Shown here piece by piece: positions 1-64,000 of a stretch of DNA of 64,000 bases. The translations under genes were made by a program, and so were the position numbers. Within the stretch, counting starts at the first letter, position 1. Every line of letters starts with the position of its first letter. The notes under the pieces were generated by a model. That model was not told the origin of the DNA and ran no database searches. It was given only the letters and a program-made list of their open reading frames with translations. The DNA is taken from NCBI GenBank assembly GCA_020847395.1, contig JADLCD010000107.1, positions 1,108 through 65,107 on the forward strand, given 5' to 3'. Origin of the DNA: Chitinophagaceae bacterium (GTDB lineage: Bacteria; Bacteroidota; Bacteroidia; Chitinophagales; Chitinophagaceae).

Positions 1-1353
1 TACAGAGATGACCTGGATCGTGACCTGGTACAATCATATTCCAACACGGGTGTAATTCATGTAATCGCTATTTCAGGAATGCATCTTGCCATGATATACG
101 GATTGCTCATTATCATATTAAAACCGTTAAGCAAAAACCGGAAAACAAGATTAGTTCGCGGTATAGTAATATTGAGTGTGCTATGGTTGTTCACGCTACT
201 ATCCGGCGCAGGTCCTTCTATTTTAAGAAGCGCGGTAATGTTTTCCTTTATAGTAATTGGCGAAAGTTTATCAAAGCAGGTTTCTATCTATCACACATTA
301 TCTGCCTCAGCATTTTTTCTTTTATGCTATAACCCTTTTTTTGTTTGGGACGTGGGTTTTCAATTATCGTATACTGCGGTGTTAAGCATTGTAATTTTTT
401 CAACACCTGTAAGCAACTGGGTTTATTTTAAAAACAAATGGATAGATAATGTATGGAAGCTGATGGCAGTTACTATATCTGCGCAAATACTTACTACGCC
501 ATTAAGTGTTTACCATTTTCACCAGGTACCAAATCTTTTCCTGTTGAGCAATCTTGTAATTGTGCCTTTGTCGGGCATTGTATTGTATGCGGAGATATTA
601 CTTTGCATAATATCATTTATAGCACCGCTTGCTGCACTTACAGGAAAGCTTGTTTCCGTATTAATTCAATGGATGAATAGTTTTATCAATTGGGTAGATA
701 GTATACCCTTTGCCGTAAGTAACAATATTTCTATCTCCATTATACAAGCGTGTTTGTTGTATGCTTTTATCATCACTTTTTCGTTGTGGTTGATGCATAA
801 AAGAAACGCGATGGTAAAATATGCTGTTGCAGCACTGCTTATGTTTAGTATCAGCGTTTTGTTGAAAAATATTTATCAGCAGCAAAAGCAAACAGTCATT
901 GTATATAATACGCCTAAGTACCGGGCGATGGATTGCATCAGCGGAAAGCAATATTTTTTTATAGGCGATGATACCTGCAGGGAAAACGGATTCTTTAGAA
1001 ATTTCCATTTAAATCCTTCCCGCATTTTGCACAATGTTAAAGAAGCAGATAGCCTTGCCGGTTTATGGAGTAATCCGCCATATATCTTCTTTAAAAATAA
1101 AACCATTGCTTTGTTGGACAGCACGGTTAAAATACTGCCTGATTCAGGAGCCGTAAATGTGGATATTGTTATACTTTCTCAGAATATAAAATACCCCGTA
1201 AGCCTTATCAGCCAGGCATTTCGAAGCAATCAGTATGTTTTCGACGGATCGAACAGTGCGTGGAAAATACGGCAATGGAAAAATGAATGTGATAGTTTAC
1301 ATTTGCGGCGCCATTCCGTTCAGGATGATGGCGCGTTTGTACTCGATTTTTAA
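1..1353 (+). CDS. ComEC/Rec2 family DNA-internalisation membrane protein, C-terminal part (5' end lies outside the window)
   Basis: Frame 1 is open from base 1 (YRDDLDRDLVQSYSNTGVIHVIAISGMHLAM...). This gives the ComEC-type TGxxHxxAISGxH motif, followed by many hydrophobic helices. ORF track 79..1353 is the in-window remainder. Confidence 0.8.
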   Translation, partial: YRDDLDRDLVQSYSNTGVIHVIAISGMHLAMIYGLLIIILKPLSKNRKTRLVRGIVILSVLWLFTLLSGAGPSILRSAVMFSFIVIGESLSKQVSIYHTLSASAFFLLCYNPFFVWDVGFQLSYTAVLSIVIFSTPVSNWVYFKNKWIDNVWKLMAVTISAQILTTPLSVYHFHQVPNLFLLSNLVIVPLSGIVLYAEILLCIISFIAPLAALTGKLVSVLIQWMNSFINWVDSIPFAVSNNISISIIQACLLYAFIITFSLWLMHKRNAMVKYAVAALLMFSISVLLKNIYQQQKQTVIVYNTPKYRAMDCISGKQYFFIGDDTCRENGFFRNFHLNPSRILHNVKEADSLAGLWSNPPYIFFKNKTIALLDSTVKILPDSGAVNVDIVILSQNIKYPVSLISQAFRSNQYVFDGSNSAWKIRQWKNECDSLHLRRHSVQDDGAFVLDF

Positions 1354-1399
1354 CTTCAGCATCCGGCAGGTAAAATCCTGCGGATTACCGTAATAGCAT

Positions 1400-2950
1400 A
1401 TGCAAAAAAAAATTGGCGCTGCACTTATTTCCGTTTTTTATAAAGATGGTTTAGAACCTGTTGTTAAAGAGCTTCATCGTTTGGGTATAGTTATATATTC
1501 AACCGGCGGCACACAAAAGTTTATTGAAGATTTGAATATTCCCTGTGTGCCGGTTGAAAGCCTTACCAGCTATCCTTCTATTTTAGGCGGAAGGGTGAAA
1601 ACGCTTCATCCTGCTGTGTTTGGCGGAATTTTAGGCAGGCGAGATGTGGCGCAGGATATTGCAGAAATGAAAGAGTACAAAATTCCTGCTATTGATCTTG
1701 TGATTGTTGATTTATACCCGTTTGAAGAAACACTGGCGCAGGCAACATCTCCTTCATTTGCAGGCAAGCCTGAGGAAGCAGAAAAAATGATCGTCGAAAA
1801 AATAGATATCGGCGGGCCGTCTATGATAAGAGCAGCAGCAAAAAATCATAAAGACCTGTTGGTTGTTGCCGCTAAAGATGAGTATGCTGAGCTCGTTAAC
1901 CTGCTTCAGGCACAAAATGGTGAAACTTCTTTAGAGCAAAGAAAATCTTTTGCTGCCAGGGCGTTTGAAGTAGTAATGCATTACGATATTGCCATCAGCA
2001 ACTATTTTACCCCGGGAAATATTTCCCCTCTGCAGGTGTCAGCGGCTAAGCAGGTATTGAGGTATGGCGAAAACCCGCATCAGCAGGGCGTGTTTTACGG
2101 GGACCTGCAGCAAGTGTTTGATAAGCTGCATGGCAAAGAGCTTTCCTATAATAATCTTGTAGATGTTGATGCGGCAGTGCAGTTGATAACAGAGTTTACC
2201 GATGCAGACAAAGAGGCTGTTTTCGCCATCATCAAGCATACCAATGTATGTGGTATTGCTTCGCGAAGCACGTTAAAGGAAGCCTGGGATGCGGCTTTGG
2301 CCGGCGACCCTGAAAGTGCTTTTGGCGGTGTGCTGGTATGCAATAAAAAAGTAGATAAGGCTACCGCTGAAGCCATCAATGAAATTTTCTTTGAAGTGTT
2401 AATTGCCGACGGGTATAATGATGATGCACTGGCGATATTACAAACAAAAAAGAACAGGATATTATTAACACTCAAACAAAAACCAACTGCAACACATCAA
2501 TCCAAAACTATTTTGAATGGTGTTTTATCGCAGGAAAATGATAAAGGCAATTTTGCGGAATGGAAAGAAGTGGGCGGCAGGGAAACTTCGGCTGCTGAAA
2601 AAGAAGACCTGGGTTTCGCGAATATTGTTTGCAAGCATCTTAAATCAAACGCGATAGTACTGGTAAAAAATAAGCAGCTGGTGGGTAAGGGCTGTGGTCA
2701 AACCAGCCGTATCGATTCGCTGCGTCAATCTATTGATAAAGCAAAACAATTTAAGTTTGATCTTAGCGGCGCTGTATTGGCGTCAGATGCATTTTTTCCT
2801 TTTAACGACTGTGTTCAGATAGCACACGAGGCAGGGATAACCGCTTTTATACAGCCCGGAGGTTCTATACGTGATAAAGATTCTATTGATTATTGCGTTG
2901 AAAACAAACTGGCAATGGTAATAACAGGACTAAGGCATTTTAAGCATTAG
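1400..2950 (+). CDS. purH: Bifunctional AICAR formyltransferase / IMP cyclohydrolase
   Basis: 516 aa. N-terminal MGS-like domain (ALISVFYKDGL...STGGT) and C-terminal AICARFT domain (YGENPHQ, HTNVCG, GGSIRD, RHFKH end). Confidence 0.95.
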   Translation: MQKKIGAALISVFYKDGLEPVVKELHRLGIVIYSTGGTQKFIEDLNIPCVPVESLTSYPSILGGRVKTLHPAVFGGILGRRDVAQDIAEMKEYKIPAIDLVIVDLYPFEETLAQATSPSFAGKPEEAEKMIVEKIDIGGPSMIRAAAKNHKDLLVVAAKDEYAELVNLLQAQNGETSLEQRKSFAARAFEVVMHYDIAISNYFTPGNISPLQVSAAKQVLRYGENPHQQGVFYGDLQQVFDKLHGKELSYNNLVDVDAAVQLITEFTDADKEAVFAIIKHTNVCGIASRSTLKEAWDAALAGDPESAFGGVLVCNKKVDKATAEAINEIFFEVLIADGYNDDALAILQTKKNRILLTLKQKPTATHQSKTILNGVLSQENDKGNFAEWKEVGGRETSAAEKEDLGFANIVCKHLKSNAIVLVKNKQLVGKGCGQTSRIDSLRQSIDKAKQFKFDLSGAVLASDAFFPFNDCVQIAHEAGITAFIQPGGSIRDKDSIDYCVENKLAMVITGLRHFKH

Positions 2951-2967
2951 GAGATTTGTTGTTTATT

Positions 2968-3027
2968 GTTTATGGTTTATTGTTTACGGTTAGTCAAACA
3001 ATGAATAGCAAACTACAAACCATAAAC
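2968..3027. terminator. Imperfect hairpin downstream of purH, with a core 11-bp stem GTTTATGGTTT / AAACCATAAAC
   Basis: 2968-2978 is the exact reverse complement of 3017-3027. Flanking GTTTAT/GTTTAC word repeats extend an imperfect palindrome over about 2956-3038. It lies between the purH stop and the next gene. Confidence 0.45.
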
Positions 3028-3046
3028 TACAAACAATAGCGCTCTC

Positions 3047-4009
3047 ATGAAGCAATACATCTACGATATTTACGACAGGGCAAGAACAATTATAGAACCT
3101 GTTTACCTGCGCAACCAAAGCGACAGAACGAAAGCAATACTGGCTGTTGGTATAGTTTGTTTTTTCTGGGGAACAACATGGCTGGCTTCAAAAAAAGGTG
3201 TGCAGCATATGCCGGCTTTGCAACTTGCAGGCTTCCGGCAATTGTTTGCAGGAACCCTCTATCTCATCTTCTTTTTTATTAAAGGTTTCCGGCTTCCAAC
3301 CAAAGAGCAGTTCATACAATTTTTATGGATGAGTTTGCTGATGATCGTTATAAATAACGGGCTCAGCACATGGTCAATGAAGTATATGCCGAGTGGATTG
3401 GGCTCGGTTATTGGTGCAGCTTCGCCGATATGGATCGCTATAATCAGCACTTTTTTGTTTAAAGAAACAAAACTGAATATTACAACAGTTGTGGGTTTAT
3501 TACTTGGCGTAACAGGCATACTCATTATCTTCTCAGATTATATTGATGACCTGTTCAACTCCTCGTTTTCGATGGGGGTATTGCTGAATGTAATAGCCTC
3601 CGTTACATGGGCATTCGGTACAATTTTCACGGTACGAAATGCGAGGCATGTTAATCCATATTTCAGCCTGGGCTGGCAAATGTTTATTGGTGGAATTGTA
3701 TTGCTGGCTGTTTCCTGGTTCACAGGGCAATTCACTTCCCCGGCACAAGTTGATATTAATGCCTGGGGAGCGATAGCGTACCTTGTTATCATTGGTTCCA
3801 TCGTTACTTACTCAGCATTTATATATGCGCTTAAACGACTACCTGCGGCACAGGTATCGGTATATGCCTATGTAAACCCGATTGTGGCCGTAATTGTAGG
3901 TGCTTTATTGAATAATGAAAAGCTAACGCTTATAATAACCACGGGAACGCTCGTTACAATAGTTGGTATTTACCTGGTAAATACGGGGTTTAAAAAAGAA
4001 AAGATATGA
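3047..4009 (+). CDS. EamA/DMT family transporter
   Basis: 320 aa, about 10 TM helices in two EamA-like halves. The pattern is typical (WGTTWLASK..., YAYVNPIVAVIVG). Confidence 0.8.
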   Translation: MKQYIYDIYDRARTIIEPVYLRNQSDRTKAILAVGIVCFFWGTTWLASKKGVQHMPALQLAGFRQLFAGTLYLIFFFIKGFRLPTKEQFIQFLWMSLLMIVINNGLSTWSMKYMPSGLGSVIGAASPIWIAIISTFLFKETKLNITTVVGLLLGVTGILIIFSDYIDDLFNSSFSMGVLLNVIASVTWAFGTIFTVRNARHVNPYFSLGWQMFIGGIVLLAVSWFTGQFTSPAQVDINAWGAIAYLVIIGSIVTYSAFIYALKRLPAAQVSVYAYVNPIVAVIVGALLNNEKLTLIITTGTLVTIVGIYLVNTGFKKEKI

Positions 4010-4209
4010 CGGCAGTTTAAGCAATATAAAAGCGCTACTGATTTGAAATTTTATCATACATACGAACGGTTATGCGTAACCGAAAATTCAAATAACAACT
4101 TTGATTTTTCCAGGTATGTATTTTTTGCATCCATCCATTATGAGTTTTGAGTTAACATAAACTTAATATTGGATACTTTTATTTGATTATCAGCTTGTTG
4201 GGTTAAGAT

Positions 4210-4704
4210 GTGTTGATTTCTGAAAAAAATGTTAATTACTGGTTGGATTGTTTCCAATATCTTTCTGCCTTATTAATCCACGCACTTATGTACATAGCAC
4301 ATACTATGTTGACTACTGCAAGTCCTGAAAAAATCTGGAAAATCTGGACTGATGTAAATAACTGGAAAAAATGGGATGTAGGATTGCGTAGTGCCAGGAT
4401 TAAAGATTCTTTCAAAAAAAATGTTCATGGTGTAATTGTACCGGAGCGTGGCCCTAAAGCAGGTTTTAAAGTTGCCGCCTGCGATCCAAATTTTTCTTAT
4501 ACTGTTATTGCAAAATTTCCTTTTGCTGCTTTTCATATACATCGATTTTTAGGTTACGATAACAGTAAAACAACTTTCACACATGAAATATGGGCAGAAG
4601 GCCCGTTAGCATGGGTTTGGTGGAATGTGTTTGGAAAAAGAATCAGCAAGATGATGCCCACAACCATGAGCAATGTTAAGGCGCTTGCAGAAACAGATAT
4701 GTAA
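4210..4704 (+). CDS. SRPBCC (START/Bet v1-like, polyketide cyclase/dehydrase-type) family protein
   Basis: The core TASPEKIWKIWTDVNNWKKWDVGL is typical of SRPBCC proteins. The real start is probably an internal Met at 4288 or 4306, because the first 26-32 codons look non-native. Confidence 0.65.
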   Translation: MLISEKNVNYWLDCFQYLSALLIHALMYIAHTMLTTASPEKIWKIWTDVNNWKKWDVGLRSARIKDSFKKNVHGVIVPERGPKAGFKVAACDPNFSYTVIAKFPFAAFHIHRFLGYDNSKTTFTHEIWAEGPLAWVWWNVFGKRISKMMPTTMSNVKALAETDM

Positions 4705-4710
4705 CCCGGA

Positions 4711-6030
4711 TTATAAATCCCAGTAAACAACCTCTTCTAAAAAAAGTTCATACACTTCTTTCCATCCGGTAAACATTTTGTCGTTGCCGAAAAAATTGTT
4801 GTGCCAGATAGTGATCATTGTACCACTCACTTTCTTTATCGTGTCGTGGTATTTTTTTATTTCAGCGAATGCCTGGTGTGGGGCAAGTTTTTGTTCATAA
4901 TAGGCGTTGGCATCCATAAAACAAAAAGGATAGATAAGCAGTGATGTTTTTTCTTCCGCGGCAAGATCATACCAATAAAACGGTGACGCAACAGATGCCC
5001 TGAATCCATTAATGCTTCCATAGCCCATTGAAAATTCATTGTGGATGCCCTGTTCAATAAGTTTTCGGTAAGTGTCGGGAAAATTCATGCGGATATAATG
5101 TTGCCTGCTATGCACAACTTTTCGCTCAATTATATTTTCCATTGTTTTTATCTCATCATGCAGCAATACATCATTATCACCGCTTTGCCAGGAAGGATGT
5201 ATGCCCACATTATAACCAATGGAATGATATTTTATCAGCTCCTGCATTTCCGGGTTTGAAGGATCAATATTTTTATCATACTCACCCGGTGAAGCAGCTA
5301 CAAGAAAAAAATAATACGGACGGAGATTATATTTAAGGTGAAGCGCATATAACCATTCATAAGTATCAAAAGGATCATCTTTTTTACCGGCAATCACTTC
5401 GAAGCGATCTTTAATTTCTCCAATTTCTCCTTTCAGCAGGGAACGCATGGCGCCCCCGGCATTTCTTACAGCGCCTTTGTGCAGGTAAGAAAATGCGATA
5501 TCAATATCGTATGTAGGGATAAACCTGAATTTGTTTATCGCAAATAACAGAAAGGGAAACCGCGATTGCAAAACAATCTGAAAATCTTTCAGCCAGTAAT
5601 TAATAAACGGCTCGTCTAAAAAAGATTCTTTAAAAGCAATACTTTCTGTGTGTGCAAAGCGCCCGTATGCATCTTTTTGATGCGGCAAATATTCTTCGTA
5701 GCGGGAAAGTAAATAGAAGGAGGCCGCGAAAATATCAAATGAAAAATCACCTTGCTTAGAGGGAAAAAGTATTTTATAATAGTTGTGCGCTTTTATAGGA
5801 ACGTTGATTGCTTTTATATCATTTTCAAAAAGCAGGGAAGAAGATGGTACTATATGAAATTCATCTTCTGATATGTGGTTGAATGAGTAATTAATTTTAG
5901 CGCCATCAAAGCTGTTGAATTCTTCTGTGCTGCTGGTATAAAAAACCTCAACACCGCTGAAGTCGTGCAATAAAGTGCCGGCTATGTATTTTAGTCTTGA
6001 ACTTATTTCTGTTGAATAAATCAGCAACAT
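4711..6030 (-). CDS. Conserved Bacteroidota protein, polysaccharide deacetylase-like (DUF7033-type N-terminus). The family call is from memory.
   Basis: 439-aa ORF with good coding character. The N-terminus (MLLIYSTEISSRLKYI) and the later HPSW/HYIR segments resemble the deacetylase-like family. Not verified by search. Confidence 0.5.
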   Translation of the reverse strand: MLLIYSTEISSRLKYIAGTLLHDFSGVEVFYTSSTEEFNSFDGAKINYSFNHISEDEFHIVPSSSLLFENDIKAINVPIKAHNYYKILFPSKQGDFSFDIFAASFYLLSRYEEYLPHQKDAYGRFAHTESIAFKESFLDEPFINYWLKDFQIVLQSRFPFLLFAINKFRFIPTYDIDIAFSYLHKGAVRNAGGAMRSLLKGEIGEIKDRFEVIAGKKDDPFDTYEWLYALHLKYNLRPYYFFLVAASPGEYDKNIDPSNPEMQELIKYHSIGYNVGIHPSWQSGDNDVLLHDEIKTMENIIERKVVHSRQHYIRMNFPDTYRKLIEQGIHNEFSMGYGSINGFRASVASPFYWYDLAAEEKTSLLIYPFCFMDANAYYEQKLAPHQAFAEIKKYHDTIKKVSGTMITIWHNNFFGNDKMFTGWKEVYELFLEEVVYWDL

Positions 6031-6132
6031 GGTTATTGCAGCAAAGTTTACTGCAATGATAATTAAGGAAAAGTATTAAAGGAGAAAATTCTGGCTTTAA
6101 TTTCCTGTTGTATGGTAATTTACTCGTACCTG

Positions 6133-6205
6133 TTTCACGCAGCAATAACAGCGGAGCATCGGCTATCTTTGCGCCTTTGCTTCCTTATCTTCCCTTTGCG
6201 TGAAA
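6133..6205. repeat. Palindromic intergenic element, family 1 (termini TTTCACGCA / TGCGTGAAA)
   Basis: The 9-bp terminal inverted repeat has the same termini as the elements at 16561, 29097 and 28658. It starts 5 nt after the stop of the DUF3109 gene. Confidence 0.55.
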
Positions 6206-6210
6206 AAAAC

Positions 6211-6792
6211 TTACTCTCCGTCCTTATAATATTGATTCGCAATCTGTTCAAGCAAGCTGTAAAATTCCTCCCCGTATTTCCTGGTAAGCGCTTCTTTTAA
6301 AAATACATATACGGGCACCTGTAGTTTTTTACCAAGTTTGCATGCAGGGCTGCAAAGCGTTTCTCTCGGTTCGTAATTAACCAGTTCGTAGGTTTTTGTT
6401 TTCTTTGTTTTGATGGGATAGAGATGGCAGGTGAGCGGTTTTTTCCAGCTTATTTTACCATCAAGATAAGCCTGCTCAATGCCGCATTTTATGATGCCTT
6501 TGTTATCGTAATGGCCGTAAGCACAAATTTTGCCATTAATGGTTGGTGTTACCCAGCCAAAAGACCTGTCATAATAATATTTACCCTTTTTTTCTATTTC
6601 TTCCATGCCTTCTTTGGTGAGGTATGGTTTTAGTATCTCAAAATTATCTTCCAGTATCTGTGTTTCTTCTTTTGATAGTGGCGCGCCTGCATCGCCATCC
6701 TCACAGCAGCCCCCTTTGCATTTAATAAGGTCACAAACAAATTGCGCTTTTACCACGTCATCACTCACCAGTATATTATCAATTTCTATCAC
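6211..6792 (-). CDS. DUF3109 family Cys-rich protein
   Basis: 193 aa with the N-terminal signature MIEIDNILVSDDVV..F.CDL..CKGGCCEDGDAGAPL, characteristic of DUF3109. Confidence 0.7.
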   Translation of the reverse strand: MIEIDNILVSDDVVKAQFVCDLIKCKGGCCEDGDAGAPLSKEETQILEDNFEILKPYLTKEGMEEIEKKGKYYYDRSFGWVTPTINGKICAYGHYDNKGIIKCGIEQAYLDGKISWKKPLTCHLYPIKTKKTKTYELVNYEPRETLCSPACKLGKKLQVPVYVFLKEALTRKYGEEFYSLLEQIANQYYKDGE

Positions 6793-6959
6793 GGATTATT
6801 TTTGGGTAAAGGTAAGAGGAATTGGGAAAAGGGGGAAAGAGTGATAAGGGGTAAGTCGTAAGTGGTTAGAATAAAAGTCCTCGATCGCTGGCTCAATGCA
6901 TATCCTTCATAGAGTGGTGTTGAGCAGATGGCTTATAGCTGAATACTCATAGCTTGTCC

Positions 6960-7598
6960 TCACTTCCACTTCACCGTATTAATCATATGCTGCATATCCT
7001 CACCTATAAAATCATATACAATATTGAGGGAGTCTTCATTTGGCGTATCATTAAAATATAATGCGCCTCGTAAAAAATGTTTGGTAGTGTCTGTTATAAA
7101 AAACTGTTTGCCTGTGGCTGCATTGCCGCCTACCCGGAAGAAAACGCCACCATAACCCTGCGGTGTTACAAACGCCGAATCTTCAATAGACGACGCTTTT
7201 GTAGTATGCTTGAACGTTATTTTATACGCGTCGTTTCTTAAGTTGTCAAATGTATTAATGGAAGATGAATCTTTATAGCCGTTTTCAGTTTTTACTTTAT
7301 ACATTGATTTACCACCAATGGTTTTATAGCTCAGGTAAATCTTAGCATTAAATGAAGGGTAATCAATATTTATCCAATATGGATTATCGGGGTCTGCATC
7401 AAAATATGCGCTGTCTTTTACAATGTTGGCATATACCGGGTATTCAAAAGTATAAGGATAACCCTGCTGGTTAAATAACTGGTACTGATGCTCCGGGAAT
7501 GTTATATTAAAATATCCTTTGGGTTTAGGAGTATAATTGCTGTTACAGGAAAATAATGCTAAAAATAAAAAGCCAAACAAAAACAGGTATCGCTTCAT
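6960..7598 (-). CDS. gldD: Gliding motility lipoprotein GldD
   Basis: Lipoprotein signal (LFLALFSC), the PKPKGYFNITFP motif, and the C-terminal HFLRGALYFN..PN.DSL pattern. It lies directly downstream of gldE, as in Flavobacterium johnsoniae. Confidence 0.8.
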   Translation of the reverse strand: MKRYLFLFGFLFLALFSCNSNYTPKPKGYFNITFPEHQYQLFNQQGYPYTFEYPVYANIVKDSAYFDADPDNPYWINIDYPSFNAKIYLSYKTIGGKSMYKVKTENGYKDSSSINTFDNLRNDAYKITFKHTTKASSIEDSAFVTPQGYGGVFFRVGGNAATGKQFFITDTTKHFLRGALYFNDTPNEDSLNIVYDFIGEDMQHMINTVKWK

Positions 7599-7697
7599 TA
7601 TATAGTTTTTGGTAAAAGAAAGTAGCTGTCGGGTATTAGCTATCAGGTTTGTTTCATATCTAACGTTTCACCTCACCATTGCCTATTCACTATTGCC

Positions 7698-9041
7698 TCA
7701 CTGCCTGGCAGGAGATTTAATGGTTACTTTTACTTTCTTTATTCTGTTCTTTTCAATTTCTGTTACGGTAAATTCAAAATCACCAATAATCATTACCTGG
7801 TTCTCTTTCGGAATTTCGCCTGCTAATTCAAGCACAAGCCCTGCAACAGATTCACTTTCTCCTCTTACCTGGTCAAAGGTATCGGGTTTTAATCCCATTG
7901 CTTTACAGGCATCTGTAATCATAACTCTTCCTTCAAACACAAAATTATTATCATCCAGTTTTTTATTGGCGCTTTCTTCATCATCAAATTCATCGCGTAT
8001 ATCACCAATAATTTCTTCCATAATATCTTCCATCGTTACAATACCCTCCGTTCCGCCAAATTCATCTACCACCACTGCAAAATGCGTATTCTTTTTTTGC
8101 AGCTCTCTTAAAAGGTCTTTAATAAGATTTTGCTCCGGAACAAAATACGGCGGACGAATCAACGAATGCCAGTCGTAATCATCTTTTTCATTTATAAAAG
8201 GCAATACATCTTTACTCTGTATAATACCAACAACATCATCAAGGTTGTTTTTATAAACCGGTATGCGGGAGTAATGCAGTTCTTCAATTTTGGCTACAAG
8301 ATCTTTAAAGCTTGTGTTGTATTCAATAGCGCTTACATCAAGGCGTGTTCGCATAATCTGTTTAACGGTAACATGCCCGAAACGCGCAATGCCGCGTAAA
8401 ATATTTTTTTCTTCTTCTGTTGTACTTTCCGTGGTATTCATTTCTATCGCCTGGTCAATATCTTCGGGGTTATAAACATGATGTTGTTTTATACCACCAA
8501 AGCTTCTTTCAATGCCATCTGTATACTTCACAAACCATTTGCTCATGCTGCCGAAAAAGGAATACAATACTTCAATAAGCAGCGAGGAGCTATACGCGAA
8601 TCGTATATTATTTTGTGTTGCCCATACTTTCGGCAATATCTCAGCAAACAGCATCAGCAAAAACACAATCACTATAAGTTTAAGAAAAAAACTAACTACC
8701 TCATTAGGTTGTGGCGGCAGTTCATCAATTAAAACATTGGCAACTATGATGGCGCTGAGGTTTACAAAAGTATTGGCTATTTGTAAAGTGGCTAATAAAC
8801 GCTTTGGCTGGTCAAGCAGGGTGATGATTCTTCTTGCAGATGGATGCTGCTTGGTTTTAAGCATGTTGATATCGCGATAGCTGAGCGAAAAAAAAGCAAC
8901 TTCCGCACCGGATATAAAAAAAGATACCAATAAAAGCATCAATAATAAAAACCCCAGGATAGCTATGCTTTGTGTATTTACCGCCAGCAAAATGGGTTTA
9001 ATATTAAGCAGGTAATGATGTACAACCGAATGATGGTCCAA
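7698..9041 (-). CDS. gldE: Gliding motility-associated protein GldE (DUF21-CBS-CorC/HlyC family)
   Basis: 447 aa with an N-terminal 4-TM DUF21 domain, a tandem CBS pair and a C-terminal CorC_HlyC domain. It shows synteny with gldD, ssb and mutY. Confidence 0.85.
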   Translation of the reverse strand: MDHHSVVHHYLLNIKPILLAVNTQSIAILGFLLLMLLLVSFFISGAEVAFFSLSYRDINMLKTKQHPSARRIITLLDQPKRLLATLQIANTFVNLSAIIVANVLIDELPPQPNEVVSFFLKLIVIVFLLMLFAEILPKVWATQNNIRFAYSSSLLIEVLYSFFGSMSKWFVKYTDGIERSFGGIKQHHVYNPEDIDQAIEMNTTESTTEEEKNILRGIARFGHVTVKQIMRTRLDVSAIEYNTSFKDLVAKIEELHYSRIPVYKNNLDDVVGIIQSKDVLPFINEKDDYDWHSLIRPPYFVPEQNLIKDLLRELQKKNTHFAVVVDEFGGTEGIVTMEDIMEEIIGDIRDEFDDEESANKKLDDNNFVFEGRVMITDACKAMGLKPDTFDQVRGESESVAGLVLELAGEIPKENQVMIIGDFEFTVTEIEKNRIKKVKVTIKSPARQ

Positions 9042-9130
9042 CTGATTGGATTTAAATGAAAAATTTTAATCATAAAGGCAGGTCAATCGGCCTGCCCGCA
9101 ACACCTAACGCACAAAAACAAATATTCGTG

Positions 9131-9562
9131 TTAAAATGCCATGTTTTCAGGAGAATCATTGATGGGCGGTATATCATTATTAAATCCTTCTGTAGGGTGA
9201 TCGCCGGGATGGCCGCCATGCATGCCATCAACTCTTTTATCAAGCATAATAAGATTATCGCCCACTACTTCGGTAGCAAATTTGCGGTTGCCGTCCTTGT
9301 CTTCCCAGCTTCTTGTGCGCAGGCGACCTTCTATGTATACCAAACTGCCTTTGTGCAGGTATTTCTGAGCCAGCTCAGCCAAACCGCGCCATAAAACTAC
9401 GGTGTGCCACTCTGTTTGACTAACTAATTTTCCGGTACGGTCTTTAAATGTTTCCGTTGTTGCCAGTGGAAACTTTGCTACACCAATGTTGCCTTCTAAA
9501 AATTGAATGTCAGGGTCCTTACCAAGGTTACCAATTAACATTACTCTGTTTACGCCGCGCAT
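9131..9562 (-). CDS. ssb: Single-stranded DNA-binding protein
   Basis: OB-fold N-terminus MRGVNRVMLIGNLGKDP..., the TEWH motif, and an acidic C-terminal tail. The ORF track extends to 9586, but Met at 9562 aligns with canonical SSB starts. Confidence 0.9.
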   Translation of the reverse strand: MRGVNRVMLIGNLGKDPDIQFLEGNIGVAKFPLATTETFKDRTGKLVSQTEWHTVVLWRGLAELAQKYLHKGSLVYIEGRLRTRSWEDKDGNRKFATEVVGDNLIMLDKRVDGMHGGHPGDHPTEGFNNDIPPINDSPENMAF

Positions 9563-9599
9563 ATTACTTGTTTTTAATTCGAGCAAAGGAACTTAACCA

Positions 9600-10697
9600 T
9601 CAATGCTGACTTAAATTTACATTTTTTTCCAGCAAATATGTAGTGATAAATTTGGGAAATGCATATAATGCCAAATCTTTGGGAAGAACGGCAATAAAAT
9701 CTTTGCCCAAACGGGGCAGGCGGCTCACCGTTAGTTCAATAAACTGCCCGTGAATGGTTTGATGGGTAAGCTGCTGCACATAGTGTTTTGAAGTGCCGGT
9801 TATTTTCCCATTATACTTATCTATATATTGCTTAATAGCCTTGTGCCCGGCAATATCATCACCGCTCAATTTATTGTCAGCTTCTACTAAAACAAATTCA
9901 TGCAGGTTTTGCCATATATCTTTTCCTGTTCTCAGTCTTATATATACACTATTCTTATAATTGATGATGATGTAATAAAACCAGCGGCTTCTTTTAATAA
10001 TCTTTTTTTCTTTAGCGGGAATTTCATCCACCAATCCTTCAATATATGCCGCACATTCTTTTTGCATAACACAATCATCGCATAAAGGGAGTTTGGGTTT
10101 GCATACCACGGCACCGAAATCCATAATAGCCTGGTTGTATATACCGGGTAATTGCTTGTCGAGCAACTCATTTGCCAGCGAAGTAAGCAACGCTTTGCCC
10201 TTGGATGAATCAATAGGTTGCCTTATGCCAAACATTCTTGCCATCACTCTCAATACATTACCATCAACCACAGCGTATGGCAGGTTAAATGCAAAAGAAG
10301 TGATAGCTGCAGCGGTATAAGACCCAATGCCTTTTAAGGCAAGTATTTCATTATATACCGTGGGAAAAACATCTTTATACTGTTGATGAATGATTTTGGC
10401 AGTAGCTATCAAATTTTTGCAACGGGAATAATAGCCAAGCCCTTCCCATAATTTAAATACCTGCGTTTCGGGTGCAGTTGCCAGGTGTTTTACGGTGGGG
10501 AAAGCTTTGATAAATTTCAGGTAATAATCCCAGCCCTGTTCCACCCGGGTTTGCTGTAGTATAATTTCGCTAAGCCATATTTTGTAGGGATCCTTTTCTC
10601 CCTTCCAGGGCATGGCCCGCTTATTATTTTTACTGTTCCATGCTAAGAGTTTACTGGTAAAAAAAGGTTTCATAAGGAGTAAATATCTGTTATTCAA
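9600..10697 (-). CDS. mutY: A/G-specific adenine DNA glycosylase
   Basis: HhH-GPD domain (WLSEIILQQTRV, LKGIGSYTAAAI), a 4Fe-4S cluster loop (C..C..C..C: CKPKLPLCDDCVMQKEC), and a NUDIX-like C-terminal domain. Confidence 0.9.
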   Translation of the reverse strand: MNNRYLLLMKPFFTSKLLAWNSKNNKRAMPWKGEKDPYKIWLSEIILQQTRVEQGWDYYLKFIKAFPTVKHLATAPETQVFKLWEGLGYYSRCKNLIATAKIIHQQYKDVFPTVYNEILALKGIGSYTAAAITSFAFNLPYAVVDGNVLRVMARMFGIRQPIDSSKGKALLTSLANELLDKQLPGIYNQAIMDFGAVVCKPKLPLCDDCVMQKECAAYIEGLVDEIPAKEKKIIKRSRWFYYIIINYKNSVYIRLRTGKDIWQNLHEFVLVEADNKLSGDDIAGHKAIKQYIDKYNGKITGTSKHYVQQLTHQTIHGQFIELTVSRLPRLGKDFIAVLPKDLALYAFPKFITTYLLEKNVNLSQH

Positions 10698-10903
10698 CTA
10701 AATGTCGGGGTTTTTATTGAGCCGAAATACAATTTTCTCAAAAAGGCTGCGTTCAGTACATAGCAAATGCAAAATGTGGCAATAAATTGGTTTTCTTATA
10801 TCTATAAATGGGATAAAAAAATTTTTTGTTGTGTTTATTTGCGCAAAATGCAAGATTTTTGCTATCTTATCGTTGAATTTCATTTACTTATAAAAACAAT
10901 ACC

Positions 10904-11236
10904 ATGCGAAAAGCTGATCTCATCAACAATATTTCTGAAAAAACAGGTATTCCTAAAGTGGATGTTTTGGTAACACTGGAAACCATGTTTAAGGAAGTAA
11001 AAGAAAATCTTTCCAATGGCGAAAATATTTACATTCGCGGTTTTGGTAGTTTTATAACCAAGAAGCGTGCTGCTAAAATCGGAAGAAACATTAAGAAAAA
11101 TACTGCTGTTCATATTCCTGAACATTACATACCTGCATTTAAACCCGCAAAAGAATTTGTACAGGAAGTTAAAAAACTGCAATCTCCCAGGTCGGTTGAT
11201 GATAATTTTGATGATGAAACCGATGATAGGCTTTAA
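10904..11236 (+). CDS. HU/IHF family DNA-binding protein with an acidic C-terminal extension
   Basis: MRKADLINNISEKTGIPKVDV...IRGFGSF..KKRAA..GRNIKKNT...IP is the bacterial DNA-binding protein fold signature. Confidence 0.85.
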   Translation: MRKADLINNISEKTGIPKVDVLVTLETMFKEVKENLSNGENIYIRGFGSFITKKRAAKIGRNIKKNTAVHIPEHYIPAFKPAKEFVQEVKKLQSPRSVDDNFDDETDDRL

Positions 11237-11258
11237 CTTTGCGGCAAATTAAACGATA

Positions 11259-12116
11259 TTGAAAAAGCAACAATGGGTTGTTGTGTTCTCGGGGCTCGTT
11301 TTATTACTGAGCCTTTATTTTTTAGGAAGAACAAAGCCCAATACTGCCAGGCCTCCGGCATCATCAGCTCAATCGCAAACAGGCGATTCGCATGAAGAAC
11401 ATTTAGAAACGGAAAAAATACTGGCAACCGCCAAGTCGCGTCTTTCTCCTGGCCAACAAGCATGGGTTTCTGCAAAAGAAAACAGCATTACCCGTGGTGA
11501 TGTAAATACGCAAAAGATAAAACTCTATAACGAACTCGCATATTTCTGGAAAGATTCAGCCCATGTTTTTGAGCCTTTCGCCTATTACCTGGGTGAAAAG
11601 TCCAAATTGGAAAATTCTGAAAAAAGCCTCACCTTTGCTGCCCATTTGTATTTAAAGCAGCTAAAGAGTGTTGATCAGCATGCTTTGCAGGTGTGGATGG
11701 CTGATCAGGCTGCGGATTTGTTCAGGCACGCGTTGCAGGTAAATCCTGATAATGATTCCAGCAAAATAGGTTTAGGAAGCAGTTATATTTTTGGAGCGCA
11801 TGGTGCGTCAACACCTATGGAAGGCATCCAGAAGATACTTGAAGTGGTAAAGAAAGATTCCACTAATTTATATGGACAGTTTATGCTGGGTTATGGTGGA
11901 ATAATGACGGGGCAGTATGATAAGGCTATTGAAAGGCTCCATACTGTAGTGAAAATGGAACCTGATAATGTGGAAGCCATTTTTTTACTGGCTGAAGCTT
12001 ATGAACGGCATGGCGAAAATGCAAAAGCCGCTGAGTGGTATGAGGCAGGAAAAAAGTTTGTTCAGAATCCTGATGCCATACAAGCGATTGATAAAAGGAT
12101 AAAGGAATTAAAATAA
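11259..12116 (+). CDS. TPR repeat protein with an N-terminal membrane anchor or signal
   Basis: TTG start, a hydrophobic N-terminus, and C-terminal TPR-like repeats (AIERLHTVVKMEPDNVEAIFLLAEAYERHG). Confidence 0.6.
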   Translation: MKKQQWVVVFSGLVLLLSLYFLGRTKPNTARPPASSAQSQTGDSHEEHLETEKILATAKSRLSPGQQAWVSAKENSITRGDVNTQKIKLYNELAYFWKDSAHVFEPFAYYLGEKSKLENSEKSLTFAAHLYLKQLKSVDQHALQVWMADQAADLFRHALQVNPDNDSSKIGLGSSYIFGAHGASTPMEGIQKILEVVKKDSTNLYGQFMLGYGGIMTGQYDKAIERLHTVVKMEPDNVEAIFLLAEAYERHGENAKAAEWYEAGKKFVQNPDAIQAIDKRIKELK

Positions 12117-12146
12117 TTATTAAGTAACAAAAAACTATTTCGGTTT

Positions 12147-12242
12147 ATGCCTTGTGGTAAAAAAAGAAAACGTCACAAAATTGCTACCCACAAACGTAAA
12201 AAACGTCTCAGAAAGAATCGTCATAAGAAGAAAAACAAATAG
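12147..12242 (+). CDS. 31-aa highly basic protein, bS22 / AURKAIP1-COX24 (mS38)-like putative small ribosomal protein
   Basis: ATG at 12147 and TAG ending at 12242. It translates as MPCGKKRKRHKIATHKRKKRLRKNRHKKKNK, with 21 of 31 residues K/R/H. It is followed by a 13-bp perfect hairpin. It is below the 60-aa cut-off of the ORF track, which instead lists an antisense ORF. Confidence 0.6.
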   Translation: MPCGKKRKRHKIATHKRKKRLRKNRHKKKNK

Positions 12243-12281
12243 CTTTTGTTTTTGATGCCGGTTTGCTCCACTGGATTTACA

Positions 12282-12334
12282 AATATGTGAAAGGTTAATT
12301 GCTGCCTGTATAGTGGTAATCCCTTTCACATATT
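12282..12334 (+). terminator. Hairpin after the small basic-protein gene
   Basis: AATATGTGAAAGG (12282-12294) pairs perfectly with CCTTTCACATATT (12322-12334). A T-rich tract follows (GATTTCTTCCTTTTTT). Confidence 0.5.
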
Positions 12335-12377
12335 GATTTCTTCCTTTTTTGAGGTCAAATTATAAAGGCGTTTTTAC

Positions 12378-13919
12378 TTGAACAAAGAATTAATTATCAA
12401 TGCAGTTTCTGCAGGTGTGGAAATCGCCCTGCTGGAAGATAAGAAACTCGTGGAATTGCATCATGAAAAAGCTGATGCAAGTTTTGCCGTGGGCGACTTA
12501 TACCTGGGAAAAGTTAAAAAACTTATTCCGGGATTGAATGCTGCATTTGTTGATGTAGGTTTTGAGAAAGACGCTTTTCTGCATTATACAGATCTTAGCC
12601 CTTATGCCCGCTCGCTGCTGAAGTTTACCCAGCAGGCTATGACGGCGCAGGGCGATTTCGACTTTACACAATTTCAAACCGAACCTGAAATTATTAAAAC
12701 AGGTAAAATCAACGAGGTGTTGGGTCAAAAGCCTAATATACTTGTTCAGATTTTGAAGGAACCTATAGCAGCCAAAGGCCCGCGCCTGAGCTGCGAAATT
12801 TCATTACCGGGCAGGTTTGTTGTGGTTACACCTTTTAATGATATCATCGCGGTTTCCCGCAAAATTCATTCTTCAGAAGAAAGAAAACGGCTTAATAAAA
12901 TTGTTGAAGCTATTAAGCCAAAAAATTTTGGCGTAATTGTGCGTACTGCTGCGGAAGGAAAAAACACTGCCGAACTTCACGAAGATTTGAATATGCTGGT
13001 TGAAAGCTGGAAAAACCTGCAGCATAATTTAAAAGATGCTACAGCCCCGGCTAAAATCCTCAGCGAGCAAACCAAAACCACCAGTATGCTTCGCGATCTG
13101 CTGAACGAAGATTTTAACCGTATAGTGGTGAATGATAAGAACATCTTTAACGATACCCGTAACTATATTCAAAAGATAGCTCCTGAAAAAAAGGAGATTG
13201 TTACATTATATAATAACGGCTCTTCTATTTTTGATCATTATGGTGTAACAAAGCAGGTAAAAGCTTCTTTTGGTAAAACGGTTAACCTGCCAAGCGGCGC
13301 CTATCTTATTATTGAACATACTGAAGCGCTGCATGTAATTGATGTGAACAGCGGTTATAAAAGCGTAAGCAACAACCAGGAGATGAACGCGCTGGAGACC
13401 AACCTTGAAGCCGCCGCGGAAATTGCCAGGCAATTGCGCCTGCGCGACCTGGGTGGTATTATTGTGGTTGATTTCATTGATATGAAGCTGCCCGATAATA
13501 AGCGCAGGCTTATTGAGGCAATGGAAGAATTTATGAAGGCAGACAGGGCAAAACATGCCGTGTTGCCTATTTCCAAATTCGGGCTGATGCAGATTACCCG
13601 GCAGCGCATGAAGCCGGAAGTGAATATCAATACCCAGGAAGTTTGTCCTACCTGCAATGGCACCGGAAAAATATCATCTACACTTGTGCTGGAAGATGAG
13701 ATAGAAAAGAACCTGAGCTATCTCGTAATGCAAAAGCACAAAGGCTTAACGATAGTAGTACATCCTATCATATACGCATATCTCACCAAGGGATGGATTT
13801 CCATCCGCAGAAGATGGAGCTGGAAATACAAGCAGACAATTAAATTAAAAGCTGATAACAATTACTATCTCACAGAATTTCATTTTTTTGATAACAATGA
13901 TGAGGAGATAAAGTTGTAA
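12378..13919 (+). CDS. Rne/Rng family ribonuclease (RNase G-like)
   Basis: 513 aa with an S1 domain (GDLYLGKVKKLIPGLNAAFVDVG), the catalytic region HVIDVNSG and IIVVDFIDM, and a CPxCxGxG zinc link. Confidence 0.9.
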   Translation: MNKELIINAVSAGVEIALLEDKKLVELHHEKADASFAVGDLYLGKVKKLIPGLNAAFVDVGFEKDAFLHYTDLSPYARSLLKFTQQAMTAQGDFDFTQFQTEPEIIKTGKINEVLGQKPNILVQILKEPIAAKGPRLSCEISLPGRFVVVTPFNDIIAVSRKIHSSEERKRLNKIVEAIKPKNFGVIVRTAAEGKNTAELHEDLNMLVESWKNLQHNLKDATAPAKILSEQTKTTSMLRDLLNEDFNRIVVNDKNIFNDTRNYIQKIAPEKKEIVTLYNNGSSIFDHYGVTKQVKASFGKTVNLPSGAYLIIEHTEALHVIDVNSGYKSVSNNQEMNALETNLEAAAEIARQLRLRDLGGIIVVDFIDMKLPDNKRRLIEAMEEFMKADRAKHAVLPISKFGLMQITRQRMKPEVNINTQEVCPTCNGTGKISSTLVLEDEIEKNLSYLVMQKHKGLTIVVHPIIYAYLTKGWISIRRRWSWKYKQTIKLKADNNYYLTEFHFFDNNDEEIKL

Positions 13920-14018
13920 TAAACTCCTGTTTTTCTCGTACTTCAAAAAATATTTCTTAAACCTGTAAGCTAACTGTAATAATAGAAGAGCAATAAAAGT
14001 GTTAACAGCATACTGCAA

Positions 14019-14564
14019 TCAGGAGAAATACAGTTTTGCTTCCCTGATCCGTCGATTTAATAAAATGGGTTTTCCACCTGCGTTCTTCCACATCTTAAAG
14101 GCATCAGTAATTTTTATATCGGCCGGATTTTTATTTACAAGTTTTAGCACAGTACTTTTTTTAAATGCATTTACACCAATATTATAAGTGAGGCTTACAA
14201 GCGCGTCAAATTGATTTTGGTTAATGTCATCACGGGTATTGCTCCATACTGTTTTCTCATACAAGCTGAGGATGTTTAAAAAAAGAGAAAGTGCCCTGTC
14301 TTTAGAGATAGGGGGATCACTTAATTTTACTCTTACTCCATTTTCATAATAAGTATTGCCGAAACCAATAGTAGGCACGCCAACAGAGTCGAGGTAAGGT
14401 TTTAAAATGCAACCTTCTTCTTTGCCAATAAAAGCTAATCCTGTTTTGCTAAGATGCTGAACTTCAGTAAGAGAAGGAAGTGTTCTTATAACGCTTTTTG
14501 CAAGACTGCCGGAGAGAGATCTTTTACTATTGCTCCGTTTAATTTGTCTTTTTGCTTTTGCCAT
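14019..14564 (-). CDS. GH24 (phage T4/lambda-type) lysozyme with a basic N-terminal extension
   Basis: The core GLAFIGKEEGCILKPYLDSVGVPTIGFGNT carries the catalytic Glu-Asp-Thr pattern of GH24. It also has ...QFDALVSLTYNIG. The N-terminal 30 aa are Lys/Arg/Ser-rich, with no signal peptide. Confidence 0.8.
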   Translation of the reverse strand: MAKAKRQIKRSNSKRSLSGSLAKSVIRTLPSLTEVQHLSKTGLAFIGKEEGCILKPYLDSVGVPTIGFGNTYYENGVRVKLSDPPISKDRALSLFLNILSLYEKTVWSNTRDDINQNQFDALVSLTYNIGVNAFKKSTVLKLVNKNPADIKITDAFKMWKNAGGKPILLNRRIREAKLYFS

Positions 14565-14838
14565 GGTATGTATTTTTTTGTTTACAAATAACCTGGCTTC
14601 AATAACCTGTTTCAGAAATAGCGTAATAAAAAATGTAAAGACCCGGGTGGCCAGGTAAAATTCAATAAGATAAAACAGGTTAAGTAAAGAGCCAAATTAC
14701 CTTGGTATTAGCGAACCAGTATTCCAACGGGTAAAGAGGTTTTTAGAAAAATACTCGCAACAAACTAATGTACTAATAAAAAGATTCATTTACAATACAA
14801 TGGGGTACATTTCAAATTTTCGCTTCATATGTGTCATT

Positions 14839-14923
14839 CCGGTCGGTGAGACACCAACCGGTAGCGGGTTTTACAGGTGGGTGCCTGCCTGTCCGGTAGG
14901 CAGGTCACTACCCACCTGTAAAA
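14839..14923. other. Tandem stable hairpins in a 469-bp non-coding gap (candidate structured RNA or repeat)
   Basis: Hairpin 1: CCGGTCGGTG/CACCAACCGG (14839-14861, one mismatch). Hairpin 2: a 14-bp outer stem TTTTACAGGTGGGT/ACCCACCTGTAAAA (14869-14882 with 14910-14923), enclosing a 7-bp inner stem CCTGCCT/AGGCAGG. Confidence 0.4.
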
Positions 14924-15033
14924 AATCTTGTATACTATTTGATCGATTTGATTGTTATCTGCAATGCTGTTATGTATATAGAGAAGTATTTGAGTATAGG
15001 CCTGCGTATACCGGCGAAATATAGTATTGAAAA

Positions 15034-16383
15034 TTATACAACACCCTGTGCAAGCATCGAATCTGCAATTTTTACAAAGCCGCCAATATTTGCACCTCTT
15101 TCATAATTTATATAGCCGTCTTTGTCTTTGCCGTATTTAATACATATTTTATGAATTTCCCGCATAATACTTCTTAGCTTACTATCCACTTCTTCGCGTG
15201 TCCATGCATAACGTTGAGAGTTTTGCGACATTTCTAAACCAGATACAGCTACTCCACCTGCATTAGCCGCTTTACCAGGGGCATAAAAAATTTTTGCCTT
15301 ATGAAAAACAGTTACAGCTTCAGGCGTACATGGCATATTTGCTCCTTCGGCTACACAAATACAACCGTTTTTAATTAATAGTAAAGCATCATCTCCATTT
15401 AATTCATTTTGTGTTGCATTGGGCAATGCTATATCACATTTTATTTTCCAGGGGCGCTCTCCGGCAAAAAAACTGCAATTATATTTTTTTGCATACTCCT
15501 TAATTCTACCTCTTTCATTATCTTTTAAATGTTTGATGTATGCAAGTTTGTTTTCGTCAATCCCATCCGGGTCATATATAAATCCTTCTGAGTCAGACAT
15601 AGTTAATACCACAGCTCCTTTTTCAATACATTTTTCAACAGCAAACTGCGCTACATTTCCGGAACCCGATATAGCTACTTTTTTACCAACCAATGAGTCT
15701 CCGGTTACCTTCAAAATTTCTTCTACAAAATAAACAAGCCCGTAGCCTGTAGCTTCCGGGCGGATTAAGCTTCCGCCCCACTCATATCCTTTGCCGGTTA
15801 AAACGCCACTAAACTCACCGCGTATACGTTTATATTGTCCAAATAAATAACCAATCTCTCTTTTTCCCACACCTATATCGCCTGCAGGAATATCAATATC
15901 TGCACCAACATGACGATAGAGTTCCGTCATAAAACTCTGGCAGAACTTCATTACCTCATTATCAGATTTTCCTTTTGGATCAAAGTCGGAGCCTCCTTTA
16001 CCGCCACCCATTGGCAAACCGGTAAGACTATTTTTAAATACCTGCTCAAAGGCAAGAAACTTTAATACGCTTAGTGTTACAGAAGGATGAAAACGAAGAC
16101 CACCTTTGTAAGGGCCGATACTACTGTTCATCTGCACGCGAAATCCCCTGTTTACTTCAACTTCGCCTTTGTCATTTAACCAGGGAACCCTGAAAATAAT
16201 AACTCTTTCAGGCTCAACAATTCTTTCTAATATCCTGGCATTTTTATATTGGGGAACGTCATGAATATAGGGAAGTATAGATTCTGCAACTTCTGTTACA
16301 GCCTGTAAAAATTCATTTTCTCCGGCATTCCTGGATTTTACCTTTTCCAGAAATTGATGTATTAACTCCTGCATAGTAGACAA
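15034..16383 (-). CDS. gdhA: NADP-specific glutamate dehydrogenase
   Basis: 449 aa with the Glu/Leu/Phe/Val dehydrogenase signature (GPYKGGLRFHP, LPMGGGKGGSDFDPKG) and a GSGNVA nucleotide-binding motif. Confidence 0.95.
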   Translation of the reverse strand: MSTMQELIHQFLEKVKSRNAGENEFLQAVTEVAESILPYIHDVPQYKNARILERIVEPERVIIFRVPWLNDKGEVEVNRGFRVQMNSSIGPYKGGLRFHPSVTLSVLKFLAFEQVFKNSLTGLPMGGGKGGSDFDPKGKSDNEVMKFCQSFMTELYRHVGADIDIPAGDIGVGKREIGYLFGQYKRIRGEFSGVLTGKGYEWGGSLIRPEATGYGLVYFVEEILKVTGDSLVGKKVAISGSGNVAQFAVEKCIEKGAVVLTMSDSEGFIYDPDGIDENKLAYIKHLKDNERGRIKEYAKKYNCSFFAGERPWKIKCDIALPNATQNELNGDDALLLIKNGCICVAEGANMPCTPEAVTVFHKAKIFYAPGKAANAGGVAVSGLEMSQNSQRYAWTREEVDSKLRSIMREIHKICIKYGKDKDGYINYERGANIGGFVKIADSMLAQGVV

Positions 16384-16560
16384 ACAAACAATTTTAAGGG
16401 CTTTGCAAAAAAAATTGACTTCTGCAATAATGTATTAAATAAAATTTAAAGAATGATGCGAATGTATTTAAATTATTACAGCAATTAACGAAATTATTTA
16501 AAAAACCTAAGTTTATTAAATACCGTGAGTTTTGGGTCTTAGTCGGGTTGGGAAAGTATA

Positions 16561-16642
16561 TTTCACGCGGCGTACGCAACGGGGTAAAGCCCGCAAAGAA
16601 GCATTCGTTGCTAACGCTGCTCCGCTGTGAACGCTGCGTGAA
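16561..16642. repeat. Palindromic intergenic element, family 1 (TTTCACGCGGCG ... CGCTGCGTGAA)
   Basis: The termini match the 29097 copy (TTTCACGCGGCG.ACGCAACGG). The internal GCAACG/CGTTGC pairing is present. It lies downstream of the carB terminator. Confidence 0.55.
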
Positions 16643-16679
16643 GATTATCGATGAATACCGGAAAGAATGTATAAAAATA

Positions 16680-16709
16680 AACCTCGCAGGTTTTAAATCC
16701 TGCGAGGTT
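16680..16709 (-). terminator. Rho-independent-type terminator of carB
   Basis: AACCTCGCAGG / CCTGCGAGGTT form an 11-bp perfect stem with an 8-nt loop. On the minus strand it is followed by TTTATTTTTAT. It lies about 25 nt after the carB stop. Confidence 0.65.
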
Positions 16710-16733
16710 GTTAATACCTTAATATTTATACAA

Positions 16734-19598
16734 TTACTTACTCAAATGCATACTTCTCTCTTTATACAAAGTTCTGAAGTATGGATCGCGGAGATCTTTT
16801 ATAAAACGTATAGCTTCGCCGGTAGATTTCATTTCAGGCCCTAACTCTTTATTTACTCCGGGGAATTTATCAAAACTAAAAACGGGTTCTTTAATGGCAA
16901 AGCCTTTCAGGTTTTTCTTGAAAGTTAAATCCTTCAGCTTTACTTCACCCAACATTACTTTGGTAGCAATGTTAAGATAAGGTATCTGGTATGCTTTGGC
17001 GATGAACGGCGTGGTGCGTGAAGCACGCGGGTTTGCTTCAATTACATATACGGTACCATCTTTAATGGCAAACTGTATATTAATAAGCCCGCGTATATCC
17101 AATGCTCTCGCAATTTTTTCAGAATAAAATTCCATGGTAGTTACTTCCATAGGAGTGAGGTTGAATGCAGGCAACACCGCATTGCTGTCACCGCTATGTA
17201 TACCAGCGGGCTCAATATGCTCCATCACACCCATTACATGGAATGTTTCTCCATCATATATCGCATCTACTTCTGCTTCCTGGCAACGGTCGAGAAAATG
17301 ATCAATCAAAATTTTATTGCCGGGAAGATGTTTCAACAAACTCAATACTCCTTTTTCGAGTTCTTCATCATTCAATACAATACGCATTCTTTGCCCGCCC
17401 AACACATAACTGGGGCGAACAAGTACAGGATACCCAACTTCTTTCGCTACTTCAATAGCATCATCCGTATTATATGCAGTACCATATTTAGGATACGGAA
17501 TACCAAGATCTCTCAACAGGTCACTGAATCTTCCCCTGTCTTCAGCTATATCCATGCTATCAAAAGAAGTTCCTATAATCCGAATGCCTTTTTCGTGAAG
17601 ACGCTTAGCAAGTTTCAATGCTGTTTGTCCGCCAAGCTGCACAATTACACCAACAGGTTTTTCATATGCTACAATTTCCCACAAATGCTCCCAAAATACC
17701 GGTTCAAAATATAATTTATCAGCAATATCAAAATCCGTTGAAACCGTTTCTGGATTACAGTTTACCATAATAGCTTCATATCCTGCTTCTTTTATCGCCA
17801 TCAAACCATGCACGCAGCAATAATCAAATTCAATACCCTGGCCAAGACGGTTAGGGCCGGAGCCAAGTACAATAACTGATCCTTTGTTTTTTGCTTTCTT
17901 ATTAACCTGGCTTTCGTTATGCACTACGCCATTACCTTTTGAGGCAACAGAAGGCGCTTCAAAACTGGAATAGAAATAAGGCGTTTTCGCTTCAAATTCC
18001 GCAGCACAGGTATCTACCATTTTATATACACGGGTTAAGCCCATCTTTTTCCTGCGCTCATATATTTCTTCGTCTGTTGTACCATCTTTCAATATACGGC
18101 AAATCTGCTCGTCGCTGAAGCCATTATGCTTTGCTTCAATCAACAGCTCATCCGGCAAGGTATCTCCGTTGTATTTGGCAATTTTATTTTCAATATTTAC
18201 AATCTCCTGTATCTGGTAAATAAACCAGCGGTCAATGCGTGTTGCTTCGCAAATGGATTTTACACTCACACCCATCATCAACGCATCTTTTATGCGGAAC
18301 AACCTGTCCCATTTTGGTGTTTTCAGGTATTCCACAATCTCATCTGAATGCATAAGACTCTTGCCATAATATCCTAAACCTACCGCTTCGTTTTCCAAAC
18401 TCTGACAAGCTTTTTGTATAGCTTCAGTAAAATTGCGACCGATTGACATTACTTCACCTACCGATTTCATCTGCAATCCTAATGTATCATTTGCACCTTT
18501 GAACTTGTCAAAATTCCAGCGTGGAACTTTTACAATTACATAGTCAAGCGTGGGTTCAAAATATGCGGATGTTGATTGAGTGATTTGATTTTTTAATTCA
18601 TCAAGATTGTAACCAATGGCAAGTTTTGCCGCTATTTTAGCGATAGGGTAACCCGTAGCCTTTGACGCTAATGCAGAAGAACGGCTTACACGCGGGTTAA
18701 TTTCAATAGCTATAATTTCTTCTGTTTGCGGGTTAAGTGCAAACTGCACATTACAACCACCAGAAAAATTGCCAAGATCACGCATCATGCATATAGCCGT
18801 ATTGCGCATCAATTGAAAAGCGGTATCGCTCAATGTCATTGCCGGCGCCACGGTAATAGAATCGCCGGTATGCACACCCATCGGGTCAAAGTTTTCAACC
18901 GTACAAATGATGGCTACATTGTTAGCGCTATCACGGAGTAATTCCAGCTCAAATTCTTTCCAGCCTAATACTGCTTTTTCTACTAACACTTCGTGTATAG
19001 GCGAAGCAGATAAGCCGCGGTTCAATGCTTCATCCAAAAATTCTTTGCTGTGTACAAAACCGCCGCCGGTTCCGCCAAGTGTGTAAGATGGGCGAATTAC
19101 CAGGGGAAAGCCAATTTCCTGCGCAAATTCTTTTCCCTCTAAAAATGAGTTGGCAGTTTTTGCTGGAGCAACTGATATACCAAGCTCAATCATCCATTGG
19201 CGAAATTTTTCCCTGTCTTCAGCTTTATCAATAGCCTTAATATCCACCCCTATCAATCGCACATTATATTTTTCCCAAATGCCTAATTCCTGCGCTTCTT
19301 TGGCAAGGTTCAGCGCGGTTTGCCCGCCCATAGTAGGCAGCACCGCATCTATCTGGTTTTCTTCTAATATTTGTTCAATACTCTCTACCGTTAATGGCAA
19401 AAGGTATACACGGTCTGCCATCATTGGGTCGGTCATAATGGTGGCAGGATTACTGTTAATAAGGATCACTTTCACACCTTCTTCTCTCAGGCTTCGGGAA
19501 GCCTGGGTTCCTGAATAATCAAATTCACAAGCTTGTCCTATAACGATGGGGCCTGAACCAATGATCAGGACTGTTTTGATGGAATTGTCTTTAGGCAT
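16734..19598 (-). CDS. carB: Carbamoyl-phosphate synthase large subunit
   Basis: 954 aa with two ATP-grasp halves (IIGSGPIVIGQACEFDYSG ... VLGSGPNRLGQGIEFDYCC) and an oligomerisation domain. No carA is adjacent. Confidence 0.95.
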   Translation of the reverse strand: MPKDNSIKTVLIIGSGPIVIGQACEFDYSGTQASRSLREEGVKVILINSNPATIMTDPMMADRVYLLPLTVESIEQILEENQIDAVLPTMGGQTALNLAKEAQELGIWEKYNVRLIGVDIKAIDKAEDREKFRQWMIELGISVAPAKTANSFLEGKEFAQEIGFPLVIRPSYTLGGTGGGFVHSKEFLDEALNRGLSASPIHEVLVEKAVLGWKEFELELLRDSANNVAIICTVENFDPMGVHTGDSITVAPAMTLSDTAFQLMRNTAICMMRDLGNFSGGCNVQFALNPQTEEIIAIEINPRVSRSSALASKATGYPIAKIAAKLAIGYNLDELKNQITQSTSAYFEPTLDYVIVKVPRWNFDKFKGANDTLGLQMKSVGEVMSIGRNFTEAIQKACQSLENEAVGLGYYGKSLMHSDEIVEYLKTPKWDRLFRIKDALMMGVSVKSICEATRIDRWFIYQIQEIVNIENKIAKYNGDTLPDELLIEAKHNGFSDEQICRILKDGTTDEEIYERRKKMGLTRVYKMVDTCAAEFEAKTPYFYSSFEAPSVASKGNGVVHNESQVNKKAKNKGSVIVLGSGPNRLGQGIEFDYCCVHGLMAIKEAGYEAIMVNCNPETVSTDFDIADKLYFEPVFWEHLWEIVAYEKPVGVIVQLGGQTALKLAKRLHEKGIRIIGTSFDSMDIAEDRGRFSDLLRDLGIPYPKYGTAYNTDDAIEVAKEVGYPVLVRPSYVLGGQRMRIVLNDEELEKGVLSLLKHLPGNKILIDHFLDRCQEAEVDAIYDGETFHVMGVMEHIEPAGIHSGDSNAVLPAFNLTPMEVTTMEFYSEKIARALDIRGLINIQFAIKDGTVYVIEANPRASRTTPFIAKAYQIPYLNIATKVMLGEVKLKDLTFKKNLKGFAIKEPVFSFDKFPGVNKELGPEMKSTGEAIRFIKDLRDPYFRTLYKERSMHLSK

Positions 19599-19858
19599 TT
19601 CTTAATAAAGATTTGAAAGAATGTCGGGCATCTTTCGTTGACTACTAATGCGTTAGTTTGAGCCGGCACGAAAAAAACCGGGCAAAGGTAAGATATGCAA
19701 AGGTAAATGCGAAAGGAACGGGGTTAAATTTAAAATTAGCAGGCAGCTGTCAGTGTTTCAGGTTGCAAATTTCAGGCACAAAAGCAAAAACCTGTTTTAT
19801 AAATAGTAAGTCTTGCAACCTGTGCCAACTATTTAGCACCAACTTTGTAATTTAAGTA

Positions 19859-19887
19859 CCTGCAACCTGGAATTTGGAACTTGTAAC
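19859..19887. repeat. Inverted partial copy of the nuo spacer module (family 2)
   Basis: The reverse complement, GTTACAAGTTCCAAATTCCAGGTTGCAGG, matches 21342-21369 (GTTACAAGTTCCAGGTCTCTGGTTGCAG) at both ends. It lies just after the nuoN stop. Confidence 0.45.
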
Positions 19888-19901
19888 TATCAACTACCTT
19901 C

Positions 19902-21272
19902 CTAATACAACGCCTTTGTAAGCAAACTCGGGAACATACCTAATACTATAACCAATATAGCGGTAAAGAGCAGGGTATACTTAAAAACAGGAGATACAGG
20001 TTTGGTTCCGGCGTTGCCTTCCTTAAAATACATGGCCTGTATGACGCGGAAATAATAATATGCGCTTACAGCCGCCATCAATACAGCAAAAATTACCAGC
20101 CAGATTTGATTGCCGGCTTTAACAGCGCCGATCAACATATAATACTTGGCAAAGAAACCCGCGGTTAAAGGAATACCTGTTAATGATAGCAGGAAAATGG
20201 TATTCATTAACGCGAGGAAAGGTTGTGTTTTTCCCAGCCCGTTAAACCCTTCTAAAGAATAATCCTTCATTTTTGCCACTATTGCAAAACTTCCGATAGT
20301 AGCCAGTGAATAAGCTGCAGCATATAATATCAAACCTTCTTTTGCAAATGTGTTTAAAGAGAATACAGCCAGCAGCATAAACCCTGCCTGCGCTATGCTC
20401 GAATATGAAAGCATTCTTTTCACACTCTGCTGAAAAACGGCAGTAATATTCCCGATAAACAGCGTTGCTGCGGTAATAAGCGCAACAAGTATCTGCCAAT
20501 CGGCATGCACTTTACCAAAAGCATTATCAAACAAACACAGAAAAGCTACAAAAGACGCAACCTTAACAATGGTAGCCATAAATGATGTAACCACGGTTGG
20601 AGATCCGTCATATACATCAGGTGTCCAGAAATGGAATGGCGCGGCACTTACTTTAAACGACATAGCGATAAGTAAAAGCACCAATCCTATCGCGATCATT
20701 GGACTAAATCCTGCAGTGGCAACATTAATGCCATCAACATAAAATGTTCCTGAAGCGCCATACAAAAAAGCAATTCCCATCAGCATAATACCTGATGAAA
20801 ATGCACCCATCAAAAAATATTTCAATGATGCTTCATTGCTCTTAAGATTCTTTTTATCGCTTCCTGCCAGTATATATAATGGTATTGAGATGATTTCTAT
20901 ACCGAGGAAAAGCATCAGGAGCGTATTGAAATAAGTTACAAGGCCGATACCTGACAGAATAAAAAAGATCAGCGCGTAGTATTCAAAAGTATCATTGCCT
21001 GTTTCTTCAAATTCAGTGGCATTCAAAATAAAATAGATCAATGTACAGAAGAATACAATGCCTGTAAACACCTGCCCGAACGGAGAGAATTTCAGCATGC
21101 CGCGTATATCTGCATCGAGGTAAAGAACAGTGCTATACTCAAGATAAGTAACAACAAGCAATGCTATGATACCTATAATAGCAACAGGAGCCGCAGCTTT
21201 TTTATTTTTCAAAAAAATACCGCTGAACATCATTACTACGCCCCATAATGCCGATAATATTAATGCGATCAT
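19902..21272 (-). CDS. nuoN: NADH-quinone oxidoreductase subunit N
   Basis: 456 aa polytopic antiporter-like subunit and the last gene of the nuo operon. Confidence 0.9.
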   Translation of the reverse strand: MIALILSALWGVVMMFSGIFLKNKKAAAPVAIIGIIALLVVTYLEYSTVLYLDADIRGMLKFSPFGQVFTGIVFFCTLIYFILNATEFEETGNDTFEYYALIFFILSGIGLVTYFNTLLMLFLGIEIISIPLYILAGSDKKNLKSNEASLKYFLMGAFSSGIMLMGIAFLYGASGTFYVDGINVATAGFSPMIAIGLVLLLIAMSFKVSAAPFHFWTPDVYDGSPTVVTSFMATIVKVASFVAFLCLFDNAFGKVHADWQILVALITAATLFIGNITAVFQQSVKRMLSYSSIAQAGFMLLAVFSLNTFAKEGLILYAAAYSLATIGSFAIVAKMKDYSLEGFNGLGKTQPFLALMNTIFLLSLTGIPLTAGFFAKYYMLIGAVKAGNQIWLVIFAVLMAAVSAYYYFRVIQAMYFKEGNAGTKPVSPVFKYTLLFTAILVIVLGMFPSLLTKALY

Positions 21273-21327
21273 AATCTTCTAAATGCCTCTTGAATTATTA
21301 ATAGTGTTTGCCTGTTTGTTGTTGCAT

Positions 21328-21422
21328 GTTACAAGTTGCAGGTTACAAGTTCCAGGTCTCTGGTTGCAGTTCCATCCTATACCTTACACCCTATGCCCTA
21401 CACCTTTCTTACCACTTTCTTC
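21328..21422. repeat. nuoM-nuoN spacer module (family 2)
   Basis: Shares GTTACAAGTTNCAGNTTACAAGTNNCAGG (25 of 29 nt), TACACCCT and CTACACCTTTC blocks with the nuoJ-nuoK spacer at 25201-25305. Confidence 0.55.
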
Positions 21423-22904
21423 TCACAGCCCCTGCACCTTACTCATAAATGCCCCCACCGTATTTATCGTAAGCTCGATCAATGGCTTTGGATAAACACC
21501 CAATACAAAAATGATAACAACGATCACTGATAAAGCTATAATTGCTCCTTTGTCCAGCTTTGTTACACCAGCTAAAGGATAATGCGCTCTTACCGGCCCG
21601 TAAAATACTTTCTGGATCATATTAAGCGTATATACAGCTGCCAGTATAATGCTGATCAGTGCGATAGCTGTTGTCCATTTACCGTAGGTAAACAACCCGT
21701 TAAACATCAGGAACTCACCCACAAAAGCATTGGTTAATGGCAGGGCGATATTTGCCAACGCAATGATCACGAGGAAAATGGTAAGCGTTGGTGAAGTATT
21801 GGCAAGTCCGCCAAGCTCAGATATCTTTCTTGTACCCCAGTATTTTTCAATAGCATTTACCACTATCCACAATCCTATAATATTTATACCGTGGTTGAAC
21901 ATCTGCACCATCACACCTTCCACACCGCTTTCAGCCCTTGCAAACACTGCGGCGCACATTAGCCCTATATGCGCAATGGAAGAATATGCTACCAGTCGTT
22001 TTATATCATCCTGCATCCAGGCAATGCAGGATGCGTATATCATTCCTATAACAGCAAGTACAATAATAATATTGCTGAATATTTGTGTAGCGTAAGGAAA
22101 TACCGGCACCAGCCAGCGGATCAGCGCGAACACGCCCATCTTCACCATCACACCACTTAATATCATGGTTACGCCGGTGGGTGATTGCTCGTATGCATCG
22201 GGCTGCCAGGTATGAAAAGGGAATACCGGCATCTTGATAGCAAACGCGATAAAAAATAACCAGAAAACAAATTTTTCTTTGCCGGGAGGAAGCTTGGCAT
22301 CCATGAAAGTACGCAATGAAAAAGTGCCTTCAGGTGTATGCAGGTATACATAGATGATACCGATAAGCAATAAGAGCGATCCTGCAAATGTGTATACAAA
22401 GAATTTGAATGTTGCCTGTATGCGTTTTTCTCCACCCCATATGGATGATAAGAAATAAACCGGTATAAGCGCCAGCTCCCAGAAGAAGTAAAATACCAGT
22501 GCATCCATCGCGCAAAACACACCCATCAGGCCTGCTTGTGTAAGCAGCATTAAACCGTAAAATGAATTTGGCTTTTTATAATCATTATTATAGGTAGATA
22601 AGAAAACGAGCGGGAAAGAAATGGCTGTGAGCAGGCAAAGCATTCTTCCCATACCATCATACATTAATGCAAAACTGCTGCCGATAGATGGCATCCAGAA
22701 ATAACTTACATTATTGAAGTTGAAATATTTCTGATCAGTGAAGAACAGGCTTGCCGCAACAATACCTACAGTGATAAAAGAAGAAGTTAACGCCCATTTT
22801 TTTGCCTGGTCACTTTTCTTTAAAGCAAAAGCTATTAACCCGCTGATTAAAGGAAACCAAAGCAGCAATTCCGGAAAAGTAAGTAATACGTCTTTAGGAT
22901 TCAT
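21423..22904 (-). CDS. nuoM: NADH-quinone oxidoreductase subunit M
   Basis: 493 aa antiporter-like subunit, placed by operon position. Confidence 0.9.
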   Translation of the reverse strand: MNPKDVLLTFPELLLWFPLISGLIAFALKKSDQAKKWALTSSFITVGIVAASLFFTDQKYFNFNNVSYFWMPSIGSSFALMYDGMGRMLCLLTAISFPLVFLSTYNNDYKKPNSFYGLMLLTQAGLMGVFCAMDALVFYFFWELALIPVYFLSSIWGGEKRIQATFKFFVYTFAGSLLLLIGIIYVYLHTPEGTFSLRTFMDAKLPPGKEKFVFWLFFIAFAIKMPVFPFHTWQPDAYEQSPTGVTMILSGVMVKMGVFALIRWLVPVFPYATQIFSNIIIVLAVIGMIYASCIAWMQDDIKRLVAYSSIAHIGLMCAAVFARAESGVEGVMVQMFNHGINIIGLWIVVNAIEKYWGTRKISELGGLANTSPTLTIFLVIIALANIALPLTNAFVGEFLMFNGLFTYGKWTTAIALISIILAAVYTLNMIQKVFYGPVRAHYPLAGVTKLDKGAIIALSVIVVIIFVLGVYPKPLIELTINTVGAFMSKVQGL

Positions 22905-22907
22905 AGC

Positions 22908-24830
22908 TTATAAAACAAACAATTGAATAATGAATAAAGCCAACGCCGCCACAACCATAATTAAAATATATGCGCCAACCTGCCCGCTCTGTAATAATCT
23001 TAACTGTCTGCTTCCATAATGTACAATGCGGCCAACACCATTTACCACGCCATCTATGCCAAGCCTTTCAACCACATTATTTAAGAAGGCAGAAATACCA
23101 CGCAATGGCTTTACAATTACAGCATCATACAACTCATCTATATACCATTTGTTCTCCAGCACTTTTCCAAATCCTCCCGCATCGTTTAATTCGGGCTTTT
23201 TGCTGAACCTGCTTACTGCATACAAAATGGCAATAGCTGCCAGGGCAACCGATGCACCCATCAGCATGTATTCTGTATTATGATTTATTTCGTGCGGATG
23301 CTGCAATTTTACTGAGCCGGCAAATACCGGTGCAAGAAAATGTTCCAGCTCATGACTGCCGCCCAGTACCGCAGGCACGCCTATAAAGCCTGATATTGCT
23401 GCTAATATAGCCAGCACAATCAAAGGAATAGTCATTGCTTTCGGGCTTTCGTGCAGGTGATGTTCCTGCTCATGTGTGCCCCTGAATTTGCCGAGGAAAG
23501 TGGTGGCATATAAACGGAACATATAAAAAGCCGTCATAACCGCGCCAAGAACGCCTATCACCCAATATACGGTGCTTGCAGAAAATGCTGCTGCCAAAAT
23601 TTCATCTTTTGAAAAGAAACCACTCAACGGGGGTATACCTGCAATAGCTATACAACCAATAAGAAAAGTAATATGTGTAACAGGAAGCGCTTTCTTCAAT
23701 CCACCCATTTTGCGGATATCCTGTTCATGATGCATGGCATGTATAACCGAACCTGCACCGAGGAATAATAATGCTTTAAAGAAAGCATGCGTCATTACAT
23801 GGAATACAGCGCCTGTGTATGCGCCCACACCCAAACCTAAAAACATATAGCCCAACTGGCTGACGGTTGAATAAGCCAGCACTTTTTTAATATCATTTTG
23901 TTTGATAGCGATGGTTGCCGCAAGGATCGCTGTTGCCAAACCTATAACCGCTACCACGCCCTGTGTGGTTGGTGCAAGTGTATATAAAATATTGCTGCGT
24001 GCTATCATATAAATACCTGCGGTAACCATTGTAGCAGCATGGATAAGCGCAGATACAGGTGTTGGACCAGCCATCGCATCGGGCAACCAGGTATATAATG
24101 GTATCTGTGCACTTTTACCGGTTGCACCGAGAAATAGTAATAATGTTATTCCAACCAGCACCTTATCATTCATTTGCATACCGGATGCGTTTGAAAATAC
24201 ATCGGCAAAATTTAATGAACCAAATTGTTGAATAATCCAGAAGGCTGCAAGCAGAAAACCAAAATCACCAATACGGTTCATGATGAAGGCTTTTTTTGCC
24301 GCATTGGTATAGTCGTTATTTTTAAACCAGTAACCAATTAATAAATAAGAACAAAGACCAACGCCTTCCCAACCAATGAACATAATAAGATAGTTAGCGC
24401 CAAGCACCAGTAATAGCATGGAGAAAATGAACAGGTTGAGGTATGCAAAATATCTTGCATAGTGATCGCTGTTTTCTTCATGCATATATGCTGTGGAGTA
24501 TACATGTATTAAAAAGCCTACGCCTGTTATTATTAATAAAAATATGGAAGACAACTGGTCTACCTGGAAGGCAAAAGGAATATCCAGCTTACCTATGCTA
24601 ATAAAATCAAACAGTTTTACCACGCCTGCATGCCCGGCTTTAACATCAAAAAACAATATAAGGCTTACTATAAAAGAAGCTAATATTACGCCGCTGCCAA
24701 TAATACCGGTAAGCGATTTGGAAAGACGTTTCCTTCCCAACCCGTTGATCAGAAAACCGATCAAAGGAAACAAAGGAACCAGGTAAACTAATGTACTCAT
24801 ATCAGGTATATAGTACGCAAAACCGGGCAA
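22908..24830 (-). CDS. nuoL: NADH-quinone oxidoreductase subunit L
   Basis: 640 aa antiporter-like subunit with a C-terminal lateral-helix region. An alternative start is the Met at 24800 (MSTLVYLVPLFPLIGF). Confidence 0.9.
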   Translation of the reverse strand: MPGFAYYIPDMSTLVYLVPLFPLIGFLINGLGRKRLSKSLTGIIGSGVILASFIVSLILFFDVKAGHAGVVKLFDFISIGKLDIPFAFQVDQLSSIFLLIITGVGFLIHVYSTAYMHEENSDHYARYFAYLNLFIFSMLLLVLGANYLIMFIGWEGVGLCSYLLIGYWFKNNDYTNAAKKAFIMNRIGDFGFLLAAFWIIQQFGSLNFADVFSNASGMQMNDKVLVGITLLLFLGATGKSAQIPLYTWLPDAMAGPTPVSALIHAATMVTAGIYMIARSNILYTLAPTTQGVVAVIGLATAILAATIAIKQNDIKKVLAYSTVSQLGYMFLGLGVGAYTGAVFHVMTHAFFKALLFLGAGSVIHAMHHEQDIRKMGGLKKALPVTHITFLIGCIAIAGIPPLSGFFSKDEILAAAFSASTVYWVIGVLGAVMTAFYMFRLYATTFLGKFRGTHEQEHHLHESPKAMTIPLIVLAILAAISGFIGVPAVLGGSHELEHFLAPVFAGSVKLQHPHEINHNTEYMLMGASVALAAIAILYAVSRFSKKPELNDAGGFGKVLENKWYIDELYDAVIVKPLRGISAFLNNVVERLGIDGVVNGVGRIVHYGSRQLRLLQSGQVGAYILIMVVAALALFIIQLFVL

Positions 24831-24851
24831 ACTGCCTGGTTGAAATGCGCA

Positions 24852-25187
24852 TTAATGTTTTAGTCTGTTCAAAAAACTTGCATCTATAGAATGTGTATTG
24901 CGATACATCATTACTATTATAGCCAATCCAACACTTACTTCAGCCGCTGCTACCACCATTATAAAAAATACAAACAATTGCCCGTCTGTGCCTGCGGTTG
25001 TAGCCGGATCTACAACAGATGCCGCGAGGTAATGCATTTTAGAGAATGCTACCAGCAAAAGATTCACTGCGTTAAACATTAACTCAATGCACATAAAAAT
25101 AATGATCACATTGCGGCGCGTTAATACCCCAATGATGCCAATGCAAAACAAAGCAACAGATAAAAATATATAATGATTGATGGTCAT
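24852..25187 (-). CDS. nuoK: NADH-quinone oxidoreductase subunit K
   Basis: 111 aa, 3 TM helices, conserved ...AAAE..VGLA... motif. Confidence 0.9.
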
Positions 25188-25200
25188 AGTTCAAATTTCA

Positions 25201-25305
25201 GTTACAAGTTACAGATTACAAGTCGCAGGTTGCTTCCGCCCTACACCCTACACCTTTCACCTTATGCCTTACCGCTTATCATCTGCCACATACAACTTCC
25301 TCCCC
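25201..25305. repeat. nuoJ-nuoK spacer module (family 2)
   Basis: See 21328-21422. It has the same ordered sequence blocks. It is C/T/A-rich on the plus strand, so it is purine-rich in the nuo mRNA. Confidence 0.55.
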
Positions 25306-25803
25306 TCACTTCTTCCCAATCACCACTGCTCCTACCATGGCACTTAAAAAAAGCACGCTGCTTATTTCAAATGGTAATACATAATCGCTGAACAACACTG
25401 TGCCCAAATTATTGATCAAACCGATTTTACCGGTATTTAATAAAACTTCCTGCTGCATGGTATCTGTGTCTTTTAACGCGGCAATCAACACCAGCAAAAG
25501 GCTACAGCCTGAAATAACGCCTGCAAACTTCAGCCATTTATTTTTTAATGGAGAAGATATTTCGTTCAGGTTCATCATCATTACCACAAAAAGAAACAAT
25601 ACCATGATGGCGCCTGCGTACACTATAATATTTACTATAGCGAGAAACTGTGCATTAAGTAGTATGTAATGTCCGGTGATAGCAAAGAATGTAATAATAA
25701 GCCAGAGAATACTATGCACAGGATTTTTGCTGAATACAACCATCAGCGCACTTCCAAGTGCAAGTACCGTAAGAAACCAAAAAAGCATTTGTGTAATTCC
25801 CAT
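25306..25803 (-). CDS. nuoJ: NADH-quinone oxidoreductase subunit J
   Basis: 165 aa, 5 TM helices, placed by operon position. Confidence 0.85.
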   Translation of the reverse strand: MGITQMLFWFLTVLALGSALMVVFSKNPVHSILWLIITFFAITGHYILLNAQFLAIVNIIVYAGAIMVLFLFVVMMMNLNEISSPLKNKWLKFAGVISGCSLLLVLIAALKDTDTMQQEVLLNTGKIGLINNLGTVLFSDYVLPFEISSVLFLSAMVGAVVIGKK

Positions 25804-25830
25804 TATAGTAGTCGTTCGTTGGTTGTTATA

Positions 25831-26388
25831 TCAGGACTTTGATTTTTTCTTTTTTTCAATTAACCCTTTCGCTTCTTTAAATTCTTCTGGTTTTGTTACA
25901 GGGTCAGGGATCAATAAATCCGGCTTGCCATAAATAAAGCTTTTGCGGCTGAAGTTTGCAGGAGCAAAAGTTTCACTCAGGTATATTGCGTCTTTGGGAC
26001 AAGCCTCTTCACATAATCCGCAAAAAATGCAACGCAGCATATTGATCTCGTACCTTGCCGCATATTTCTCTTCCCTGTATAATTTTTCCTCACCAGGCAA
26101 ACGTTCGGCAGCTTCCATTGTAATAGCTTCTGCCGGGCAAGCCACTGCACATAAACCGCAGGCAGTGCAGCGTTCACGTCCTTCTTCATCGCGGTTCAAC
26201 ACGTGCAATCCGCGAAACACGGGGCTGAATGGTCTTGTTTGTTCAGGATATTGTATGGTGGCTTTTTTCTTAAAAATATGACCAAATGTAATGAGCATTC
26301 CTTTGAAGATATTCCAGACGTATATCTTCTCAAGCCAACTCAACGGGCTCCTGTCAACCGACTTTGCTCTTTGTGTTAATGACTGCAT
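25831..26388 (-). CDS. nuoI: NADH-quinone oxidoreductase subunit I
   Basis: Two 4Fe-4S ferredoxin motifs (CTACGLCAVACP and CIFCGLCEEACP). Confidence 0.9.
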   Translation of the reverse strand: MQSLTQRAKSVDRSPLSWLEKIYVWNIFKGMLITFGHIFKKKATIQYPEQTRPFSPVFRGLHVLNRDEEGRERCTACGLCAVACPAEAITMEAAERLPGEEKLYREEKYAARYEINMLRCIFCGLCEEACPKDAIYLSETFAPANFSRKSFIYGKPDLLIPDPVTKPEEFKEAKGLIEKKKKSKS

Positions 26389-26476
26389 ATTTACTTTTTA
26401 TTTCTTCAAAGAAGAAACTATATAAAAGTTGCACAAAAGTATTTTTATCATTCATACAACCCAACTAAAATCAACA

Positions 26477-27529
26477 TTACTTCATTGTATATAGTGCAAT
26501 AGCTGCCGTAAGCACCATATTGAACAATGCCAAAGGTATTAATCCTTTCCAACCCAAATTCATTAATTGATCATACCTGAAACGGGGCAATGTCCACCTG
26601 ATCCACATAAAAACAAAAATCAGTATAAATGTTTTGCCGAATAATGCGGCTACACCGGTTAACAATGCCGTAACACCGGAAAGTTTTGATTCATCAACAA
26701 ATGGCATATCGTAGCCGCCAAAAAATAATGTGGCTATGATAGTGCAACTGATAAACATATTTATGTATTCGGCAAAAAGATAAAACCCGAGTTTCATGGA
26801 AGAATACTCCTGGTGATAACCCATATTCAATTCACTCTCTGCTTCTGGAAGATCAAATGGCGCACGGTTACATTCCGCCAACGCACAAACGAAGAATATA
26901 AAAAATCCGAGTGGCTGGTAAACAATATTCCACCAGTTGCTATTGATTTGTTGCTCTACAATAGTTTTTAAACTTAAAGAGCCGGTAAGCATAAGTAATG
27001 CAATCAATGATAAACCCATTGCTAATTCATAGCTGATTGCCTGGCTGGCACCACGGAGCGCAGCCATGAGCGAGAATTTGTTATTGCTTGCCCAGCCCCC
27101 GATCATAATGCCATATACACCCATACTCACCACGCCAAACACATACAAAATACCAATATTGATATCTGCAATTTGTAAATCAATCATTCTTCCGCCTATC
27201 TCAACTGTTCCGCCCCAGGGAATAATAGCGGAAGTCATCATTGCGGTAAGCATGGCAAGGCAGGGTCCTAATATAAACAACCATTTGCTCGAATTATTGG
27301 GAATGACCTCTTCTTTAAAAAATAGCTTTAATCCATCTGCCAGCGGCTGCAGTATACCGAAAGGCCCTGCACGGTTAGGTCCATGCCTGTCCTGCATAAC
27401 GCCGGCTACTTTTCTTTCGGCGTATGTGGCATACATAGCAACAATTAGTGAAACTGAAATAACGATAGCGATCAATACCATTTTCTCTATTACAAATGCC
27501 CAATCTAATGCCAGTATACTTATACTCAT
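26477..27529 (-). CDS. nuoH: NADH-quinone oxidoreductase subunit H
   Basis: 350 aa with AERKVAGVMQDRHGPNRAGPFGILQPLADGLK, the NuoH/ND1 signature. Confidence 0.9.
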   Translation of the reverse strand: MSISILALDWAFVIEKMVLIAIVISVSLIVAMYATYAERKVAGVMQDRHGPNRAGPFGILQPLADGLKLFFKEEVIPNNSSKWLFILGPCLAMLTAMMTSAIIPWGGTVEIGGRMIDLQIADINIGILYVFGVVSMGVYGIMIGGWASNNKFSLMAALRGASQAISYELAMGLSLIALLMLTGSLSLKTIVEQQINSNWWNIVYQPLGFFIFFVCALAECNRAPFDLPEAESELNMGYHQEYSSMKLGFYLFAEYINMFISCTIIATLFFGGYDMPFVDESKLSGVTALLTGVAALFGKTFILIFVFMWIRWTLPRFRYDQLMNLGWKGLIPLALFNMVLTAAIALYTMK

Positions 27530-27556
27530 AAAAGTGTATTCGGTATGCTTGAAATA

Positions 27557-28651
27557 TTATTTACCCGTTTTTGTATCAAAATCCGTTGAATGCGCCGGCC
27601 CGGGAATGGCAGCCAGGTTCACATTCGGCTTGTTCACCTCACTTACACTGTGAATATCCATCAATAATTTTGGTTGTCTTCCATTCATCACTTTGCTGAA
27701 TGTTTCATCCGGCATTTTTAAACCTACATAGTGTCCCTGTGATATTACAGAATGCCTGTTTACATTAACCGGCCCTTCTATCGTCCAGTCTTTAATATCT
27801 TTTCTTTCAAAGCGACAGGTGTTGCAGATCCATTCTTCCACCTCACCCCATTGATCTTTGCGGGCAGTAACACGCAATACTTCATCTCCTCTCATCCACA
27901 AGTGTACTTTACCGCTGCATTTATCGCATTTGCATGATGCGTTTACCGGTTTGGTAAACCACACACGATTTTTAAAACGGAAAGTTTTATCTGTTAATGC
28001 ACCAACCGGGCAAACATCAATTACGTTTCCTATAAAATCATTATCCAGCGCTTTCTCTATATAAGTAGCTATCTCAGCATGATCACCCCTGTCGAGCACA
28101 CCATGTACTCTTTTGTTAGTAAGCTGTTCTGCAACAAATACGCAACGATAGCAAAGTATGCATCTTGTCATGTGCAGTTGAATATAGGGACCGAGGTCGT
28201 GTTTTTTAAAGGTTCTTTTGGCAAATTCAAACCGTGTGCCTTCCTTGCCATGCTCATAGCTTAGATCCTGCAGGTGACATTCTCCGGCCTGGTCGCAGAT
28301 AGGACAATCAAGCGGATGATTGATCAAAAGAAATTCTACTACACCGGCCCTGGCATCCTGCACTTTTTCACTCGTAATATTTTTTACGATCATGCCATCC
28401 ATCACATTCGTTCTGCATGATGCTACCAACTTTGGCATTGGTCGCGGGTCAGCAGTTGAGCCTGCAGCTACTTCTACCAGGCAGGTGCGGCACTTACCAC
28501 CACTGCCCTTGAGCTTGCTATAATAGCACATTGCCGGCGGTGTAACATCACCGCCTATCTGCCTTGCAGCATTCAGGATGCTTGTGCCCGGCTCCACTTC
28601 AACAGTTATGTTGTCGATAGTAACCTTGAATAATTTTTTTTCTTCAGCCAT
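27557..28651 (-). CDS. nuoG: NADH-quinone oxidoreductase subunit G, short form (2Fe-2S plus 4Fe-4S domains, no molybdopterin-like domain)
   Basis: N-terminal 2Fe-2S ferredoxin (CYYS...CRTC), HPLDCPICDQAGECHLQD, CILCYRC and VCPVGAL cluster motifs. It ends after a CKCDKC...CNTC Cys-rich segment at 364 aa. Confidence 0.8.
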   Translation of the reverse strand: MAEEKKLFKVTIDNITVEVEPGTSILNAARQIGGDVTPPAMCYYSKLKGSGGKCRTCLVEVAAGSTADPRPMPKLVASCRTNVMDGMIVKNITSEKVQDARAGVVEFLLINHPLDCPICDQAGECHLQDLSYEHGKEGTRFEFAKRTFKKHDLGPYIQLHMTRCILCYRCVFVAEQLTNKRVHGVLDRGDHAEIATYIEKALDNDFIGNVIDVCPVGALTDKTFRFKNRVWFTKPVNASCKCDKCSGKVHLWMRGDEVLRVTARKDQWGEVEEWICNTCRFERKDIKDWTIEGPVNVNRHSVISQGHYVGLKMPDETFSKVMNGRQPKLLMDIHSVSEVNKPNVNLAAIPGPAHSTDFDTKTGK

Positions 28652-28657
28652 AATATT

Positions 28658-28698
28658 TTTCAGGCGGCGAACGCAACGAATCAGCGACGCAGCGTTTT
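28658..28698. repeat. Half copy of the family 1 element (direct repeat of 29097-29139)
   Basis: TTTCAGGCGGCGAACGCAACGAATCAGCGACGCAGCGTTTT versus TTTCACGCGGCGAACGCAACGGTGCAGCGACGCCGCGAATTTT. They are identical at 32 of the first 37 positions and in the same orientation. The half copy overlaps the stop of the GxxExxY gene and lies 6 nt upstream of the nuoG start. Confidence 0.6.
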
Positions 28699-29074
28699 AT
28701 AATTTATTTGCTATTCTGTGTATACCATCTTTCATTAGCACTATATTAAAATTAATCAGTAATCCAAGCTTTAAACCCGACAATTTCAAATAGGTTAATA
28801 CCTGTTTAAAATGGATATCAGCTACGGCTTCTATACTTTTAATTTCAACAATTACTTTATTTTCAATGATCACATCTGCCCTGAACCCTATTTCCAACTT
28901 TACTTCTTCGTGAACAAGCGGAATTGCTTGTTGCCTTTTAAAGAAAACTCCTGTTTTACTTAATTCATAACAGAAAATTTCTTCGTATACACTTTCAAAA
29001 AGTCCTGGACCATATTTCCTATGGATCCTGAATGCTATATCAAGAACTAAGGTGGCAATTTCATTTTCGGTCAT
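28697..29074 (-). CDS. GxxExxY family protein (PD-(D/E)XK nuclease-like fold, function unknown)
   Basis: 125 aa with the motif GPGLFESVYEE (G-x-x-E-x-x-Y), then the D...E.K-type core (ADVIIENKVIVEIKS) and the ending ...GLLINFN....DGI.R. It is inserted between nuoF and nuoG. Confidence 0.8.
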   Translation of the reverse strand: MTENEIATLVLDIAFRIHRKYGPGLFESVYEEIFCYELSKTGVFFKRQQAIPLVHEEVKLEIGFRADVIIENKVIVEIKSIEAVADIHFKQVLTYLKLSGLKLGLLINFNIVLMKDGIHRIANKL

Positions 29075-29096
29075 AGGTTAGCTATTTATTATTTTA

Positions 29097-29182
29097 TTTC
29101 ACGCGGCGAACGCAACGGTGCAGCGACGCCGCGAATTTTATCTCCCATTGCGTCGCCGCTCCTCCGCGAGCGCCGCGTGAAA
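29097..29182. repeat. Full 86-bp palindromic element, family 1
   Basis: 12-bp perfect termini TTTCACGCGGCG / CGCCGCGTGAAA. The inner pairing is GCAGCGACGC / GCGTCGCCGC (one mismatch). It sits between the nuoF stop (29191) and the GxxExxY start (29074). Confidence 0.65.
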
Positions 29183-29190
29183 CTCCCTCC

Positions 29191-30540
29191 CTACGCCACC
29201 ACCTCTCTTGCATCCGCATAATGCGCCAGGCCGTAATTCCTGCGCTGGCATTCTTCCGGGTTCAGCACATGCCATTCAAACTCATCCCGGAAATGACGGA
29301 TTGCCGCCGCAACAGGCCATGCCGCTGCATCACCCAAAGGACAAATGGTATTGCCTTCAATCTTGCGCTGTATATCCCATAACAAATCAATATCGCTCAT
29401 CTTTCCTTTGCCCGTGTCAATGTTCTTCAAAATCTTTTCCATCCAGCCTGTACCTTCACGACAGGGGCTGCATTGCCCGCAGCTTTCATGACGGTAAAAA
29501 CGGGCCAACGTATAGGTATGCTTCACCACGCACTGATCTTCATCAAATACAATAAAACCGCCACTGCCCATCATACTGCCTGTGGCAAAACCACCATCAC
29601 TCAGGCTTTCATAATTCATATACCTTGTTTCACCTTTAGCTGTTTTCAGCAAAAGATTAGCAGGTAAGATAGGCACAGATGCCCCCCCGGGTATGCAGGC
29701 TTTTAACCTTTTACCATTTGCAATACCTCCGCAATATTCATCACTGTAAATAAATTCTTCCACGCTGATGGTCATATCTATTTCATATACACCGGGCTTA
29801 TTGATATTGCCACAAGCGGAAATTAATTTTGTGCCGGTTGAGCGGCCTACACCGATCTTCGCATATTCTTCACCCCCAAGGTTTATAATAGGTACAACTG
29901 CAGCAAGTGTTTCCACATTATTCACCACCGTTGGGCGATCCCAAACACCCTTTACCGCAGGAAACGGAGGCTTGATGCGGGGATTACCTCTTTTGCCTTC
30001 CAGTGATTCAATCAATGCCGTTTCTTCACCGCAGATATACGCACCGGCGCCACGCTGCACATATATTTCGCAATCGAAACCGGAGCCTAAAATATTTTTT
30101 CCCAGAAAACCATTTGCTTTTGCTTCGGCAATAGCCTGCTCTAATATATCAGGAATCCAGGCATATTCGCCGCGGATGTAGATGTATGTTGCATTACTGC
30201 CCAACGCAAATGAACTGACAATTAAACCTTCAATCAACAAATGCGGAATGAATTCCATCAGGTAGCGATCCTTAAAAGTTCCCGGCTCACTTTCATCAGC
30301 ATTACATACCAGATGGCGTGGAATGCCTTCCGGCTTAGCAATGAAACTCCACTTCATGCCGGCAGGGAAGCCGGCACCGCCACGACCACGTAAACCGCTT
30401 TTCTTAACTTCTTCAACGATCGCTTCAGGCGTCATCTTCAAAGCTTTTTCCACCGCAGCATAGCCACCCTGTTTCCGGTATGTATCGTAGTAACGGATAC
30501 CTTCCACATGCGCATCTTTTAATAATAATTTTACTCCCAT
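29191..30540 (-). CDS. nuoF: NADH-quinone oxidoreductase subunit F
   Basis: FMN/NADH-binding motifs (GLRGRGGAGFP, ESEPG) and the 4Fe-4S motif ESCGQCSPCREG. The start is set at Met 30540, because the longer ORF (to 30627) would overlap the upstream gene that ends at 30576. Confidence 0.9.
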   Translation of the reverse strand: MGVKLLLKDAHVEGIRYYDTYRKQGGYAAVEKALKMTPEAIVEEVKKSGLRGRGGAGFPAGMKWSFIAKPEGIPRHLVCNADESEPGTFKDRYLMEFIPHLLIEGLIVSSFALGSNATYIYIRGEYAWIPDILEQAIAEAKANGFLGKNILGSGFDCEIYVQRGAGAYICGEETALIESLEGKRGNPRIKPPFPAVKGVWDRPTVVNNVETLAAVVPIINLGGEEYAKIGVGRSTGTKLISACGNINKPGVYEIDMTISVEEFIYSDEYCGGIANGKRLKACIPGGASVPILPANLLLKTAKGETRYMNYESLSDGGFATGSMMGSGGFIVFDEDQCVVKHTYTLARFYRHESCGQCSPCREGTGWMEKILKNIDTGKGKMSDIDLLWDIQRKIEGNTICPLGDAAAWPVAAAIRHFRDEFEWHVLNPEECQRRNYGLAHYADAREVVA

Positions 30541-30575
30541 ATTCTGATCAGCGATATTATTGCGATCGCTTAATT

Positions 30576-31016
30576 TTATTTTGGTTGTTCGGGCAATTTG
30601 GTAGCCTGCCTGGCTGCCAGTTGCCATTTGCCTTTTTTATTTTTTACCCAGAGCTGCAATACATGCAGCGCTATCTTAAATTCCTTACCGGTGTTCAATC
30701 CTTCTGCTACTCCGGTATATCGCACTGTTGCCCAATCTTTACCAATGGCTGCAACATAAAGGTTCTCTCTTTCTATTTTCTGATAAACAAGCTTTCCACT
30801 CTTGCAATCATTGATCACCTCATCTCTTGTTTGTACCCACCCTGTTGAATGCCCGAAATTTACATTATCAAACAGGAGTTCCTGCAAATCCTGGAAATTC
30901 TTTGCGATCAATGCATTCTCCAGTTTTGCAACGCTTTCCTTCACTACCACACTATCAGTTTGCGCATGCACAATTGCTGTTGTAAAGAACAATATTATGG
31001 CAAAAGCAAACCGCAT
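30576..31016 (-). CDS. Secreted NTF2-like / DUF4440 (SnoaL-like) family protein
   Basis: Signal peptide MRFAFAIILFFTTAIVHAQ, then a pattern typical of DUF4440 (..GHSTGWVQTRDEVI...ATVRY...LHVLQLWVKNKKGKWQLAARQATKL). The start at 31016 leaves 4 nt after the nuoE stop. Confidence 0.7.
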   Translation of the reverse strand: MRFAFAIILFFTTAIVHAQTDSVVVKESVAKLENALIAKNFQDLQELLFDNVNFGHSTGWVQTRDEVINDCKSGKLVYQKIERENLYVAAIGKDWATVRYTGVAEGLNTGKEFKIALHVLQLWVKNKKGKWQLAARQATKLPEQPK

Positions 31017-31020
31017 ATAC

Positions 31021-31521
31021 TTAGTTATTCGTTGCAGCATTCCTCCTGCATTCTTCAATAATCGCGTTTACTTTTTCTTTGGTAAGATGCTCTTTATAAT
31101 GCTTGCCCATCTGCATCATAGGTGCATACCCACAGGCGCCAAGGCACTCCACTGTTTTAAGGGTAAACAAACCATCACTGGTTGTTTCGCCCGGTTTAAT
31201 GCCCAATCTTTCACCTATATATGCTACAATATCATCGCTGCCTTTAATCATGCAGGGACCTGTCTGGCAAACCTCAAACATATATTTGCCCACCGGCTTT
31301 AAATTATACATGCTGTAAAAAGTAGCTACCTCATATACTTCAATCGGTTCAATCTTTAACAGTGATGCTACATAATCCATCGTTTCCGGGCTCAGCCAGC
31401 CGAATTGTTCCTGTGCCAGGTGCAATACAGGCAACAAGGCGCTTTTTTGCTTTCCTTCCGGGTAGCGGGCTATGATCTCATCTACCTTTTTTAATTTCTC
31501 TTCAGAAAACTCCATTTTCAA
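31021..31521 (-). CDS. nuoE: NADH-quinone oxidoreductase subunit E
   Basis: 166 aa thioredoxin-like 2Fe-2S subunit (CQTGPC ... CLGACGYAP). Confidence 0.9.
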   Translation of the reverse strand: MKMEFSEEKLKKVDEIIARYPEGKQKSALLPVLHLAQEQFGWLSPETMDYVASLLKIEPIEVYEVATFYSMYNLKPVGKYMFEVCQTGPCMIKGSDDIVAYIGERLGIKPGETTSDGLFTLKTVECLGACGYAPMMQMGKHYKEHLTKEKVNAIIEECRRNAATNN

Positions 31522-31543
31522 ATTTTCAAATTTTCAAATTGGA

Positions 31544-32791
31544 TTACGCATCCATTTCTCCTGCTATCAAATTCAAACTACTCATTACAACTACAGCATC
31601 TGCCAGCATAGCATTTTTTACCATTTCAGGGTAAGCCTGGTAATATATAAAGCAAGGCCTCCTGAAATGCAGGCGATACGGCGCACGCCCTCCATCGCTT
31701 ATCAAATAAAAACCAAGCTCACCATTAGCGCCTTCCACACTATGCCAAACTTCACCCGCAGGTATTTCAGTTTCGCCCATTATAATTTTAAAATGCCATA
31801 TCAGCGCTTCCATCTTCGTGTATACATCCTCTTTAGGAGGAAGATAGTACTCAGGCACATTGGCATGATATACTTCGGCTTCGGCGCCTTTAAACTCCTG
31901 TATCTTTTGATATGCCTGGCGAATAATGCTTAATGATTCCCACATTTCCTGGTTGCGCACCAGCCAGCGATCATATACATCACCCGTTGTACCTACAGGA
32001 ATATTAAACTCAAAATCCTGGTAGCTGCAGTATGGGGTATGCACGCGCACATCATAATCAACACCCGTTGCACGGAGGTTAGGACCGGTAAAGCCATAAT
32101 TCAGCGCTCTTTCTGCAGATATAGGGCCGGCACCTTTTGTACGGTCAACAAATATCCTGTTGCGTTGTAAAAGATTTTCAAACTCCTTTAACGCTTTGGG
32201 AAATTCGTGTAAGAATTTTTCAAGCTTGGTCCACGCAGTAGCATTAAAATCCCTTTCAAACCCGCCTATTCTCCCGATATTGGTAGTGAGGCGTGAGCCG
32301 CAGATCTCTTCATAAATTTCATAGATCAGCTCACGATACTGCATTACATACAGGAACACCGATAATGCCCCTGTATCCACGCCAATTACAGAGTTACAAA
32401 TGATATGATCCGCAGTTCTTGCCAGCTCCATAATAATCACCCTGAGGTAATCAACACGCTTGGGTGTTTTTACATCGAGAAGTTTTTCGCAGGTCATATG
32501 CCAGCCCATATTGTTGATGGGGCTTGAGCAATAATTCAGCCTGTCGGTAAGCGGGGTGATCTGGTATAAAGGTCTTCTTTCCGCAATTTTTTCAAAGGCC
32601 CTGTGTATATACCCTACTGTTGGTACAGCAGAAATTATTCTTTCTCCATCAACTTCAAGAATATTCTGGAAAACGCCGTGCGTGGCAGGGTGTGTAGGTC
32701 CAAGGTTTATGGTAACAGTTTCCTTCTCTATCGAGCCCTCAGGAAGTTTTATATTCTGTTCTTTCGTATGTTGTAATAACGCTTCAGCCAT
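31544..32791 (-). CDS. nuoD: NADH-quinone oxidoreductase subunit D
   Basis: 415 aa with LGPTHPATHGV and the C-terminal ...RRPCF..... motifs of the 49-kDa subunit. Confidence 0.9.
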   Translation of the reverse strand: MAEALLQHTKEQNIKLPEGSIEKETVTINLGPTHPATHGVFQNILEVDGERIISAVPTVGYIHRAFEKIAERRPLYQITPLTDRLNYCSSPINNMGWHMTCEKLLDVKTPKRVDYLRVIIMELARTADHIICNSVIGVDTGALSVFLYVMQYRELIYEIYEEICGSRLTTNIGRIGGFERDFNATAWTKLEKFLHEFPKALKEFENLLQRNRIFVDRTKGAGPISAERALNYGFTGPNLRATGVDYDVRVHTPYCSYQDFEFNIPVGTTGDVYDRWLVRNQEMWESLSIIRQAYQKIQEFKGAEAEVYHANVPEYYLPPKEDVYTKMEALIWHFKIIMGETEIPAGEVWHSVEGANGELGFYLISDGGRAPYRLHFRRPCFIYYQAYPEMVKNAMLADAVVVMSSLNLIAGEMDA

Positions 32792-32802
32792 TGCTCTGTT
32801 TT

Positions 32803-33318
32803 TTAAAATGTTCCTCCTCTTCCAAACATTTCATCATCTTTATCAATACGTGTCTGATCTTCCATGGGGTATTCCTTGCGCATGGGGAAATAATCCATTT
32901 CATCCACGTTTAGTATACGTTTCAGGTTAGGATGCCCGATAAAATTTACGCCAAAGAAATCATATGTTTCCCGCTCCATCCAGTTTGCGCATGCATACAA
33001 CTGCGTGGCAGTATACACATCCGGCGTTTCAATATTGGTAAATACTTTAAACCTGATGCGCACATTATCAATCATATTATGCAGATGATATACTACCGCC
33101 AGTTCACGTCCTTGTTGATGAGGGTAATGAACCGCCTGTAAATCTGTAAGAAACCGGAACTTCAAATCAGGATCATCGTATAAGAACTGCAACACTTTCA
33201 GGTTATTTTCTTTCGGCGTTTCAAATGTAAGCATGCCGTAAGGTTCTGTAAAATCGCTTACATTTTCTCCAAACTTTTCAACCAGCCGTTGCTTTATGTA
33301 TTCGTTCGTTAATTCCAT
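32803..33318 (-). CDS. nuoC: NADH-quinone oxidoreductase subunit C
   Basis: 171 aa 30-kDa subunit with the ERE.YDFFG..F.GHP motif. Confidence 0.9.
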   Translation of the reverse strand: MELTNEYIKQRLVEKFGENVSDFTEPYGMLTFETPKENNLKVLQFLYDDPDLKFRFLTDLQAVHYPHQQGRELAVVYHLHNMIDNVRIRFKVFTNIETPDVYTATQLYACANWMERETYDFFGVNFIGHPNLKRILNVDEMDYFPMRKEYPMEDQTRIDKDDEMFGRGGTF

Positions 33319-33341
33319 CCGGATATATGATTGAACTCTTA

Positions 33342-33932
33342 TTATTGAATGCCATAGCTCAGCATCAATTGCTGATACCTGTCACTATTTCTTCTCCTGA
33401 CACTTTCGTTTCCTACCAGCTCCTGCACTGCCAGCACACCATCTAAAATAGCTTCGGGCCTGGGCGGGCAACCGGGCACATATACATCAACAGGAATGAT
33501 CTGGTCAATACCCTGCAATACAGAGTAAGAATCGAATATTCCACCGCTTGATGCGCAGGCCCCTACAGCCATTACCCAGCGAGGCTCAGACATTTGTATA
33601 TATACCTGCCTTAATACAGGCGCCATTTTTTTTGCGATCGTACCCATTACCATCAGCATATCGCACTGGCGGGGAGTAAAGCCCATGCGCTCTGCACCAA
33701 ACCTTCCCAGGTCGTAGTGTGCGCCCATGGTAGCCATAAATTCAATACCGCAGCAGGATGTTGCAAACGGAAGCGGCCAAAGAGAGTTTTTACGGGCAAG
33801 ACCAACCACCTCGCTCAGCTTTGTTGTAAAAAAACCTTCGCCGGTATAGCCTTCAGGAGCATCGAGCATACTGATATGCCCTTCATTATCTCTTGGCTTC
33901 GGACTTATATTAAAACGTACAGGACGTGCCAT
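33342..33932 (-). CDS. nuoB: NADH-quinone oxidoreductase subunit B
   Basis: Has the CCGIE...GACA.SGG...PGCPP cluster N2 ligand pattern. Confidence 0.9.
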   Translation of the reverse strand: MARPVRFNISPKPRDNEGHISMLDAPEGYTGEGFFTTKLSEVVGLARKNSLWPLPFATSCCGIEFMATMGAHYDLGRFGAERMGFTPRQCDMLMVMGTIAKKMAPVLRQVYIQMSEPRWVMAVGACASSGGIFDSYSVLQGIDQIIPVDVYVPGCPPRPEAILDGVLAVQELVGNESVRRRNSDRYQQLMLSYGIQ

Positions 33933-33989
33933 AATTCATTTTTTTAAATTCACAATGCACTCATAAGCATTCAGCACATTGCCGGAATG

Positions 33990-34403
33990 TCAATCTTCCC
34001 ATTTCAGCGCTCCCTTTTTAACTATATAATAAAACCCTGCAATAAAAAAGCCAACAAAAGCCAGCACCGCCATAAAACCGTTCCAGCCCAAATGCCTGAA
34101 GTTTACGGCATAGGGATAAAAGAAGATAACCTCAACATCAAACAACACAAATAATATGGCGACAAGGAAATATTTTACCGCTAATGGCTGGCGGGCATTA
34201 CCATGGCTTTCAATACCGCTCTCAAAATTGTCTAATTTTTCTGCAGTGGCTCTTTTAGGTCCCAACAAGTGGGTAACAATCATCATTACGGCTACAAAGC
34301 CTAATGCAAATACTAACTGCAGGGCGATAGGGAAGTAATTAAACGAACTGTTAACGTCTATTGATGAAACCGGATTGGACTGAAGAAAGAAATACGTTAT
34401 CAT
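33990..34403 (-). CDS. nuoA: NADH-quinone oxidoreductase subunit A
   Basis: 3-TM protein with the ...FESG......R....VKYFLVAILFVLFDVE..F..P motif. It is the first gene of the operon. Confidence 0.85.
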   Translation of the reverse strand: MITYFFLQSNPVSSIDVNSSFNYFPIALQLVFALGFVAVMMIVTHLLGPKRATAEKLDNFESGIESHGNARQPLAVKYFLVAILFVLFDVEVIFFYPYAVNFRHLGWNGFMAVLAFVGFFIAGFYYIVKKGALKWED

Positions 34404-34559
34404 CTCGTCTCAAGATTTACTTTTAAAACAGTAAAACGGAGAAATATATCCAATATTTGACTGCGATGACCTCTATTTTTCCGTTTTCCGTAGATGTGTA
34501 GATTAATCCAGTGGCAAAAATAAGGCAGCCGCAATTAAAAACCATTTTTAAATAAAATA

Positions 34560-34589
34560 AAACCCCGTAATCAATTGATTACGGGGTTT
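34560..34589 (-). terminator. Rho-independent-type terminator of the upstream TPR gene, which insulates it from the nuo promoter region
   Basis: AAACCCCGTAATC-AATT-GATTACGGGGTTT forms a 13-bp perfect stem. On the minus strand it is followed by TATTTTATTT. Confidence 0.7.
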
Positions 34590-34613
34590 ATGATATAGGT
34601 AAAGATTTACAAC

Positions 34614-36290
34614 CTATTTAGTGCCTGCTGGTTTCTTTACAGGAGCACTACTTTTTTGTGGCTTATTAATAGCATTTTCAAGTACCTTTTTATTAGCCGC
34701 TGCATCTGCATTTGCCGGATCTACTTCCAATATTTTATCAAGGAATGTTACAGCAGTTGGATAATCTTTCAGATTATTTGCATAATAACCTGCCATAAAA
34801 CCATATGCCAACAATAACGCCTGTTTATTTTTTTGCTTATCAACCTCAGCTAACTCAATAAATTTCTTAGCATCTTCAACCGGTGCTGCCGATGGAATTC
34901 CTGCAGATATTGCAGCAGTATCTGCTGCCCATTTTGTACGGAAAGCAAGATAGTAGCCCTGCATATCATCAGGGAATTTGGTTTTATATAAAGTAGCTAC
35001 ACTATCAGCAGTAATAAATTTTTCTCCATAAAAATTTTCCCAACCTGCATAAAACATATCTACTTTACCATAATCCGGTTTGTAGGTAAGAATTTTGGTA
35101 AGCCAGTCAGCAGATTTCGCCCTGTCGTTTAATTTTTTATACATTTCAGATGCTGACTTGGCATAATTTACTTTATTAGCCACCACAGTATCCATGCTGA
35201 TTACCTTGTTAAAATACTCGTCAGCCTGCGCTACTTTATCAGGGAATTTAGCTGAGATCTGGGCCATTTTTACATAGTTATCAGGCAGAATAATATCAGG
35301 CGATGCTTTTGCGAGGAATAATTCCATATTCTTTAAAGCATTTACAGAATCGCCTAATTTATCGTAAGCATACGCTTTGGTACGGAATAATTTTGCATCC
35401 GCTTTATCACCATCTTTTTGAATTTTTTCATCTGCTTTTGCAATAGCACCCTGGAAATCGCCGGATGCATAAATCAGGCTGATTTCTTCAGCTTCAACGG
35501 AAGGAGTAAAGTCTGTATTGGCTTTGTATTTTGCAAAATAATCTTTCGCTTTATTTACATCGCGGCTGTACCAGTAGCTATACATATCATAATATGCTGG
35601 TGCGTATGCAGGGTCGATGGTAACGGCTTCTTCAAAATTTTTGAGGAATATGTCTTTTTGATCCGGACCCTGGGTTACATAAATTTTACCAATCTTATAT
35701 TTAGCTTCTGCTAATTTAGGATCTAGTCCAAATGCGCTCTGGTAGGCGGTTACAGCGGCGCCTCCATCCATTAATTTACGTTGGGCATCACCCAAATTAA
35801 TGTATACATCAGGCTCCTTGAATTTTTTAACCTGTGTAGCTAAAGTGAGTTTTTCAATAGCATATTTTGCATCTCCTTCGGCGGCGGAAGCATTGGCAAA
35901 ACCTACGGCATTTAATATACCTATATCTTTACCTTTTGTGAGGCTTATAGCAGTTTCAAACCGCTGGCGGGCTTCATTTGTTTTTTTCTCCATCAATTCA
36001 ACCTGGCCTATTCCAACCAGCAGCAAAGGATCGCTGCCCTTTGATTGTAAAGCTTTTTGAAATAAAGCTTTAGCGCCTGCTGTGTCTTTAAGAGCAATTA
36101 AGGTTTGTCCTAACCAGTATACTGCTTCTACATCATCCGGTTTAGCGGCTACGGCTTTCTCAAGCGCATTTTTTGCGCTCACATACTTTTCATAATAGTA
36201 GAACTTTTTCCCTTCGTCTACCGATTGCGCAAAAGCAACATTGCACAGTAAAGCAGAAGCTACTATTAATCTGATTGTGTGCTTGATCAT
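34614..36290 (-). CDS. Secreted TPR repeat protein
   Basis: 558 aa with a signal peptide (ASALLCNVAFAQ) and many TPR-like repeats (AL..DP....A.Y.LG..Y). Confidence 0.7.
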   Translation of the reverse strand: MIKHTIRLIVASALLCNVAFAQSVDEGKKFYYYEKYVSAKNALEKAVAAKPDDVEAVYWLGQTLIALKDTAGAKALFQKALQSKGSDPLLLVGIGQVELMEKKTNEARQRFETAISLTKGKDIGILNAVGFANASAAEGDAKYAIEKLTLATQVKKFKEPDVYINLGDAQRKLMDGGAAVTAYQSAFGLDPKLAEAKYKIGKIYVTQGPDQKDIFLKNFEEAVTIDPAYAPAYYDMYSYWYSRDVNKAKDYFAKYKANTDFTPSVEAEEISLIYASGDFQGAIAKADEKIQKDGDKADAKLFRTKAYAYDKLGDSVNALKNMELFLAKASPDIILPDNYVKMAQISAKFPDKVAQADEYFNKVISMDTVVANKVNYAKSASEMYKKLNDRAKSADWLTKILTYKPDYGKVDMFYAGWENFYGEKFITADSVATLYKTKFPDDMQGYYLAFRTKWAADTAAISAGIPSAAPVEDAKKFIELAEVDKQKNKQALLLAYGFMAGYYANNLKDYPTAVTFLDKILEVDPANADAAANKKVLENAINKPQKSSAPVKKPAGTK

Positions 36291-36344
36291 CTTTGATTGC
36301 GATTTTTTGATTTAAAATATTTGATAAAACTGATTACTGAACCT

Positions 36345-37286
36345 TTATTCTTCGCTTATTTGTGCATCTCTTACAGAGAAATCCATTTTAGATGGCACAA
36401 GATACGCTCTTTGAAAAATTAATTGACCTTTTTCTCCTTCAATGAAATTGGTGAATCCCCTGCCCAGCCCGCTATAGTTTTCCTTAAGTATATAATACAA
36501 ACCACGTACCATTGGGTATCTTTTGGTTGCTATATTTGCCTGGTAGGGCTTAATAAATTTTCCCGATTCACCTCTTGCTTCTATTGATGCCACCCTTACA
36601 TTGGTTAAAAATGCAAGTTGATCTTTATCTTCCGGGTTGCCAATCCAGCTTACGCCCACAAAACCTATTGCATTCTCATTTTTGGCAACATAATTAATTA
36701 CACCAACACTTGAATCAGCGCCTGCTATATCCGGAGATAATTTCTCCCCTTTCAATACTGAATCTACCATAAATCTTATGGTGCTGGTGGCTGTTTTACC
36801 ATCCAATACCGGGGTAAGCTTATATCCACTTATTCCTTTCATGAAAGACCTGATATCGCTCATAGTAAATAAAGAATCTTTCGCTTTATTATTTACAATA
36901 ACTGCTATAGCATCAGACGCGATTCTCCCGAAAGCCGGCTTAAAACCTATCGTATCTTTTAAAGAATTAACTTCATCTTCACTTAATCCTCTTGTTACTA
37001 TTACCATTCTTATACTATCATTCAACAGGTCTTTAAGGCATTCAGCCTCTGATTTATAATGTGGTATAATTACAGCCTTAGGGTATTGAGACATGAATAC
37101 CTTGATCTGTGAATCTATAATGGGTTTAAAAGATTCATCGGCGCTTATATTAATGGTACCTGAAGTAAGGTCGTCAGACCAATTGGCGATTTTTGGTTTA
37201 CCACCATTACAACTGGTGGTTGCAGATATTACAAAACCATACAGGCAAATAATTAATATTTTATATGATTCTTTAAACTGTTTCAT
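36345..37286 (-). CDS. PstS-like (PBP-like 2) substrate-binding lipoprotein
   Basis: Lipoprotein signal (ISATTSC). SGTINISADESFKPI and ...IGFVGVSWI are typical of PBP_like_2. No ABC permease or ATPase gene is nearby. Confidence 0.65.
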   Translation of the reverse strand: MKQFKESYKILIICLYGFVISATTSCNGGKPKIANWSDDLTSGTINISADESFKPIIDSQIKVFMSQYPKAVIIPHYKSEAECLKDLLNDSIRMVIVTRGLSEDEVNSLKDTIGFKPAFGRIASDAIAVIVNNKAKDSLFTMSDIRSFMKGISGYKLTPVLDGKTATSTIRFMVDSVLKGEKLSPDIAGADSSVGVINYVAKNENAIGFVGVSWIGNPEDKDQLAFLTNVRVASIEARGESGKFIKPYQANIATKRYPMVRGLYYILKENYSGLGRGFTNFIEGEKGQLIFQRAYLVPSKMDFSVRDAQISEE

Positions 37287-37573
37287 TTACCAATATTTTG
37301 TTTCTGGTATCCCCGGTATAACCTGAATGCGCCATAGGCAATACCTACAATCCCAAAAATAGTGTCTATCAAAGGGTCGCTTTTCATGAGTTCTATACCT
37401 AATTTTTTGTTGAACAGAAAGAATAATCCCACACAAATCCATAAAAAACCCATGGTGTAATCGTATAACACCTGGAAGCCAGAGGAGCGCTTCTTGTTCT
37501 TTTCATTCCAATTTTCCTGTACCGACATAATTTTTGGGACGGGCAAGTTAGGAAATCCTTCCGTATTTGCCAT
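37283..37573 (-). CDS. Small two-TM membrane protein, unknown function
   Basis: 96 aa with two hydrophobic helices. Its stop overlaps the start of the PstS-like gene by 4 nt, which suggests translational coupling. Confidence 0.45.
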   Translation of the reverse strand: MANTEGFPNLPVPKIMSVQENWNEKNKKRSSGFQVLYDYTMGFLWICVGLFFLFNKKLGIELMKSDPLIDTIFGIVGIAYGAFRLYRGYQKQNIGK

Positions 37574-37615
37574 AATGGTTATATCAAAAAATAAAGAAAT
37601 TTGGATATGTTTGAA

Positions 37616-37653
37616 GTTTATAGTTTGTGGTTTGTGTTTATTAAACTATAAAC
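37616..37653. terminator. Hairpin GTTTATAGTTT / AAACTATAAAC (11-bp perfect stem), a sibling of the purH hairpin
   Basis: 37616-37626 is the reverse complement of 37643-37653. The stem differs from the 2968/3017 stem by one compensated base pair. It lies downstream of the hydrolase gene. Confidence 0.45.
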
Positions 37654-37751
37654 AATAAACTACACCCCCCCTAACTATACCTCCGTTAATGCGTTTGTTT
37701 TATAAGATGCCATCTAAAAAAGATTCCACAAATTGGGGATTGAAGGGAAGA

Positions 37752-38789
37752 TCAGTAACTAACTGTAGTAAAACTGCCCCGGTTTACTTTAGGGATATCC
37801 AGCTTTTTATCCATAAACGCTTCAACAGCCCGCTGCACGCTTAATAAATCTTTTGAACGGATATAACTGCCGAGAACATGGCTGCCTGCATTGGGAATTG
37901 CCTGTTTTATTTTTTTATCGCGGGGCGTTCCTAACTCATCAAACATGGTGAGCATTGCAGGCACACTCACCGTACTATCCTGGTGCACCTCATCTTTATA
38001 ATAATACAACATCAACAAAGGCTGTTTTACTTTATTGAAGTTTTCTTTTGTCATGGTTGTTTCAAGATATTCTTCCAGTTCTGTAGCTGCTTTTAACGGG
38101 TAGCTCGAATACCAGTATTGTTTATACAGTGGCCGCTCATCTGCAGAAACAAGACTATCTCCACCATTAATCATTGTTGCAATCTGCAAGCCCCAGGCAT
38201 CATTCAGCAACCACGACTGTTCATGAAACAAAGCGATATTAGGACTGAGCAGAATTAATGCAGATACATCTTTAGGATAATTTGCTGCAAGCTGCAAGGC
38301 ATTGGTGCCGCCGGTTGACGTTCCCATCAGGATAACATTTTCGCCTATTTGCTTACCTATTGCCAGCGCTTCTTTAGCACTCTCCCAATATAAAGATGGC
38401 GTGAGGTTGGCAAGCGGCGCGCTTGTATCAACACCATGTTCGGCCAGCCGTGAGAGATACAGGTTACACCCAAACTCTTTGGCGATGTTTGTGTGTATGG
38501 GTCTGCCTTCTTCCTGCGATGCTGAAAAACCATGCAGGTATACAATGGCATATTTTGTTTTCTGTTTTAATGAATCATTATACCAAACAATTCTTGCTTC
38601 ATTATTTGGTTTTAGTTTGTGTTTTGATTCATTGCTTTTAATAAAAGTTTCAAGCAATGCCGCATCGGCAGGAACAGCAGGAATTTGCATACCATATACC
38701 GGCGTAGCAGGTTTTGGTCCGAATATTATCAACAGTGCAATAATTACAACAATTGCCACAATAATTTTTGCTGAGGTTTTCTTGAGCAT
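37752..38789 (-). CDS. Alpha/beta hydrolase with an N-terminal membrane anchor or signal
   Basis: 345 aa with a nucleophile elbow GTSTGG and a HGF oxyanion region (VYLHGFSAS). Confidence 0.7.
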   Translation of the reverse strand: MLKKTSAKIIVAIVVIIALLIIFGPKPATPVYGMQIPAVPADAALLETFIKSNESKHKLKPNNEARIVWYNDSLKQKTKYAIVYLHGFSASQEEGRPIHTNIAKEFGCNLYLSRLAEHGVDTSAPLANLTPSLYWESAKEALAIGKQIGENVILMGTSTGGTNALQLAANYPKDVSALILLSPNIALFHEQSWLLNDAWGLQIATMINGGDSLVSADERPLYKQYWYSSYPLKAATELEEYLETTMTKENFNKVKQPLLMLYYYKDEVHQDSTVSVPAMLTMFDELGTPRDKKIKQAIPNAGSHVLGSYIRSKDLLSVQRAVEAFMDKKLDIPKVNRGSFTTVSY

Positions 38790-39000
38790 AGGGATAAATG
38801 TGTAAGCTAATCTACTAAGATTTATTTTCTTCTCTGTTAAAGTTTAACGCCAATCTAACAAAACCAACTGCCTAATGTTAAAATCACTGTCTAACTGTAA
38901 TCATAATCTATTTTCTGCAATGATATGGCATGATTGGCATCATTTTATTGAACTATAACTGAAGTAAAGATTTTTTAATACAAACATCAGGAGAAATTTT

Positions 39001-39777
39001 ATGAAAAAACTAATGTTAATCCGTAAGCATTGGCTTGCTCTGTGCACAGTTTTATTTTCTGCCATCTTATTTTCTTCATGTATGAAGAATAATAACAGCG
39101 ACCAGGAAACCCCGGTAGCAGGTCTTATCGCATTTAACCTTGCACCGCAGCAATCTGCCGTAGGTTTTCAGCTATCAGGTAATAATCTTACCAATACAGC
39201 ATTATCGTATACAAATTATACAGGAGGATATCTTGGCATTTATACCGGTGCAAGGTCAGTAACGGCAATTGATGCAAACACAAACTCAACGCTGGCTTCT
39301 ACAGACTATATTTTTGAAAAAGACAAATATTATTCGCTCTTTTTGGTTGGCGATACTACTTATCAAAATATAATTGTGGATGATAAAATAGATAGTCTTT
39401 CCGGCAATGGCAAAGCGTATATCAGGTATATTAACGCCATTGCAGATGCAGGCACACCTGTAGTAAATATTTCAGAAAATGGGAATAGTCTCATTAACGA
39501 TAATGCTGCATTTAAAAATGTTTCAGCATTTGTTGCAGCTACTCCCGGCGCCGTTAGCATCAGTGTAAATAACAACGGTAATATACAGGCGCAAAGAAGT
39601 ATTACACTTGAAGAAAGAAAAGTATATACCGCTTTACTTATAGGAGTGCCTGGTTCAACAGATAGTTTGAAGAGTGTACAAATCAGGTATATTGAAAATG
39701 GCACCTTATCAGCAGATACAACAGCTACAGGACAGGGATTTTCACGTGTTAATCCATCATCTGTAAAAATCAATTAA
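39001..39777 (+). CDS. DUF4397 domain lipoprotein
   Basis: Lipoprotein signal (ILFSSC). The pattern of repeated beta-rich segments (IAFNLAP..., IRYINAIAD...) is typical of DUF4397. Confidence 0.65.
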   Translation: MKKLMLIRKHWLALCTVLFSAILFSSCMKNNNSDQETPVAGLIAFNLAPQQSAVGFQLSGNNLTNTALSYTNYTGGYLGIYTGARSVTAIDANTNSTLASTDYIFEKDKYYSLFLVGDTTYQNIIVDDKIDSLSGNGKAYIRYINAIADAGTPVVNISENGNSLINDNAAFKNVSAFVAATPGAVSISVNNNGNIQAQRSITLEERKVYTALLIGVPGSTDSLKSVQIRYIENGTLSADTTATGQGFSRVNPSSVKIN

Positions 39778-39889
39778 ATATTTCGTTTCTGATTTATGTA
39801 CACATGCCCGGAAAATTAACTTTCCGGGTATTTTTTTGCATATGCTTTCTTTTATATCTTGTTGCCCTGAAAAATATAAAAAGAATAGC

Positions 39890-41797
39890 ATGAGATTTTC
39901 GCTTATCGCAGTTTGCCTCTTATTTACCATTTACTCTTTTGCCCAAAACCCAAAACCGGCTATTGTACCGGAACCGGTATCTATAATTGAAAAGCAGGGT
40001 GTATACAGCCTTACTGAAAACAGCAGTATATATATTGCTGCCGGCAATAACGAGCTTGGCAGAATAGCTGCTTACCTGCAAAAATCCATCAACACTTCAA
40101 CGGGTTTTAATATTAAAACTTCAACCGCAACAAGTACAAATGGTATAATACTTTCGTTAAATGCCACGGCAGATAATGAGCTGGGCAATGAAGGATATAC
40201 ACTTAATGTAACAAGCGATAACATAACCGTATCAGCCAATGCGCCTGCCGGTTTATTTTATGCTGTGCAAACATTATTGCAGTTGCTTCCAAAAGAAATA
40301 GAAAGCAGAAGCGCTGTAAAAAATATTAACTGGACAATACCTGCTGTTGAAATAAAAGATTATCCAAGATTTGGGTGGAGAGGATTAATGTTTGATGTTT
40401 CCCGCCACTTTTTTACAAAAGCCGAAGTAAAGCAGTTTATAGATGAAATGGCGAGATACAAATTCAACCTGCTACATATGCATCTTACTGATGACCAGGG
40501 TTGGAGAATTGAAATAAAAAGCTATCCCAAACTTACTTCTGTTGGCGCATGGAATGTGAAGAAAACAGGAACCTTCAATTATTTTTCTAACCCCTTGCCA
40601 GATGAGCCACGCAATTACGGCGGATTTTATACGCAGGACGATTTGAAAGAAATTGTTCAGTATGCAAAAGACCAGTTCATTAATATATTGCCCGAAGTAG
40701 ATGTACCGGGGCACAGTCTTGCCGCTATTGCTTCATACCCCGAACTTTCCTGCACACCCGGCGCTGATAAATACAAAGTAAATTCCGGAGAAAAATTTAT
40801 GGTGTGGCCGCCTAAGGGACATTTTTATGGATTGGTTGATAACACGCTTTGCCCGGCCAATGAAAAAGTATATGAATTTTTAGACAAGGTTTTTACGGAA
40901 GTGGCGCAAATATTTCCTTTTGAATATATACATATGGGTGGTGATGAAACCGCAAGAAATTTTTGGGAAAAAAGCCCGCAGATAAAAGCATTGATGCAGA
41001 GAGAAAAGTTGAAGAATTTAGATGAAGTGCAAAGCTATTTTGTAAAACGCGTTGAAAAAATAGTGAATGCCAAAGGCAAAAAACTTATTGGCTGGGATGA
41101 AATATTACAAGGCGGACTTGCGCCTAATGCAGCAGTAATGAGTTGGAGAGGCATTGAAGGTGGCATTGCCGCGGCTAAAGAAAAACATGAAGTGGTAATG
41201 AGTCCTTCAACACATGTATACCTTGATTATATGCAGGGCGACGCCTCTATTGAGCCACCGGTATATGCTTCGTTAAGATTAAGTAAGGCATACCAGTTTG
41301 AACCTGTACCGGATGGCGTAGACCCGCAATTTATTAAAGGCGGGCAGGGAAATTTATGGACAGAACAAGTGTATAATATGCGCCACCTGCAATATATGAT
41401 TTGGCCAAGAGCATTTGCTGTTTCCGAAGCGGTATGGTCGCCAAAAGAAAAAAGAAACTGGGATGATTTTGCCGGCCGCGTAGAAAAACAATTTGAGCGT
41501 TTTGATTTGGCAGATAAAAAATATTCACCTGCTATATACGACCCGATTGTTACTGCAAAAAAAGATGCTCAGAATCTTCCGGTTATAACAATGGCTACAG
41601 AAATAAAAGGGTTGGATATTTATTACAGTTTTGATAATTCTTTTCCGGATAAATATTATCCAAAATATACAGCGCCGGTTACTATGCCCAAAGATGCTGT
41701 GACGATGAAAATCATTACTTACCGCAACGGCAAACCAATAGGAAGAATGATAACTATTTCAGCAGCAGATTTAAAGAAAAGAGCAGGCATCAAATAA
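39890..41797 (+). CDS. GH20 beta-N-acetylhexosaminidase
   Basis: DYPRFGWRGLMFDVSRHF, LHMHLTDDQGWRIE and HMGGDE catalytic motifs. The start is set at MRFSLIAV (signal peptide) rather than the TTG at 39836. Confidence 0.9.
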   Translation: MRFSLIAVCLLFTIYSFAQNPKPAIVPEPVSIIEKQGVYSLTENSSIYIAAGNNELGRIAAYLQKSINTSTGFNIKTSTATSTNGIILSLNATADNELGNEGYTLNVTSDNITVSANAPAGLFYAVQTLLQLLPKEIESRSAVKNINWTIPAVEIKDYPRFGWRGLMFDVSRHFFTKAEVKQFIDEMARYKFNLLHMHLTDDQGWRIEIKSYPKLTSVGAWNVKKTGTFNYFSNPLPDEPRNYGGFYTQDDLKEIVQYAKDQFINILPEVDVPGHSLAAIASYPELSCTPGADKYKVNSGEKFMVWPPKGHFYGLVDNTLCPANEKVYEFLDKVFTEVAQIFPFEYIHMGGDETARNFWEKSPQIKALMQREKLKNLDEVQSYFVKRVEKIVNAKGKKLIGWDEILQGGLAPNAAVMSWRGIEGGIAAAKEKHEVVMSPSTHVYLDYMQGDASIEPPVYASLRLSKAYQFEPVPDGVDPQFIKGGQGNLWTEQVYNMRHLQYMIWPRAFAVSEAVWSPKEKRNWDDFAGRVEKQFERFDLADKKYSPAIYDPIVTAKKDAQNLPVITMATEIKGLDIYYSFDNSFPDKYYPKYTAPVTMPKDAVTMKIITYRNGKPIGRMITISAADLKKRAGIK

Positions 41798-41803
41798 AAA
41801 ATA

Positions 41804-42802
41804 TTAAATATCAGGCTGCAGTGGCTTATCCATATTTTGGTCATCCACAGACTTGACAATCTTTTTTGCTTCGGGTTGTTTTTGAATAGATTTTTCAGAT
41901 TCAATTTCTACTTCTTTCACCCAAACGGCATATTTATCGGGGTATATGTGCGAACCCGTTTCAATAGCATATACCCTGGTAAAAATGGCGCCAAAGTATA
42001 ATATAAGTGCGGAATAATATACCCATAGTAAAATTACAATTACTGAGCCTGCTGCTCCGTAAGCAGATGTCATAGAACTACGACCAAGGTAGTAACTGAT
42101 TAAAAACTTTCCGCCCATAAAAAGTAATGCTGTTGTAAAAGCGCCTACCCTTACATTGCACCACTGTATTTTAGCATCGGGCAATACTTTAAAAATAATA
42201 CCGAACAAAAAAGAAGTAATCACAAAAGTGAGCACTACATTGGCAATATATACCGCTGCTACTTCTGTTTGCGGGAAAAGTATGGTAAGCCGGTGAATAA
42301 ACGCATCCATTAATCCGTTGGCAATAAGGGAAACCAACAGGAGAAAACCAAGCGTTATAATAATTGAAAAAGATAACAGCCTGTTTACAAGCAATTTTAC
42401 CCAACCTTTGCGGGGCTTGGCTTTCAGCCGCCATATCAGGTTAATGGAATCCTGTATTTCTCCAAACACACTGGTAGCGCCAATGATGAGCGTAATAACA
42501 CCAATAATTGTTGTAAGCTTATTGCCGGTAGATAATGTTGCATTTTTAATAGTATCCTGTATCTGAACAGCGGCCTGTCGTCCTACCAGGTCCGCTATCT
42601 CGCCGTACACAGAGCCTTCAATAGCAGCACGTCCATAAAAAATATCTCCGAGCCATATTACTATAATTACAAGCCCGGGCAAAGAGAATAATGTATAATA
42701 CGATAATGCAGCGCTTAATTTAAAAACCCTTTCTGCTAAAAAAGCTAAAAAAGATTTTTTAATAATACGCCAGGCCGTTTTTAATCTATTCATCAGCCAC
42801 AA
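41804..42802 (-). CDS. YihY/BrkB family membrane protein
   Basis: 332 aa with the AAALSYYTLFSLPG motif and 6 TM helices. The hydrophilic C-terminal tail is unusually long. Confidence 0.8.
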   Translation of the reverse strand: MWLMNRLKTAWRIIKKSFLAFLAERVFKLSAALSYYTLFSLPGLVIIVIWLGDIFYGRAAIEGSVYGEIADLVGRQAAVQIQDTIKNATLSTGNKLTTIIGVITLIIGATSVFGEIQDSINLIWRLKAKPRKGWVKLLVNRLLSFSIIITLGFLLLVSLIANGLMDAFIHRLTILFPQTEVAAVYIANVVLTFVITSFLFGIIFKVLPDAKIQWCNVRVGAFTTALLFMGGKFLISYYLGRSSMTSAYGAAGSVIVILLWVYYSALILYFGAIFTRVYAIETGSHIYPDKYAVWVKEVEIESEKSIQKQPEAKKIVKSVDDQNMDKPLQPDI

Positions 42803-42858
42803 TTATAAAAAAATTATGCCGGAAATAAATTAGGGCGTATCCAAAATTCAGGGATATC

Positions 42859-42925
42859 GCTTTTACGCGAGGGAGAAATCTGCCGGGCACTTGTCCCCCG
42901 AGGCACGAGGGGGCTATGCGTTAAG
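42859..42925. repeat. Diverged family 1-like GC-rich palindromic element in the yihY/gntP divergent spacer
   Basis: The termini GCTTTTACGC / GCGTTAAGC resemble TTTCACGC / GCGTGAAA. There is an internal CCCCC...GGGGG stem. It is a GC island within an AT-rich spacer. Confidence 0.3.
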
Positions 42926-43042
42926 CAGTATGAGGGCAAACTACATGTGAAGCGAAAATTTGGAATGCACCCATACATTAAAGCATTATATGCTCTATAA
43001 ATAATTGTATACATATTTTCTATATAGTATCTTGAACATATT

Positions 43043-44371
43043 ATGGCATCCTCTTTTCCTCAGTTCATTTTCCTTTTGCTTACAAGTATTGCTATTATTG
43101 TATTGCTAACAGTAAAATATAAGGTTCACGCTTTTTTTGCTTTGAGCATTGCATGCGCCGTTATGGGTTTGGGAATAGGATTGCCGGCAGATGCTGTAAT
43201 AAATACAATGAAACAGGGCTTTGGGCATATTATGCAATCACTTGGTTTTATTATTGTTTTTGGAACAGTGCTGGGCGTAATTCTTGAACATACCGGTTGT
43301 ACCAACGCAATGGCATCGTCCATTCTTAAAAAAACCGGCGAAAAAAAATCAGCATTGGCAATGAATATTACCGGCTTTTTAGTGGGGCTGCCTATTTTTT
43401 GCGATTCAGGATATATTGTTTTAAGCGGTTTAAATAATCAACTGGCACAGCGCTCAAAATTGCCTATGCCTTTTATGGCAACAGCGCTTGCCGCCGGGCT
43501 GTATGCTGTTCATTGTCTTATACCACCACATCCAGGCGCGGCCGCTGCTGCAGGCACTTTAAATGTAGCGTTAGGTAAACTTATTATATGGGGTATTGTT
43601 GTTGCAGTACCTGCAACTATAACAGGGTATGCCTGGGCTAAATATGCCAGCAAAAAAATTGTTGTAGAAAATATACCGGTGGTTTCAAAAGATACTGAAT
43701 ATGCTATTAAGCCCACGGCGGTGCAGGCTTTTTTGCCGGTTATTGCACCAATTATTTTGATTGCCTGCGGGGCGTTTGCTACCATGGAAAACAATCAGCA
43801 TTTGCTTTGGAAAATATTAAGTGTGGCAGGTAACCCGGTAATAGCCCTTTTTATTGGCATATTGCTAACCATTCCTGTTTTATACAAATGTTCTAAAAAC
43901 CAGGTAAGCCGCATGCTTCAGGATGGCGCGGAAAAAGCAGGTGGCATATTGGTAATTATAGGGGCTGGCGGTGCATTTGGTGCTATACTAAATGCAACAA
44001 ATATCGGTAATCATCTTGGAGATAATCTGCCGCTTGAAAAAATCGGGATTTTCTTTCCTTTCCTGCTGGCATCATTATTAAAAACAGCGCAGGGCTCCTC
44101 AACGGTAGCCATTATTACAGCAGCATCTATTGTACAACCTTTATTACCTGCTTTAGAATTAAACACTGCATCAGGAAGTTTGCTGGCGGTATTATCAATG
44201 GGAGCAGGTTCTATGATGATATCTCATGCCAATGATGCTTATTTCTGGGTAATCAGTAAATTTTCCGGGGTTGAAATGAAAACCATGCTGCGGGTATATT
44301 CTGTGGCAACTGTGTGGATGGGGTTAAGTTCCATAATCTTCATTTACCTGCTTTCATTGCTTATAGGCTAA
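43043..44371 (+). CDS. GntP family (gluconate/organic acid:H+) permease
   Basis: 442 aa with about 12 TM helices and GntP-type motifs (GLPIFCDSGYIVL, PPHPGA, HANDAYFW). Confidence 0.85.
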   Translation: MASSFPQFIFLLLTSIAIIVLLTVKYKVHAFFALSIACAVMGLGIGLPADAVINTMKQGFGHIMQSLGFIIVFGTVLGVILEHTGCTNAMASSILKKTGEKKSALAMNITGFLVGLPIFCDSGYIVLSGLNNQLAQRSKLPMPFMATALAAGLYAVHCLIPPHPGAAAAAGTLNVALGKLIIWGIVVAVPATITGYAWAKYASKKIVVENIPVVSKDTEYAIKPTAVQAFLPVIAPIILIACGAFATMENNQHLLWKILSVAGNPVIALFIGILLTIPVLYKCSKNQVSRMLQDGAEKAGGILVIIGAGGAFGAILNATNIGNHLGDNLPLEKIGIFFPFLLASLLKTAQGSSTVAIITAASIVQPLLPALELNTASGSLLAVLSMGAGSMMISHANDAYFWVISKFSGVEMKTMLRVYSVATVWMGLSSIIFIYLLSLLIG

Positions 44372-44510
44372 CTCATAGGCGTTATATATATAAACCCCTA
44401 AATCATATACAAACCTGCAAAAAAATATGCTGTAATCTATACCTGTTGCAATAACATTACAATAACATACGTTAATCGTCAAACCTTTAAACTCAAAAAA
44501 ACCTAATGTC

Positions 44511-44780
44511 ATGAAAAAAACTTTTATTGCTTTATTCGCCATTGCCGCTATAGGTGGAACCATTGCAAGCTGTAAAAAAGAAAAAACGGTTGATTGTGTA
44601 AGTGCTGCAACAAATGCAACAAAGGCTCTTGAAGTTTATATGGGCAATCAGTCTGTAGCTAATTGCAAAAATTATAAGGCTGCTTTGCAGGATTATATTA
44701 ACAGTAGCTGTTTTGCCTCATTATCTGCTGAGCAGAAAGCTTCATACCAGGAATCAGTTAATGCGCTTACCTGCGAATAA
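44511..44780 (+). CDS. Small Cys-containing lipoprotein, unknown function
   Basis: 89 aa with a lipobox (GTIASC) and four further Cys. It lies between gntP and a GH20 gene. Confidence 0.45.
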   Translation: MKKTFIALFAIAAIGGTIASCKKEKTVDCVSAATNATKALEVYMGNQSVANCKNYKAALQDYINSSCFASLSAEQKASYQESVNALTCE

Positions 44781-44901
44781 TAATTATTTCTCCTGTTTAT
44801 ATGGCGCCTTTATTATCAAAGGCGCTTTTTATTTTTATTAGGGTGAATAAATCAGTATACATTCGCGGTTTTAGTCTCATGAATATTGAAATTTCACCCC
44901 T

Positions 44902-47502
44902 ATGCGCATTAAGTATTTTTTCAGTTTTATTCTTTTGGTTTCCATTGTATGTTGTAAGCAGCAATCCGCTGTTAATAACAGTAAGGCTGATATTGCGGTA
45001 AAATGGGAGCTTCTCTCTAATTTTGAAGAAAATGGATATGCTGCCCGGTTTCATTTAACCAATAAAGCCGGCCAGGCACTAACCGATAAAAACTGGAAGA
45101 TATTTTTTTCCATTGCACCAAGCCCCGTCCTTCCAAATACTACACCCCAGCCAGCCAATATTGAGCATATAAATGGCGACTGGTTTAAGCTTTATCCCAA
45201 CCAGGGCTTTAGTTTAAAAGCAGGAGATTCTGTTACTATAGATTATAAAGCCACGGGGTATGTAATTAAAAATACGGATCAGCCGCTGGGTATTTATATT
45301 GTTTTTTATGATGCTGATGGAAAAGAAGAAAATATTACGCCCATTACTGACTACACGCTTATTCCGTATACAAAAAAAGAACAATTGCTGAGGGGCAAAG
45401 CAGATCATGAATTACCTGCCTCTGCTGAAAAAACATACATTGAAAATACCGGGTTATCTGTATTGCCGGAAAACCAGTTATTGCCAATCATCCCCACTCC
45501 CCTTTCTTTCACAAAACTTGATGGATCGTTTGATTTGAATATAGCCACTATCACTTTTTCTGACTCTTTAAATGAAGAAGCACGCCTGCTGGCAGAAAGA
45601 CTTAAAGAAATTACAGGTAAAGATTTTTCAACCAAAGCAAGCAATTCAGCGCAGAAGGGTATTCATCTTTCTATTAATGCTGCATCATTGAAAAATAAAA
45701 ACAATGAAGCCTATCGTATCTCTATTAATAATGACGGTGTATTTATTACGGGCTATGATGCGGCAGGCGTTTTTTATGGTATACAAAGCCTGCTTTCTTT
45801 AATACCTACTAAAGTGTATCTTGAAAAAGAAAAGCAAATAAAATTACCATACGTGGTAATTGATGATGCCCCACGTTTTGCGTTCCGTAGTTTGCATGTG
45901 GATGTAAGCCGCAATTTTCAAACCAAAGAAAATATTTTCAGAATACTTGATGTGCTTGCACAATATAAAATCAACCGGCTTTTATTATATACCTCAGAAG
46001 ATGAAGGATGGCGTGTGGAAATTCCGGGTTTGCCTGAACTTACTGAAGTAGGCGCAAGGCGGCAGCATATAAGTGGAAGAGAAGTTGCTGCATTACATCC
46101 TGCTTATGGTTCCGGGCCTTTTGCCGACTCAAAAGATAATTACGGCACCGGGTATTACACGCGTAAGGATTTCATTGAAATTTTAAAATACGCCAAACAA
46201 AGGCATATCAACATCATTCCTGAACTTAATTTTCCGGGACATGCAAGGGCTGCTATCAAATCGATGGAAGCGCGCTATGAAAAATTAATGAAGGAAGGAA
46301 AGAAAGAGGAAGCGGAGGAGTACAGGTTAACTGATCCGGATGATAAATCAGAATACATTTCCGCACAGATGTATAAAGACAATGTGGTAGATGTAACACG
46401 TGAATCTGCATACAAATTTTATGAAAAAGTAGTGGAAGAATTCGGCAAGATGTATAAAGAAGCAGGATTAGTGATGCATGAATTTCATGCAGGTGGCGAT
46501 GAGGTTGCAGATGGCGCATGGACAAAATCACCACATGCGCTTGAGCTTTTAAAGCAGCATCCGGAAATTAAAAATGCCAAAAATATACAGGCGTATTTTT
46601 TTAGAGAATTATTAAAAAGATTAGAGAAAAAAGGATTGGAAATACACGGTTGGGAAGAAGCGTTCTTAATTAAAGATTCAACAGGCAAACTTGCCCCCAA
46701 TGCTGAATTTGCCAGTAAGCCTGTGGTGCCCTATATATGGAACAATATGTTTGATTATCCAGACCTGGGTTACCGGTTAGCCAACCAGGGGTATAATATT
46801 GTGCTCTGCAATGTTTCTAATTTTTATTTTGATCTTGCCTATAACAATGATCCTGCAGAACCGGGTTTGTATTGGGCAGGTTTTATTGACACAAAAAATG
46901 CCTGGGCATTTGCGCCATTCAATATGTTTAATACAACATTTAAAAGTTCGATGGGCGAAGTACTGGAATGGGATAAACCAAACAGCCCCTGGCAAAAATT
47001 AAAACCCGAAGCACAGAAAAATATTTTAGGGCTGGAAGCGCAATTGTGGAGCGAAACAATTAAAGGCAGGGATATGATTGAATATTATATGTTGCCTAAA
47101 CTAATTGGCTTTGCAGAAAGTGCATGGTCGCCGGAAAGAAAATGGGAGAAGGAAGGCAACCGCCAAAAAAGAATACAGCAAATAAATGAAGGCTGGAACC
47201 AGTTTGCAAACACCATTGCGCAAAAAGAGTTTCCAAAGTTAGCACATGCCAACGGAGGATATAATTACCGTGTTCCGCCCGCCGGGGCAGTTATTGAAAA
47301 TGGTGAAATAAAAGCGAATGTGGCGTTGCCAGGTATAAGCATACATTATACAACTGATGGTTCTGAGCCAACGATGCAATCGCCGGTATATTCAGCGCCG
47401 GTACCGGCAACAGCAACTTTTACATTTAAAACTTTTGATGCTTCCGGAAAATCGGGCAGAACTGTTGTTGTGGAAAAACCTGCAACACAGCGGTTGAATT
47501 AA
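44902..47502 (+). CDS. Large GH20 beta-hexosaminidase/chitobiase-like enzyme with N- and C-terminal accessory domains
   Basis: 866 aa with DDAPRFAFRSLHVDVSRNF, LLLYTSEDEGWRVE and FHAGGDEV. It has an N-terminal carbohydrate-binding-like domain and a lipoprotein-type signal. Confidence 0.9.
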   Translation: MRIKYFFSFILLVSIVCCKQQSAVNNSKADIAVKWELLSNFEENGYAARFHLTNKAGQALTDKNWKIFFSIAPSPVLPNTTPQPANIEHINGDWFKLYPNQGFSLKAGDSVTIDYKATGYVIKNTDQPLGIYIVFYDADGKEENITPITDYTLIPYTKKEQLLRGKADHELPASAEKTYIENTGLSVLPENQLLPIIPTPLSFTKLDGSFDLNIATITFSDSLNEEARLLAERLKEITGKDFSTKASNSAQKGIHLSINAASLKNKNNEAYRISINNDGVFITGYDAAGVFYGIQSLLSLIPTKVYLEKEKQIKLPYVVIDDAPRFAFRSLHVDVSRNFQTKENIFRILDVLAQYKINRLLLYTSEDEGWRVEIPGLPELTEVGARRQHISGREVAALHPAYGSGPFADSKDNYGTGYYTRKDFIEILKYAKQRHINIIPELNFPGHARAAIKSMEARYEKLMKEGKKEEAEEYRLTDPDDKSEYISAQMYKDNVVDVTRESAYKFYEKVVEEFGKMYKEAGLVMHEFHAGGDEVADGAWTKSPHALELLKQHPEIKNAKNIQAYFFRELLKRLEKKGLEIHGWEEAFLIKDSTGKLAPNAEFASKPVVPYIWNNMFDYPDLGYRLANQGYNIVLCNVSNFYFDLAYNNDPAEPGLYWAGFIDTKNAWAFAPFNMFNTTFKSSMGEVLEWDKPNSPWQKLKPEAQKNILGLEAQLWSETIKGRDMIEYYMLPKLIGFAESAWSPERKWEKEGNRQKRIQQINEGWNQFANTIAQKEFPKLAHANGGYNYRVPPAGAVIENGEIKANVALPGISIHYTTDGSEPTMQSPVYSAPVPATATFTFKTFDASGKSGRTVVVEKPATQRLN

Positions 47503-47550
47503 GTGAATGGGCAATGGTGAAATGTGAGAAGCGAAAGGGAGATGCTTGTG

Positions 47551-47603
47551 AAACCTATAAGGTTTGCAGTGCTGCAATGCCGTTCGGCAAACCTTATAGG
47601 TTT
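47551..47603. terminator. Bidirectional hairpin between convergent genes
   Basis: AAACCTATAAGGTTTGC (47551-47567) pairs perfectly with GCAAACCTTATAGGTTT (47587-47603), a 17-bp stem with a 19-nt loop. Confidence 0.6.
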
Positions 47604-47655
47604 GGTGCTCTGATAGTAACAGGAATGTACCTGAAACTTGAAACCTGCAACCTTC

Positions 47656-48825
47656 CTAATTCAACTCAACTTCACTTTCTACCGGCGTAACACTATAATC
47701 TGTTATTACATTATACAGCGTATCGCGCTCCACAGGTTTGCGCCTTGCCTGTTTAATAAGTGATACTAATTCCGCGGTATTCATTGAAGGATTTGTTTCC
47801 TCGCTGCCCGCCATTGAATAAATTTTAGTAGTATCATCAATTGTACCGTCAATATCATTTACACCGAATGATAAGGTGAGCTGCGCGTTTTGCCTGCCCA
47901 GCATTGGCCAGTATGCTTTAAGATGCGTGAAATTATCCATAAACAAACGGGCTATCGCATACATCCGCATGTCTTCCACTACAGATGATTCAGGCTTATC
48001 ACTCATCTCGTTATCCTTATTGCGAAACTTCAGCGGAATAAATGTATTGAAGCCGCCTGTTTTATCCTGCAAATCTCTCAGGCGTTTCATATGATCAACA
48101 CGATGCCAGTATTTTTCAATATGACCATATAGCATTGTTGCGTTACTATGCATACCCAACTTATGTGCTTCCTCATGAATACGCAGCCATCCATCGGCAT
48201 CTACTTTATCATCACATATCTGTTGTCGTATTTCAGGGTGAAAAATTTCCGCACCACCGCCAGGTAATGAATCAAGCCCTGCTTCTTTCATCTGCTTCAT
48301 GCCTTCTTCAACAGAAATTTTTGCTTTTCGAAACATATAATCCAACTCTACGGGCGTATACCCTTTAATATGTAATTCAGGACGATATGCTTTTATCTGC
48401 CGCATCAAATCCATAAAAAACTGCATAGTCATTTTAGGATGAACACCTCCTACAATATGCACTTCCGTTACAGGCTTGCCATCGTAGCTTTTTACAATAT
48501 GCATCATTTGTTCGGTACTCAGTTCCCAGCCTTCTTCCCGCTTTGCATACAACCTGGAATAAGAACAGAATTTACAACTGAATACACAAACATTGGTTGG
48601 CTCTATATGAAAGTTTCTATTGAAATACGTTGTATCGCCATGCAGTTTTTCTCTAACATAATTTGCCAATGCACCTACATAACCCAAGCTGCCTTTCTCA
48701 AAAAGAAGTATGCCATCTTCTTCTGAAAGTCTTTCTTTATTTAAAATTTTTTCTCCAATTACTTTTAACTCAGGTAACAGGGCGGAATTTTGCAGAAGCT
48801 TTTCTGCCGGTAAAACACTGTTCAT
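47656..48825 (-). CDS. mqnE: Radical SAM enzyme of the MqnE/MqnC/CofH family, most like aminofutalosine synthase MqnE
   Basis: CxxxCxxC motif (NVCVFSCKFCSY) preceded by FNRNFHIEPTN, which resembles my recollection of MqnE rather than MqnC. mqnB and mqnD are nearby. The start is set at the Met at 48825. Confidence 0.65.
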   Translation of the reverse strand: MNSVLPAEKLLQNSALLPELKVIGEKILNKERLSEEDGILLFEKGSLGYVGALANYVREKLHGDTTYFNRNFHIEPTNVCVFSCKFCSYSRLYAKREEGWELSTEQMMHIVKSYDGKPVTEVHIVGGVHPKMTMQFFMDLMRQIKAYRPELHIKGYTPVELDYMFRKAKISVEEGMKQMKEAGLDSLPGGGAEIFHPEIRQQICDDKVDADGWLRIHEEAHKLGMHSNATMLYGHIEKYWHRVDHMKRLRDLQDKTGGFNTFIPLKFRNKDNEMSDKPESSVVEDMRMYAIARLFMDNFTHLKAYWPMLGRQNAQLTLSFGVNDIDGTIDDTTKIYSMAGSEETNPSMNTAELVSLIKQARRKPVERDTLYNVITDYSVTPVESEVELN

Positions 48826-48907
48826 AAAATCTTCTTTTCTTGCCTTAGGATTTGTAAAGATACAAAGTAAGGAGAAAAGTTTCTTAGCAAGGGGGGATAT
48901 ATACCAA

Positions 48908-49261
48908 CTATTTGTACAGCGCAATAGCCTCTTTCAGTATCAATTTGATTTTCGTTACAGGAATATTTTTTGAAGGATTAATCAACAAAATTTTCATTCT
49001 TGCTCTTTTCTCCTGCAACAGATCAGGATGATGTAGTTTATCTCCCTGAACTATGCCTATATATGGTTGCTTAAACTTTTTATGTATCCATAAATAGCAT
49101 AACATTTTACCATTGAGGCAATAAAAAGGTAACCCGTATTTCCATTCCTCTGTAATACGATTGTGCTGTTTTGGAATAAATGCACGCAAGAATAAAAGAC
49201 AGCTTTTAACAGGCTCTTCTTTTTCAAGAAAAAAAACATCTATCGGTTTCAGCGTAGTCAT
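48908..49261 (-). CDS. DUF1801 (YdhG-like) domain protein
   Basis: 117 aa. Its size and pattern (..CLLFLRAFI....I.E.WKYG.P.Y...GK...YL) are typical of DUF1801. Confidence 0.55.
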   Translation of the reverse strand: MTTLKPIDVFFLEKEEPVKSCLLFLRAFIPKQHNRITEEWKYGLPFYCLNGKMLCYLWIHKKFKQPYIGIVQGDKLHHPDLLQEKRARMKILLINPSKNIPVTKIKLILKEAIALYK

Positions 49262-49268
49262 TATAATA

Positions 49269-49721
49269 TCATTTAACAGCTACTAATATCGGGATTTCAG
49301 CATTCAGTTTATCCTGCGCCTTTTCACCATATATCTCAATATCCGTAGTATATAATCGTTTAATATCCGCATTCCATATTTTTAGCCATTCCTGGTAAAC
49401 TATGTCATTATCCAAAGCCCCTTTGGCAATAAATATTTGATATTTATCCCCGGTAAATTGTTTTGTTGTTATACCTGGTTCATTTACTTCTGCCTGAACA
49501 CGACAACCAAGCAGCGTGCTGTATGGCCGGGTATGATCTTTTTCATAATCGGTGTATATACAATATAACGTATTATCAATTTTCCCGGGCAGTTTGTTCA
49601 GAATATCCTCTGCAAAAAAGCGTTGCCATAGCGCGGGAATATCTTTAGCTGATTGACCGTTTTCATTAGTTGTTCGTATTGACAAACCGGCGATAATTAC
49701 ATTTTCATTTTGTTTTATCAT
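49269..49721 (-). CDS. GyrI-like small-molecule-binding domain protein
   Basis: 150 aa. IAGLSIRTTNENG....IPALWQRF is typical of the AraC effector-binding/GyrI-like fold. Confidence 0.7.
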   Translation of the reverse strand: MIKQNENVIIAGLSIRTTNENGQSAKDIPALWQRFFAEDILNKLPGKIDNTLYCIYTDYEKDHTRPYSTLLGCRVQAEVNEPGITTKQFTGDKYQIFIAKGALDNDIVYQEWLKIWNADIKRLYTTDIEIYGEKAQDKLNAEIPILVAVK

Positions 49722-49772
49722 TGTTGCGTTTTAATTAAAGCAAAATTATAAACGCCTTGTGTCAACAGTATG

Positions 49773-50489
49773 TCAGGGGTTAGCAAAAGAATTTTTACGG
49801 CAGTTTTCAAAATGTTTTTCGAGATCAAAATCGTGAGGTTGGAATTTTTCGCTGCTTGGGTGCAGTTGCTGAATCTGGTCGAGCCTGAATGATCTTAATG
49901 CTTTTCTCATCCTGCACCATGCAATCAATATCCAGTTTTCACTGGTGCTGTACAATGCTAATGATTCTATTTCACGTTTGGTGATTTGCCTCGTCTCTAT
50001 GGATTTGTACTCAATTTTCAATAAGGTACAGTTGGTGATAGAAAGTTGTATAACAGATAAGAAATTACTCGTGGTATCACCGGAAATATTGTGACGTATC
50101 TGTATTCTGCCTGCTAAAAGTTCAGCCTTGTCTTTTGTATTATATCTTAGTAATGCCTTGATCTTTGTTGTGGCTTCCGTATAGTGTTGCACAAACGATG
50201 CGTCTTTATTCTTTAACACCAATTGCTCCGCGGTAATTAAAGCATTTACTTCCGCTTCGGTCAGCATTAATGGAGGCAAAATATACCCATCCATTAAAGT
50301 ATAGCCTTTACCTTCTTCAGTAAGAATGGGCACTCCGGCAGATTCCAGCGCTCTTATATCCCTGTATACCGTGCGGATGCTGATATTAAACTTCTTTGCA
50401 ATTGCTGTTGCGGTAACAAGCCGCTTCGACTGAAGGTAAGTTAATATAGCTGTGAGTCTCGATAAACGTGAAACATCCGTATCAGCCAT
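49773..50489 (-). CDS. YafY family transcriptional regulator (HTH plus WYL domains)
   Basis: The N-terminal RLSRLTAILTYLQSKRLVTATAIAKKFNISIRTVYRDIRALESAGVPI is a DeoR-type HTH_11. The C-terminal part is a WYL-like domain (WILIAWC.MR...R.FRLDQI). Confidence 0.85.
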   Translation of the reverse strand: MADTDVSRLSRLTAILTYLQSKRLVTATAIAKKFNISIRTVYRDIRALESAGVPILTEEGKGYTLMDGYILPPLMLTEAEVNALITAEQLVLKNKDASFVQHYTEATTKIKALLRYNTKDKAELLAGRIQIRHNISGDTTSNFLSVIQLSITNCTLLKIEYKSIETRQITKREIESLALYSTSENWILIAWCRMRKALRSFRLDQIQQLHPSSEKFQPHDFDLEKHFENCRKNSFANP

Positions 50490-50504
50490 ATTTGTTTATT
50501 TAAT

Positions 50505-51101
50505 TTAATGTAGCGAAGAACCAATTAATCGTATAAACTCGCTTCGTGTTTCATTCTTCTCAAACTCTCCAAAAAAAGCAGAGGTTGTAGTAACAGAATT
50601 TTGTTTCTGTACGCCGCGCATCATCATACACAAATGTGAGGCTTCAATTACTACAGCAACGCCCAGAGGTTGTAACGCATCTTTTATAGCATCGAGTATT
50701 TGTGTGGTTAATCTTTCCTGTACCTGCAGGCGACGGGCATATACATCTACCACACGGGCTATTTTGCTTAATCCTGTTATCCAGCCATTGGGGATATATG
50801 CCACATGCGCTTTACCAAAAAAAGGCAACATGTGGTGCTCGCACATACTGTATATTTCAATATCTTTTACAATAATCATTTCACTTACCGCTTCGTGAAA
50901 CTTGGCAGAGTTCAGTATATCTCTTGAACTTTGCTGATAACCCTGCGTTATAAACTGCATTGCTTTTGCTATTCGTTCCGGTGTTTTAAGCAGCCCTTCT
51001 CTTTTCGGATCTTCTCCCAATAAACCAAGCGCCTTTTCATATGTTTCAATCAATGCGGCAGTGGTATCGCCATCATATTGCTCAAGCTTTTTGTATGCCA
51101 T
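50505..51101 (-). CDS. folE: GTP cyclohydrolase I
   Basis: 198 aa with the [18 protein letters not shown] and ...HLCMMMRGV... motifs. Confidence 0.95.
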
Positions 51102-51127
51102 GTTCAGATTAAATTTTATTGCGGTAA

Positions 51128-51541
51128 TTACGCAGGATATTCAACAAAATTTCTTGGTGTTTCATATAGTTTTACCTGTATCTCATTCTTAGCATCAATA
51201 CGCAGGCGAAGCAGGTTATAAATTACAATCGCTATATTTTCAGCCGTAGGGTTAAGGTTTTTAAATGCTGCGGTATCAAGATTTAAATTTTTATGATCAA
51301 ACCGCTCAATTATTTCTTCTTTAATAATATCCGATAACACTTTTAAATCCATTACAAAACCTGTTTCTGCAGCAGGCTCTCCAACTACTTTAACTTCTAA
51401 CTCATAATTATGCCCGTGATAATGCGGGTTACTGCATTTGCCAAACACTTTAAAATTAGTGGCATCATCCCAGCCGGGATTACTCAATCTATGCGCCGCG
51501 TTAAAACGCTCTCTGCGGTATACCGCTACTTTTCTGCTCAT
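51128..51541 (-). CDS. 6-pyruvoyl-tetrahydropterin synthase family protein (PTPS/QueD superfamily), paralogue 1
   Basis: [20 protein letters not shown] (Cys and His ligands), DHKNLN, and the C-terminal [10 protein letters not shown]. It closely resembles the mammalian-type PTPS pattern. The start is set at the Met at 51541. Confidence 0.85.
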
Positions 51542-51770
51542 CTTAATAAAATGAAGTGGCAAAAGTACGGACAAATAACATATAGTATGCAAGAGTCGCC
51601 AGAGGCAACAAAAGCAGCGTGCGTGGCGAGGACGCCACGCACAGTAGTAATGCTAAGCGAACCTGCCTGACGGCAGTCAGGGACTGCTTAACACAGCAGC
51701 AGCAAATATTTTTTTTCCAAAAAAAGAATTAAGCTGCTTCTTTTATAATCTGCGCTTCTATCAGCCGTAT

Positions 51771-52181
51771 CTATTCCCCGTAATACTCCACATATATCTG
51801 CGGTGTTTCGTATAATTTAATGCAGTGCAGTTGAACGCGTGCCGGCAAACGGTTTACCAATTGCTTCCATATACCTATAGCAAGATTTTCAGTTGAACAA
51901 AATTGCCCTTTCATAAAATCTACATCCACATTCAGGTTTAAATGATCAATCTTTTCCAGCACAAATTCATTAATCAATAAGCTCAGTTTTTTTACATCCA
52001 TAATAAAGCCTGTATCCGGATCGGGATTTCCCTTTACAGTTACATATAAATCGTAGTTATGCCCATGCCAGTTTTCGTTTGCGCATTTACCAAAAATTGC
52101 TTCATTTTTTTCAACACTCCATGCTGCATTGTATAATTTATGCGCCGCGTTAAAATGCTCTATACGGGTAAGATATACCAT
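51771..52181 (-). CDS. 6-pyruvoyl-tetrahydropterin synthase family protein, paralogue 2
   Basis: FNAAHKL, GKCANENWHGHNY, DHLNLN, and YETPQIYVEYYGE. It is a tandem paralogue of 51128-51541. The start is set at the Met at 52181. Confidence 0.85.
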   Translation of the reverse strand: MVYLTRIEHFNAAHKLYNAAWSVEKNEAIFGKCANENWHGHNYDLYVTVKGNPDPDTGFIMDVKKLSLLINEFVLEKIDHLNLNVDVDFMKGQFCSTENLAIGIWKQLVNRLPARVQLHCIKLYETPQIYVEYYGE

Positions 52182-52279
52182 TTCTGCTCCAGATTTCCGC
52201 AAAGGTAAAGTATATGTCCTAAGGAGTAAAACATAACCCGGACAGCTCTTTTGAATGCGGAAATCCTGAAATTTGTAGT

Positions 52280-52939
52280 ATGAATATTTTGATTGTAGCC
52301 GCTACGCCACAGGAAGTTGCAGTTACCCGGCAATATCTCGCTGAAAAAAAATATCAGCGTAAGGATTGCAGCGTACATACATTAATAACCGGCGTTGGAT
52401 TGGTAAATACTACCTATGCCCTTTCAAAATATATATTAAAAAACAAACCCGACCTGGCCATCCAGGCTGGCATTGGCGGCAGCTTTCATCCTTTTTATGC
52501 GCCAGGAGCAGTATATGTGATACGTGAAGAAGTTTTTGGTGATATCGGCGTGGAAGAACAAAATGAATTCAAAGATTTATTTGACCTGCATCTTGCAGAT
52601 AACAGCTTTCCTTTCTCTGATAAATTGCTTAAAAATCCTCATGTCGCTATTCTGAATAAAATAAAGTTAAAGCAGGTAAGAGCTGTAAGTGTGAATGAAA
52701 TAACAACCAATGCCGGCAGGATACATCATCTCATGGAAAAGTACAATGTGCTGATTGAATCGATGGAAGGGGCGGCATTTCATTATGTATGTTTGCAGGA
52801 AAATATTCCTTTTGTTCAGTTGAGGGCAGTTTCCAATTTTGTGGGTGAGCGGGATAAGTCAAGGTGGCTGATAAAAGAAGCCATTGAAAGCCTGAACAGG
52901 GAATTGATTGCAGCGATAAGACCTTTATTATGTCATTGA
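52280..52939 (+). CDS. mqnB: Futalosine hydrolase
   Basis: 219 aa PNP/UDP-phosphorylase-fold protein with MNILIVAATPQE...ITGVGLVNT...AGIGGSF...SMEGAAF, a typical MqnB pattern. It is adjacent to mqnD. Confidence 0.8.
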   Translation: MNILIVAATPQEVAVTRQYLAEKKYQRKDCSVHTLITGVGLVNTTYALSKYILKNKPDLAIQAGIGGSFHPFYAPGAVYVIREEVFGDIGVEEQNEFKDLFDLHLADNSFPFSDKLLKNPHVAILNKIKLKQVRAVSVNEITTNAGRIHHLMEKYNVLIESMEGAAFHYVCLQENIPFVQLRAVSNFVGERDKSRWLIKEAIESLNRELIAAIRPLLCH

Positions 52940-53076
52940 AAAAAAGTATATACCGCCACGAATTCCAGCGTCCCGCCCAGGGCGGGATGATTAAGAATAC
53001 AACAAAAAGCCACGAATGCATGAATGTTATTTTAAATGTCTGGATTTATTCGTGGCTACATTTTAATTTATAGTGC

Positions 53077-53922
53077 ATGAAATTTACACTCGGATTTTCT
53101 CCCTGTCCTAATGATACTTTTATTTTTGACGCGCTGGTAAATAAAAAAATTGATACCGGCAATATGGAATTTGATGTGGTGCTGGAAGATGTGCAAACAC
53201 TGAACCGCTGGGCAATTGAAGGCAAACTGGATATAAGCAAAATCAGCTATGGTGTTTTACCGCTGGTGCTTGCTCAATATAAAATATTGCATAGCGGCGG
53301 CGCGTTAGGCAAAGGCGTTGGGCCATTATTAATATCCGCCAATCCTGTTAACATATATGTCAAAGATTTTGATATCAATGATTACACTATCGCTATACCG
53401 GGAGAAAACACTACTGCTCACCTGCTATTTTCACTTGCATTCCCTAATGCGAAAAATAAAGTCTTTAAAATTTTCCACGAGATAGAAGATTTTTTACTGA
53501 CCAATGCTCATCAAAAAACATTGGGAGTTATTATTCACGAAAACAGGTTTACTTACCAGCACAAAGGCTTGCACAAACTGATTGATCTTGGCGAATTCTG
53601 GGAAAAGAAAACCGGTTACCCCATACCGTTAGGCGGCATTGCTGTAAGGAAAAATATATTACCTACTATACAAGCTGATATAGACAAGCTTATTCAGCAA
53701 AGTATTAAATACGCTTTTAACAACTATCCCTCGTTGCCGGAATATGTAAAACTACACTCACAGGAAATGGAAGAAATTGTGATGCGGCAGCATATTGATT
53801 TATATGTAAACAATTATTCCATTAATATAGGTGAAGACGGTAAAGAAGCCGTGAATGAATTTTTGAATATTTATGAACGCAATAATCCTGTATCTTCCAT
53901 TAACCATAATGTATTTATATAA
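53077..53922 (+). CDS. mqnD: 1,4-dihydroxy-6-naphthoate synthase
   Basis: 281 aa. MKFTLGFSPCPNDTFIFDALV...DISKISY is the MqnD/VitK2_biosynth signature. Confidence 0.85.
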   Translation: MKFTLGFSPCPNDTFIFDALVNKKIDTGNMEFDVVLEDVQTLNRWAIEGKLDISKISYGVLPLVLAQYKILHSGGALGKGVGPLLISANPVNIYVKDFDINDYTIAIPGENTTAHLLFSLAFPNAKNKVFKIFHEIEDFLLTNAHQKTLGVIIHENRFTYQHKGLHKLIDLGEFWEKKTGYPIPLGGIAVRKNILPTIQADIDKLIQQSIKYAFNNYPSLPEYVKLHSQEMEEIVMRQHIDLYVNNYSINIGEDGKEAVNEFLNIYERNNPVSSINHNVFI

Positions 53923-53946
53923 CGCTAACCTGTAAACACAATTATT

Positions 53947-54615
53947 TTGAAAAAACTGTTTGACGTACACAATGAGTTTTTCAACCTGCTTGGTTACTCC
54001 ATGAGTTATATTGAATTCTTTGGCGTAATAAGTGGACTGGTGGCAGTCTGGCTTTCAGCAAAGGCGCATATATGGAGTTGGCCGGTGGGCATCATTAATG
54101 TTGTACTCTCGTTCATATTATACTACCAGGTGCAATTATATCCTGACATGTTTTTGCAGGCTTTCTTTTTTGTTACCAATATTATGGGTTGGTGGCGATG
54201 GAGTCACCCTAAGCCCGAAGAGGCTGATAAAAAACAAGAGCTGAAAGTGAGTTATATGAAGCGGTCACAACTAATCTTCACCATCGGCATAACTATCGCC
54301 GGCACATTACTACTCGGAAGCTTTGCGAGTCGCCTGCATGAGTGGTTCCCGATTGTATTCAGTATACCCAGCGCATATCCTTATGCAGATTCTTTTATTA
54401 TGGTGATGAGCATTATTACTACTTTTTACATGATACAAAAGAAAATAGAATGCTGGATCATCTGGATTATAGTTGACGTTGTTGCCACATACCTGTACTA
54501 TATAAAAGGAATAAAATTTTACAGCTTTGAATACATGGTATTTTGTGGCATTGCCGCCTTTGGTTTGTGGAACTGGATAAGAGAATACAAATCTTATGCA
54601 AAGCAGCCTGCATGA
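53947..54615 (+). CDS. pnuC: Nicotinamide riboside transporter PnuC
   Basis: 7-8 TM helices with W.WPVGIINV and LQ..F....I.GWWRW motifs. It has a TTG start, and an alternative start is the Met at MSYIEFFG. Confidence 0.85.
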   Translation: MKKLFDVHNEFFNLLGYSMSYIEFFGVISGLVAVWLSAKAHIWSWPVGIINVVLSFILYYQVQLYPDMFLQAFFFVTNIMGWWRWSHPKPEEADKKQELKVSYMKRSQLIFTIGITIAGTLLLGSFASRLHEWFPIVFSIPSAYPYADSFIMVMSIITTFYMIQKKIECWIIWIIVDVVATYLYYIKGIKFYSFEYMVFCGIAAFGLWNWIREYKSYAKQPA

Positions 54616-54791
54616 AAAGAGGATTAGTGATAGGAGAATTTATGCCCTTGCACAAAGGGCATATCACATTGATTGAATTTGCCACAGCGCAATGTGATGA
54701 ACTGATTATTTCCATGAGCTATACTGATGCAGATGCTATTGATCCGCAATTGCGCTTTGCCTGGAAAAAAGGAAAATTGAATATATACTGA
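54612..54791 (+). pseudogene. Truncated NadR-like / cytidylyltransferase-family gene remnant (N-terminal 59 codons only)
   Basis: Its ATG overlaps the pnuC stop (ATGA). It encodes MKRGLVIGEFMPLHKGHITLIEFA..CDELIISMSY, which contains the (H/T)xGH nucleotidyltransferase motif. It stops after about 59 aa, whereas my expectation is about 170-340 aa for full-length homologues. 196 bp of non-coding word-repeat sequence follow. Confidence 0.6.
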
Positions 54792-54987
54792 TTTCAGGAA
54801 GTTATGAGGAGCGGGAAAGAAAAGTAATAGAGGTAGTGAATGAGATGATATACTGATCCTGGGTTTGTGTGAATTAAAAATCAGATACTTATTGCCGTGT
54901 TCCAGATCTCACGAAACAAAGCATTAGTTGCGCAGGTGTTGCAGGTGTTTATTAACGCCTTTATACAGCAGGTAAATTTTCTCACAA

Positions 54988-56298
54988 TCATTCCTTCTTC
55001 AACGCTTCGGCATATACCTGCAAACAACGCTTTCGTGCAAATTCATGATCAACTATAGGTTGAGGATAATTGAACTCCTCAAATTCAGGTACCCATTTTC
55101 GAATATACTTTAATGCAGGGTCAAACTTTTTTGCCTGCAGGTAAGGATTGAATATTCTGAAATACGGAGCTGCATCGCAACCCGTACCCGCCGCCCATTG
55201 CCAGCCGCCATTATTGGCAGCCAAATCATAATCTGATAATTTCTTTGCAAAATATGCTTCACCCCAGCGCCAGTCAACCAGTAAATGTTTTGTAAGAAAT
55301 GATGCAACAATCATACGCACCCGGTTATGCATATACCCCGTTTCATTAAGCTCGCGCATGCCCGCATCAACAATGGGATAGCCGGTATTGCCGGTGCACC
55401 AGGCATCAAATTCTTTTTCATTATTACGCCATTTTATTTTATCGTATACCGGTTTAAATGATTGATATACCACTTGGGGAAAATGCCAGAGTATGCATTG
55501 ATAAAATTCCCGCCATATTAATTCGTTCAGAAAGCTGTCACTTATTTTTACAGCATGGCTTACGAGTTTGCGAATACTAATGGTACCAAACCGAAGATGT
55601 ACTCCCAACCTTGAAGTTGCGTTTTCGGCAGGAAAATCTCTTCCCTTTTCATAAAATTTCAACCTTTCTGCATCAATTTTTTTAGTAGCAAAGGCATGCG
55701 CTGTTTCGTAAAATCCTATTGCCTGCAGGGCTGGAATGGGTTTTGCATCCTGCTTAAAAAAATTGCTGAAATATTTTTCAGTGGGATAAGGTTTTATGTA
55801 AAATTTATTCAGCAGCGATTTCCATTTTCTTGAATATGGTGTAAACACCGTATAAGGTTCGCCATTATCCTTTACTACTTCTGTTTTCTCAAAAATTACC
55901 TGGTCTTTATAGGTATGGAAAGAAATATTATTCCGCTGCAAGAAGGCCTGCACACTTTTATCCCGCGCTGAAGCATATGGTTCATAATCATGGTTGGCAA
56001 ATACTTTCTCAATAGTGTAGTCTTTTACCAATACTGAAAATATTTTTTCCGGATAACCATACCGCACATCAAGCGTAGCACCAATTTTTAGCAGTTGCTG
56101 TTGTATACCTGTAAGCGCTTCATGTATAAATGTTACACGCCTATCGTATTTCTCCTCCAATTCATCCAATATAGCTGTGTCAAAAATAAAAACGGGAATA
56201 ACGGGATTTGCATCTTTCAATGCATAATATAAAGCGGCATTATCGGCCATGCGAAGATCGCGGCGAAACCAAAAGATATTTACAGGTTGCATCAGCAA
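54988..56298 (-). CDS. Deoxyribodipyrimidine photolyase (class I CPD photolyase/cryptochrome family)
   Basis: N-terminal IFWFRRDLRMADNAAL, and C-terminal FAD-binding motifs (TGYPIVDAGMREL, MHNRVRMIVASFL, GGWQW). Confidence 0.9.
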   Translation of the reverse strand: MLMQPVNIFWFRRDLRMADNAALYYALKDANPVIPVFIFDTAILDELEEKYDRRVTFIHEALTGIQQQLLKIGATLDVRYGYPEKIFSVLVKDYTIEKVFANHDYEPYASARDKSVQAFLQRNNISFHTYKDQVIFEKTEVVKDNGEPYTVFTPYSRKWKSLLNKFYIKPYPTEKYFSNFFKQDAKPIPALQAIGFYETAHAFATKKIDAERLKFYEKGRDFPAENATSRLGVHLRFGTISIRKLVSHAVKISDSFLNELIWREFYQCILWHFPQVVYQSFKPVYDKIKWRNNEKEFDAWCTGNTGYPIVDAGMRELNETGYMHNRVRMIVASFLTKHLLVDWRWGEAYFAKKLSDYDLAANNGGWQWAAGTGCDAAPYFRIFNPYLQAKKFDPALKYIRKWVPEFEEFNYPQPIVDHEFARKRCLQVYAEALKKE

Positions 56299-56325
56299 TA
56301 ATTATAAGAACAAGATAGTCATAAA

Positions 56326-57171
56326 CTATACCTGTTTATCCAGCCAGAATTGTTGTATACTTTTGGTAAGTTTTGAAGTATATGTTTTATCTCTGAACTT
56401 TTTTACAAAGCGTATGCCACGCACAGCATTTGTAAGAAAAATTTCGTCTGCATAAAGCAAATCATCTACGGTTAAAGGTCTTTCCTGCACATTAAATCCC
56501 TGTAGTGGTAATTTCTGAAGCAGGAATCTGCGCACTACACCGGCAACGCATCCTTCACTTAATGGTGGCGTAAATATTTCATCATGCTTCACAATAAAAA
56601 CATTTGCAATGGTAGCATCAGCAATACGCCCGTATTGATTCAGCACAATACAATCACCCAGCTTATTTTGCTTGGCATATAATGCAGCCATTAAATAAGG
56701 AAGAAAATTATTAGACTTGATTTCTGAAAATATATTGCAGGCCTTAGTTGCATCTTCATACACATCAATTACAATACCTGTTGGCTGCTCTTTAAGGTGT
56801 GGCAATTTTTGCAATGCAATGCTTTGTATTACATAATTGGGGCGCATATCCTCCATATCATATAAGCCACCATCACTCCTGAATACCACAAGCCTGATTA
56901 AGGCATCTTCAAGCCGGTTTTTTTTACAAAGTGAAAGTATATCAGCCTCAAGATGAGTAGCGGTAAAAAAATCAGGAATTTTAAACTGCAATAATTTCAT
57001 TCCCTGCAGTAAGCGTTCAAAGTGAAATTGTTTGAGAATGATATTGTCTTTTACCACCCGCATGGTTTCAAACAACCCGTCTCCATACCTGAAAGATCGG
57101 TTGTCGGGGGATATTACAGCCTTACCTTCCCTGAAAAGCTGACCATTATAAACAAAATAACCGCCTGGCAT
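56326..57171 (-). CDS. Class IV aminotransferase family protein (PabC/aminodeoxychorismate lyase-like or D-amino acid/BCAT-like)
   Basis: 281 aa with the fold-type IV pattern (FRYGDGLFET...,.SNNFLPY, EIFLTNA..GI). The subfamily cannot be resolved by eye. Confidence 0.7.
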   Translation of the reverse strand: MPGGYFVYNGQLFREGKAVISPDNRSFRYGDGLFETMRVVKDNIILKQFHFERLLQGMKLLQFKIPDFFTATHLEADILSLCKKNRLEDALIRLVVFRSDGGLYDMEDMRPNYVIQSIALQKLPHLKEQPTGIVIDVYEDATKACNIFSEIKSNNFLPYLMAALYAKQNKLGDCIVLNQYGRIADATIANVFIVKHDEIFTPPLSEGCVAGVVRRFLLQKLPLQGFNVQERPLTVDDLLYADEIFLTNAVRGIRFVKKFRDKTYTSKLTKSIQQFWLDKQV

Positions 57172-57204
57172 AAACTTATAGCTAAATATTTAAAAAGAAT
57201 AAAA

Positions 57205-57879
57205 TTACTTATTCTCTATGATACCTGCTTTAATAGCATACATTACCAGTCCGGCCATTGATTTTGCACCGGTTTTAGATTTTAGTTTATCTCTGATAGC
57301 TTCAACGGTGCGGGGACTGAGGTCAACCATATCTGCTATTTCTTTTGTACTTTTTTCTTCACATATTAACCTGAGAATATGTTTTTCTTTATCAGTTAAT
57401 TTAACCTCAGTATTTACAAAATTATCATTGTTACGTTTGGTGCGCAATCCATCAAGAAGGGCTTTATTGGTAAGATCATTAAAATAATATTCGTTGATAT
57501 AGCAGGTTTTTATTGCTTCGTAAATTACCTCGGAATCAGAGTTTTTTGTGAGATACGCATTTGCACCCAATTCCATTAATTTAGAAATCATGGAATGATC
57601 ATTATGCATAGTAAGCATAATAATACGGATGTTGGGATATGCTTTTTTAATTTCCGGTAAGGTAGTAATGCCATCCATAACAGGCATCTGTATATCCAAT
57701 AAAACAACATCTGGTTGCAAATGTTTTAACAGGTGGATAAGCTGTTGCCCATTGTCGGCTTCGCCAATAAGGCGTACATCTTTCTTTGAGCTAAGTGCTG
57801 TTTTTACTCCTGCGCGAAATAAAACATGGTCATCTGCAATAACTACTTTGATTGCATTGCCTGCATCCTGAATTTTCAT
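57205..57879 (-). CDS. NarL/LuxR-family response regulator (orphan paralogue 1)
   Basis: Receiver domain (ADDH..., VVLLDIQMPVMDG, LTMH) plus a C-terminal LuxR HTH (LTDKEKHILRLICEEKSTKEIADMVDLSPRTVEAIR). Confidence 0.85.
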   Translation of the reverse strand: MKIQDAGNAIKVVIADDHVLFRAGVKTALSSKKDVRLIGEADNGQQLIHLLKHLQPDVVLLDIQMPVMDGITTLPEIKKAYPNIRIIMLTMHNDHSMISKLMELGANAYLTKNSDSEVIYEAIKTCYINEYYFNDLTNKALLDGLRTKRNNDNFVNTEVKLTDKEKHILRLICEEKSTKEIADMVDLSPRTVEAIRDKLKSKTGAKSMAGLVMYAIKAGIIENK

Positions 57880-58016
57880 TAATATGTCTTCTTTTCTTTC
57901 TAATAAGCGATTTAGGAATGGTTTTCATGGGTAGCGATTTTAGAGAATATCCTTAAAATACTTACAGATATTCAGGGTTTTGACAGTAAAATACTTTCAA
58001 AATATTATATTCACTT

Positions 58017-58682
58017 TTAATCAATTAATCTGTTTCTCATACCGTACATCACTAACCCTGCAATGGTTTTGGCCCCTACTTTTACTTTCATATTTTGTCT
58101 TACCGTTTCAATTGTTCGTGGGCTAAGGTAAACTTCTTTCGATATTTCCTCCGTTGTTTTATCATTAGCAATGAGGCGCAGTATTTTCAATTCTTTTTCA
58201 TTGAATTTAATAGGATTTGGATAGTATTGCTTTACCTGCTTTTTATGTTGCAATTTTAATAATACTGCTTTATTTACCAGATCGTTAAAATAAAAATCGT
58301 CGTTCATGCAGGTAAGGATAGCATTATAGATTTCCTCGGGATCAGTAGTTTTTGTGAGGTACGCATTAGCGCCCATTTCCATCATTTTGGAAATCATTTC
58401 CTGATCATCATACATAGTTAATACAATGATTTTAATTTGCTCATACTCCTTTCTTATGAGGGAAATTGCATTTACTCCATCCATCTCCGGCATGCGAATG
58501 TCCATTAATAATACATCCGGAAGCTTGATTTTCATTTTGTGCATTAAATCTTTGCCGTTTTCAGCTTCCCAAATAATTTTCAGATACTCTTTACCGCCCA
58601 TAGCCATCTTTATACCGTCGCGAAAAATCTTGTGGTCATCTGCAATTGAAACCTTAATCTGGTAGTTATTGATTGCGGTCAT
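58017..58682 (-). CDS. NarL/LuxR-family response regulator (orphan paralogue 2)
   Basis: Same architecture as paralogue 1 (ADDH, VLLMDIRMPEMDG, LuxR HTH). It shares the linker motif YFNDLVNKAVL with paralogues 1 and 3. Confidence 0.85.
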   Translation of the reverse strand: MTAINNYQIKVSIADDHKIFRDGIKMAMGGKEYLKIIWEAENGKDLMHKMKIKLPDVLLMDIRMPEMDGVNAISLIRKEYEQIKIIVLTMYDDQEMISKMMEMGANAYLTKTTDPEEIYNAILTCMNDDFYFNDLVNKAVLLKLQHKKQVKQYYPNPIKFNEKELKILRLIANDKTTEEISKEVYLSPRTIETVRQNMKVKVGAKTIAGLVMYGMRNRLID

Positions 58683-59052
58683 AGATATTAAATTAATATC
58701 TTTGGGTTATTAGTGGTTGATTATTATTAATTTATTAATTGCTCACAAACTTCGTAAATCAAAACAATTAAAATATAGTATTTATACTTAGTTAAAATAC
58801 GTTGTTTTTATTCATGAAAATTTCGCTAAACACGTAAACGTAGCACTTAAAATAGTGTTTTCCGAATTCACAAAAACAAGCATTTCCCCCTTGTATAAAC
58901 ATTTATAGCATTTTACCTTTGAAATGAAGTTGATTGGCGCGGATTTAGCGACCTCACATTAAATTCAATTCCTGAAACCGTCCAATAATTTATTTCCAAT
59001 ATTTATGAAAAAAACAAGCAAAAATCCAATGCCAATCAACTTTCCTTTTAAA

Positions 59053-59068
59053 AAGATCAATTGATCTT
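59053..59068. promoter_or_regulatory. 16-bp perfect palindrome AAGATCAATTGATCTT (candidate operator)
   Basis: Perfect dyad within the 717-bp divergent spacer. It overlaps the stop of a 19-codon mini-ORF. Confidence 0.3.
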
Positions 59069-59196
59069 CTCTATCATTGCATGTTTTCCAAAAATTTCTT
59101 ACTTCCGCAATTTAAATGTATTATAAAACCCTTTTAACCTCTGCGTTTTCAGGTCTTCATTTTGCTTATATCGCAATACTTATGCTAAATTACGTA

Positions 59197-59226
59197 TTAT
59201 AACATAGTAAAAATACTATGTTATAA
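59197..59226. promoter_or_regulatory. Palindrome with 13-bp arms, TTATAACATAGTA-AAAA-TACTATGTTATAA (candidate operator)
   Basis: Perfect inverted repeat about 175 bp upstream of the 59400 ATG. Its size and symmetry fit a dimeric HTH regulator site. Confidence 0.35.
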
Positions 59227-59399
59227 AAGTAATTATACTTTATTTAATTATCCGTATATTATTACTAAGCTATTGAAAATAAATAAATTATCACAATTTT
59301 TTTTTCTTTTTTCTTTTTATCCTATTGCCACTTTTCTTATGAGAGCGCATATTTGATATATATCAATATCAATTTCTTAAACCACAAAAAACTATAACT

Positions 59400-59771
59400 A
59401 TGACAAAAAACGACACTCTTTTACAGGAAAGCCCCCTCTCGCTTGAAAACATTGGAGAAAACATTGGATTTGAAAAAGGAGCAAAAATGGTAAAAGATTA
59501 CCACGATCTTCATGGTGAAACCCAATGCCATTTTGTTGGCAAAAGTATTCTGGAAAAACTGCTTAACCAGCCGGAATGCGTTGGGATAACCATTTACAAA
59601 GCGCTTAACGACAAAGGCGTTGACACCTATGTATTTATAGGAGTTGACAGCAACGGAAAAGCCATACTTGAGTATACAGCCGTAAACTACCAGGGAGATT
59701 TGAAGAAGGAATATGGTATTGTAGCTAATAAATTCTCCAAAAGGGAGCAATGGTTTATGTGGAGTTTTTAA
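59400..59771 (+). CDS. Hypothetical soluble 123-aa protein, first gene of the sensor operon
   Basis: ATG start, no signal peptide or TM helix, and no family I recognise. It is 22 nt upstream of the 7-TM gene. Confidence 0.5.
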   Translation: MTKNDTLLQESPLSLENIGENIGFEKGAKMVKDYHDLHGETQCHFVGKSILEKLLNQPECVGITIYKALNDKGVDTYVFIGVDSNGKAILEYTAVNYQGDLKKEYGIVANKFSKREQWFMWSF

Positions 59772-59793
59772 ATTAGGGTTTTAGTAGCTATAT

Positions 59794-60486
59794 TTGGTAA
59801 AACGTGAGCTCATCGGTAGTATTTTACAAAATATAGCGGTATTATCCGATTTTTTGCCCTTAGTCCTGTTTATATTTTTTTCAAAATCCAAAAAAAATTC
59901 AGGACTAAGGGTTGTTTTTTTTTTACTGATCTATTATATTTTCTTCAATCTCGTTATCAGTACCAATCAGCAGTTACAGGATAAGTATTTTTACCTGTTA
60001 GGAAGCCTTACTACTATCATTGAGTTTGCAATCCTTTCTTATCTTTTTTTCTGTATTATTGAATCGGGCAAATTTAAAAAGCTAATGTGGCTTATAACAG
60101 CAGTAGTTGGCACTTTCCTACTGTATTTTCTGATCACGTCTCCTCACAACGCTTTTGATTCCATTCCTTCGGGTGTTACCTCCCTTACACTGTTAATTTA
60201 TAGCATTTATTATTTATTTGAGAGAATGAAGGATCCCACTTCCCTGTATTTATTCTCCTCGCCGGTTTTTTGGGTAGTTGTTGCCATCGTAATATATTCA
60301 GCAGGAACTTTTTTTCCTTTTATTTATGCCCGGAACAATATGGAAGAAGCGGAGTTTAAAAATATTTATGATTTGATACATGATACACTTTATATTGTAA
60401 AAAACGTTATTTTTTCATTCGCAATTATGATTAAACCAAAACCTGAAAAAAAATACGCCGGTTCCGCTATATCCAAAAAACACTGA
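59794..60486 (+). CDS. Stand-alone 7-TM membrane protein, unknown function (candidate accessory sensor)
   Basis: 230 aa with a TTG start and seven clear hydrophobic helices. It has short loops and no soluble domain. It is 23 nt upstream of the kinase gene. Confidence 0.55.
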   Translation: MVKRELIGSILQNIAVLSDFLPLVLFIFFSKSKKNSGLRVVFFLLIYYIFFNLVISTNQQLQDKYFYLLGSLTTIIEFAILSYLFFCIIESGKFKKLMWLITAVVGTFLLYFLITSPHNAFDSIPSGVTSLTLLIYSIYYLFERMKDPTSLYLFSSPVFWVVVAIVIYSAGTFFPFIYARNNMEEAEFKNIYDLIHDTLYIVKNVIFSFAIMIKPKPEKKYAGSAISKKH

Positions 60487-60509
60487 ATTTATAAACCCTG
60501 AAGAAAACA

Positions 60510-61340
60510 ATGATACTATTACAAGTGCAGTCAACTACCCAACCTATACTCCTTTTTGGCACTATGGGTATGCTTGCGCTTGCCATAGGGCTTATTGTAT
60601 TCATTATTTTTCATCAGCGAAGGGTTATCCGCTATCAGTTACAGCTACAGGAAATGGAAGAAGAACAACAAAAAATTTTATTGAACGCTTCCATACGCTG
60701 GCAGGAAGAAGAACGGCAACGTATAGCCGCTGATTTGCATGATGATGCCGGTCCATTACTTGCTACAGCCCGGCTATACTTAAACGAAAACCTTGTACAC
60801 CAGGATCTCAATACCCAGCTTCAAAGCATTTATAATGCCAAGCAAATTATTGATGATACTATACAGTTAATCCGGAATATATCTCATAGTCTTATGCCTC
60901 CCACGCTAAAAAATTTTGGATTAGAATCTGCAGTAAATGATCTTTTTCAAAAAATCAGCGGGTCGGGCGTTGTAAATGCCAGCTCAAGATTTCACGATTA
61001 CCGTCAAAGATTAAGACCAGAACAAGAATTACTGATATTCCGCGTTATACAGGAACTGGTAAATAATATTTTGAAACACAGTAGTTCCAGTTTTATCCAT
61101 GTAACGCAAAATTATAACGAAGATAAATTCTTTATACGGTTACATCATGACGGCAGGGGGATTACGCAAGCCGATTTTGAAAGATTAAATAAAAGTGCGC
61201 TTGGGCTTGGACTAAAAAATATTCAAAGCCGCGCCAAAGTTCTACAGGCAAAAATTGAATTTGAAAGAGACCCTTCTGAAACATATTTTAAAGTAACATT
61301 AGAAGTACCTATTGAAGATTACGAAATGATGAGTAATTAA
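60510..61340 (+). CDS. Sensor histidine kinase, HisKA_3 type, with a single N-terminal TM helix and no extracytoplasmic domain
   Basis: One TM helix (ILLFGTMGMLALAIGLIVFIIF), a coiled-coil, an H-box EERQRIAADLHDDAGPLL (HisKA_3), and an HATPase_c domain with N and G boxes (ELVNNILKH, GLGLKNI). Confidence 0.85.
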   Translation: MILLQVQSTTQPILLFGTMGMLALAIGLIVFIIFHQRRVIRYQLQLQEMEEEQQKILLNASIRWQEEERQRIAADLHDDAGPLLATARLYLNENLVHQDLNTQLQSIYNAKQIIDDTIQLIRNISHSLMPPTLKNFGLESAVNDLFQKISGSGVVNASSRFHDYRQRLRPEQELLIFRVIQELVNNILKHSSSSFIHVTQNYNEDKFFIRLHHDGRGITQADFERLNKSALGLGLKNIQSRAKVLQAKIEFERDPSETYFKVTLEVPIEDYEMMSN

Positions 61341-61366
61341 GGAATTTATAACCGAATAATCACTTT

Positions 61367-62017
61367 ATGAGCATTATTAAAGTTGCAATTGCTGATGATC
61401 ATAAAATATTCCGGAAAGGGGTAATTCTTTCTTTGCGCCCATATACTAATATAAAATTTGTATTGGAGGCCGAAAATGGAGAAGAGCTGCTTAATGGATT
61501 ATCTGCGGCAGAACCGGATATCGTTTTAATGGATTTGCGTATGCCTGTGAAAGATGGAATTGAGGCAACAAAAATAATCAGCAAAGATTTTCCTAAAATT
61601 CATGTAATTGTTTTAACAATGTATGAAGATGAGCGCTTTGTATCTCATTTAATGGAAAATGGAGCAAACGGTTATTTACTCAAAAGTGCCGACCCTTCAG
61701 AGATCAAAAAGGCAATTGTAGAAGTTGTAACCAAAGGTTACTATCTTAACAATTTCGTGAATAAAGTATTATTGAAAAAATCTCATGCCCGCACAAAAAC
61801 AATTCCTTCACTTAACAGTGAAATTGTTATAAGCGATAAAGAACGGGAGGTTTTACGTTTGTTATGTATGGAATTTACTGCTACCGAAATCGCCCAAAAA
61901 ATGGAAATAAGCCCAAGAACTGTTGAGGCAATTAAGGATAGGCTTATGGCAAGGTTTAATGTAAAAAATACAGCGGGACTTGTGTTTTTTGCAGTTCGTA
62001 ATAACTTAATTGATTGA
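61367..62017 (+). CDS. NarL/LuxR-family response regulator (cognate, paralogue 3)
   Basis: ADDH, IVLMDLRMPVKDG and a LuxR HTH (ISDKEREVLRLLCMEFTATEIAQKMEISPRTVEAIK). Confidence 0.9.
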   Translation: MSIIKVAIADDHKIFRKGVILSLRPYTNIKFVLEAENGEELLNGLSAAEPDIVLMDLRMPVKDGIEATKIISKDFPKIHVIVLTMYEDERFVSHLMENGANGYLLKSADPSEIKKAIVEVVTKGYYLNNFVNKVLLKKSHARTKTIPSLNSEIVISDKEREVLRLLCMEFTATEIAQKMEISPRTVEAIKDRLMARFNVKNTAGLVFFAVRNNLID

Positions 62018-62770
62018 TTTACCCTCAGTTTTCAAATATTCTTCTATAATATTTTTTATATTGATTTGTTGCCAGCTATAATCTATACGGTTTGCAAACA
62101 CAGGATTGATTTCATTCATAATTGTATAACACTGATGCATTAACGCTTCTATGGTTTTTACACCTTGTAATGATAGCCCTGCATCCAAAATAGAATTATC
62201 CTCGTTAGCAATAGCATCGTCTTTCATATCGTCCATATCATCGGTAAGAAGATAAAATGTCATTAAAGCATGCCAGGCATCAATCAATTTTTTCTTTATA
62301 TCGTTCTCAAAATCAAAAAAACATAAAGTAAATAAATAGCTGTCTACCCTGTTCAGCGCTTTTAATGGCAGCCCGAAATCTATACCATTAACGTGGTTGA
62401 TTCCTGCAAAATATTGTTTTAGTTCTTCAAGCAATTTGGGGTTTTTGCCATAGGCTGCAGCAATATCCACGCAATCCTTAATATGTGCTTCCCGGCTTGT
62501 TTTTTCAAACTCCTCCTTACCTATGCAATCCATAATAGCTTCTATAAAACGGGCGTGCTCTTCACTAAGCAATGCCTTCTTGGGCAATCCAAGCCGGTAT
62601 TGCAAATCTACATAGGTGGGAATAAAAAGATAACCAGGCATTGGAGTTATATATAAATACCTGCCTTTCCAGTACAAATTGTTTTCCGGAACTTTTCTGT
62701 CAATAAAAAATTGACCAATCTCCATATCAATCCCGTAAAATAGTTTCAAATCATCTTTACTCGCAAACAT
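62006..62770 (-). CDS. Hypothetical 254-aa protein with the acidic motif DDMDDMKDD
   Basis: Good-length ORF with no TM helix or signal. It carries LLTDDMDDMKDDAIANEDNS near residue 175. Its 3' end overlaps the convergent regulator gene by 12 nt. Confidence 0.5.
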   Translation of the reverse strand: MFASKDDLKLFYGIDMEIGQFFIDRKVPENNLYWKGRYLYITPMPGYLFIPTYVDLQYRLGLPKKALLSEEHARFIEAIMDCIGKEEFEKTSREAHIKDCVDIAAAYGKNPKLLEELKQYFAGINHVNGIDFGLPLKALNRVDSYLFTLCFFDFENDIKKKLIDAWHALMTFYLLTDDMDDMKDDAIANEDNSILDAGLSLQGVKTIEALMHQCYTIMNEINPVFANRIDYSWQQINIKNIIEEYLKTEGKSIN

Positions 62771-62818
62771 ATTACTCAGTTTCTAAAACAATATTGCTTC
62801 CTTTTTCAGTAATTTTTT

Positions 62819-63175
62819 TTAAGAGTTTGGTATCCGGAAAAGTTCTTCCCGCCTCCGTTGTGCTTTGGCATTTAATGAATCTATTAAAATTTTATACGCC
62901 TGAGGGCGAGATTTATAATAGTCATAACTATTTTTAAACTGCAACTCCGTTATACCATACAGCAAATATATCTTCTGGTACTCTTTATTTAATGCTGCTT
63001 TTTTGTCTTTAGAAGAATCTTTAGCAAGGTATATATTCACAAAATCTTCCGCCACATTCATATCAAACAAAACACTTCCCATTTTATCTGAAGAAATAAT
63101 TTCAGTAACTGATTTTTGCTCACGGCAAGAAATAAAAATCAGTAAAAGCGATATAAAAAGTACATTCATTTTCAT
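62819..63175 (-). CDS. DUF4296 domain lipoprotein
   Basis: 118 aa with a lipobox (LIFISC). The pattern ...M..VL.DM..AE......................Y..I...Y.I....F..S..YY is typical of DUF4296. Confidence 0.6.
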   Translation of the reverse strand: MKMNVLFISLLLIFISCREQKSVTEIISSDKMGSVLFDMNVAEDFVNIYLAKDSSKDKKAALNKEYQKIYLLYGITELQFKNSYDYYKSRPQAYKILIDSLNAKAQRRREELFRIPNS

Positions 63176-64000
63176 TTCAATTCCTGCTTATAACGTTCAG
63201 CATTAGTAATATCCAATCGTTGGAGCAACTCTGAAGCCCGGGTACGTTCCTGGGGTGGAGATTTTTTAAACACTTTAGATAACTCATCATTTTTTCCAAG
63301 AAAAAAGAACTGAATTCCGAACAGGTTTGGATTATCAGTATTCAAAGTATTCAGGTTATTGAGCCCGTTGAGTATTTGCTGCCTCGCCTGGTTTTCATCT
63401 TCATACATTTTATCCATACCAAGCCGGTAATACGTATAATAAGTGTCGTGCAGCAAGGTGTACTTGCTGTTATTAAAATTCTCTGCAAGCCAATACCTGT
63501 TACGTTGCCCGTCAAAAGCTTTCCAGCCTGTAATATTCCGCCCATCGGGAGCATTAGTAACAATACTTTGCGCTTTCTTAAAAAATTGATCGCCGCCACG
63601 TGCAGAAAAAGAATCATAATCAAGGCCGAGAATCATATAAACATAATACGCAAATACAGCAGTCAGGTTTGATGCCGCAGGATCTGTACCCATAACGTTA
63701 TTCTCGCTGAACTCTACTTGTTGAAATTCTATATACTTAAAGGTTACCTCATTATCCTGGTAATTTAAGATAGGAGAAACATATGCACTATTATAAACAG
63801 GCCTGCCTGCCTGCACGGTTAATACAGCGCCATACACGTTTGTCTCAACATCTTTTGTAAGCGTTAAAAGAAAATTACAGGCAATTTTTTCCTGTTGCTG
63901 GTAACTATCATTTGTCCACTTTCGGTTATTCAAAAAATTGGTAAGTGCGGTTTGTAATGTTTGAAACGCTTTTTTATCAACCGTACTTTTAATTTGAGAT
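63172..64000 (-). CDS. DUF4835 family protein (PorD-like, T9SS-associated in recent annotations, from memory). The 5' end lies outside the window.
   Basis: The frame stays open to base 64000 (…SQIKSTVDKKAFQTLQTALTNFLNNRKWTNDSY…), so the TTG given as the start in the ORF track is internal. The core ...LTVQAGRPVYNS.Y.SP and DPAASNLTAVFAYYVYMILGLDYDSF is DUF4835-like. Confidence 0.7.
   Translation of the reverse strand, partial: SQIKSTVDKKAFQTLQTALTNFLNNRKWTNDSYQQQEKIACNFLLTLTKDVETNVYGAVLTVQAGRPVYNSAYVSPILNYQDNEVTFKYIEFQQVEFSENNVMGTDPAASNLTAVFAYYVYMILGLDYDSFSARGGDQFFKKAQSIVTNAPDGRNITGWKAFDGQRNRYWLAENFNNSKYTLLHDTYYTYYRLGMDKMYEDENQARQQILNGLNNLNTLNTDNPNLFGIQFFFLGKNDELSKVFKKSPPQERTRASELLQRLDITNAERYKQELK

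Follow-up and report, generated by a model that had tools for sequence, protein, structure and literature searches.

What is a gene for a putative nuclease doing in the middle of an essential respiratory operon, and what do the repeats around it tell us about how it came there? The question is raised by the nuoF-nuoG junction in a stretch of 64,000 nucleotides from a Chitinophagaceae contig (the window). The initial annotation of this DNA placed a co-oriented gene of 125 aa, a member of the GxxExxY family, in the nuoF-nuoG spacer; it described a palindrome upstream of the gene and a copy of one half of that palindrome over the stop codon, and it took this direct duplication for an insertion footprint.

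Results

The gene and its operon

The features of the junction are as follows.

27557-28651, minus strand: nuoG, short form of 364 aa; orthologues carry PF13510, PF10588 and PF22117
28658-28698, minus strand: distal right arm (the "half element", 3' bracket arm), which stops 6 nt short of the nuoG start codon
28697-29074, minus strand: GxxExxY / PDDEXK_3 gene, an ORF of 125 aa between nuoF and nuoG
29097-29129, minus strand: proximal right arm, which with the left arm and the loop 29130-29149 makes up the 86-bp palindrome
about 29150-29182, minus strand: left arm (5' arm in the transcript), which begins UUUCACGCGGCG and pairs with both right arms
29191-30627, minus strand: nuoF (NADH dehydrogenase 51-kDa subunit); orthologues carry PF01512 and PF10589

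The nuoF and nuoG genes were identified by the Pfam families of their orthologues. Judging by its relatives, which align from about query residue 29, nuoF probably starts near residue 29-30 of the ORF. The operon had been called tightly packed apart from this spacer, which is not the case: a DUF4440 gene separates nuoE and nuoF.

The description of the gene itself was correct, and the ORF and the family profiles agree on it. In the profile search, the protein matches PF13366 (PDDEXK_3; E 5e-36, 124 bits, cutoff 22) and TIGR04256 (GxxExxY; E 4e-37, 127.1 bits, cutoff 35); both matches span about 116/117 model positions, which indicates full-length membership in the GxxExxY family. PDDEXK_3 is the only Pfam match of the protein, so the features of an HUH/Y1 (IS200/IS605 TnpA-like) transposase are lacking. 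The signature motif GLFESVY (G24-L-F-E27-S-V-Y30) is invariant across 14 junction homologues. Among the putative catalytic residues (E27, D67 and E77-x-K79), E27, D67 and K79 are invariant in the same 14 homologues, and E77 is kept in at least 90% of the junction homologues, locus L006 having K in its place. In the AF2 model, which has a mean pLDDT of only 68, the core elements follow the order alpha-alpha-beta-beta-beta-alpha-beta (H-H-E-E-E-H-E); the top Foldseek matches of this medium-confidence model are all PD-(D/E)XK nucleases, all weak (E of 6e-3 or higher) and generic. The predicted order of the core elements and the D...(D/E)xK motif are those of the PD-(D/E)XK superfamily, and we regard the nuclease activity as putative.

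The family is large (16,645 clusters at 50% identity, E up to 0.001); no contig record holds exactly the same protein as the window. A PDB sequence search gave no homologue of the protein, and no GxxExxY relatives were found in a phage collection (tblastn) or in the IMG/VR protein scan. PHROGs returned a single marginal Cas4-like match, and PADLOC assigned neither the GxxExxY proteins nor the PF05635 proteins considered below to any defence system. PDDEXK_3 is entered as a family of unknown function in the list of Steczkiewicz et al. 2012, and in the literature on GxxExxY, PDDEXK_3, PF13366 and IVS proteins we found no paper describing cassettes of this kind.

The repeats around the gene

The palindrome at 29097-29182 was reproduced by computation as two 33-nt arms, 79% complementary, with a 20-nt loop. 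Its fold as minus-strand RNA has an energy of -58.5 kcal/mol (z = -6.5), matched by none of 200 shuffles. The half-element copy over the stop codon is equally real: 28658-28694 and 29097-29133 are identical at 32 of 37 positions, a proper alignment extends the direct repeat to 51 nt with 78% identity (28651-28701 against 29090-29140), and the repeat overlaps the TAA stop codon of the GxxExxY gene (28697-28699). Allowing one mismatch, the window has three occurrences of the 21-nt terminus, whereas 100 shuffles give an expectation of 0.00.

The distal right arm (28658-28691) also has 74% complementarity to the left arm at the far end (duplex of -49.3 kcal/mol), and an inverted repeat therefore encloses the gene. 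This pairing was overlooked in the initial annotation. Orthologues of the distal right arm are present in loci L001, L002 and L006, and equivalents of the proximal right arm in L001 and L002 only. It is because of this additional proximal arm that the complete upstream palindrome is confined to the window, L001 and L002. The GC content is 26-35% in the inserted unit against 42-55% in the nuo genes and 67% in the arms.

The junction in Chitinophagaceae

The junction was compared in 80 species, the GxxExxY counts also taking in the window and separately looked-up orthologue loci. A search for an empty site in related genomes had been proposed, and the site is indeed empty in most related species (about 41 junctions, with a gap of 0-64 nt). 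GxxExxY cassettes at the junction are intact in 15 cases and degraded in 3, and their arms differ from one cassette to another. Cassettes of a second family, PF05635 (23S-rRNA-IVS-protein), have AT-rich arms and are intact in 2 cases (L010 and L016, E 1e-23 and 2e-20) and degraded in 5. The junction of L067, L036, L048 and L030 has a GC-rich solo hairpin with the same termini, and right-arm scars are visible in the "empty" sites of L029, L041 and L059. Occupied junctions are scattered patchily over the NuoF+NuoG tree; all looked-up close homologues (at least 73% identity) lie at this very junction.

The inverted-repeat bracket is found in 17 of the 17 occupied Chitinophagaceae junctions, with the termini TTTC[A/T]CGC...GCG[A/T]GAAA; the energies of the duplex between the upstream and downstream arms range from -26 to -77 kcal/mol. 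Pairing is stronger between the left and right arms of one cassette than between left and right arms taken from different cassettes (permutation p = 1e-4). The order left arm, gene, right arm is seen in L006, L003, L012, L032, L042, L046 and L081 and is the ancestral layout. The protein of L003 is close to that of the window, yet its arms belong to the GCAAAG type.

Whether a junction is occupied by a cassette or by a solo hairpin, its termini are not adjoined on the outside by a direct repeat, i.e., there is no target-site duplication. The direct duplication as a target-site duplication or as the footprint of a fresh insertion is thus ruled out, considering also that the ancestral layout is an inverted bracket, to which the window adds an extra proximal arm. 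The more general proposal that the gene and its flanking repeats are a discrete inserted unit holds good, given the distinct GC content and the empty relatives.

It had also been suggested that the presence of the gene at this position in all related genomes, with no repeats at its flanks, would speak for an ancient fixed arrangement. The window's clade does carry the gene here; however, its flanks are not free of repeats, which have been retained. Since the cassette identity in this clade is roughly equal to the flank identity and the repeats have been kept, its arrangement is an old one, passed on by vertical descent. The dN/dS of the GxxExxY protein (0.06-0.21) indicates purifying selection. 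A value of about 0.1 combined with long vertical persistence is unlike a purely selfish element that does not move, and may reflect a benefit to the host or continuing activity.

Folding and transcription

When the whole 561-nt spacer is folded, the upstream palindrome is the dominant local hairpin and the distal arm is left almost unpaired; therefore, the picture of a looped-out ORF fits the relatives better than the window. In 23 of 28 cassettes the sense stem is stabler than the antisense one, with 91 against 43 G.U pairs (Wilcoxon p = 7e-5). This hints at a role as RNA, although many of the cassettes are interrelated and the asymmetry could partly reflect strand composition. The scan of the minus strand of the locus revealed no sigma-70-like promoter and no intrinsic terminator; the minus-strand hairpin is followed by AAAUAAAAU rather than by the U-run of a Rho-independent terminator. 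Rfam, at both gathering and permissive thresholds, gave no rRNA or other relevant RNA family in the window.

We believe, with fair though far from full confidence, that the locus is an IVS-like selfish cassette, in which a PD-(D/E)XK gene lies between hairpin arms in the nuoF-nuoG spacer and is co-oriented with the operon. The cassette would have neither a promoter nor a terminator of its own and would be transcribed by read-through of the nuo operon. The arms would pair in the transcript, mainly as the upstream hairpin in the window and as a long-range stem looping out the ORF in most relatives; such a looped-out ORF would be analogous to the ORF-bearing 23S rRNA IVS, the stem of which is cut by RNase III. 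We presume that the stem limits the harm to nuoG expression and restrains or times the translation of the nuclease.

Hairpins without the gene

Two further elements are present in the window; neither is mentioned in the initial annotation.

16561-16645, no strand assigned: ORF-less solo hairpin of this family, located between carB and gdhA, its terminus with one mismatch
6133-6205, no strand assigned: chimeric or degenerate solo element with the termini TTTCACGC...GCGTGAAA, between co-oriented DUF3109 and DUF7033 genes

The first folds at -42 kcal/mol (z = -4.5) and can be aligned to the other palindromes. The inner arms of the second belong to two different types and are unpaired. The tally for the window is three elements in 64 kb against one GxxExxY gene. 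Solo and gene-linked copies have termini with a conserved sequence (TTTCACGCGGCG), and it is for this reason that the count of compensatory changes in window-type palindromes yields few covariations.

The metagenome scan was made with TTTCACGCGGCGNNCGC, a GC-rich 15-mer; among the matches listed, only L160, L197 and L239 are real solo palindromes, and the others are chance sites in high-GC contigs. The IMG/VR scan with TTTCACGCAAAGGCGC gave 35 loci, none with an adjoining GxxExxY ORF; this arm motif is widespread in GC-rich taxa. In Gemmatirosa, the hairpin occurs at least 79 times on two replicons, one of which has 3 gene places. The palindromes of the window and of the metagenomes show that the element family has dispersed ORF-less copies elsewhere. 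If the locus is an IVS-like cassette, solo hairpins would arise by internal deletion of the ORF, with L004 and L020 as candidate intermediates.

It had been proposed to examine other GxxExxY copies for similar flanks, and such copies are indeed repeat-flanked in other phyla as well and wedged into operons. In annotated plasmid-collection records (Bacteroides, Bernardetia, Sphingomonas, Treponema, Prevotella, Fusobacteria), each of the 7 checkable genes points the same way as its neighbours and has flanking repeats close by; the Gemmatirosa and Persicobacter records bear little or no annotation. The flanking repeats of the Prevotella and Fusobacteria copies are direct, not inverted. The genes of Sphingomonas, which belongs to a different phylum, have termini similar to those of the window (TTCACGC...).

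The excess of hairpins over genes, both in the window and in Gemmatirosa, makes it tempting to propose a REPIN/RAYT-like system, i.e., that the GxxExxY nuclease acts in trans to create, copy or maintain the solo hairpins and resides between nuoF and nuoG incidentally. The gene does lie between members of its own hairpin family, it is under purifying selection and vertically inherited in the window's clade, its termini are conserved in sequence as expected of a protein recognition site, and TTCACGC... termini recur beside the Sphingomonas genes of another phylum. We nevertheless consider this reading unlikely: GxxExxY proteins have no HUH/Y1 transposase features, the arm type does not cleanly track the protein phylogeny (L003 with its GCAAAG arms), and an unrelated non-nuclease PF05635 gene with its own arms at the same junction is left unexplained.

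Transfer between species

Loci L032 and L034, both from cultured isolates, represent two Niabella species and share a 542-nt tract with 3 mismatches, although the flanks are 85% identical (P ~1e-28). The tract takes in the cassette and reaches 36 nt into nuoF and 35 nt into nuoG. Such near-identity inside diverged flanks implies a recent horizontal transfer between the Niabella species, the only unambiguous recent transfer among all locus pairs. Host and cassette also disagree in divergence. Between L032 and L042 it is 0.03 for the host and 0.37 for the cassette protein; for L005 and the window, it is 0.09 against 0.36. In co-conversion profiles of the discordant pairs L032/L042, L002/L005 and L078/L081, the divergence is not elevated near the junction. 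The IVS-like cassette would reach new genomes through recombination in the conserved nuoF/nuoG flanks, possibly stimulated by a break made by the nuclease (homing).

Homing could in principle be the whole story: a free-standing homing endonuclease gene would cut the empty junction or the resident hairpin and be copied by double-strand break repair ("intronless homing"), with the arms serving only to insulate its expression. The sporadic presence at one precise and highly conserved site in intact, degenerate and lost states resembles a homing cycle, and the flank tracts of about 35 nt in the Niabella transfer resemble co-conversion; the residence of all close homologues at this junction and the conserved catalytic residues agree with it as well. 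The same pattern, however, is produced by plain homologous recombination via the conserved flanks after DNA uptake. Furthermore, the PF05635 cassettes at the same site code for no nuclease, the spacers of empty sites have no obvious common target motif, and the gene is absent from the phages searched, the typical place of free-standing homing endonuclease genes. We therefore regard pure homing as quite unlikely.

The idea of an ordinary accessory gene, acquired once by an ancestor and flanked incidentally when generic REP-like palindromes later colonised both new spacers, would suit the same-family solo hairpins in other intergenic spacers of the window and the old, stable arrangement in its clade, but is highly improbable and already largely refuted by the paired arms and the block transfer: independent colonisation predicts a complete hairpin in each spacer rather than matched left and right arms, which occur at 17 junctions in several arm types and also in other phyla, the cassette moved together with its arms as one 542-nt block, and closely related hosts hold unrelated cassettes.

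Discussion

We thus retain the IVS-like cassette as the preferred reading. Either of two gene families can take one and the same operon junction, each between hairpin arms of its own, and intact, decaying and solo-hairpin states are all found there, as well as one datable transfer between species. The cultured Niabella, Terrimonas and Agriterribacter offer a testable system for the movement of the cassette, the action of the nuclease on the hairpin and the tolerance of the operon. For annotators, it is relevant that "REP-like" hairpins in Bacteroidota may derive from coding cassettes.

A wider proposal, which we put forward only tentatively and hold to be doubtful, is that a single class of mobile cassettes, widespread and hitherto undescribed, has GxxExxY or IVS proteins as its coding core; bracketed by hairpins, such cassettes would reside in operon spacers and rRNA genes, and the nuclease would recognise TTCACGC...GCGTGAA and drive both the site-specific homing of the cassette and the spread of the far more numerous solo hairpins. 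If true, this class would be a PD-(D/E)XK analogue of RAYT-REPIN and would explain the nature and movement of rRNA IVS elements.

Comparison with known systems

The function of the host RNA is preserved after RNase III cuts the IVS of 23S rRNA. The Coxiella IVS has an inverted-repeat stem with the S23p ORF in the loop and is excised by RNase III; the sporadic distribution of IVS suggests horizontal transfer, their ORFs decay, and the question where ORF-bearing rRNA IVS come from and how they move has stood open since the 1990s (PMC4990558). The cassettes share with the IVS of Coxiella, Leptospira and Brucella an ORF of about 120-130 aa in the loop of an inverted-repeat stem, co-oriented inside the presumed host transcript. 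They are likewise sporadic and occasionally transferred horizontally, with decaying ORFs and short tandem repeats within the arms, and the PF05635 IVS-protein family itself is found at the nuoF-nuoG junction in other Chitinophagaceae. The arms of the window do enclose the ORF in a stem as in IVS, although the lowest-energy fold of the window uses the proximal arm instead. There are three differences: the window cassette lies in the spacer of a protein operon, not in helix 25 or 45 of 23S rRNA; its ORF is a PF13366 PD-(D/E)XK protein, not an S23p/PF05635 four-helix bundle; and the extra arm in the window forms a local hairpin, not a bracket.

The likeness to REP/REPIN-RAYT systems consists in palindromic hairpins dispersed in intergenic regions that outnumber a small, selected, vertically inherited gene flanked by cognate repeats; ORF-less copies of these repeats are found at 16561 and 6133 in the window and in Gemmatirosa. 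RAYTs, however, are HUH/Y1 proteins (IS200/IS605 TnpA-like) and GxxExxY is a PD-(D/E)XK protein, and here the cassettes themselves are exchanged between species.

PD-(D/E)XK homing enzymes exist, e.g., I-Ssp6803I. As in homing endonuclease genes, a small gene of a nuclease family occupies one precise site between conserved genes, with a patchy distribution and decayed copies; the sporadic occupancy in the census and the horizontal gain with flank tracts in L032/L034, a single event, conform to this type. The cassette differs in that it is not phage-borne, is flanked by hairpin arms and uses a site also taken by a non-nuclease cassette.

Correia/NEMIS elements of Neisseria, ERIC and RPE are co-transcribed MITE-like hairpins, and Correia is an RNase III substrate. 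The solo hairpins described here are similarly short, palindromic, intergenic, located inside operons and non-terminating; they differ in having no target-site duplication or known transposase-type partner, and in that a coding version of them exists.

Results

The locus in the window

The GxxExxY gene that the initial annotation placed between nuoF and nuoG is there, and its product matches PF13366 PDDEXK_3 (E 5e-36) and TIGR04256 GxxExxY (E 4e-37) over the full length. The upstream palindrome and the directly repeated half overlapping the stop codon were likewise recovered; the inverted-repeat bracket and two further family elements in the window had been overlooked.

Features of the window
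27557-28651, nuoG, downstream neighbour of the GxxExxY gene
28658-28698 (-), downstream half copy (distal right arm), overlapping the stop codon
28697-29074 (-), GxxExxY gene, 125 aa, between nuoF and nuoG
29097-29182, palindrome, 86 bp (33-nt arms, 20-nt loop)
29191-30627, nuoF, upstream neighbour
16561-16645, solo hairpin of the same family
6133-6205, chimeric element of the same family
14019-14564 (-), 181-aa ORF (…GFGNTYYENG…), which we take, by eye, for a look-alike of phage-type lysozyme

As minus-strand RNA the palindrome folds at -58.5 kcal/mol (z = -6.5). The downstream copy matches one of its arms at 32/37 positions (40/51 when extended), and the window has three occurrences of the 21-nt terminus (0.00 expected by chance). 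The distal half is also 74% complementary to the left arm on the other side of the gene, which therefore lies within an inverted repeat; in the fold of the whole 561-nt spacer, the left arm is engaged in the proximal hairpin and the distal arm is almost unpaired. The cassette is compositionally distinct from the nuo genes (GC 26-35% in the ORF, 67% in the arms, 42-55% in nuo genes). The solo element at 6133-6205 has conserved termini (TTTCACGC/GCGTGAAA), a left arm of GCGGCG type and a right arm of CTTTGCG type, suggesting that elements with different types of arm have recombined.

The operon has a second slot for accessory genes, since the nuoE-nuoF junction also varies among relatives: a 160-aa DUF4440 (SnoaL-like) ORF with a signal-peptide-like N-terminus in the window (30576-31058, -), L001 and L002 have DUF4440 there as well, Lacibacter (L084) has a 68-aa ORF together with a glyoxalase, and in L085 the slot is empty.

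The protein

Three residues (E27, D67, K79) do not vary across homologues, and E77 is almost invariant. The AF2 model (pLDDT 68) has the order alpha-alpha-beta-beta-beta-alpha-beta, and its best structural matches, all weak, are Cas4 SSO0001, RecE and lambda-exonuclease-like enzymes. No PDB sequence homologue, defence-system match or phage homologue of the protein was found. The family is very large (E up to 0.001 gives 16,645 clusters when grouped at 50% identity), and the function of PDDEXK_3 is listed as unknown (PMC3424549). Some members (P0121-P0127, P0133 and others) are ~275-aa proteins with two tandem GxxExxY domains; many others are extended by 20-60 aa at the N-terminus, perhaps because an arm is translated, as it is in Sphingomonas (L093).

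The nuoF-nuoG junction in relatives

The closest homologues belong to Terrimonas, Agriterribacter and other Chitinophagaceae, and every close homologue (at least 73% identity) whose context was looked up lies between nuoF and nuoG. A NuoF scan of the genome collection gave 80 Chitinophagaceae species, in each of which the nuoF-nuoG gap was measured. About 41 junctions are empty (gap 0-64 nt), and several of these (L029, L041, L059) keep a lone AT-rich right-arm scar. The gene is intact in 15 junctions, counting the window and the separately looked-up close-homologue loci, and degraded in three: only the last 35 codons remain in L004, with arms intact on both sides, while the gene is frameshifted in L037 and interrupted in L050. 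Four junctions (L030, L036, L048, L067) contain a GC-rich solo hairpin alone, with the same termini (-26 to -51 kcal/mol). L010 and L016 carry a 127-aa gene of PF05635, the 23S-rRNA-intervening-sequence-protein family (E 1e-23 and 2e-20), which is decayed in L020, L043, L053, L056 and L057. On the NuoF+NuoG tree these states are interleaved.

Two-gene inserts at the nuoF-nuoG junction
L070, 4363-5891
L071, 4351-6353
L076, 3856-5550

These inserts encode an AbiLi/OLD-like AAA ATPase (PADLOC AbiLi, E 3e-17) and a ~180-aa partner; an anti-phage-type system appears to have lodged within the complex I operon. L071 has an additional retropepsin-like ORF. In an uncultured Terrimonas nested in the window's clade (L007, 4357-5300) the place of the cassette is taken by an ORF of 289 aa that has a signal peptide and matches no Pfam family.

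Anatomy of the cassettes

Upstream and downstream spacers pair in 17/17 GxxExxY junctions (-26 to -77 kcal/mol). The termini are conserved (TTTC[A/T]CGC ... GCG[A/T]GAAA); the inner arms, often made of 8-9-nt tandem units, vary (GCGGCG/AGCG versus GCAAAG or GCAGAG type), and own arms pair better on average than foreign ones (permutation p = 1e-4). PF05635 cassettes have an unrelated AT-rich bracket, TTCAAAAGTCAAAA.../...TTTTGACTTTTGAA.

The direct duplication had been read as an insertion footprint. It is an extra right arm: the complete palindrome plus half is limited to the window, L001 and L002, and in the sister lineage L006 the gene simply stands between a left and a right arm, with a decayed remnant at the proximal-arm position. 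The repeat is thus not a target-site duplication, and none was seen at any junction. The hairpin unit can duplicate locally, since in Agriterribacter sp. (L002, 2796-2990) two complete palindromes stand in tandem ahead of the gene.

Of 28 cassettes, 23 have a stem that is more stable in the sense than in the antisense orientation, with 91 sense versus 43 antisense G.U pairs (Wilcoxon p = 7e-5). The asymmetry hints that the transcript is under selection, but strand composition may contribute to it and many of the 28 cassettes are relatives of one another. A scan of the coding strand of the window locus gave no sigma-70-type promoter or intrinsic terminator, and an A-rich tract, not a U-run, follows the hairpin; read-through transcription is our default presumption.

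Mobility and descent

Protein divergence does not track host divergence in three pairs: L032 and L042, both Niabella (host distance 0.03, GxxExxY distance 0.37, arms unrelated), L005 and the window (0.09, 0.36), and L078 and L081 (0.13, 0.46). No residual co-conversion was seen at discordant pairs. In the decisive case, Niabella drilacis (L032) and N. aurantiaca (L034), both cultured isolates, the 471-nt spacer is 99.4% identical, against 85% for nuoF and 87% for nuoG. The near-identical tract spans 542 nt, reaches 36 nt into nuoF and 35 nt into nuoG, and has 3 mismatches versus ~14% divergence outside (P ~1e-28). Here the entire cassette was recently replaced or gained by horizontal transfer, through recombination within the coding sequences on either side; all other locus pairs lack the pattern.

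The window's own copy is old, vertically inherited and selected in its clade (cassette identity with L001 similar to that of the flanks, 89% vs 85%; dN/dS 0.06-0.21). A fixed arrangement had been expected to show the gene at this position in relatives with no repeat flanks; the position is indeed shared in the window's clade, but the repeats are kept there.

GxxExxY genes in other phyla

Eight distant genes were taken from plasmid-collection records. On annotated records all are co-oriented with their neighbours and wedged between them (adenine deaminase / mannose-1-P guanylyltransferase; radA / FAD protein; fabD / fabG). Inverted-repeat brackets occur in Bacteroides (-60.5 vs shuffle mean -18.8), Bernardetia (-34.9 vs -12.8), Treponema and Sphingomonas (TTTTCACGCGAAGGCGCG.../...CTTCGCGTGAA, the ORF continuing through the right arm); Prevotella and Fusobacteria genes are flanked by direct repeats, and in Gemmatirosa a complete hairpin lies directly 3' of the gene, and two megaplasmids carry at least 79 copies of that hairpin. 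Since repeats accompany these distant genes, flanking repeats are characteristic of the family, and hairpins without an ORF are far more numerous than genes.

In Prevotella nigrescens (L252, NZ_CP082843.1, 1160-2610) the gene lies inside repeat arrays of 120-nt and 41-nt spacing, and three tandem repeats of 120 nt make up the downstream gene annotated as "hypothetical protein" (1877-2308). The arm motif TTTCACGCAAAGGCGC(AAAGGCGC) also turns up, as a solo hairpin or a lone arm, in GC-rich viral-classed IMG/VR contigs (L094-L128; for example L125, L128 and L094), far outside Chitinophagaceae; no GxxExxY gene was seen near these motifs.

Discussion

The best-supported reading, and in our opinion a probable one, is a selfish cassette resembling the intervening sequence (IVS) of 23S rRNA genes. 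It would be a hairpin element whose loop or arms carry the ORF, be transcribed as part of the host RNA, occasionally be transferred into the same conserved site, and decay to solo hairpins. We consider it unlikely that the putative nuclease has a role like that of RAYT transposases with REPIN repeats. A free-standing homing endonuclease is quite unlikely. Incidental colonisation of the spacer by REP-like hairpins is very improbable, being largely refuted by spacer pairing in 17/17 junctions, the own-arm preference (p = 1e-4) and the 542-nt L032/L034 tract.

The GxxExxY family and the IVS concept are already known. In the literature we found no account of GxxExxY or PF05635 cassettes bracketed by hairpin arms within operon spacers, and none of the two competing for the same junction or of the Niabella transfer event. 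The window's copy is an old, fixed example; its value is in the comparative picture it opened.

The IVS-like cassette is linked to 23S rRNA IVS because S23p-family (PF05635) cassettes sit at the nuoF-nuoG junction too. ORF-bearing IVS, whose origin and mobility are unresolved, are the known counterpart: their S23p ORF is enclosed by a stem that is built from the inverted repeats and cut by RNase III (PMC4990558). The likeness is an ORF bracketed by inverted-repeat arms within a host transcript, presumed for the cassette, the RNase III cut being known for the IVS.

Follow-up and report, generated by a model that had tools for sequence, protein, structure and literature searches.

A cluster of six genes in a Chitinophagaceae contig is a genuine signalling module, conserved across this family of soil bacteria. 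On balance, we think it probable that the module works as a three-component system in the manner of LiaFSR, with autoregulation, a 7-TM protein as a new kind of partner and as many as three paralogous regulators; the linkage of the genes, their domains, the conserved residues and the cis-motif that enter into this proposal were observed directly. No curated family or paper describing the module was found in family databases and the literature. Its genes and cis-elements, numbered along the window (the whole 64-kb stretch of DNA analysed), are as follows.

57205–57879, minus strand: RR-A, NarL/FixJ-type response regulator, 224 aa (Pfam/NCBIfam: Response_reg 5e-30, GerE 2e-11)
57985–57995, unstranded: near-cognate palindrome AGTA-AAA-TACT with a 3-nt spacer, 5′ of RR-A; weak evidence
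58017–58682, minus strand: RR-B, NarL/FixJ-type response regulator, 221 aa, pointing away from the kinase operon (Response_reg 7e-27, GerE 2e-9)
58683–59399, unstranded: divergent control region, 717 bp, AT-rich (25.4% GC)
58777–58788, unstranded: palindrome site 1, AGTATTTATACT, ~95 nt 5′ of the RR-B start codon
58920–59049, plus strand: conserved ~125-nt element, candidate structured RNA or composite DNA control element
59197–59226, unstranded: palindrome site 2, perfect 13+13-nt inverted repeat TTATAACATAGTA-AAAA-TACTATGTTATAA (core AGTAAAAATACT, 59206–59217)
59228–59239, unstranded: palindrome site 3, AGTAATTATACT, starting 22 nt from the site 2 start
59348–59366, plus strand: conserved block CATATTTGATATATATCAA, 34–52 nt 5′ of the p123 ATG, candidate promoter/operator
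59400–59771, plus strand: p123, soluble protein of 123 aa from an uncurated family, its C-terminal tail (…QWFMWSF) rich in Trp
59787–59837, plus strand: predicted RNA hairpin enclosing the tm7 start codon and containing the invariant TATATTTG box (59789–59796)
59794–60486, plus strand: tm7, stand-alone 7-TM membrane protein of an uncurated family, 230 aa, TTG start
60510–61340, plus strand: minimal HisKA_3 histidine kinase, 276 aa, HisKA_3 plus HATPase_c
61367–62017, plus strand: RR-C, NarL/FixJ-type response regulator, 216 aa, cognate by position (Response_reg 2e-24, GerE 6e-12)

The six ORFs, with their coordinates, spacers and motifs, are all as an earlier note on this DNA gave them. The spacers from p123 through tm7 and the kinase to RR-C are 22, 23 and 26 nt, in gene order, and RR-A and RR-B are 137 bp apart. 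The module is also AT-rich, as that note had claimed; its GC content of 33.7%, where the window averages 39.0%, is the lowest of any 4.8-kb stretch. Foreign origin was rejected as the meaning of this AT-richness, since the locus is syntenic throughout Chitinophagaceae. No further kinase, regulator or 7-TM paralog was found elsewhere in the 64-kb window.

In the kinase, Pfam and NCBIfam detect HisKA_3 and HATPase_c only, with no input domain. A single TM helix (aa ~13–35) is followed by a coil of ~30 residues and an H-box at H77, and the closest solved kinases are VraS and DesK. Pro82, which aligns with Gln193 of DesK, occupies the phosphatase position of the DxxxQ motif (LHDDAGP in 71/71 sequences), and a His invariantly replaces the Asp of the G1 box (H213-D-G-R-G), a substitution with which the ATP-dependent activity of the kinase may be unusual. 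DesK/DesR of Bacillus subtilis likewise pairs a HisKA_3 kinase with a NarL-type regulator; its H-box is alignable (ERQRIA-DLHD), and its signal is taken to be sensed within the membrane, as proposed here. However, DesK senses through its own five TM helices, whereas in the present module a second polypeptide, tm7, supplies the polytopic part, and DesK has the canonical DxxxQ and DxGxG motifs, from both of which the present kinase deviates.

The tm7 family comprises 1,376 representative clusters and is uncurated; no match was found in Pfam, NCBIfam, PDB sequences or known folds (Foldseek), and profile comparisons likewise linked it to no transporter or enzyme family. Seven TM helices are predicted consistently by hydropathy (five strong and two weaker segments), by the AlphaFold2 model (helices 2–29, 36–56, 59–88, 92–115, 123–145, 157–182 and 198–212; pLDDT 66, pTM 0.62) and by K/R clusters in loops 1, 3 and 5 and the C-tail, from which an N-out/C-in orientation can be read. 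All loops have at most ~14 residues and there is no soluble domain; because the periplasmic loops are short and unconserved, no ligand site is obvious. Conservation is centred on TM5–TM6 and on E77, D122 and E143, with the core motif FDS…YLYEQ…FW…GTFF. No kinase fusion occurs among the best 150 family representatives.

Linkage was examined in 98 related loci, from Chitinophagaceae except for one from Arcicella and one from an unclassified Bacteroidota MAG. In 91/91 loci the gene immediately upstream of the single-TM HisKA_3 kinase is tm7, RR-C lies 3′ of the kinase in 67 of the 70 loci with room for the gene, and RR-B is divergent in 64. The 91 cases are not 91 independent events, because most loci are orthologous and syntenic, with the same flanks. 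Independent support, as judged from sequence, comes from paralogous modules and two distant loci. First, paralogous tm7′-hk′-RR′ modules repeat the triplet order in many genera, and of the ~16 non-orthologous kinases that could be evaluated, 11 are directly preceded by a 5–8-TM ORF of ~225 aa, which often overlaps the kinase start; the paralogous kinases L033, L034, L039 and L040 have no upstream polytopic ORF. Second, the module is present in Arcicella (L053) and in the MAG (L054), where the kinases are only 24–31% identical. The kinases of orthologous, paralogous and distant modules are uniform in build, with one TM helix plus HisKA_3. Thus tm7 is co-conserved with kinase and regulator beyond the orthologous loci. 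Across genera, identity is 68–99% for the kinase and ~70–99% for the regulators (RR-B orthologs, 70–99%; RR-A orthologs, which where present adjoin a class-IV aminotransferase gene, 65–96%) but drops to 24–40% for tm7, with linkage kept.

The much faster evolution of tm7 would also suit an effector or target that is co-transcribed but takes no part in signalling, such as a protein of membrane stress or homeostasis, the kinase then being governed by the membrane through its own TM helix, like a minimal DesK sensor, or by cytoplasmic cues. Kinase-less additional tm7 paralogs 3′ of RR-C in many genera point the same way, as does the label 'FtsH-binding integral membrane protein' given to one tm7 member by JGI. 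Both the BI-1/YccA stress proteins and the 7TMR-DISM receptors (7-TM domains fused to kinases or cyclases) resemble tm7 in size and in having seven TM helices. However, neither matches at curated cutoff: the tm7 consensus reaches 26 bits with the Bax1-I profile (BI-1/YccA; cutoff 34), and with the 7TMR-DISM_7TM profile one member scores E = 1.4e-3 and the consensus 0.14. The BI-1 match is shifted in register and leaves out the conserved C-terminal motifs of that family, the tm7 core motif lies outside both, and Foldseek with the tm7 model supports neither kinship, no BI-1 structure being among its matches. Moreover, since paralogous kinases usually carry their own tm7 paralog directly 5′, often with overlapping reading frames, a stoichiometric partner is a better fit than a target, and we consider the effector role quite improbable.

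For a partner of the kinase, one of the closest parallels is LiaFSR/VraTSR (Firmicutes, cell-envelope stress), with the identical order of membrane accessory protein, small HisKA_3 kinase and NarL/LuxR-type regulator. As here, the kinase lacks an input domain and autoregulation through inverted-repeat sites is likely. Unlike LiaF and VraT, to which it is unrelated, tm7 has seven TM helices, matches nothing in Pfam and lacks a soluble domain at its C-terminus; the present kinase has one TM helix rather than two, the phosphatase-position Pro and the HDGRG G1 box; and there are three paralogous regulators instead of one, in a didermic host of the Bacteroidota. SaePQRS of Staphylococcus aureus likewise consists of four genes, for a small accessory protein, a membrane accessory protein, a kinase and a regulator, and the 'sensor' of SaeS is membrane helices only, like that of the kinase here. 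However, SaeS is a HisKA kinase with an OmpR-type regulator, the two systems are unrelated in sequence, and SaeP is a lipoprotein, whereas p123 is cytoplasmic and a quarter of lineages do without it.

These parallels, including the small accessory and membrane proteins encoded upstream of the kinase in saePQRS, also count for a role of tm7, with or without p123, as a negative regulator or phosphatase cofactor rather than a sensor, in the style of LiaF-LiaS or SaePQ-SaeS. It would keep the kinase off, or provide an 'off' reaction that the kinase itself cannot perform. The gene order is that of liaFSR, and the kinase lacks the HisKA_3 phosphatase residue, which is required for phosphatase but dispensable for kinase activity (PMC11502775). 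LiaF is described as inhibitory (PMC7191749) and the LiaFSR/VraTSR kinase as dependent on a separately encoded membrane protein (PMC7191749; bioRxiv 10.1101/2025.01.23.634444). On the other side, tm7 is unrelated to LiaF, VraT and SaeQ in sequence and fold, and the kinase would still need a source of input, of which the locus encodes no other. We regard this alternative as unlikely, although a real possibility, and it is compatible with sensing by tm7. Gene adjacency alone does not distinguish sensor, inhibitor, phosphatase cofactor and co-regulated effector. The earlier note called the 7-TM protein the likely true sensor; sensing, which we infer, is only one of several partner roles that agree with the data, and an inhibitor, phosphatase cofactor or scaffold would also fit.

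The p123 family comprises 520 homolog clusters, all of ~120–135 aa and uncurated, with no match in Pfam, NCBIfam, PDB sequences or folds, no TM segment and no signal peptide (AlphaFold2 pLDDT 42). As the earlier note had it, p123 belongs to no recognised family, but it is not a constant component, the gene being present in 48/64 loci. In at least 11 of the 16 loci that lack it, its place directly 5′ of tm7 is taken by a conserved mini-ORF of 22–31 codons (M-x-T-K-K-x-F-R-A-x-P-P-P…W-W-[DE]-x), which keeps only the p123 N-terminus and a Pro/Trp tail and is followed by a stable hairpin enclosing the tm7 start. The hairpin fold has z = -2.5 in the window and about -4.7 in L064/L078, and its box occurs in 74/78 loci, where chance would give 2.5. 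Ribosome-arrest peptides typically carry polyproline and Trp-rich motifs. The small gene might thus be the key input, encoding a peptide signal that tm7 processes or exports, or a regulatory leader peptide whose translation gates tm7 synthesis. However, full-length p123 has a globular middle of ~100 aa with no export signal, its tail in the window lacks polyproline, tm7 has no AgrB-like or peptidase match, and the codon-position test of the mini-ORF (138/126/173 differences at positions 1/2/3) is not discriminating. We hold this to be very unlikely.

RR-A, RR-B and RR-C are 43–49% identical to each other and retain the full phospho-acceptor set (DD, D62, T90, K112). Their linker motif (YYFNDLTNKALL / FYFNDLVNKAVL / YYLNNFVNKVLL) is common to all three, the recognition-helix core SPRT[VI]E is identical, and the kinase-docking alpha1 signature DDHx[LI]FRxG[VI] differs from that of the paralogous module's regulator. 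The shared docking signature and DNA-recognition helix bear out the claim that they are paralogues. That one kinase serves all three, which we likewise infer, agrees with its being the only kinase in the window, but in many related genera a second 7TM-kinase-regulator triplet sits between RR-A and RR-B. Because of this second module, and because a number of alpha1 positions set RR-A apart from RR-B and RR-C, a different kinase may serve RR-A or RR-B. Paralogous NarL-type regulators, several of them at one locus and with near-identical recognition helices, also recall branched two-component pathways and NarL-family heterodimers (RcsB partners, BldM-WhiI), with the difference that all three regulators here keep complete phospho-acceptor pockets. 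Response-regulator heterodimers are the subject of PMC4125116.

The long divergent spacer is kept in relatives (median ~750 bp, range 320–1184). Its palindromes (consensus TAGTA-N4-TACTA) are candidate autoregulatory binding sites of the regulators: the spacers of 64/64 loci contain the core GTA-W4-TAC, at 112 sites in total where ~2.7 would be expected and at a 35-fold higher density than outside, and the window has three copies against 0.6 expected over the whole 64 kb. The 5-4-5 layout resembles NarL/RcsB-type dimer sites. Locus L001 has an exact N4 copy in the RR-A/RR-B spacer, corresponding to the near-cognate palindrome. The palindromes lie ~130–190 nt 5′ of the p123 start codon, a long distance for a simple class I/II activator site should the proximal -7-like box be the promoter. 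This box, cAnnTTTG, forms the CATATTTGATATATATCAA block together with a 14-bp palindrome, TTGATATATATCAA; the block is conserved in 4 genomes and may act as a promoter, and a promoter-like match, TTGCCA-17-CATATT, lies at 59325–59353. The ~125-nt element has a 13-bp closing stem (58927–58939 / 59030–59042) with UA/UG, AU/GU and CG↔UA variation. nhmmer places it in ~35 loci at fixed position and orientation, with additional copies 5′ of RR-A or of the second module, and it has no Rfam match.

In the proposed three-component system, the minimal kinase, with its single membrane anchor and no input domain, would act in a complex with the tm7 protein encoded directly 5′. The latter may perceive or relay a signal borne by the membrane (the state of its lipids, an ion, a proton or a small hydrophobic ligand), most likely through the TM5–TM6 core and the membrane-embedded acidic E77, D122 and E143, and would pass it helix-to-helix to the kinase TM and juxtamembrane coil. 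The kinase would phosphorylate RR-C, and probably RR-B and RR-A too; regulator dimers, possibly mixed, would bind the palindromes, autoregulating both transcription units and controlling a regulon elsewhere. p123 or its micro-ORF remnant may be an accessory cytoplasmic factor, the Pro/Trp-rich tail being the conserved part. The module resembles known kinase-plus-helper systems, but the helper proteins themselves are previously undescribed. Judging from the sequenced relatives, such a system would be family-wide in Chitinophagaceae and present in some other Bacteroidota.

The candidate module comprises six open reading frames, all at the coordinates at which the earlier note had placed them, and the divergent spacer between two of them:

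57205-57879, minus strand, RR-A, NarL-type regulator
58017-58682, minus strand, RR-B, NarL-type regulator paralogous to RR-A
58683-59399, divergent spacer from RR-B to p123
59400-59771, plus strand, p123, protein of 123 aa
59794-60486, plus strand, tm7, seven-transmembrane (7-TM) protein of 230 aa with a TTG start
60510-61340, plus strand, HisKA_3 kinase of 276 aa
61367-62017, plus strand, RR-C, NarL-type regulator

The intergenic gaps of 22, 23 and 26 nt on the plus strand and the 717-bp length of the divergent spacer also agree with that first description, as does the AT-richness of the segment. The module has 33.7% GC against a window mean of 39.0%; it is the lowest-GC 4.8-kb stretch of the window, and its divergent spacer has 25.4% GC. 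A foreign island was considered and rejected, because synteny across the family extends to the entire locus together with its housekeeping flanks. No further kinase, receiver or 7-TM paralog was found in the 64-kb window.

On balance, and at slightly better than an even chance, these genes appear to encode a three-component system. In it, the one-helix HisKA_3 kinase would have tm7 as its obligate membrane partner and, most likely, as its input subunit. The kinase would phosphorylate RR-C, and probably RR-B and RR-A too. The regulators would bind palindromes and in this way autoregulate both divergent units, with p123 or a micro-ORF acting as an accessory factor.

The gene-neighbourhood survey proposed with the original claim covered 98 related loci (denoted here by L numbers), of which 4 came from exact-protein look-up, 50 from species-representative genomes and 44 from metagenomes, all annotated with profiles built from the window's proteins. 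The tm7 gene lies immediately 5' of the kinase in 91 of the 91 loci holding a kinase. RR-C is found 3' of the kinase in 67 of 70 loci with room for it, and RR-B is divergent and upstream in all loci with that side visible (64/64). The place of p123 as a component of the module holds for 48 of the 64 scorable loci, and the protein is absent from the other 16. Genera with the locus include Agriterribacter, Terrimonas, Pollutibacter, Pseudoflavitalea, Puia, Paraflavitalea, Segetibacter and Flavihumibacter. One of the carriers is Agriterribacter humi YJ03 (L016). Nearest to the window are an Agriterribacter MAG (L005) and Terrimonas sp. NS-102 (L006), their kinase being 99%, p123 92-93% and tm7 86-88% identical.

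Most of these loci are one orthologous syntenic locus, with a class-IV aminotransferase upstream and DUF4296, DUF4835 and coaBC downstream. Therefore, the 91 counts are not 91 independent events. There are four other observations that support the linkage independently. First, paralogous 7TM'-kinase'-regulator' triplets occur between RR-A and RR-B in many genera. Second, an Arcicella locus (L053) has the order p123-7TM-kinase-regulator. Third, a locus from an unclassified Bacteroidota (L054) has the order 7TM-kinase-regulator, and its kinase is 24% identical to that of the window. Fourth, 11 of about 16 evaluable non-orthologous kinases have an ORF of 5-8 TM segments and about 225 aa directly upstream, often overlapping the kinase start. 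All of these kinases have the minimal one-helix build. A few paralogous kinases lack a polytopic upstream neighbour.

A 'distant' tm7 subfamily was tried as a further independent test and rejected, since it belongs to the same orthologous locus, its kinase matching the window's at E ~1e-130. This subfamily is informative on evolutionary rates, not on independence. Across genera, identity is 68-99% for the kinase, 70-99% for RR-B and 70-98% for RR-C, and falls to 24-40% for tm7 and 34-50% for p123. The flanking class-IV aminotransferase is only 33-95% identical, and the kinase and regulators are clearly more conserved than this neighbour.

Some variation was seen around the core genes. Many genera outside Agriterribacter carry a second 7TM'-kinase'-regulator' triplet and a third, kinase-less 7-TM paralog right after RR-C (L026, 1998-4112 and 8301-8960; L031, 2071-4167 and 8317-8988; L035, L044 and L094 are alike); the window lineage has neither. 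In the window, a 254-aa ORF (62006-62770, minus strand) without Pfam or NCBIfam family is convergent with RR-C, their 3' ends overlapping by 12 nt. This ORF is kept at the same position in a subset of relatives (44-91% identity), and in other relatives the extra 7-TM paralog stands between RR-C and it. In the complete genome of Paraflavitalea speifideaquila BL16E (L045 5493-7362; NZ_CP135920.1), p123 is divided into two ORFs and the kinase into three, which suggests frameshifts or a pseudogenised module in this species, or else errors in the sequencing. Comparable splits are present in the MAG or metagenome loci L051, L052 and L068.

As had been claimed for it, the kinase has a single TM helix (aa ~13-35), which follows a 12-residue tail, and it has no input domain: Pfam and NCBIfam give HisKA_3 and HATPase_c only (Pfam PF07730, 30.5 bits against a cutoff of 24; PF02518, 39.6 bits against 26.4). 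Intramembrane-sensing kinases of the LiaS/BceS type are short, and their input part is made up of two TM helices with a very short extracellular linker. The earlier note's assignment to this class was borne out in that there is no other input domain, and failed in that the kinase has one helix rather than two with a short linker. The kinase would work like this class but in a still more reduced form.

The H-box ERQRIAADLH77D has the ERxRIAxxLHD phospho-acceptor feature and aligns to EERQRIARDLHD of DesK; as ERQRIAADLHDDAGPLL it is identical in 71 distinct orthologs. HisKA_3 kinases carry a DxxxQ/H motif after the His, and replacing the Q/H residue ends phosphatase activity but not kinase or phosphotransfer activity (PMC11502775). 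In place of this motif the module kinase reads H-D-D-A-G-P, with Pro82 at the position of DesK Gln193 and Pro in 71 of 71 orthologs. The N-box (NNILKHS) and G2 box (GLGLKNI) are normal. The G1 box, H213-D-G-R-G, has His where VraS DNGKG and DesK DDGTG have Asp; this HDGRG type is conserved in all orthologs, and the canonical D[ND]GxG is retained in the 7TM-linked kinases that are paralogous or distant. The DHp domain is almost frozen, with a mean top-residue frequency of 0.93, and the TM helix, at 0.79, is well conserved. This kinase lineage is probably devoid of intrinsic phosphatase activity and slightly unusual in nucleotide binding, and an accessory 'off' factor is plausible for that reason. 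The missing phosphatase Gln favours another role for tm7, that of an inhibitor or phosphatase cofactor like LiaF or SaePQ, which we consider possible if somewhat unlikely. It is compatible with tm7 as the input subunit, from which it differs in the sign of the effect.

The seven TM helices ascribed to tm7 are supported by hydropathy (five strong and two weaker segments), by the AlphaFold2 model (pLDDT 66, pTM 0.62) and by the Lys/Arg distribution, with clusters in loops 1, 3 and 5 and in the C-tail that indicate an N-out/C-in topology. Every loop has at most about 14 residues, and the model has no soluble C-terminal domain. Foldseek matched the model to no transporter or enzyme family, the best E being 0.41 with generic GPCR or helical-bundle likeness. 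A co-transcribed effector with no signalling role seems a quite improbable account of tm7.

Both tm7 and p123 had been described as proteins of no recognisable family, and no curated Pfam or NCBIfam family matched either. In a word-index search, both seemed to occur in no more than about 30 clusters, which came from Agriterribacter and from MAGs of Chitinophagaceae. When the 7-TM alignment was used for an exhaustive profile search, 1,376 representative clusters emerged, 434 of them at E <= 1e-10. The best 150 of the 1,376 are all stand-alone proteins of ~90-270 aa, and no kinase fusion (Rosetta stone) is found among them. In 77 diverse members there is no consistent Pfam match, only seven unrelated single-member matches, and NCBIfam gives nothing above cutoff for tm7 and its family members. 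The gathering score of 7TMR-DISM_7TM (PF07695, 29 bits) is not reached; one of the 77 members matches it at E = 1.4e-3, and the family consensus at 12.5 bits (E = 0.14). The tm7 family also stays below the gathering score of BI-1/YccA (Bax1-I, PF01027, 34.1 bits). The Bax1-I match comes from the artificial family consensus only (26.1 bits) and is register-shifted (residues 6-136 against profile 42-169); the window tm7 itself has no match at E <= 1, and no BI-1 structure is among its Foldseek matches in the PDB. A profile of diverse p123 sequences collected 520 clusters, all of ~120-135 aa, all named 'hypothetical' and none with a Pfam domain. Given the size of the families returned by the profile searches, and with no resource placing either, both families are therefore real, sizeable and uncurated.

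Conservation in tm7 is concentrated in TM5-TM6, and the periplasmic loops are least conserved. Near-invariant residues are T74, E77 (TM3), D122 and E143 (the two ends of TM5), F152, Y154, F159, W160, Y168, G171, F173, F174 and F207. This pattern would fit a partner with a conserved intramembrane core that touches the kinase helix or binds something within the bilayer, the rest being free to drift.

Public tm7 gene calls are inconsistent and vary from 130 to 240 aa, internal starts having been picked; examples are the database entries P0001, P0008, P0018 and P0028, and for the ORF at 59794-60486 the window's own call is 210 aa. Since protein-level conservation includes the N-terminal ~20 residues (…RNIAxLSDxLPL…), the long ORF that begins at TTG and contains TM1 is probably the right one. 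A truncated N-terminus is found in many database entries.

For p123, an AlphaFold2 model from a 20-sequence alignment had a pLDDT of 42, Foldseek on this low-confidence model returned noise only, and the profile found nothing among PDB sequences at E <= 10. The sequence pattern has a PepSY-like look, which is not put forward as a relationship. At least 11 of the 16 p123-less loci have an unannotated ORF of 22-31 codons just upstream of tm7, such as MVPTKKVFRAVPPPPDDVLGWWAD and MTKNKTFRSFPPENDVVPTWWEVE, with the consensus M-x-T-K-K-x-F-R-A-x-PPP…WW[DE]x (L058 4884-4955; L060 2114-2194; L064 3584-3658; L065 1519-1596; L071 4866-4934; L073 2547-2624; L076 1658-1738; L077 2235-2309; L078 4874-4951; L081 4815-4910). 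Its upstream context, …AAAAACTTACTGAT-ATG, is the same as that of p123, and its C-terminus resembles the p123 tail …PRPGWWSWSF. The match to both the start and the tail of p123 indicates that the conserved parts are the N-terminus and the Pro/Trp tail, and that the ~100-aa middle is dispensable. The mini-ORF could be a micropeptide or leader peptide. As a rival to an accessory factor, the explanation of the small ORF as a signal or leader peptide appears very unlikely to us.

All three regulators exceed the Pfam Response_reg and GerE cutoffs. The shared phospho-acceptor set and linker motif first noticed in the sequence were found again: D16, D17, D62, T90 and K112 are invariant, and the proteins are 43-49% identical to each other. 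No NCBIfam equivalog reaches its cutoff (the best, MctR, gives 128-152 bits against 300), so no named ortholog can be assigned to RR-A, RR-B or RR-C. They have in common the signature DDH-x-[LI]-F-R-x-G-[VI] in alpha1, the kinase-docking face, where the paralogous-module regulator has DDH-x-L-[LM]-R-x-A-L, and the same recognition-helix core, SPRT[VI]E[AT][IV][RK]. RR-A is unlike RR-B and RR-C at several alpha1 positions. These motifs are consistent with one kinase serving all three regulators and with all three reading similar DNA. The common ancestry of the paralogs alone could also account for them.

The divergent spacer holds three copies of AGTA-N4-TACT, at 58777, 59206 and 59228, and the whole window has four matches against 0.6 expected. 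The middle copy (59206) sits in a perfect 13+13-nt inverted repeat, and in an alignment of four genomes none of the three varies. All 64 of 64 loci have the core GTA-W4-TAC in their divergent spacer. Together they have 112 such sites there, whereas composition-matched shuffles lead one to expect ~2.7 (at most 9), and the density of sites is 2.3 per kb within the spacer and 0.066 per kb elsewhere. The consensus across relatives is A-T-[A/C]-GTA-AAAW-TAC-[T/G]-A, and the main site is found ~150-250 nt 5' of p123 or, in loci without p123, ~250-350 nt 5' of tm7. A 5-4-5 palindrome is the kind of site bound by NarL/RcsB-type dimers. We take the TAGTA-N4-TACTA palindrome as the likely operator at which at least one of the three regulators acts. 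Its other copies in the window (33596, 37064, 42028, 59985 and 63556) are all inside ORFs at about the chance rate, and hence point to no regulon member there.

Other short elements lie close to these genes. A variant with a 3-nt in place of the 4-nt spacer, AGTA-AAA-TACT, is found at 57985-57995, 106 nt upstream of the RR-A start codon, and in the related locus L001 the short spacer between RR-A and RR-B likewise contains a copy, this one with the exact N4 spacing (6126-6137). The block CATATTTGATATATATCAA (59348-59366) may serve as a promoter or operator. Overlapping a -7-like TTTG box is a perfect 14-bp palindrome, TTGATATATATCAA (59353-59366), which ends 34 nt before the p123 start codon and is kept with one change in L001, L002 and L004; it is possibly a second operator, distinct from TAGTA-N4-TACTA.

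At the tm7 start, a TATATTTG box (59789-59796) is present in 74 of 78 loci, where chance would give 2.5. The box matches TAnnTTTG, the -7 promoter consensus of Bacteroidota. It lies in the 5' arm of a predicted hairpin enclosing the tm7 start codon (59787-59837), with z of -2.5 in the window and -4.7 in L064 (3678-3727) and L078 (4975-5018). In p123-less loci the stem is 14 bp long (AAAGGTTTTCTATA/TATAGAAAACCTTT) with G·U-compatible variants. It could act as a -7 box of an internal promoter, as a hairpin for translational coupling, or in both ways. Scans for sigma-70-type promoters and terminators showed no enrichment over shuffles, the sigma-70 model not being apt for Bacteroidota.

Finally, an element of ~125 nt (58920-59049, plus strand) has a fixed place and orientation in the RR-B/p123 spacer of about 35 loci, and additional copies precede RR-A or the second module. 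Outside the window, examples of the element are L033 1294-1419, L035 62-184, L038 3641-3767, L039 983-1107 and L095 2836-2964. Its invariant ends, AAGTTGATTG…CARTCAACTT, pair as a 13-bp closing stem whose variation (UA/UG, AU/GU, CG<->UA) is wobble and compensatory and fits the plus strand. It contains three internal TCCAAT-like blocks, and L080 and L089 have independent hairpin insertions at one variable point. RNAalifold supported the closing stem alone and no internal helices, and Rfam gave no match in window 57000-62900 at E <= 1. The element could be a novel structured RNA or a composite DNA control element.

The module would work like LiaFSR/VraTSR and resembles these systems in the order of accessory membrane protein, HisKA_3 kinase and NarL-type regulator. 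It differs in having no LiaF/VraT homolog (membrane N-terminus plus conserved C-terminal domain), in a kinase with one TM helix instead of two and with deviating DxxxQ and G1 motifs, in its three regulators and in its didermic Bacteroidota host. SaePQRS bears a loose resemblance to the module, which is a member of neither system. Literature searches found no description of it. The architecture is familiar. New, and open to direct testing, are the partner families, a kinase that is both frozen and atypical, the layout with three regulators and a very clean signal for the operator.

A more far-reaching reading joins these elements, and we offer it as a tentative and rather unlikely one. The tm7 family would consist of unrecognised stand-alone 7-TM receptors, each gating a dedicated one-helix HisKA_3 kinase. 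The kinase, naturally phosphatase-less and with an atypical G1, would depend for its 'off' reaction or its activity on tm7 and the Pro/Trp-tailed small protein or micropeptide. Three near-frozen regulators would act as homo- or heterodimers on one palindrome, with a structured RNA in the control region. If true, this would be a master circuit of the whole family, with layers of protein, peptide and RNA.

Many kinases lack an input domain, and what most of these actually use as a sensor is not known. The locus provides a clean and conserved example from Bacteroidota, a group whose two-component signalling has received little study. It offers an uncurated 7-TM family (~1,400 clusters at 50% identity) for which a specific partner can be tested, an equally uncurated family of small proteins (520 clusters), a kinase lineage that departs from two textbook catalytic motifs although its gene ranks among the best conserved of the locus, and a precise candidate operator. 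If the partnership of tm7 and the kinase is true, new family definitions would be justified, and many 'hypothetical' genes, several of them mis-started in databases, would be better annotated. The module would then be a tractable model in which to study how a signal passes from the helix of one membrane protein to that of another, separate one.
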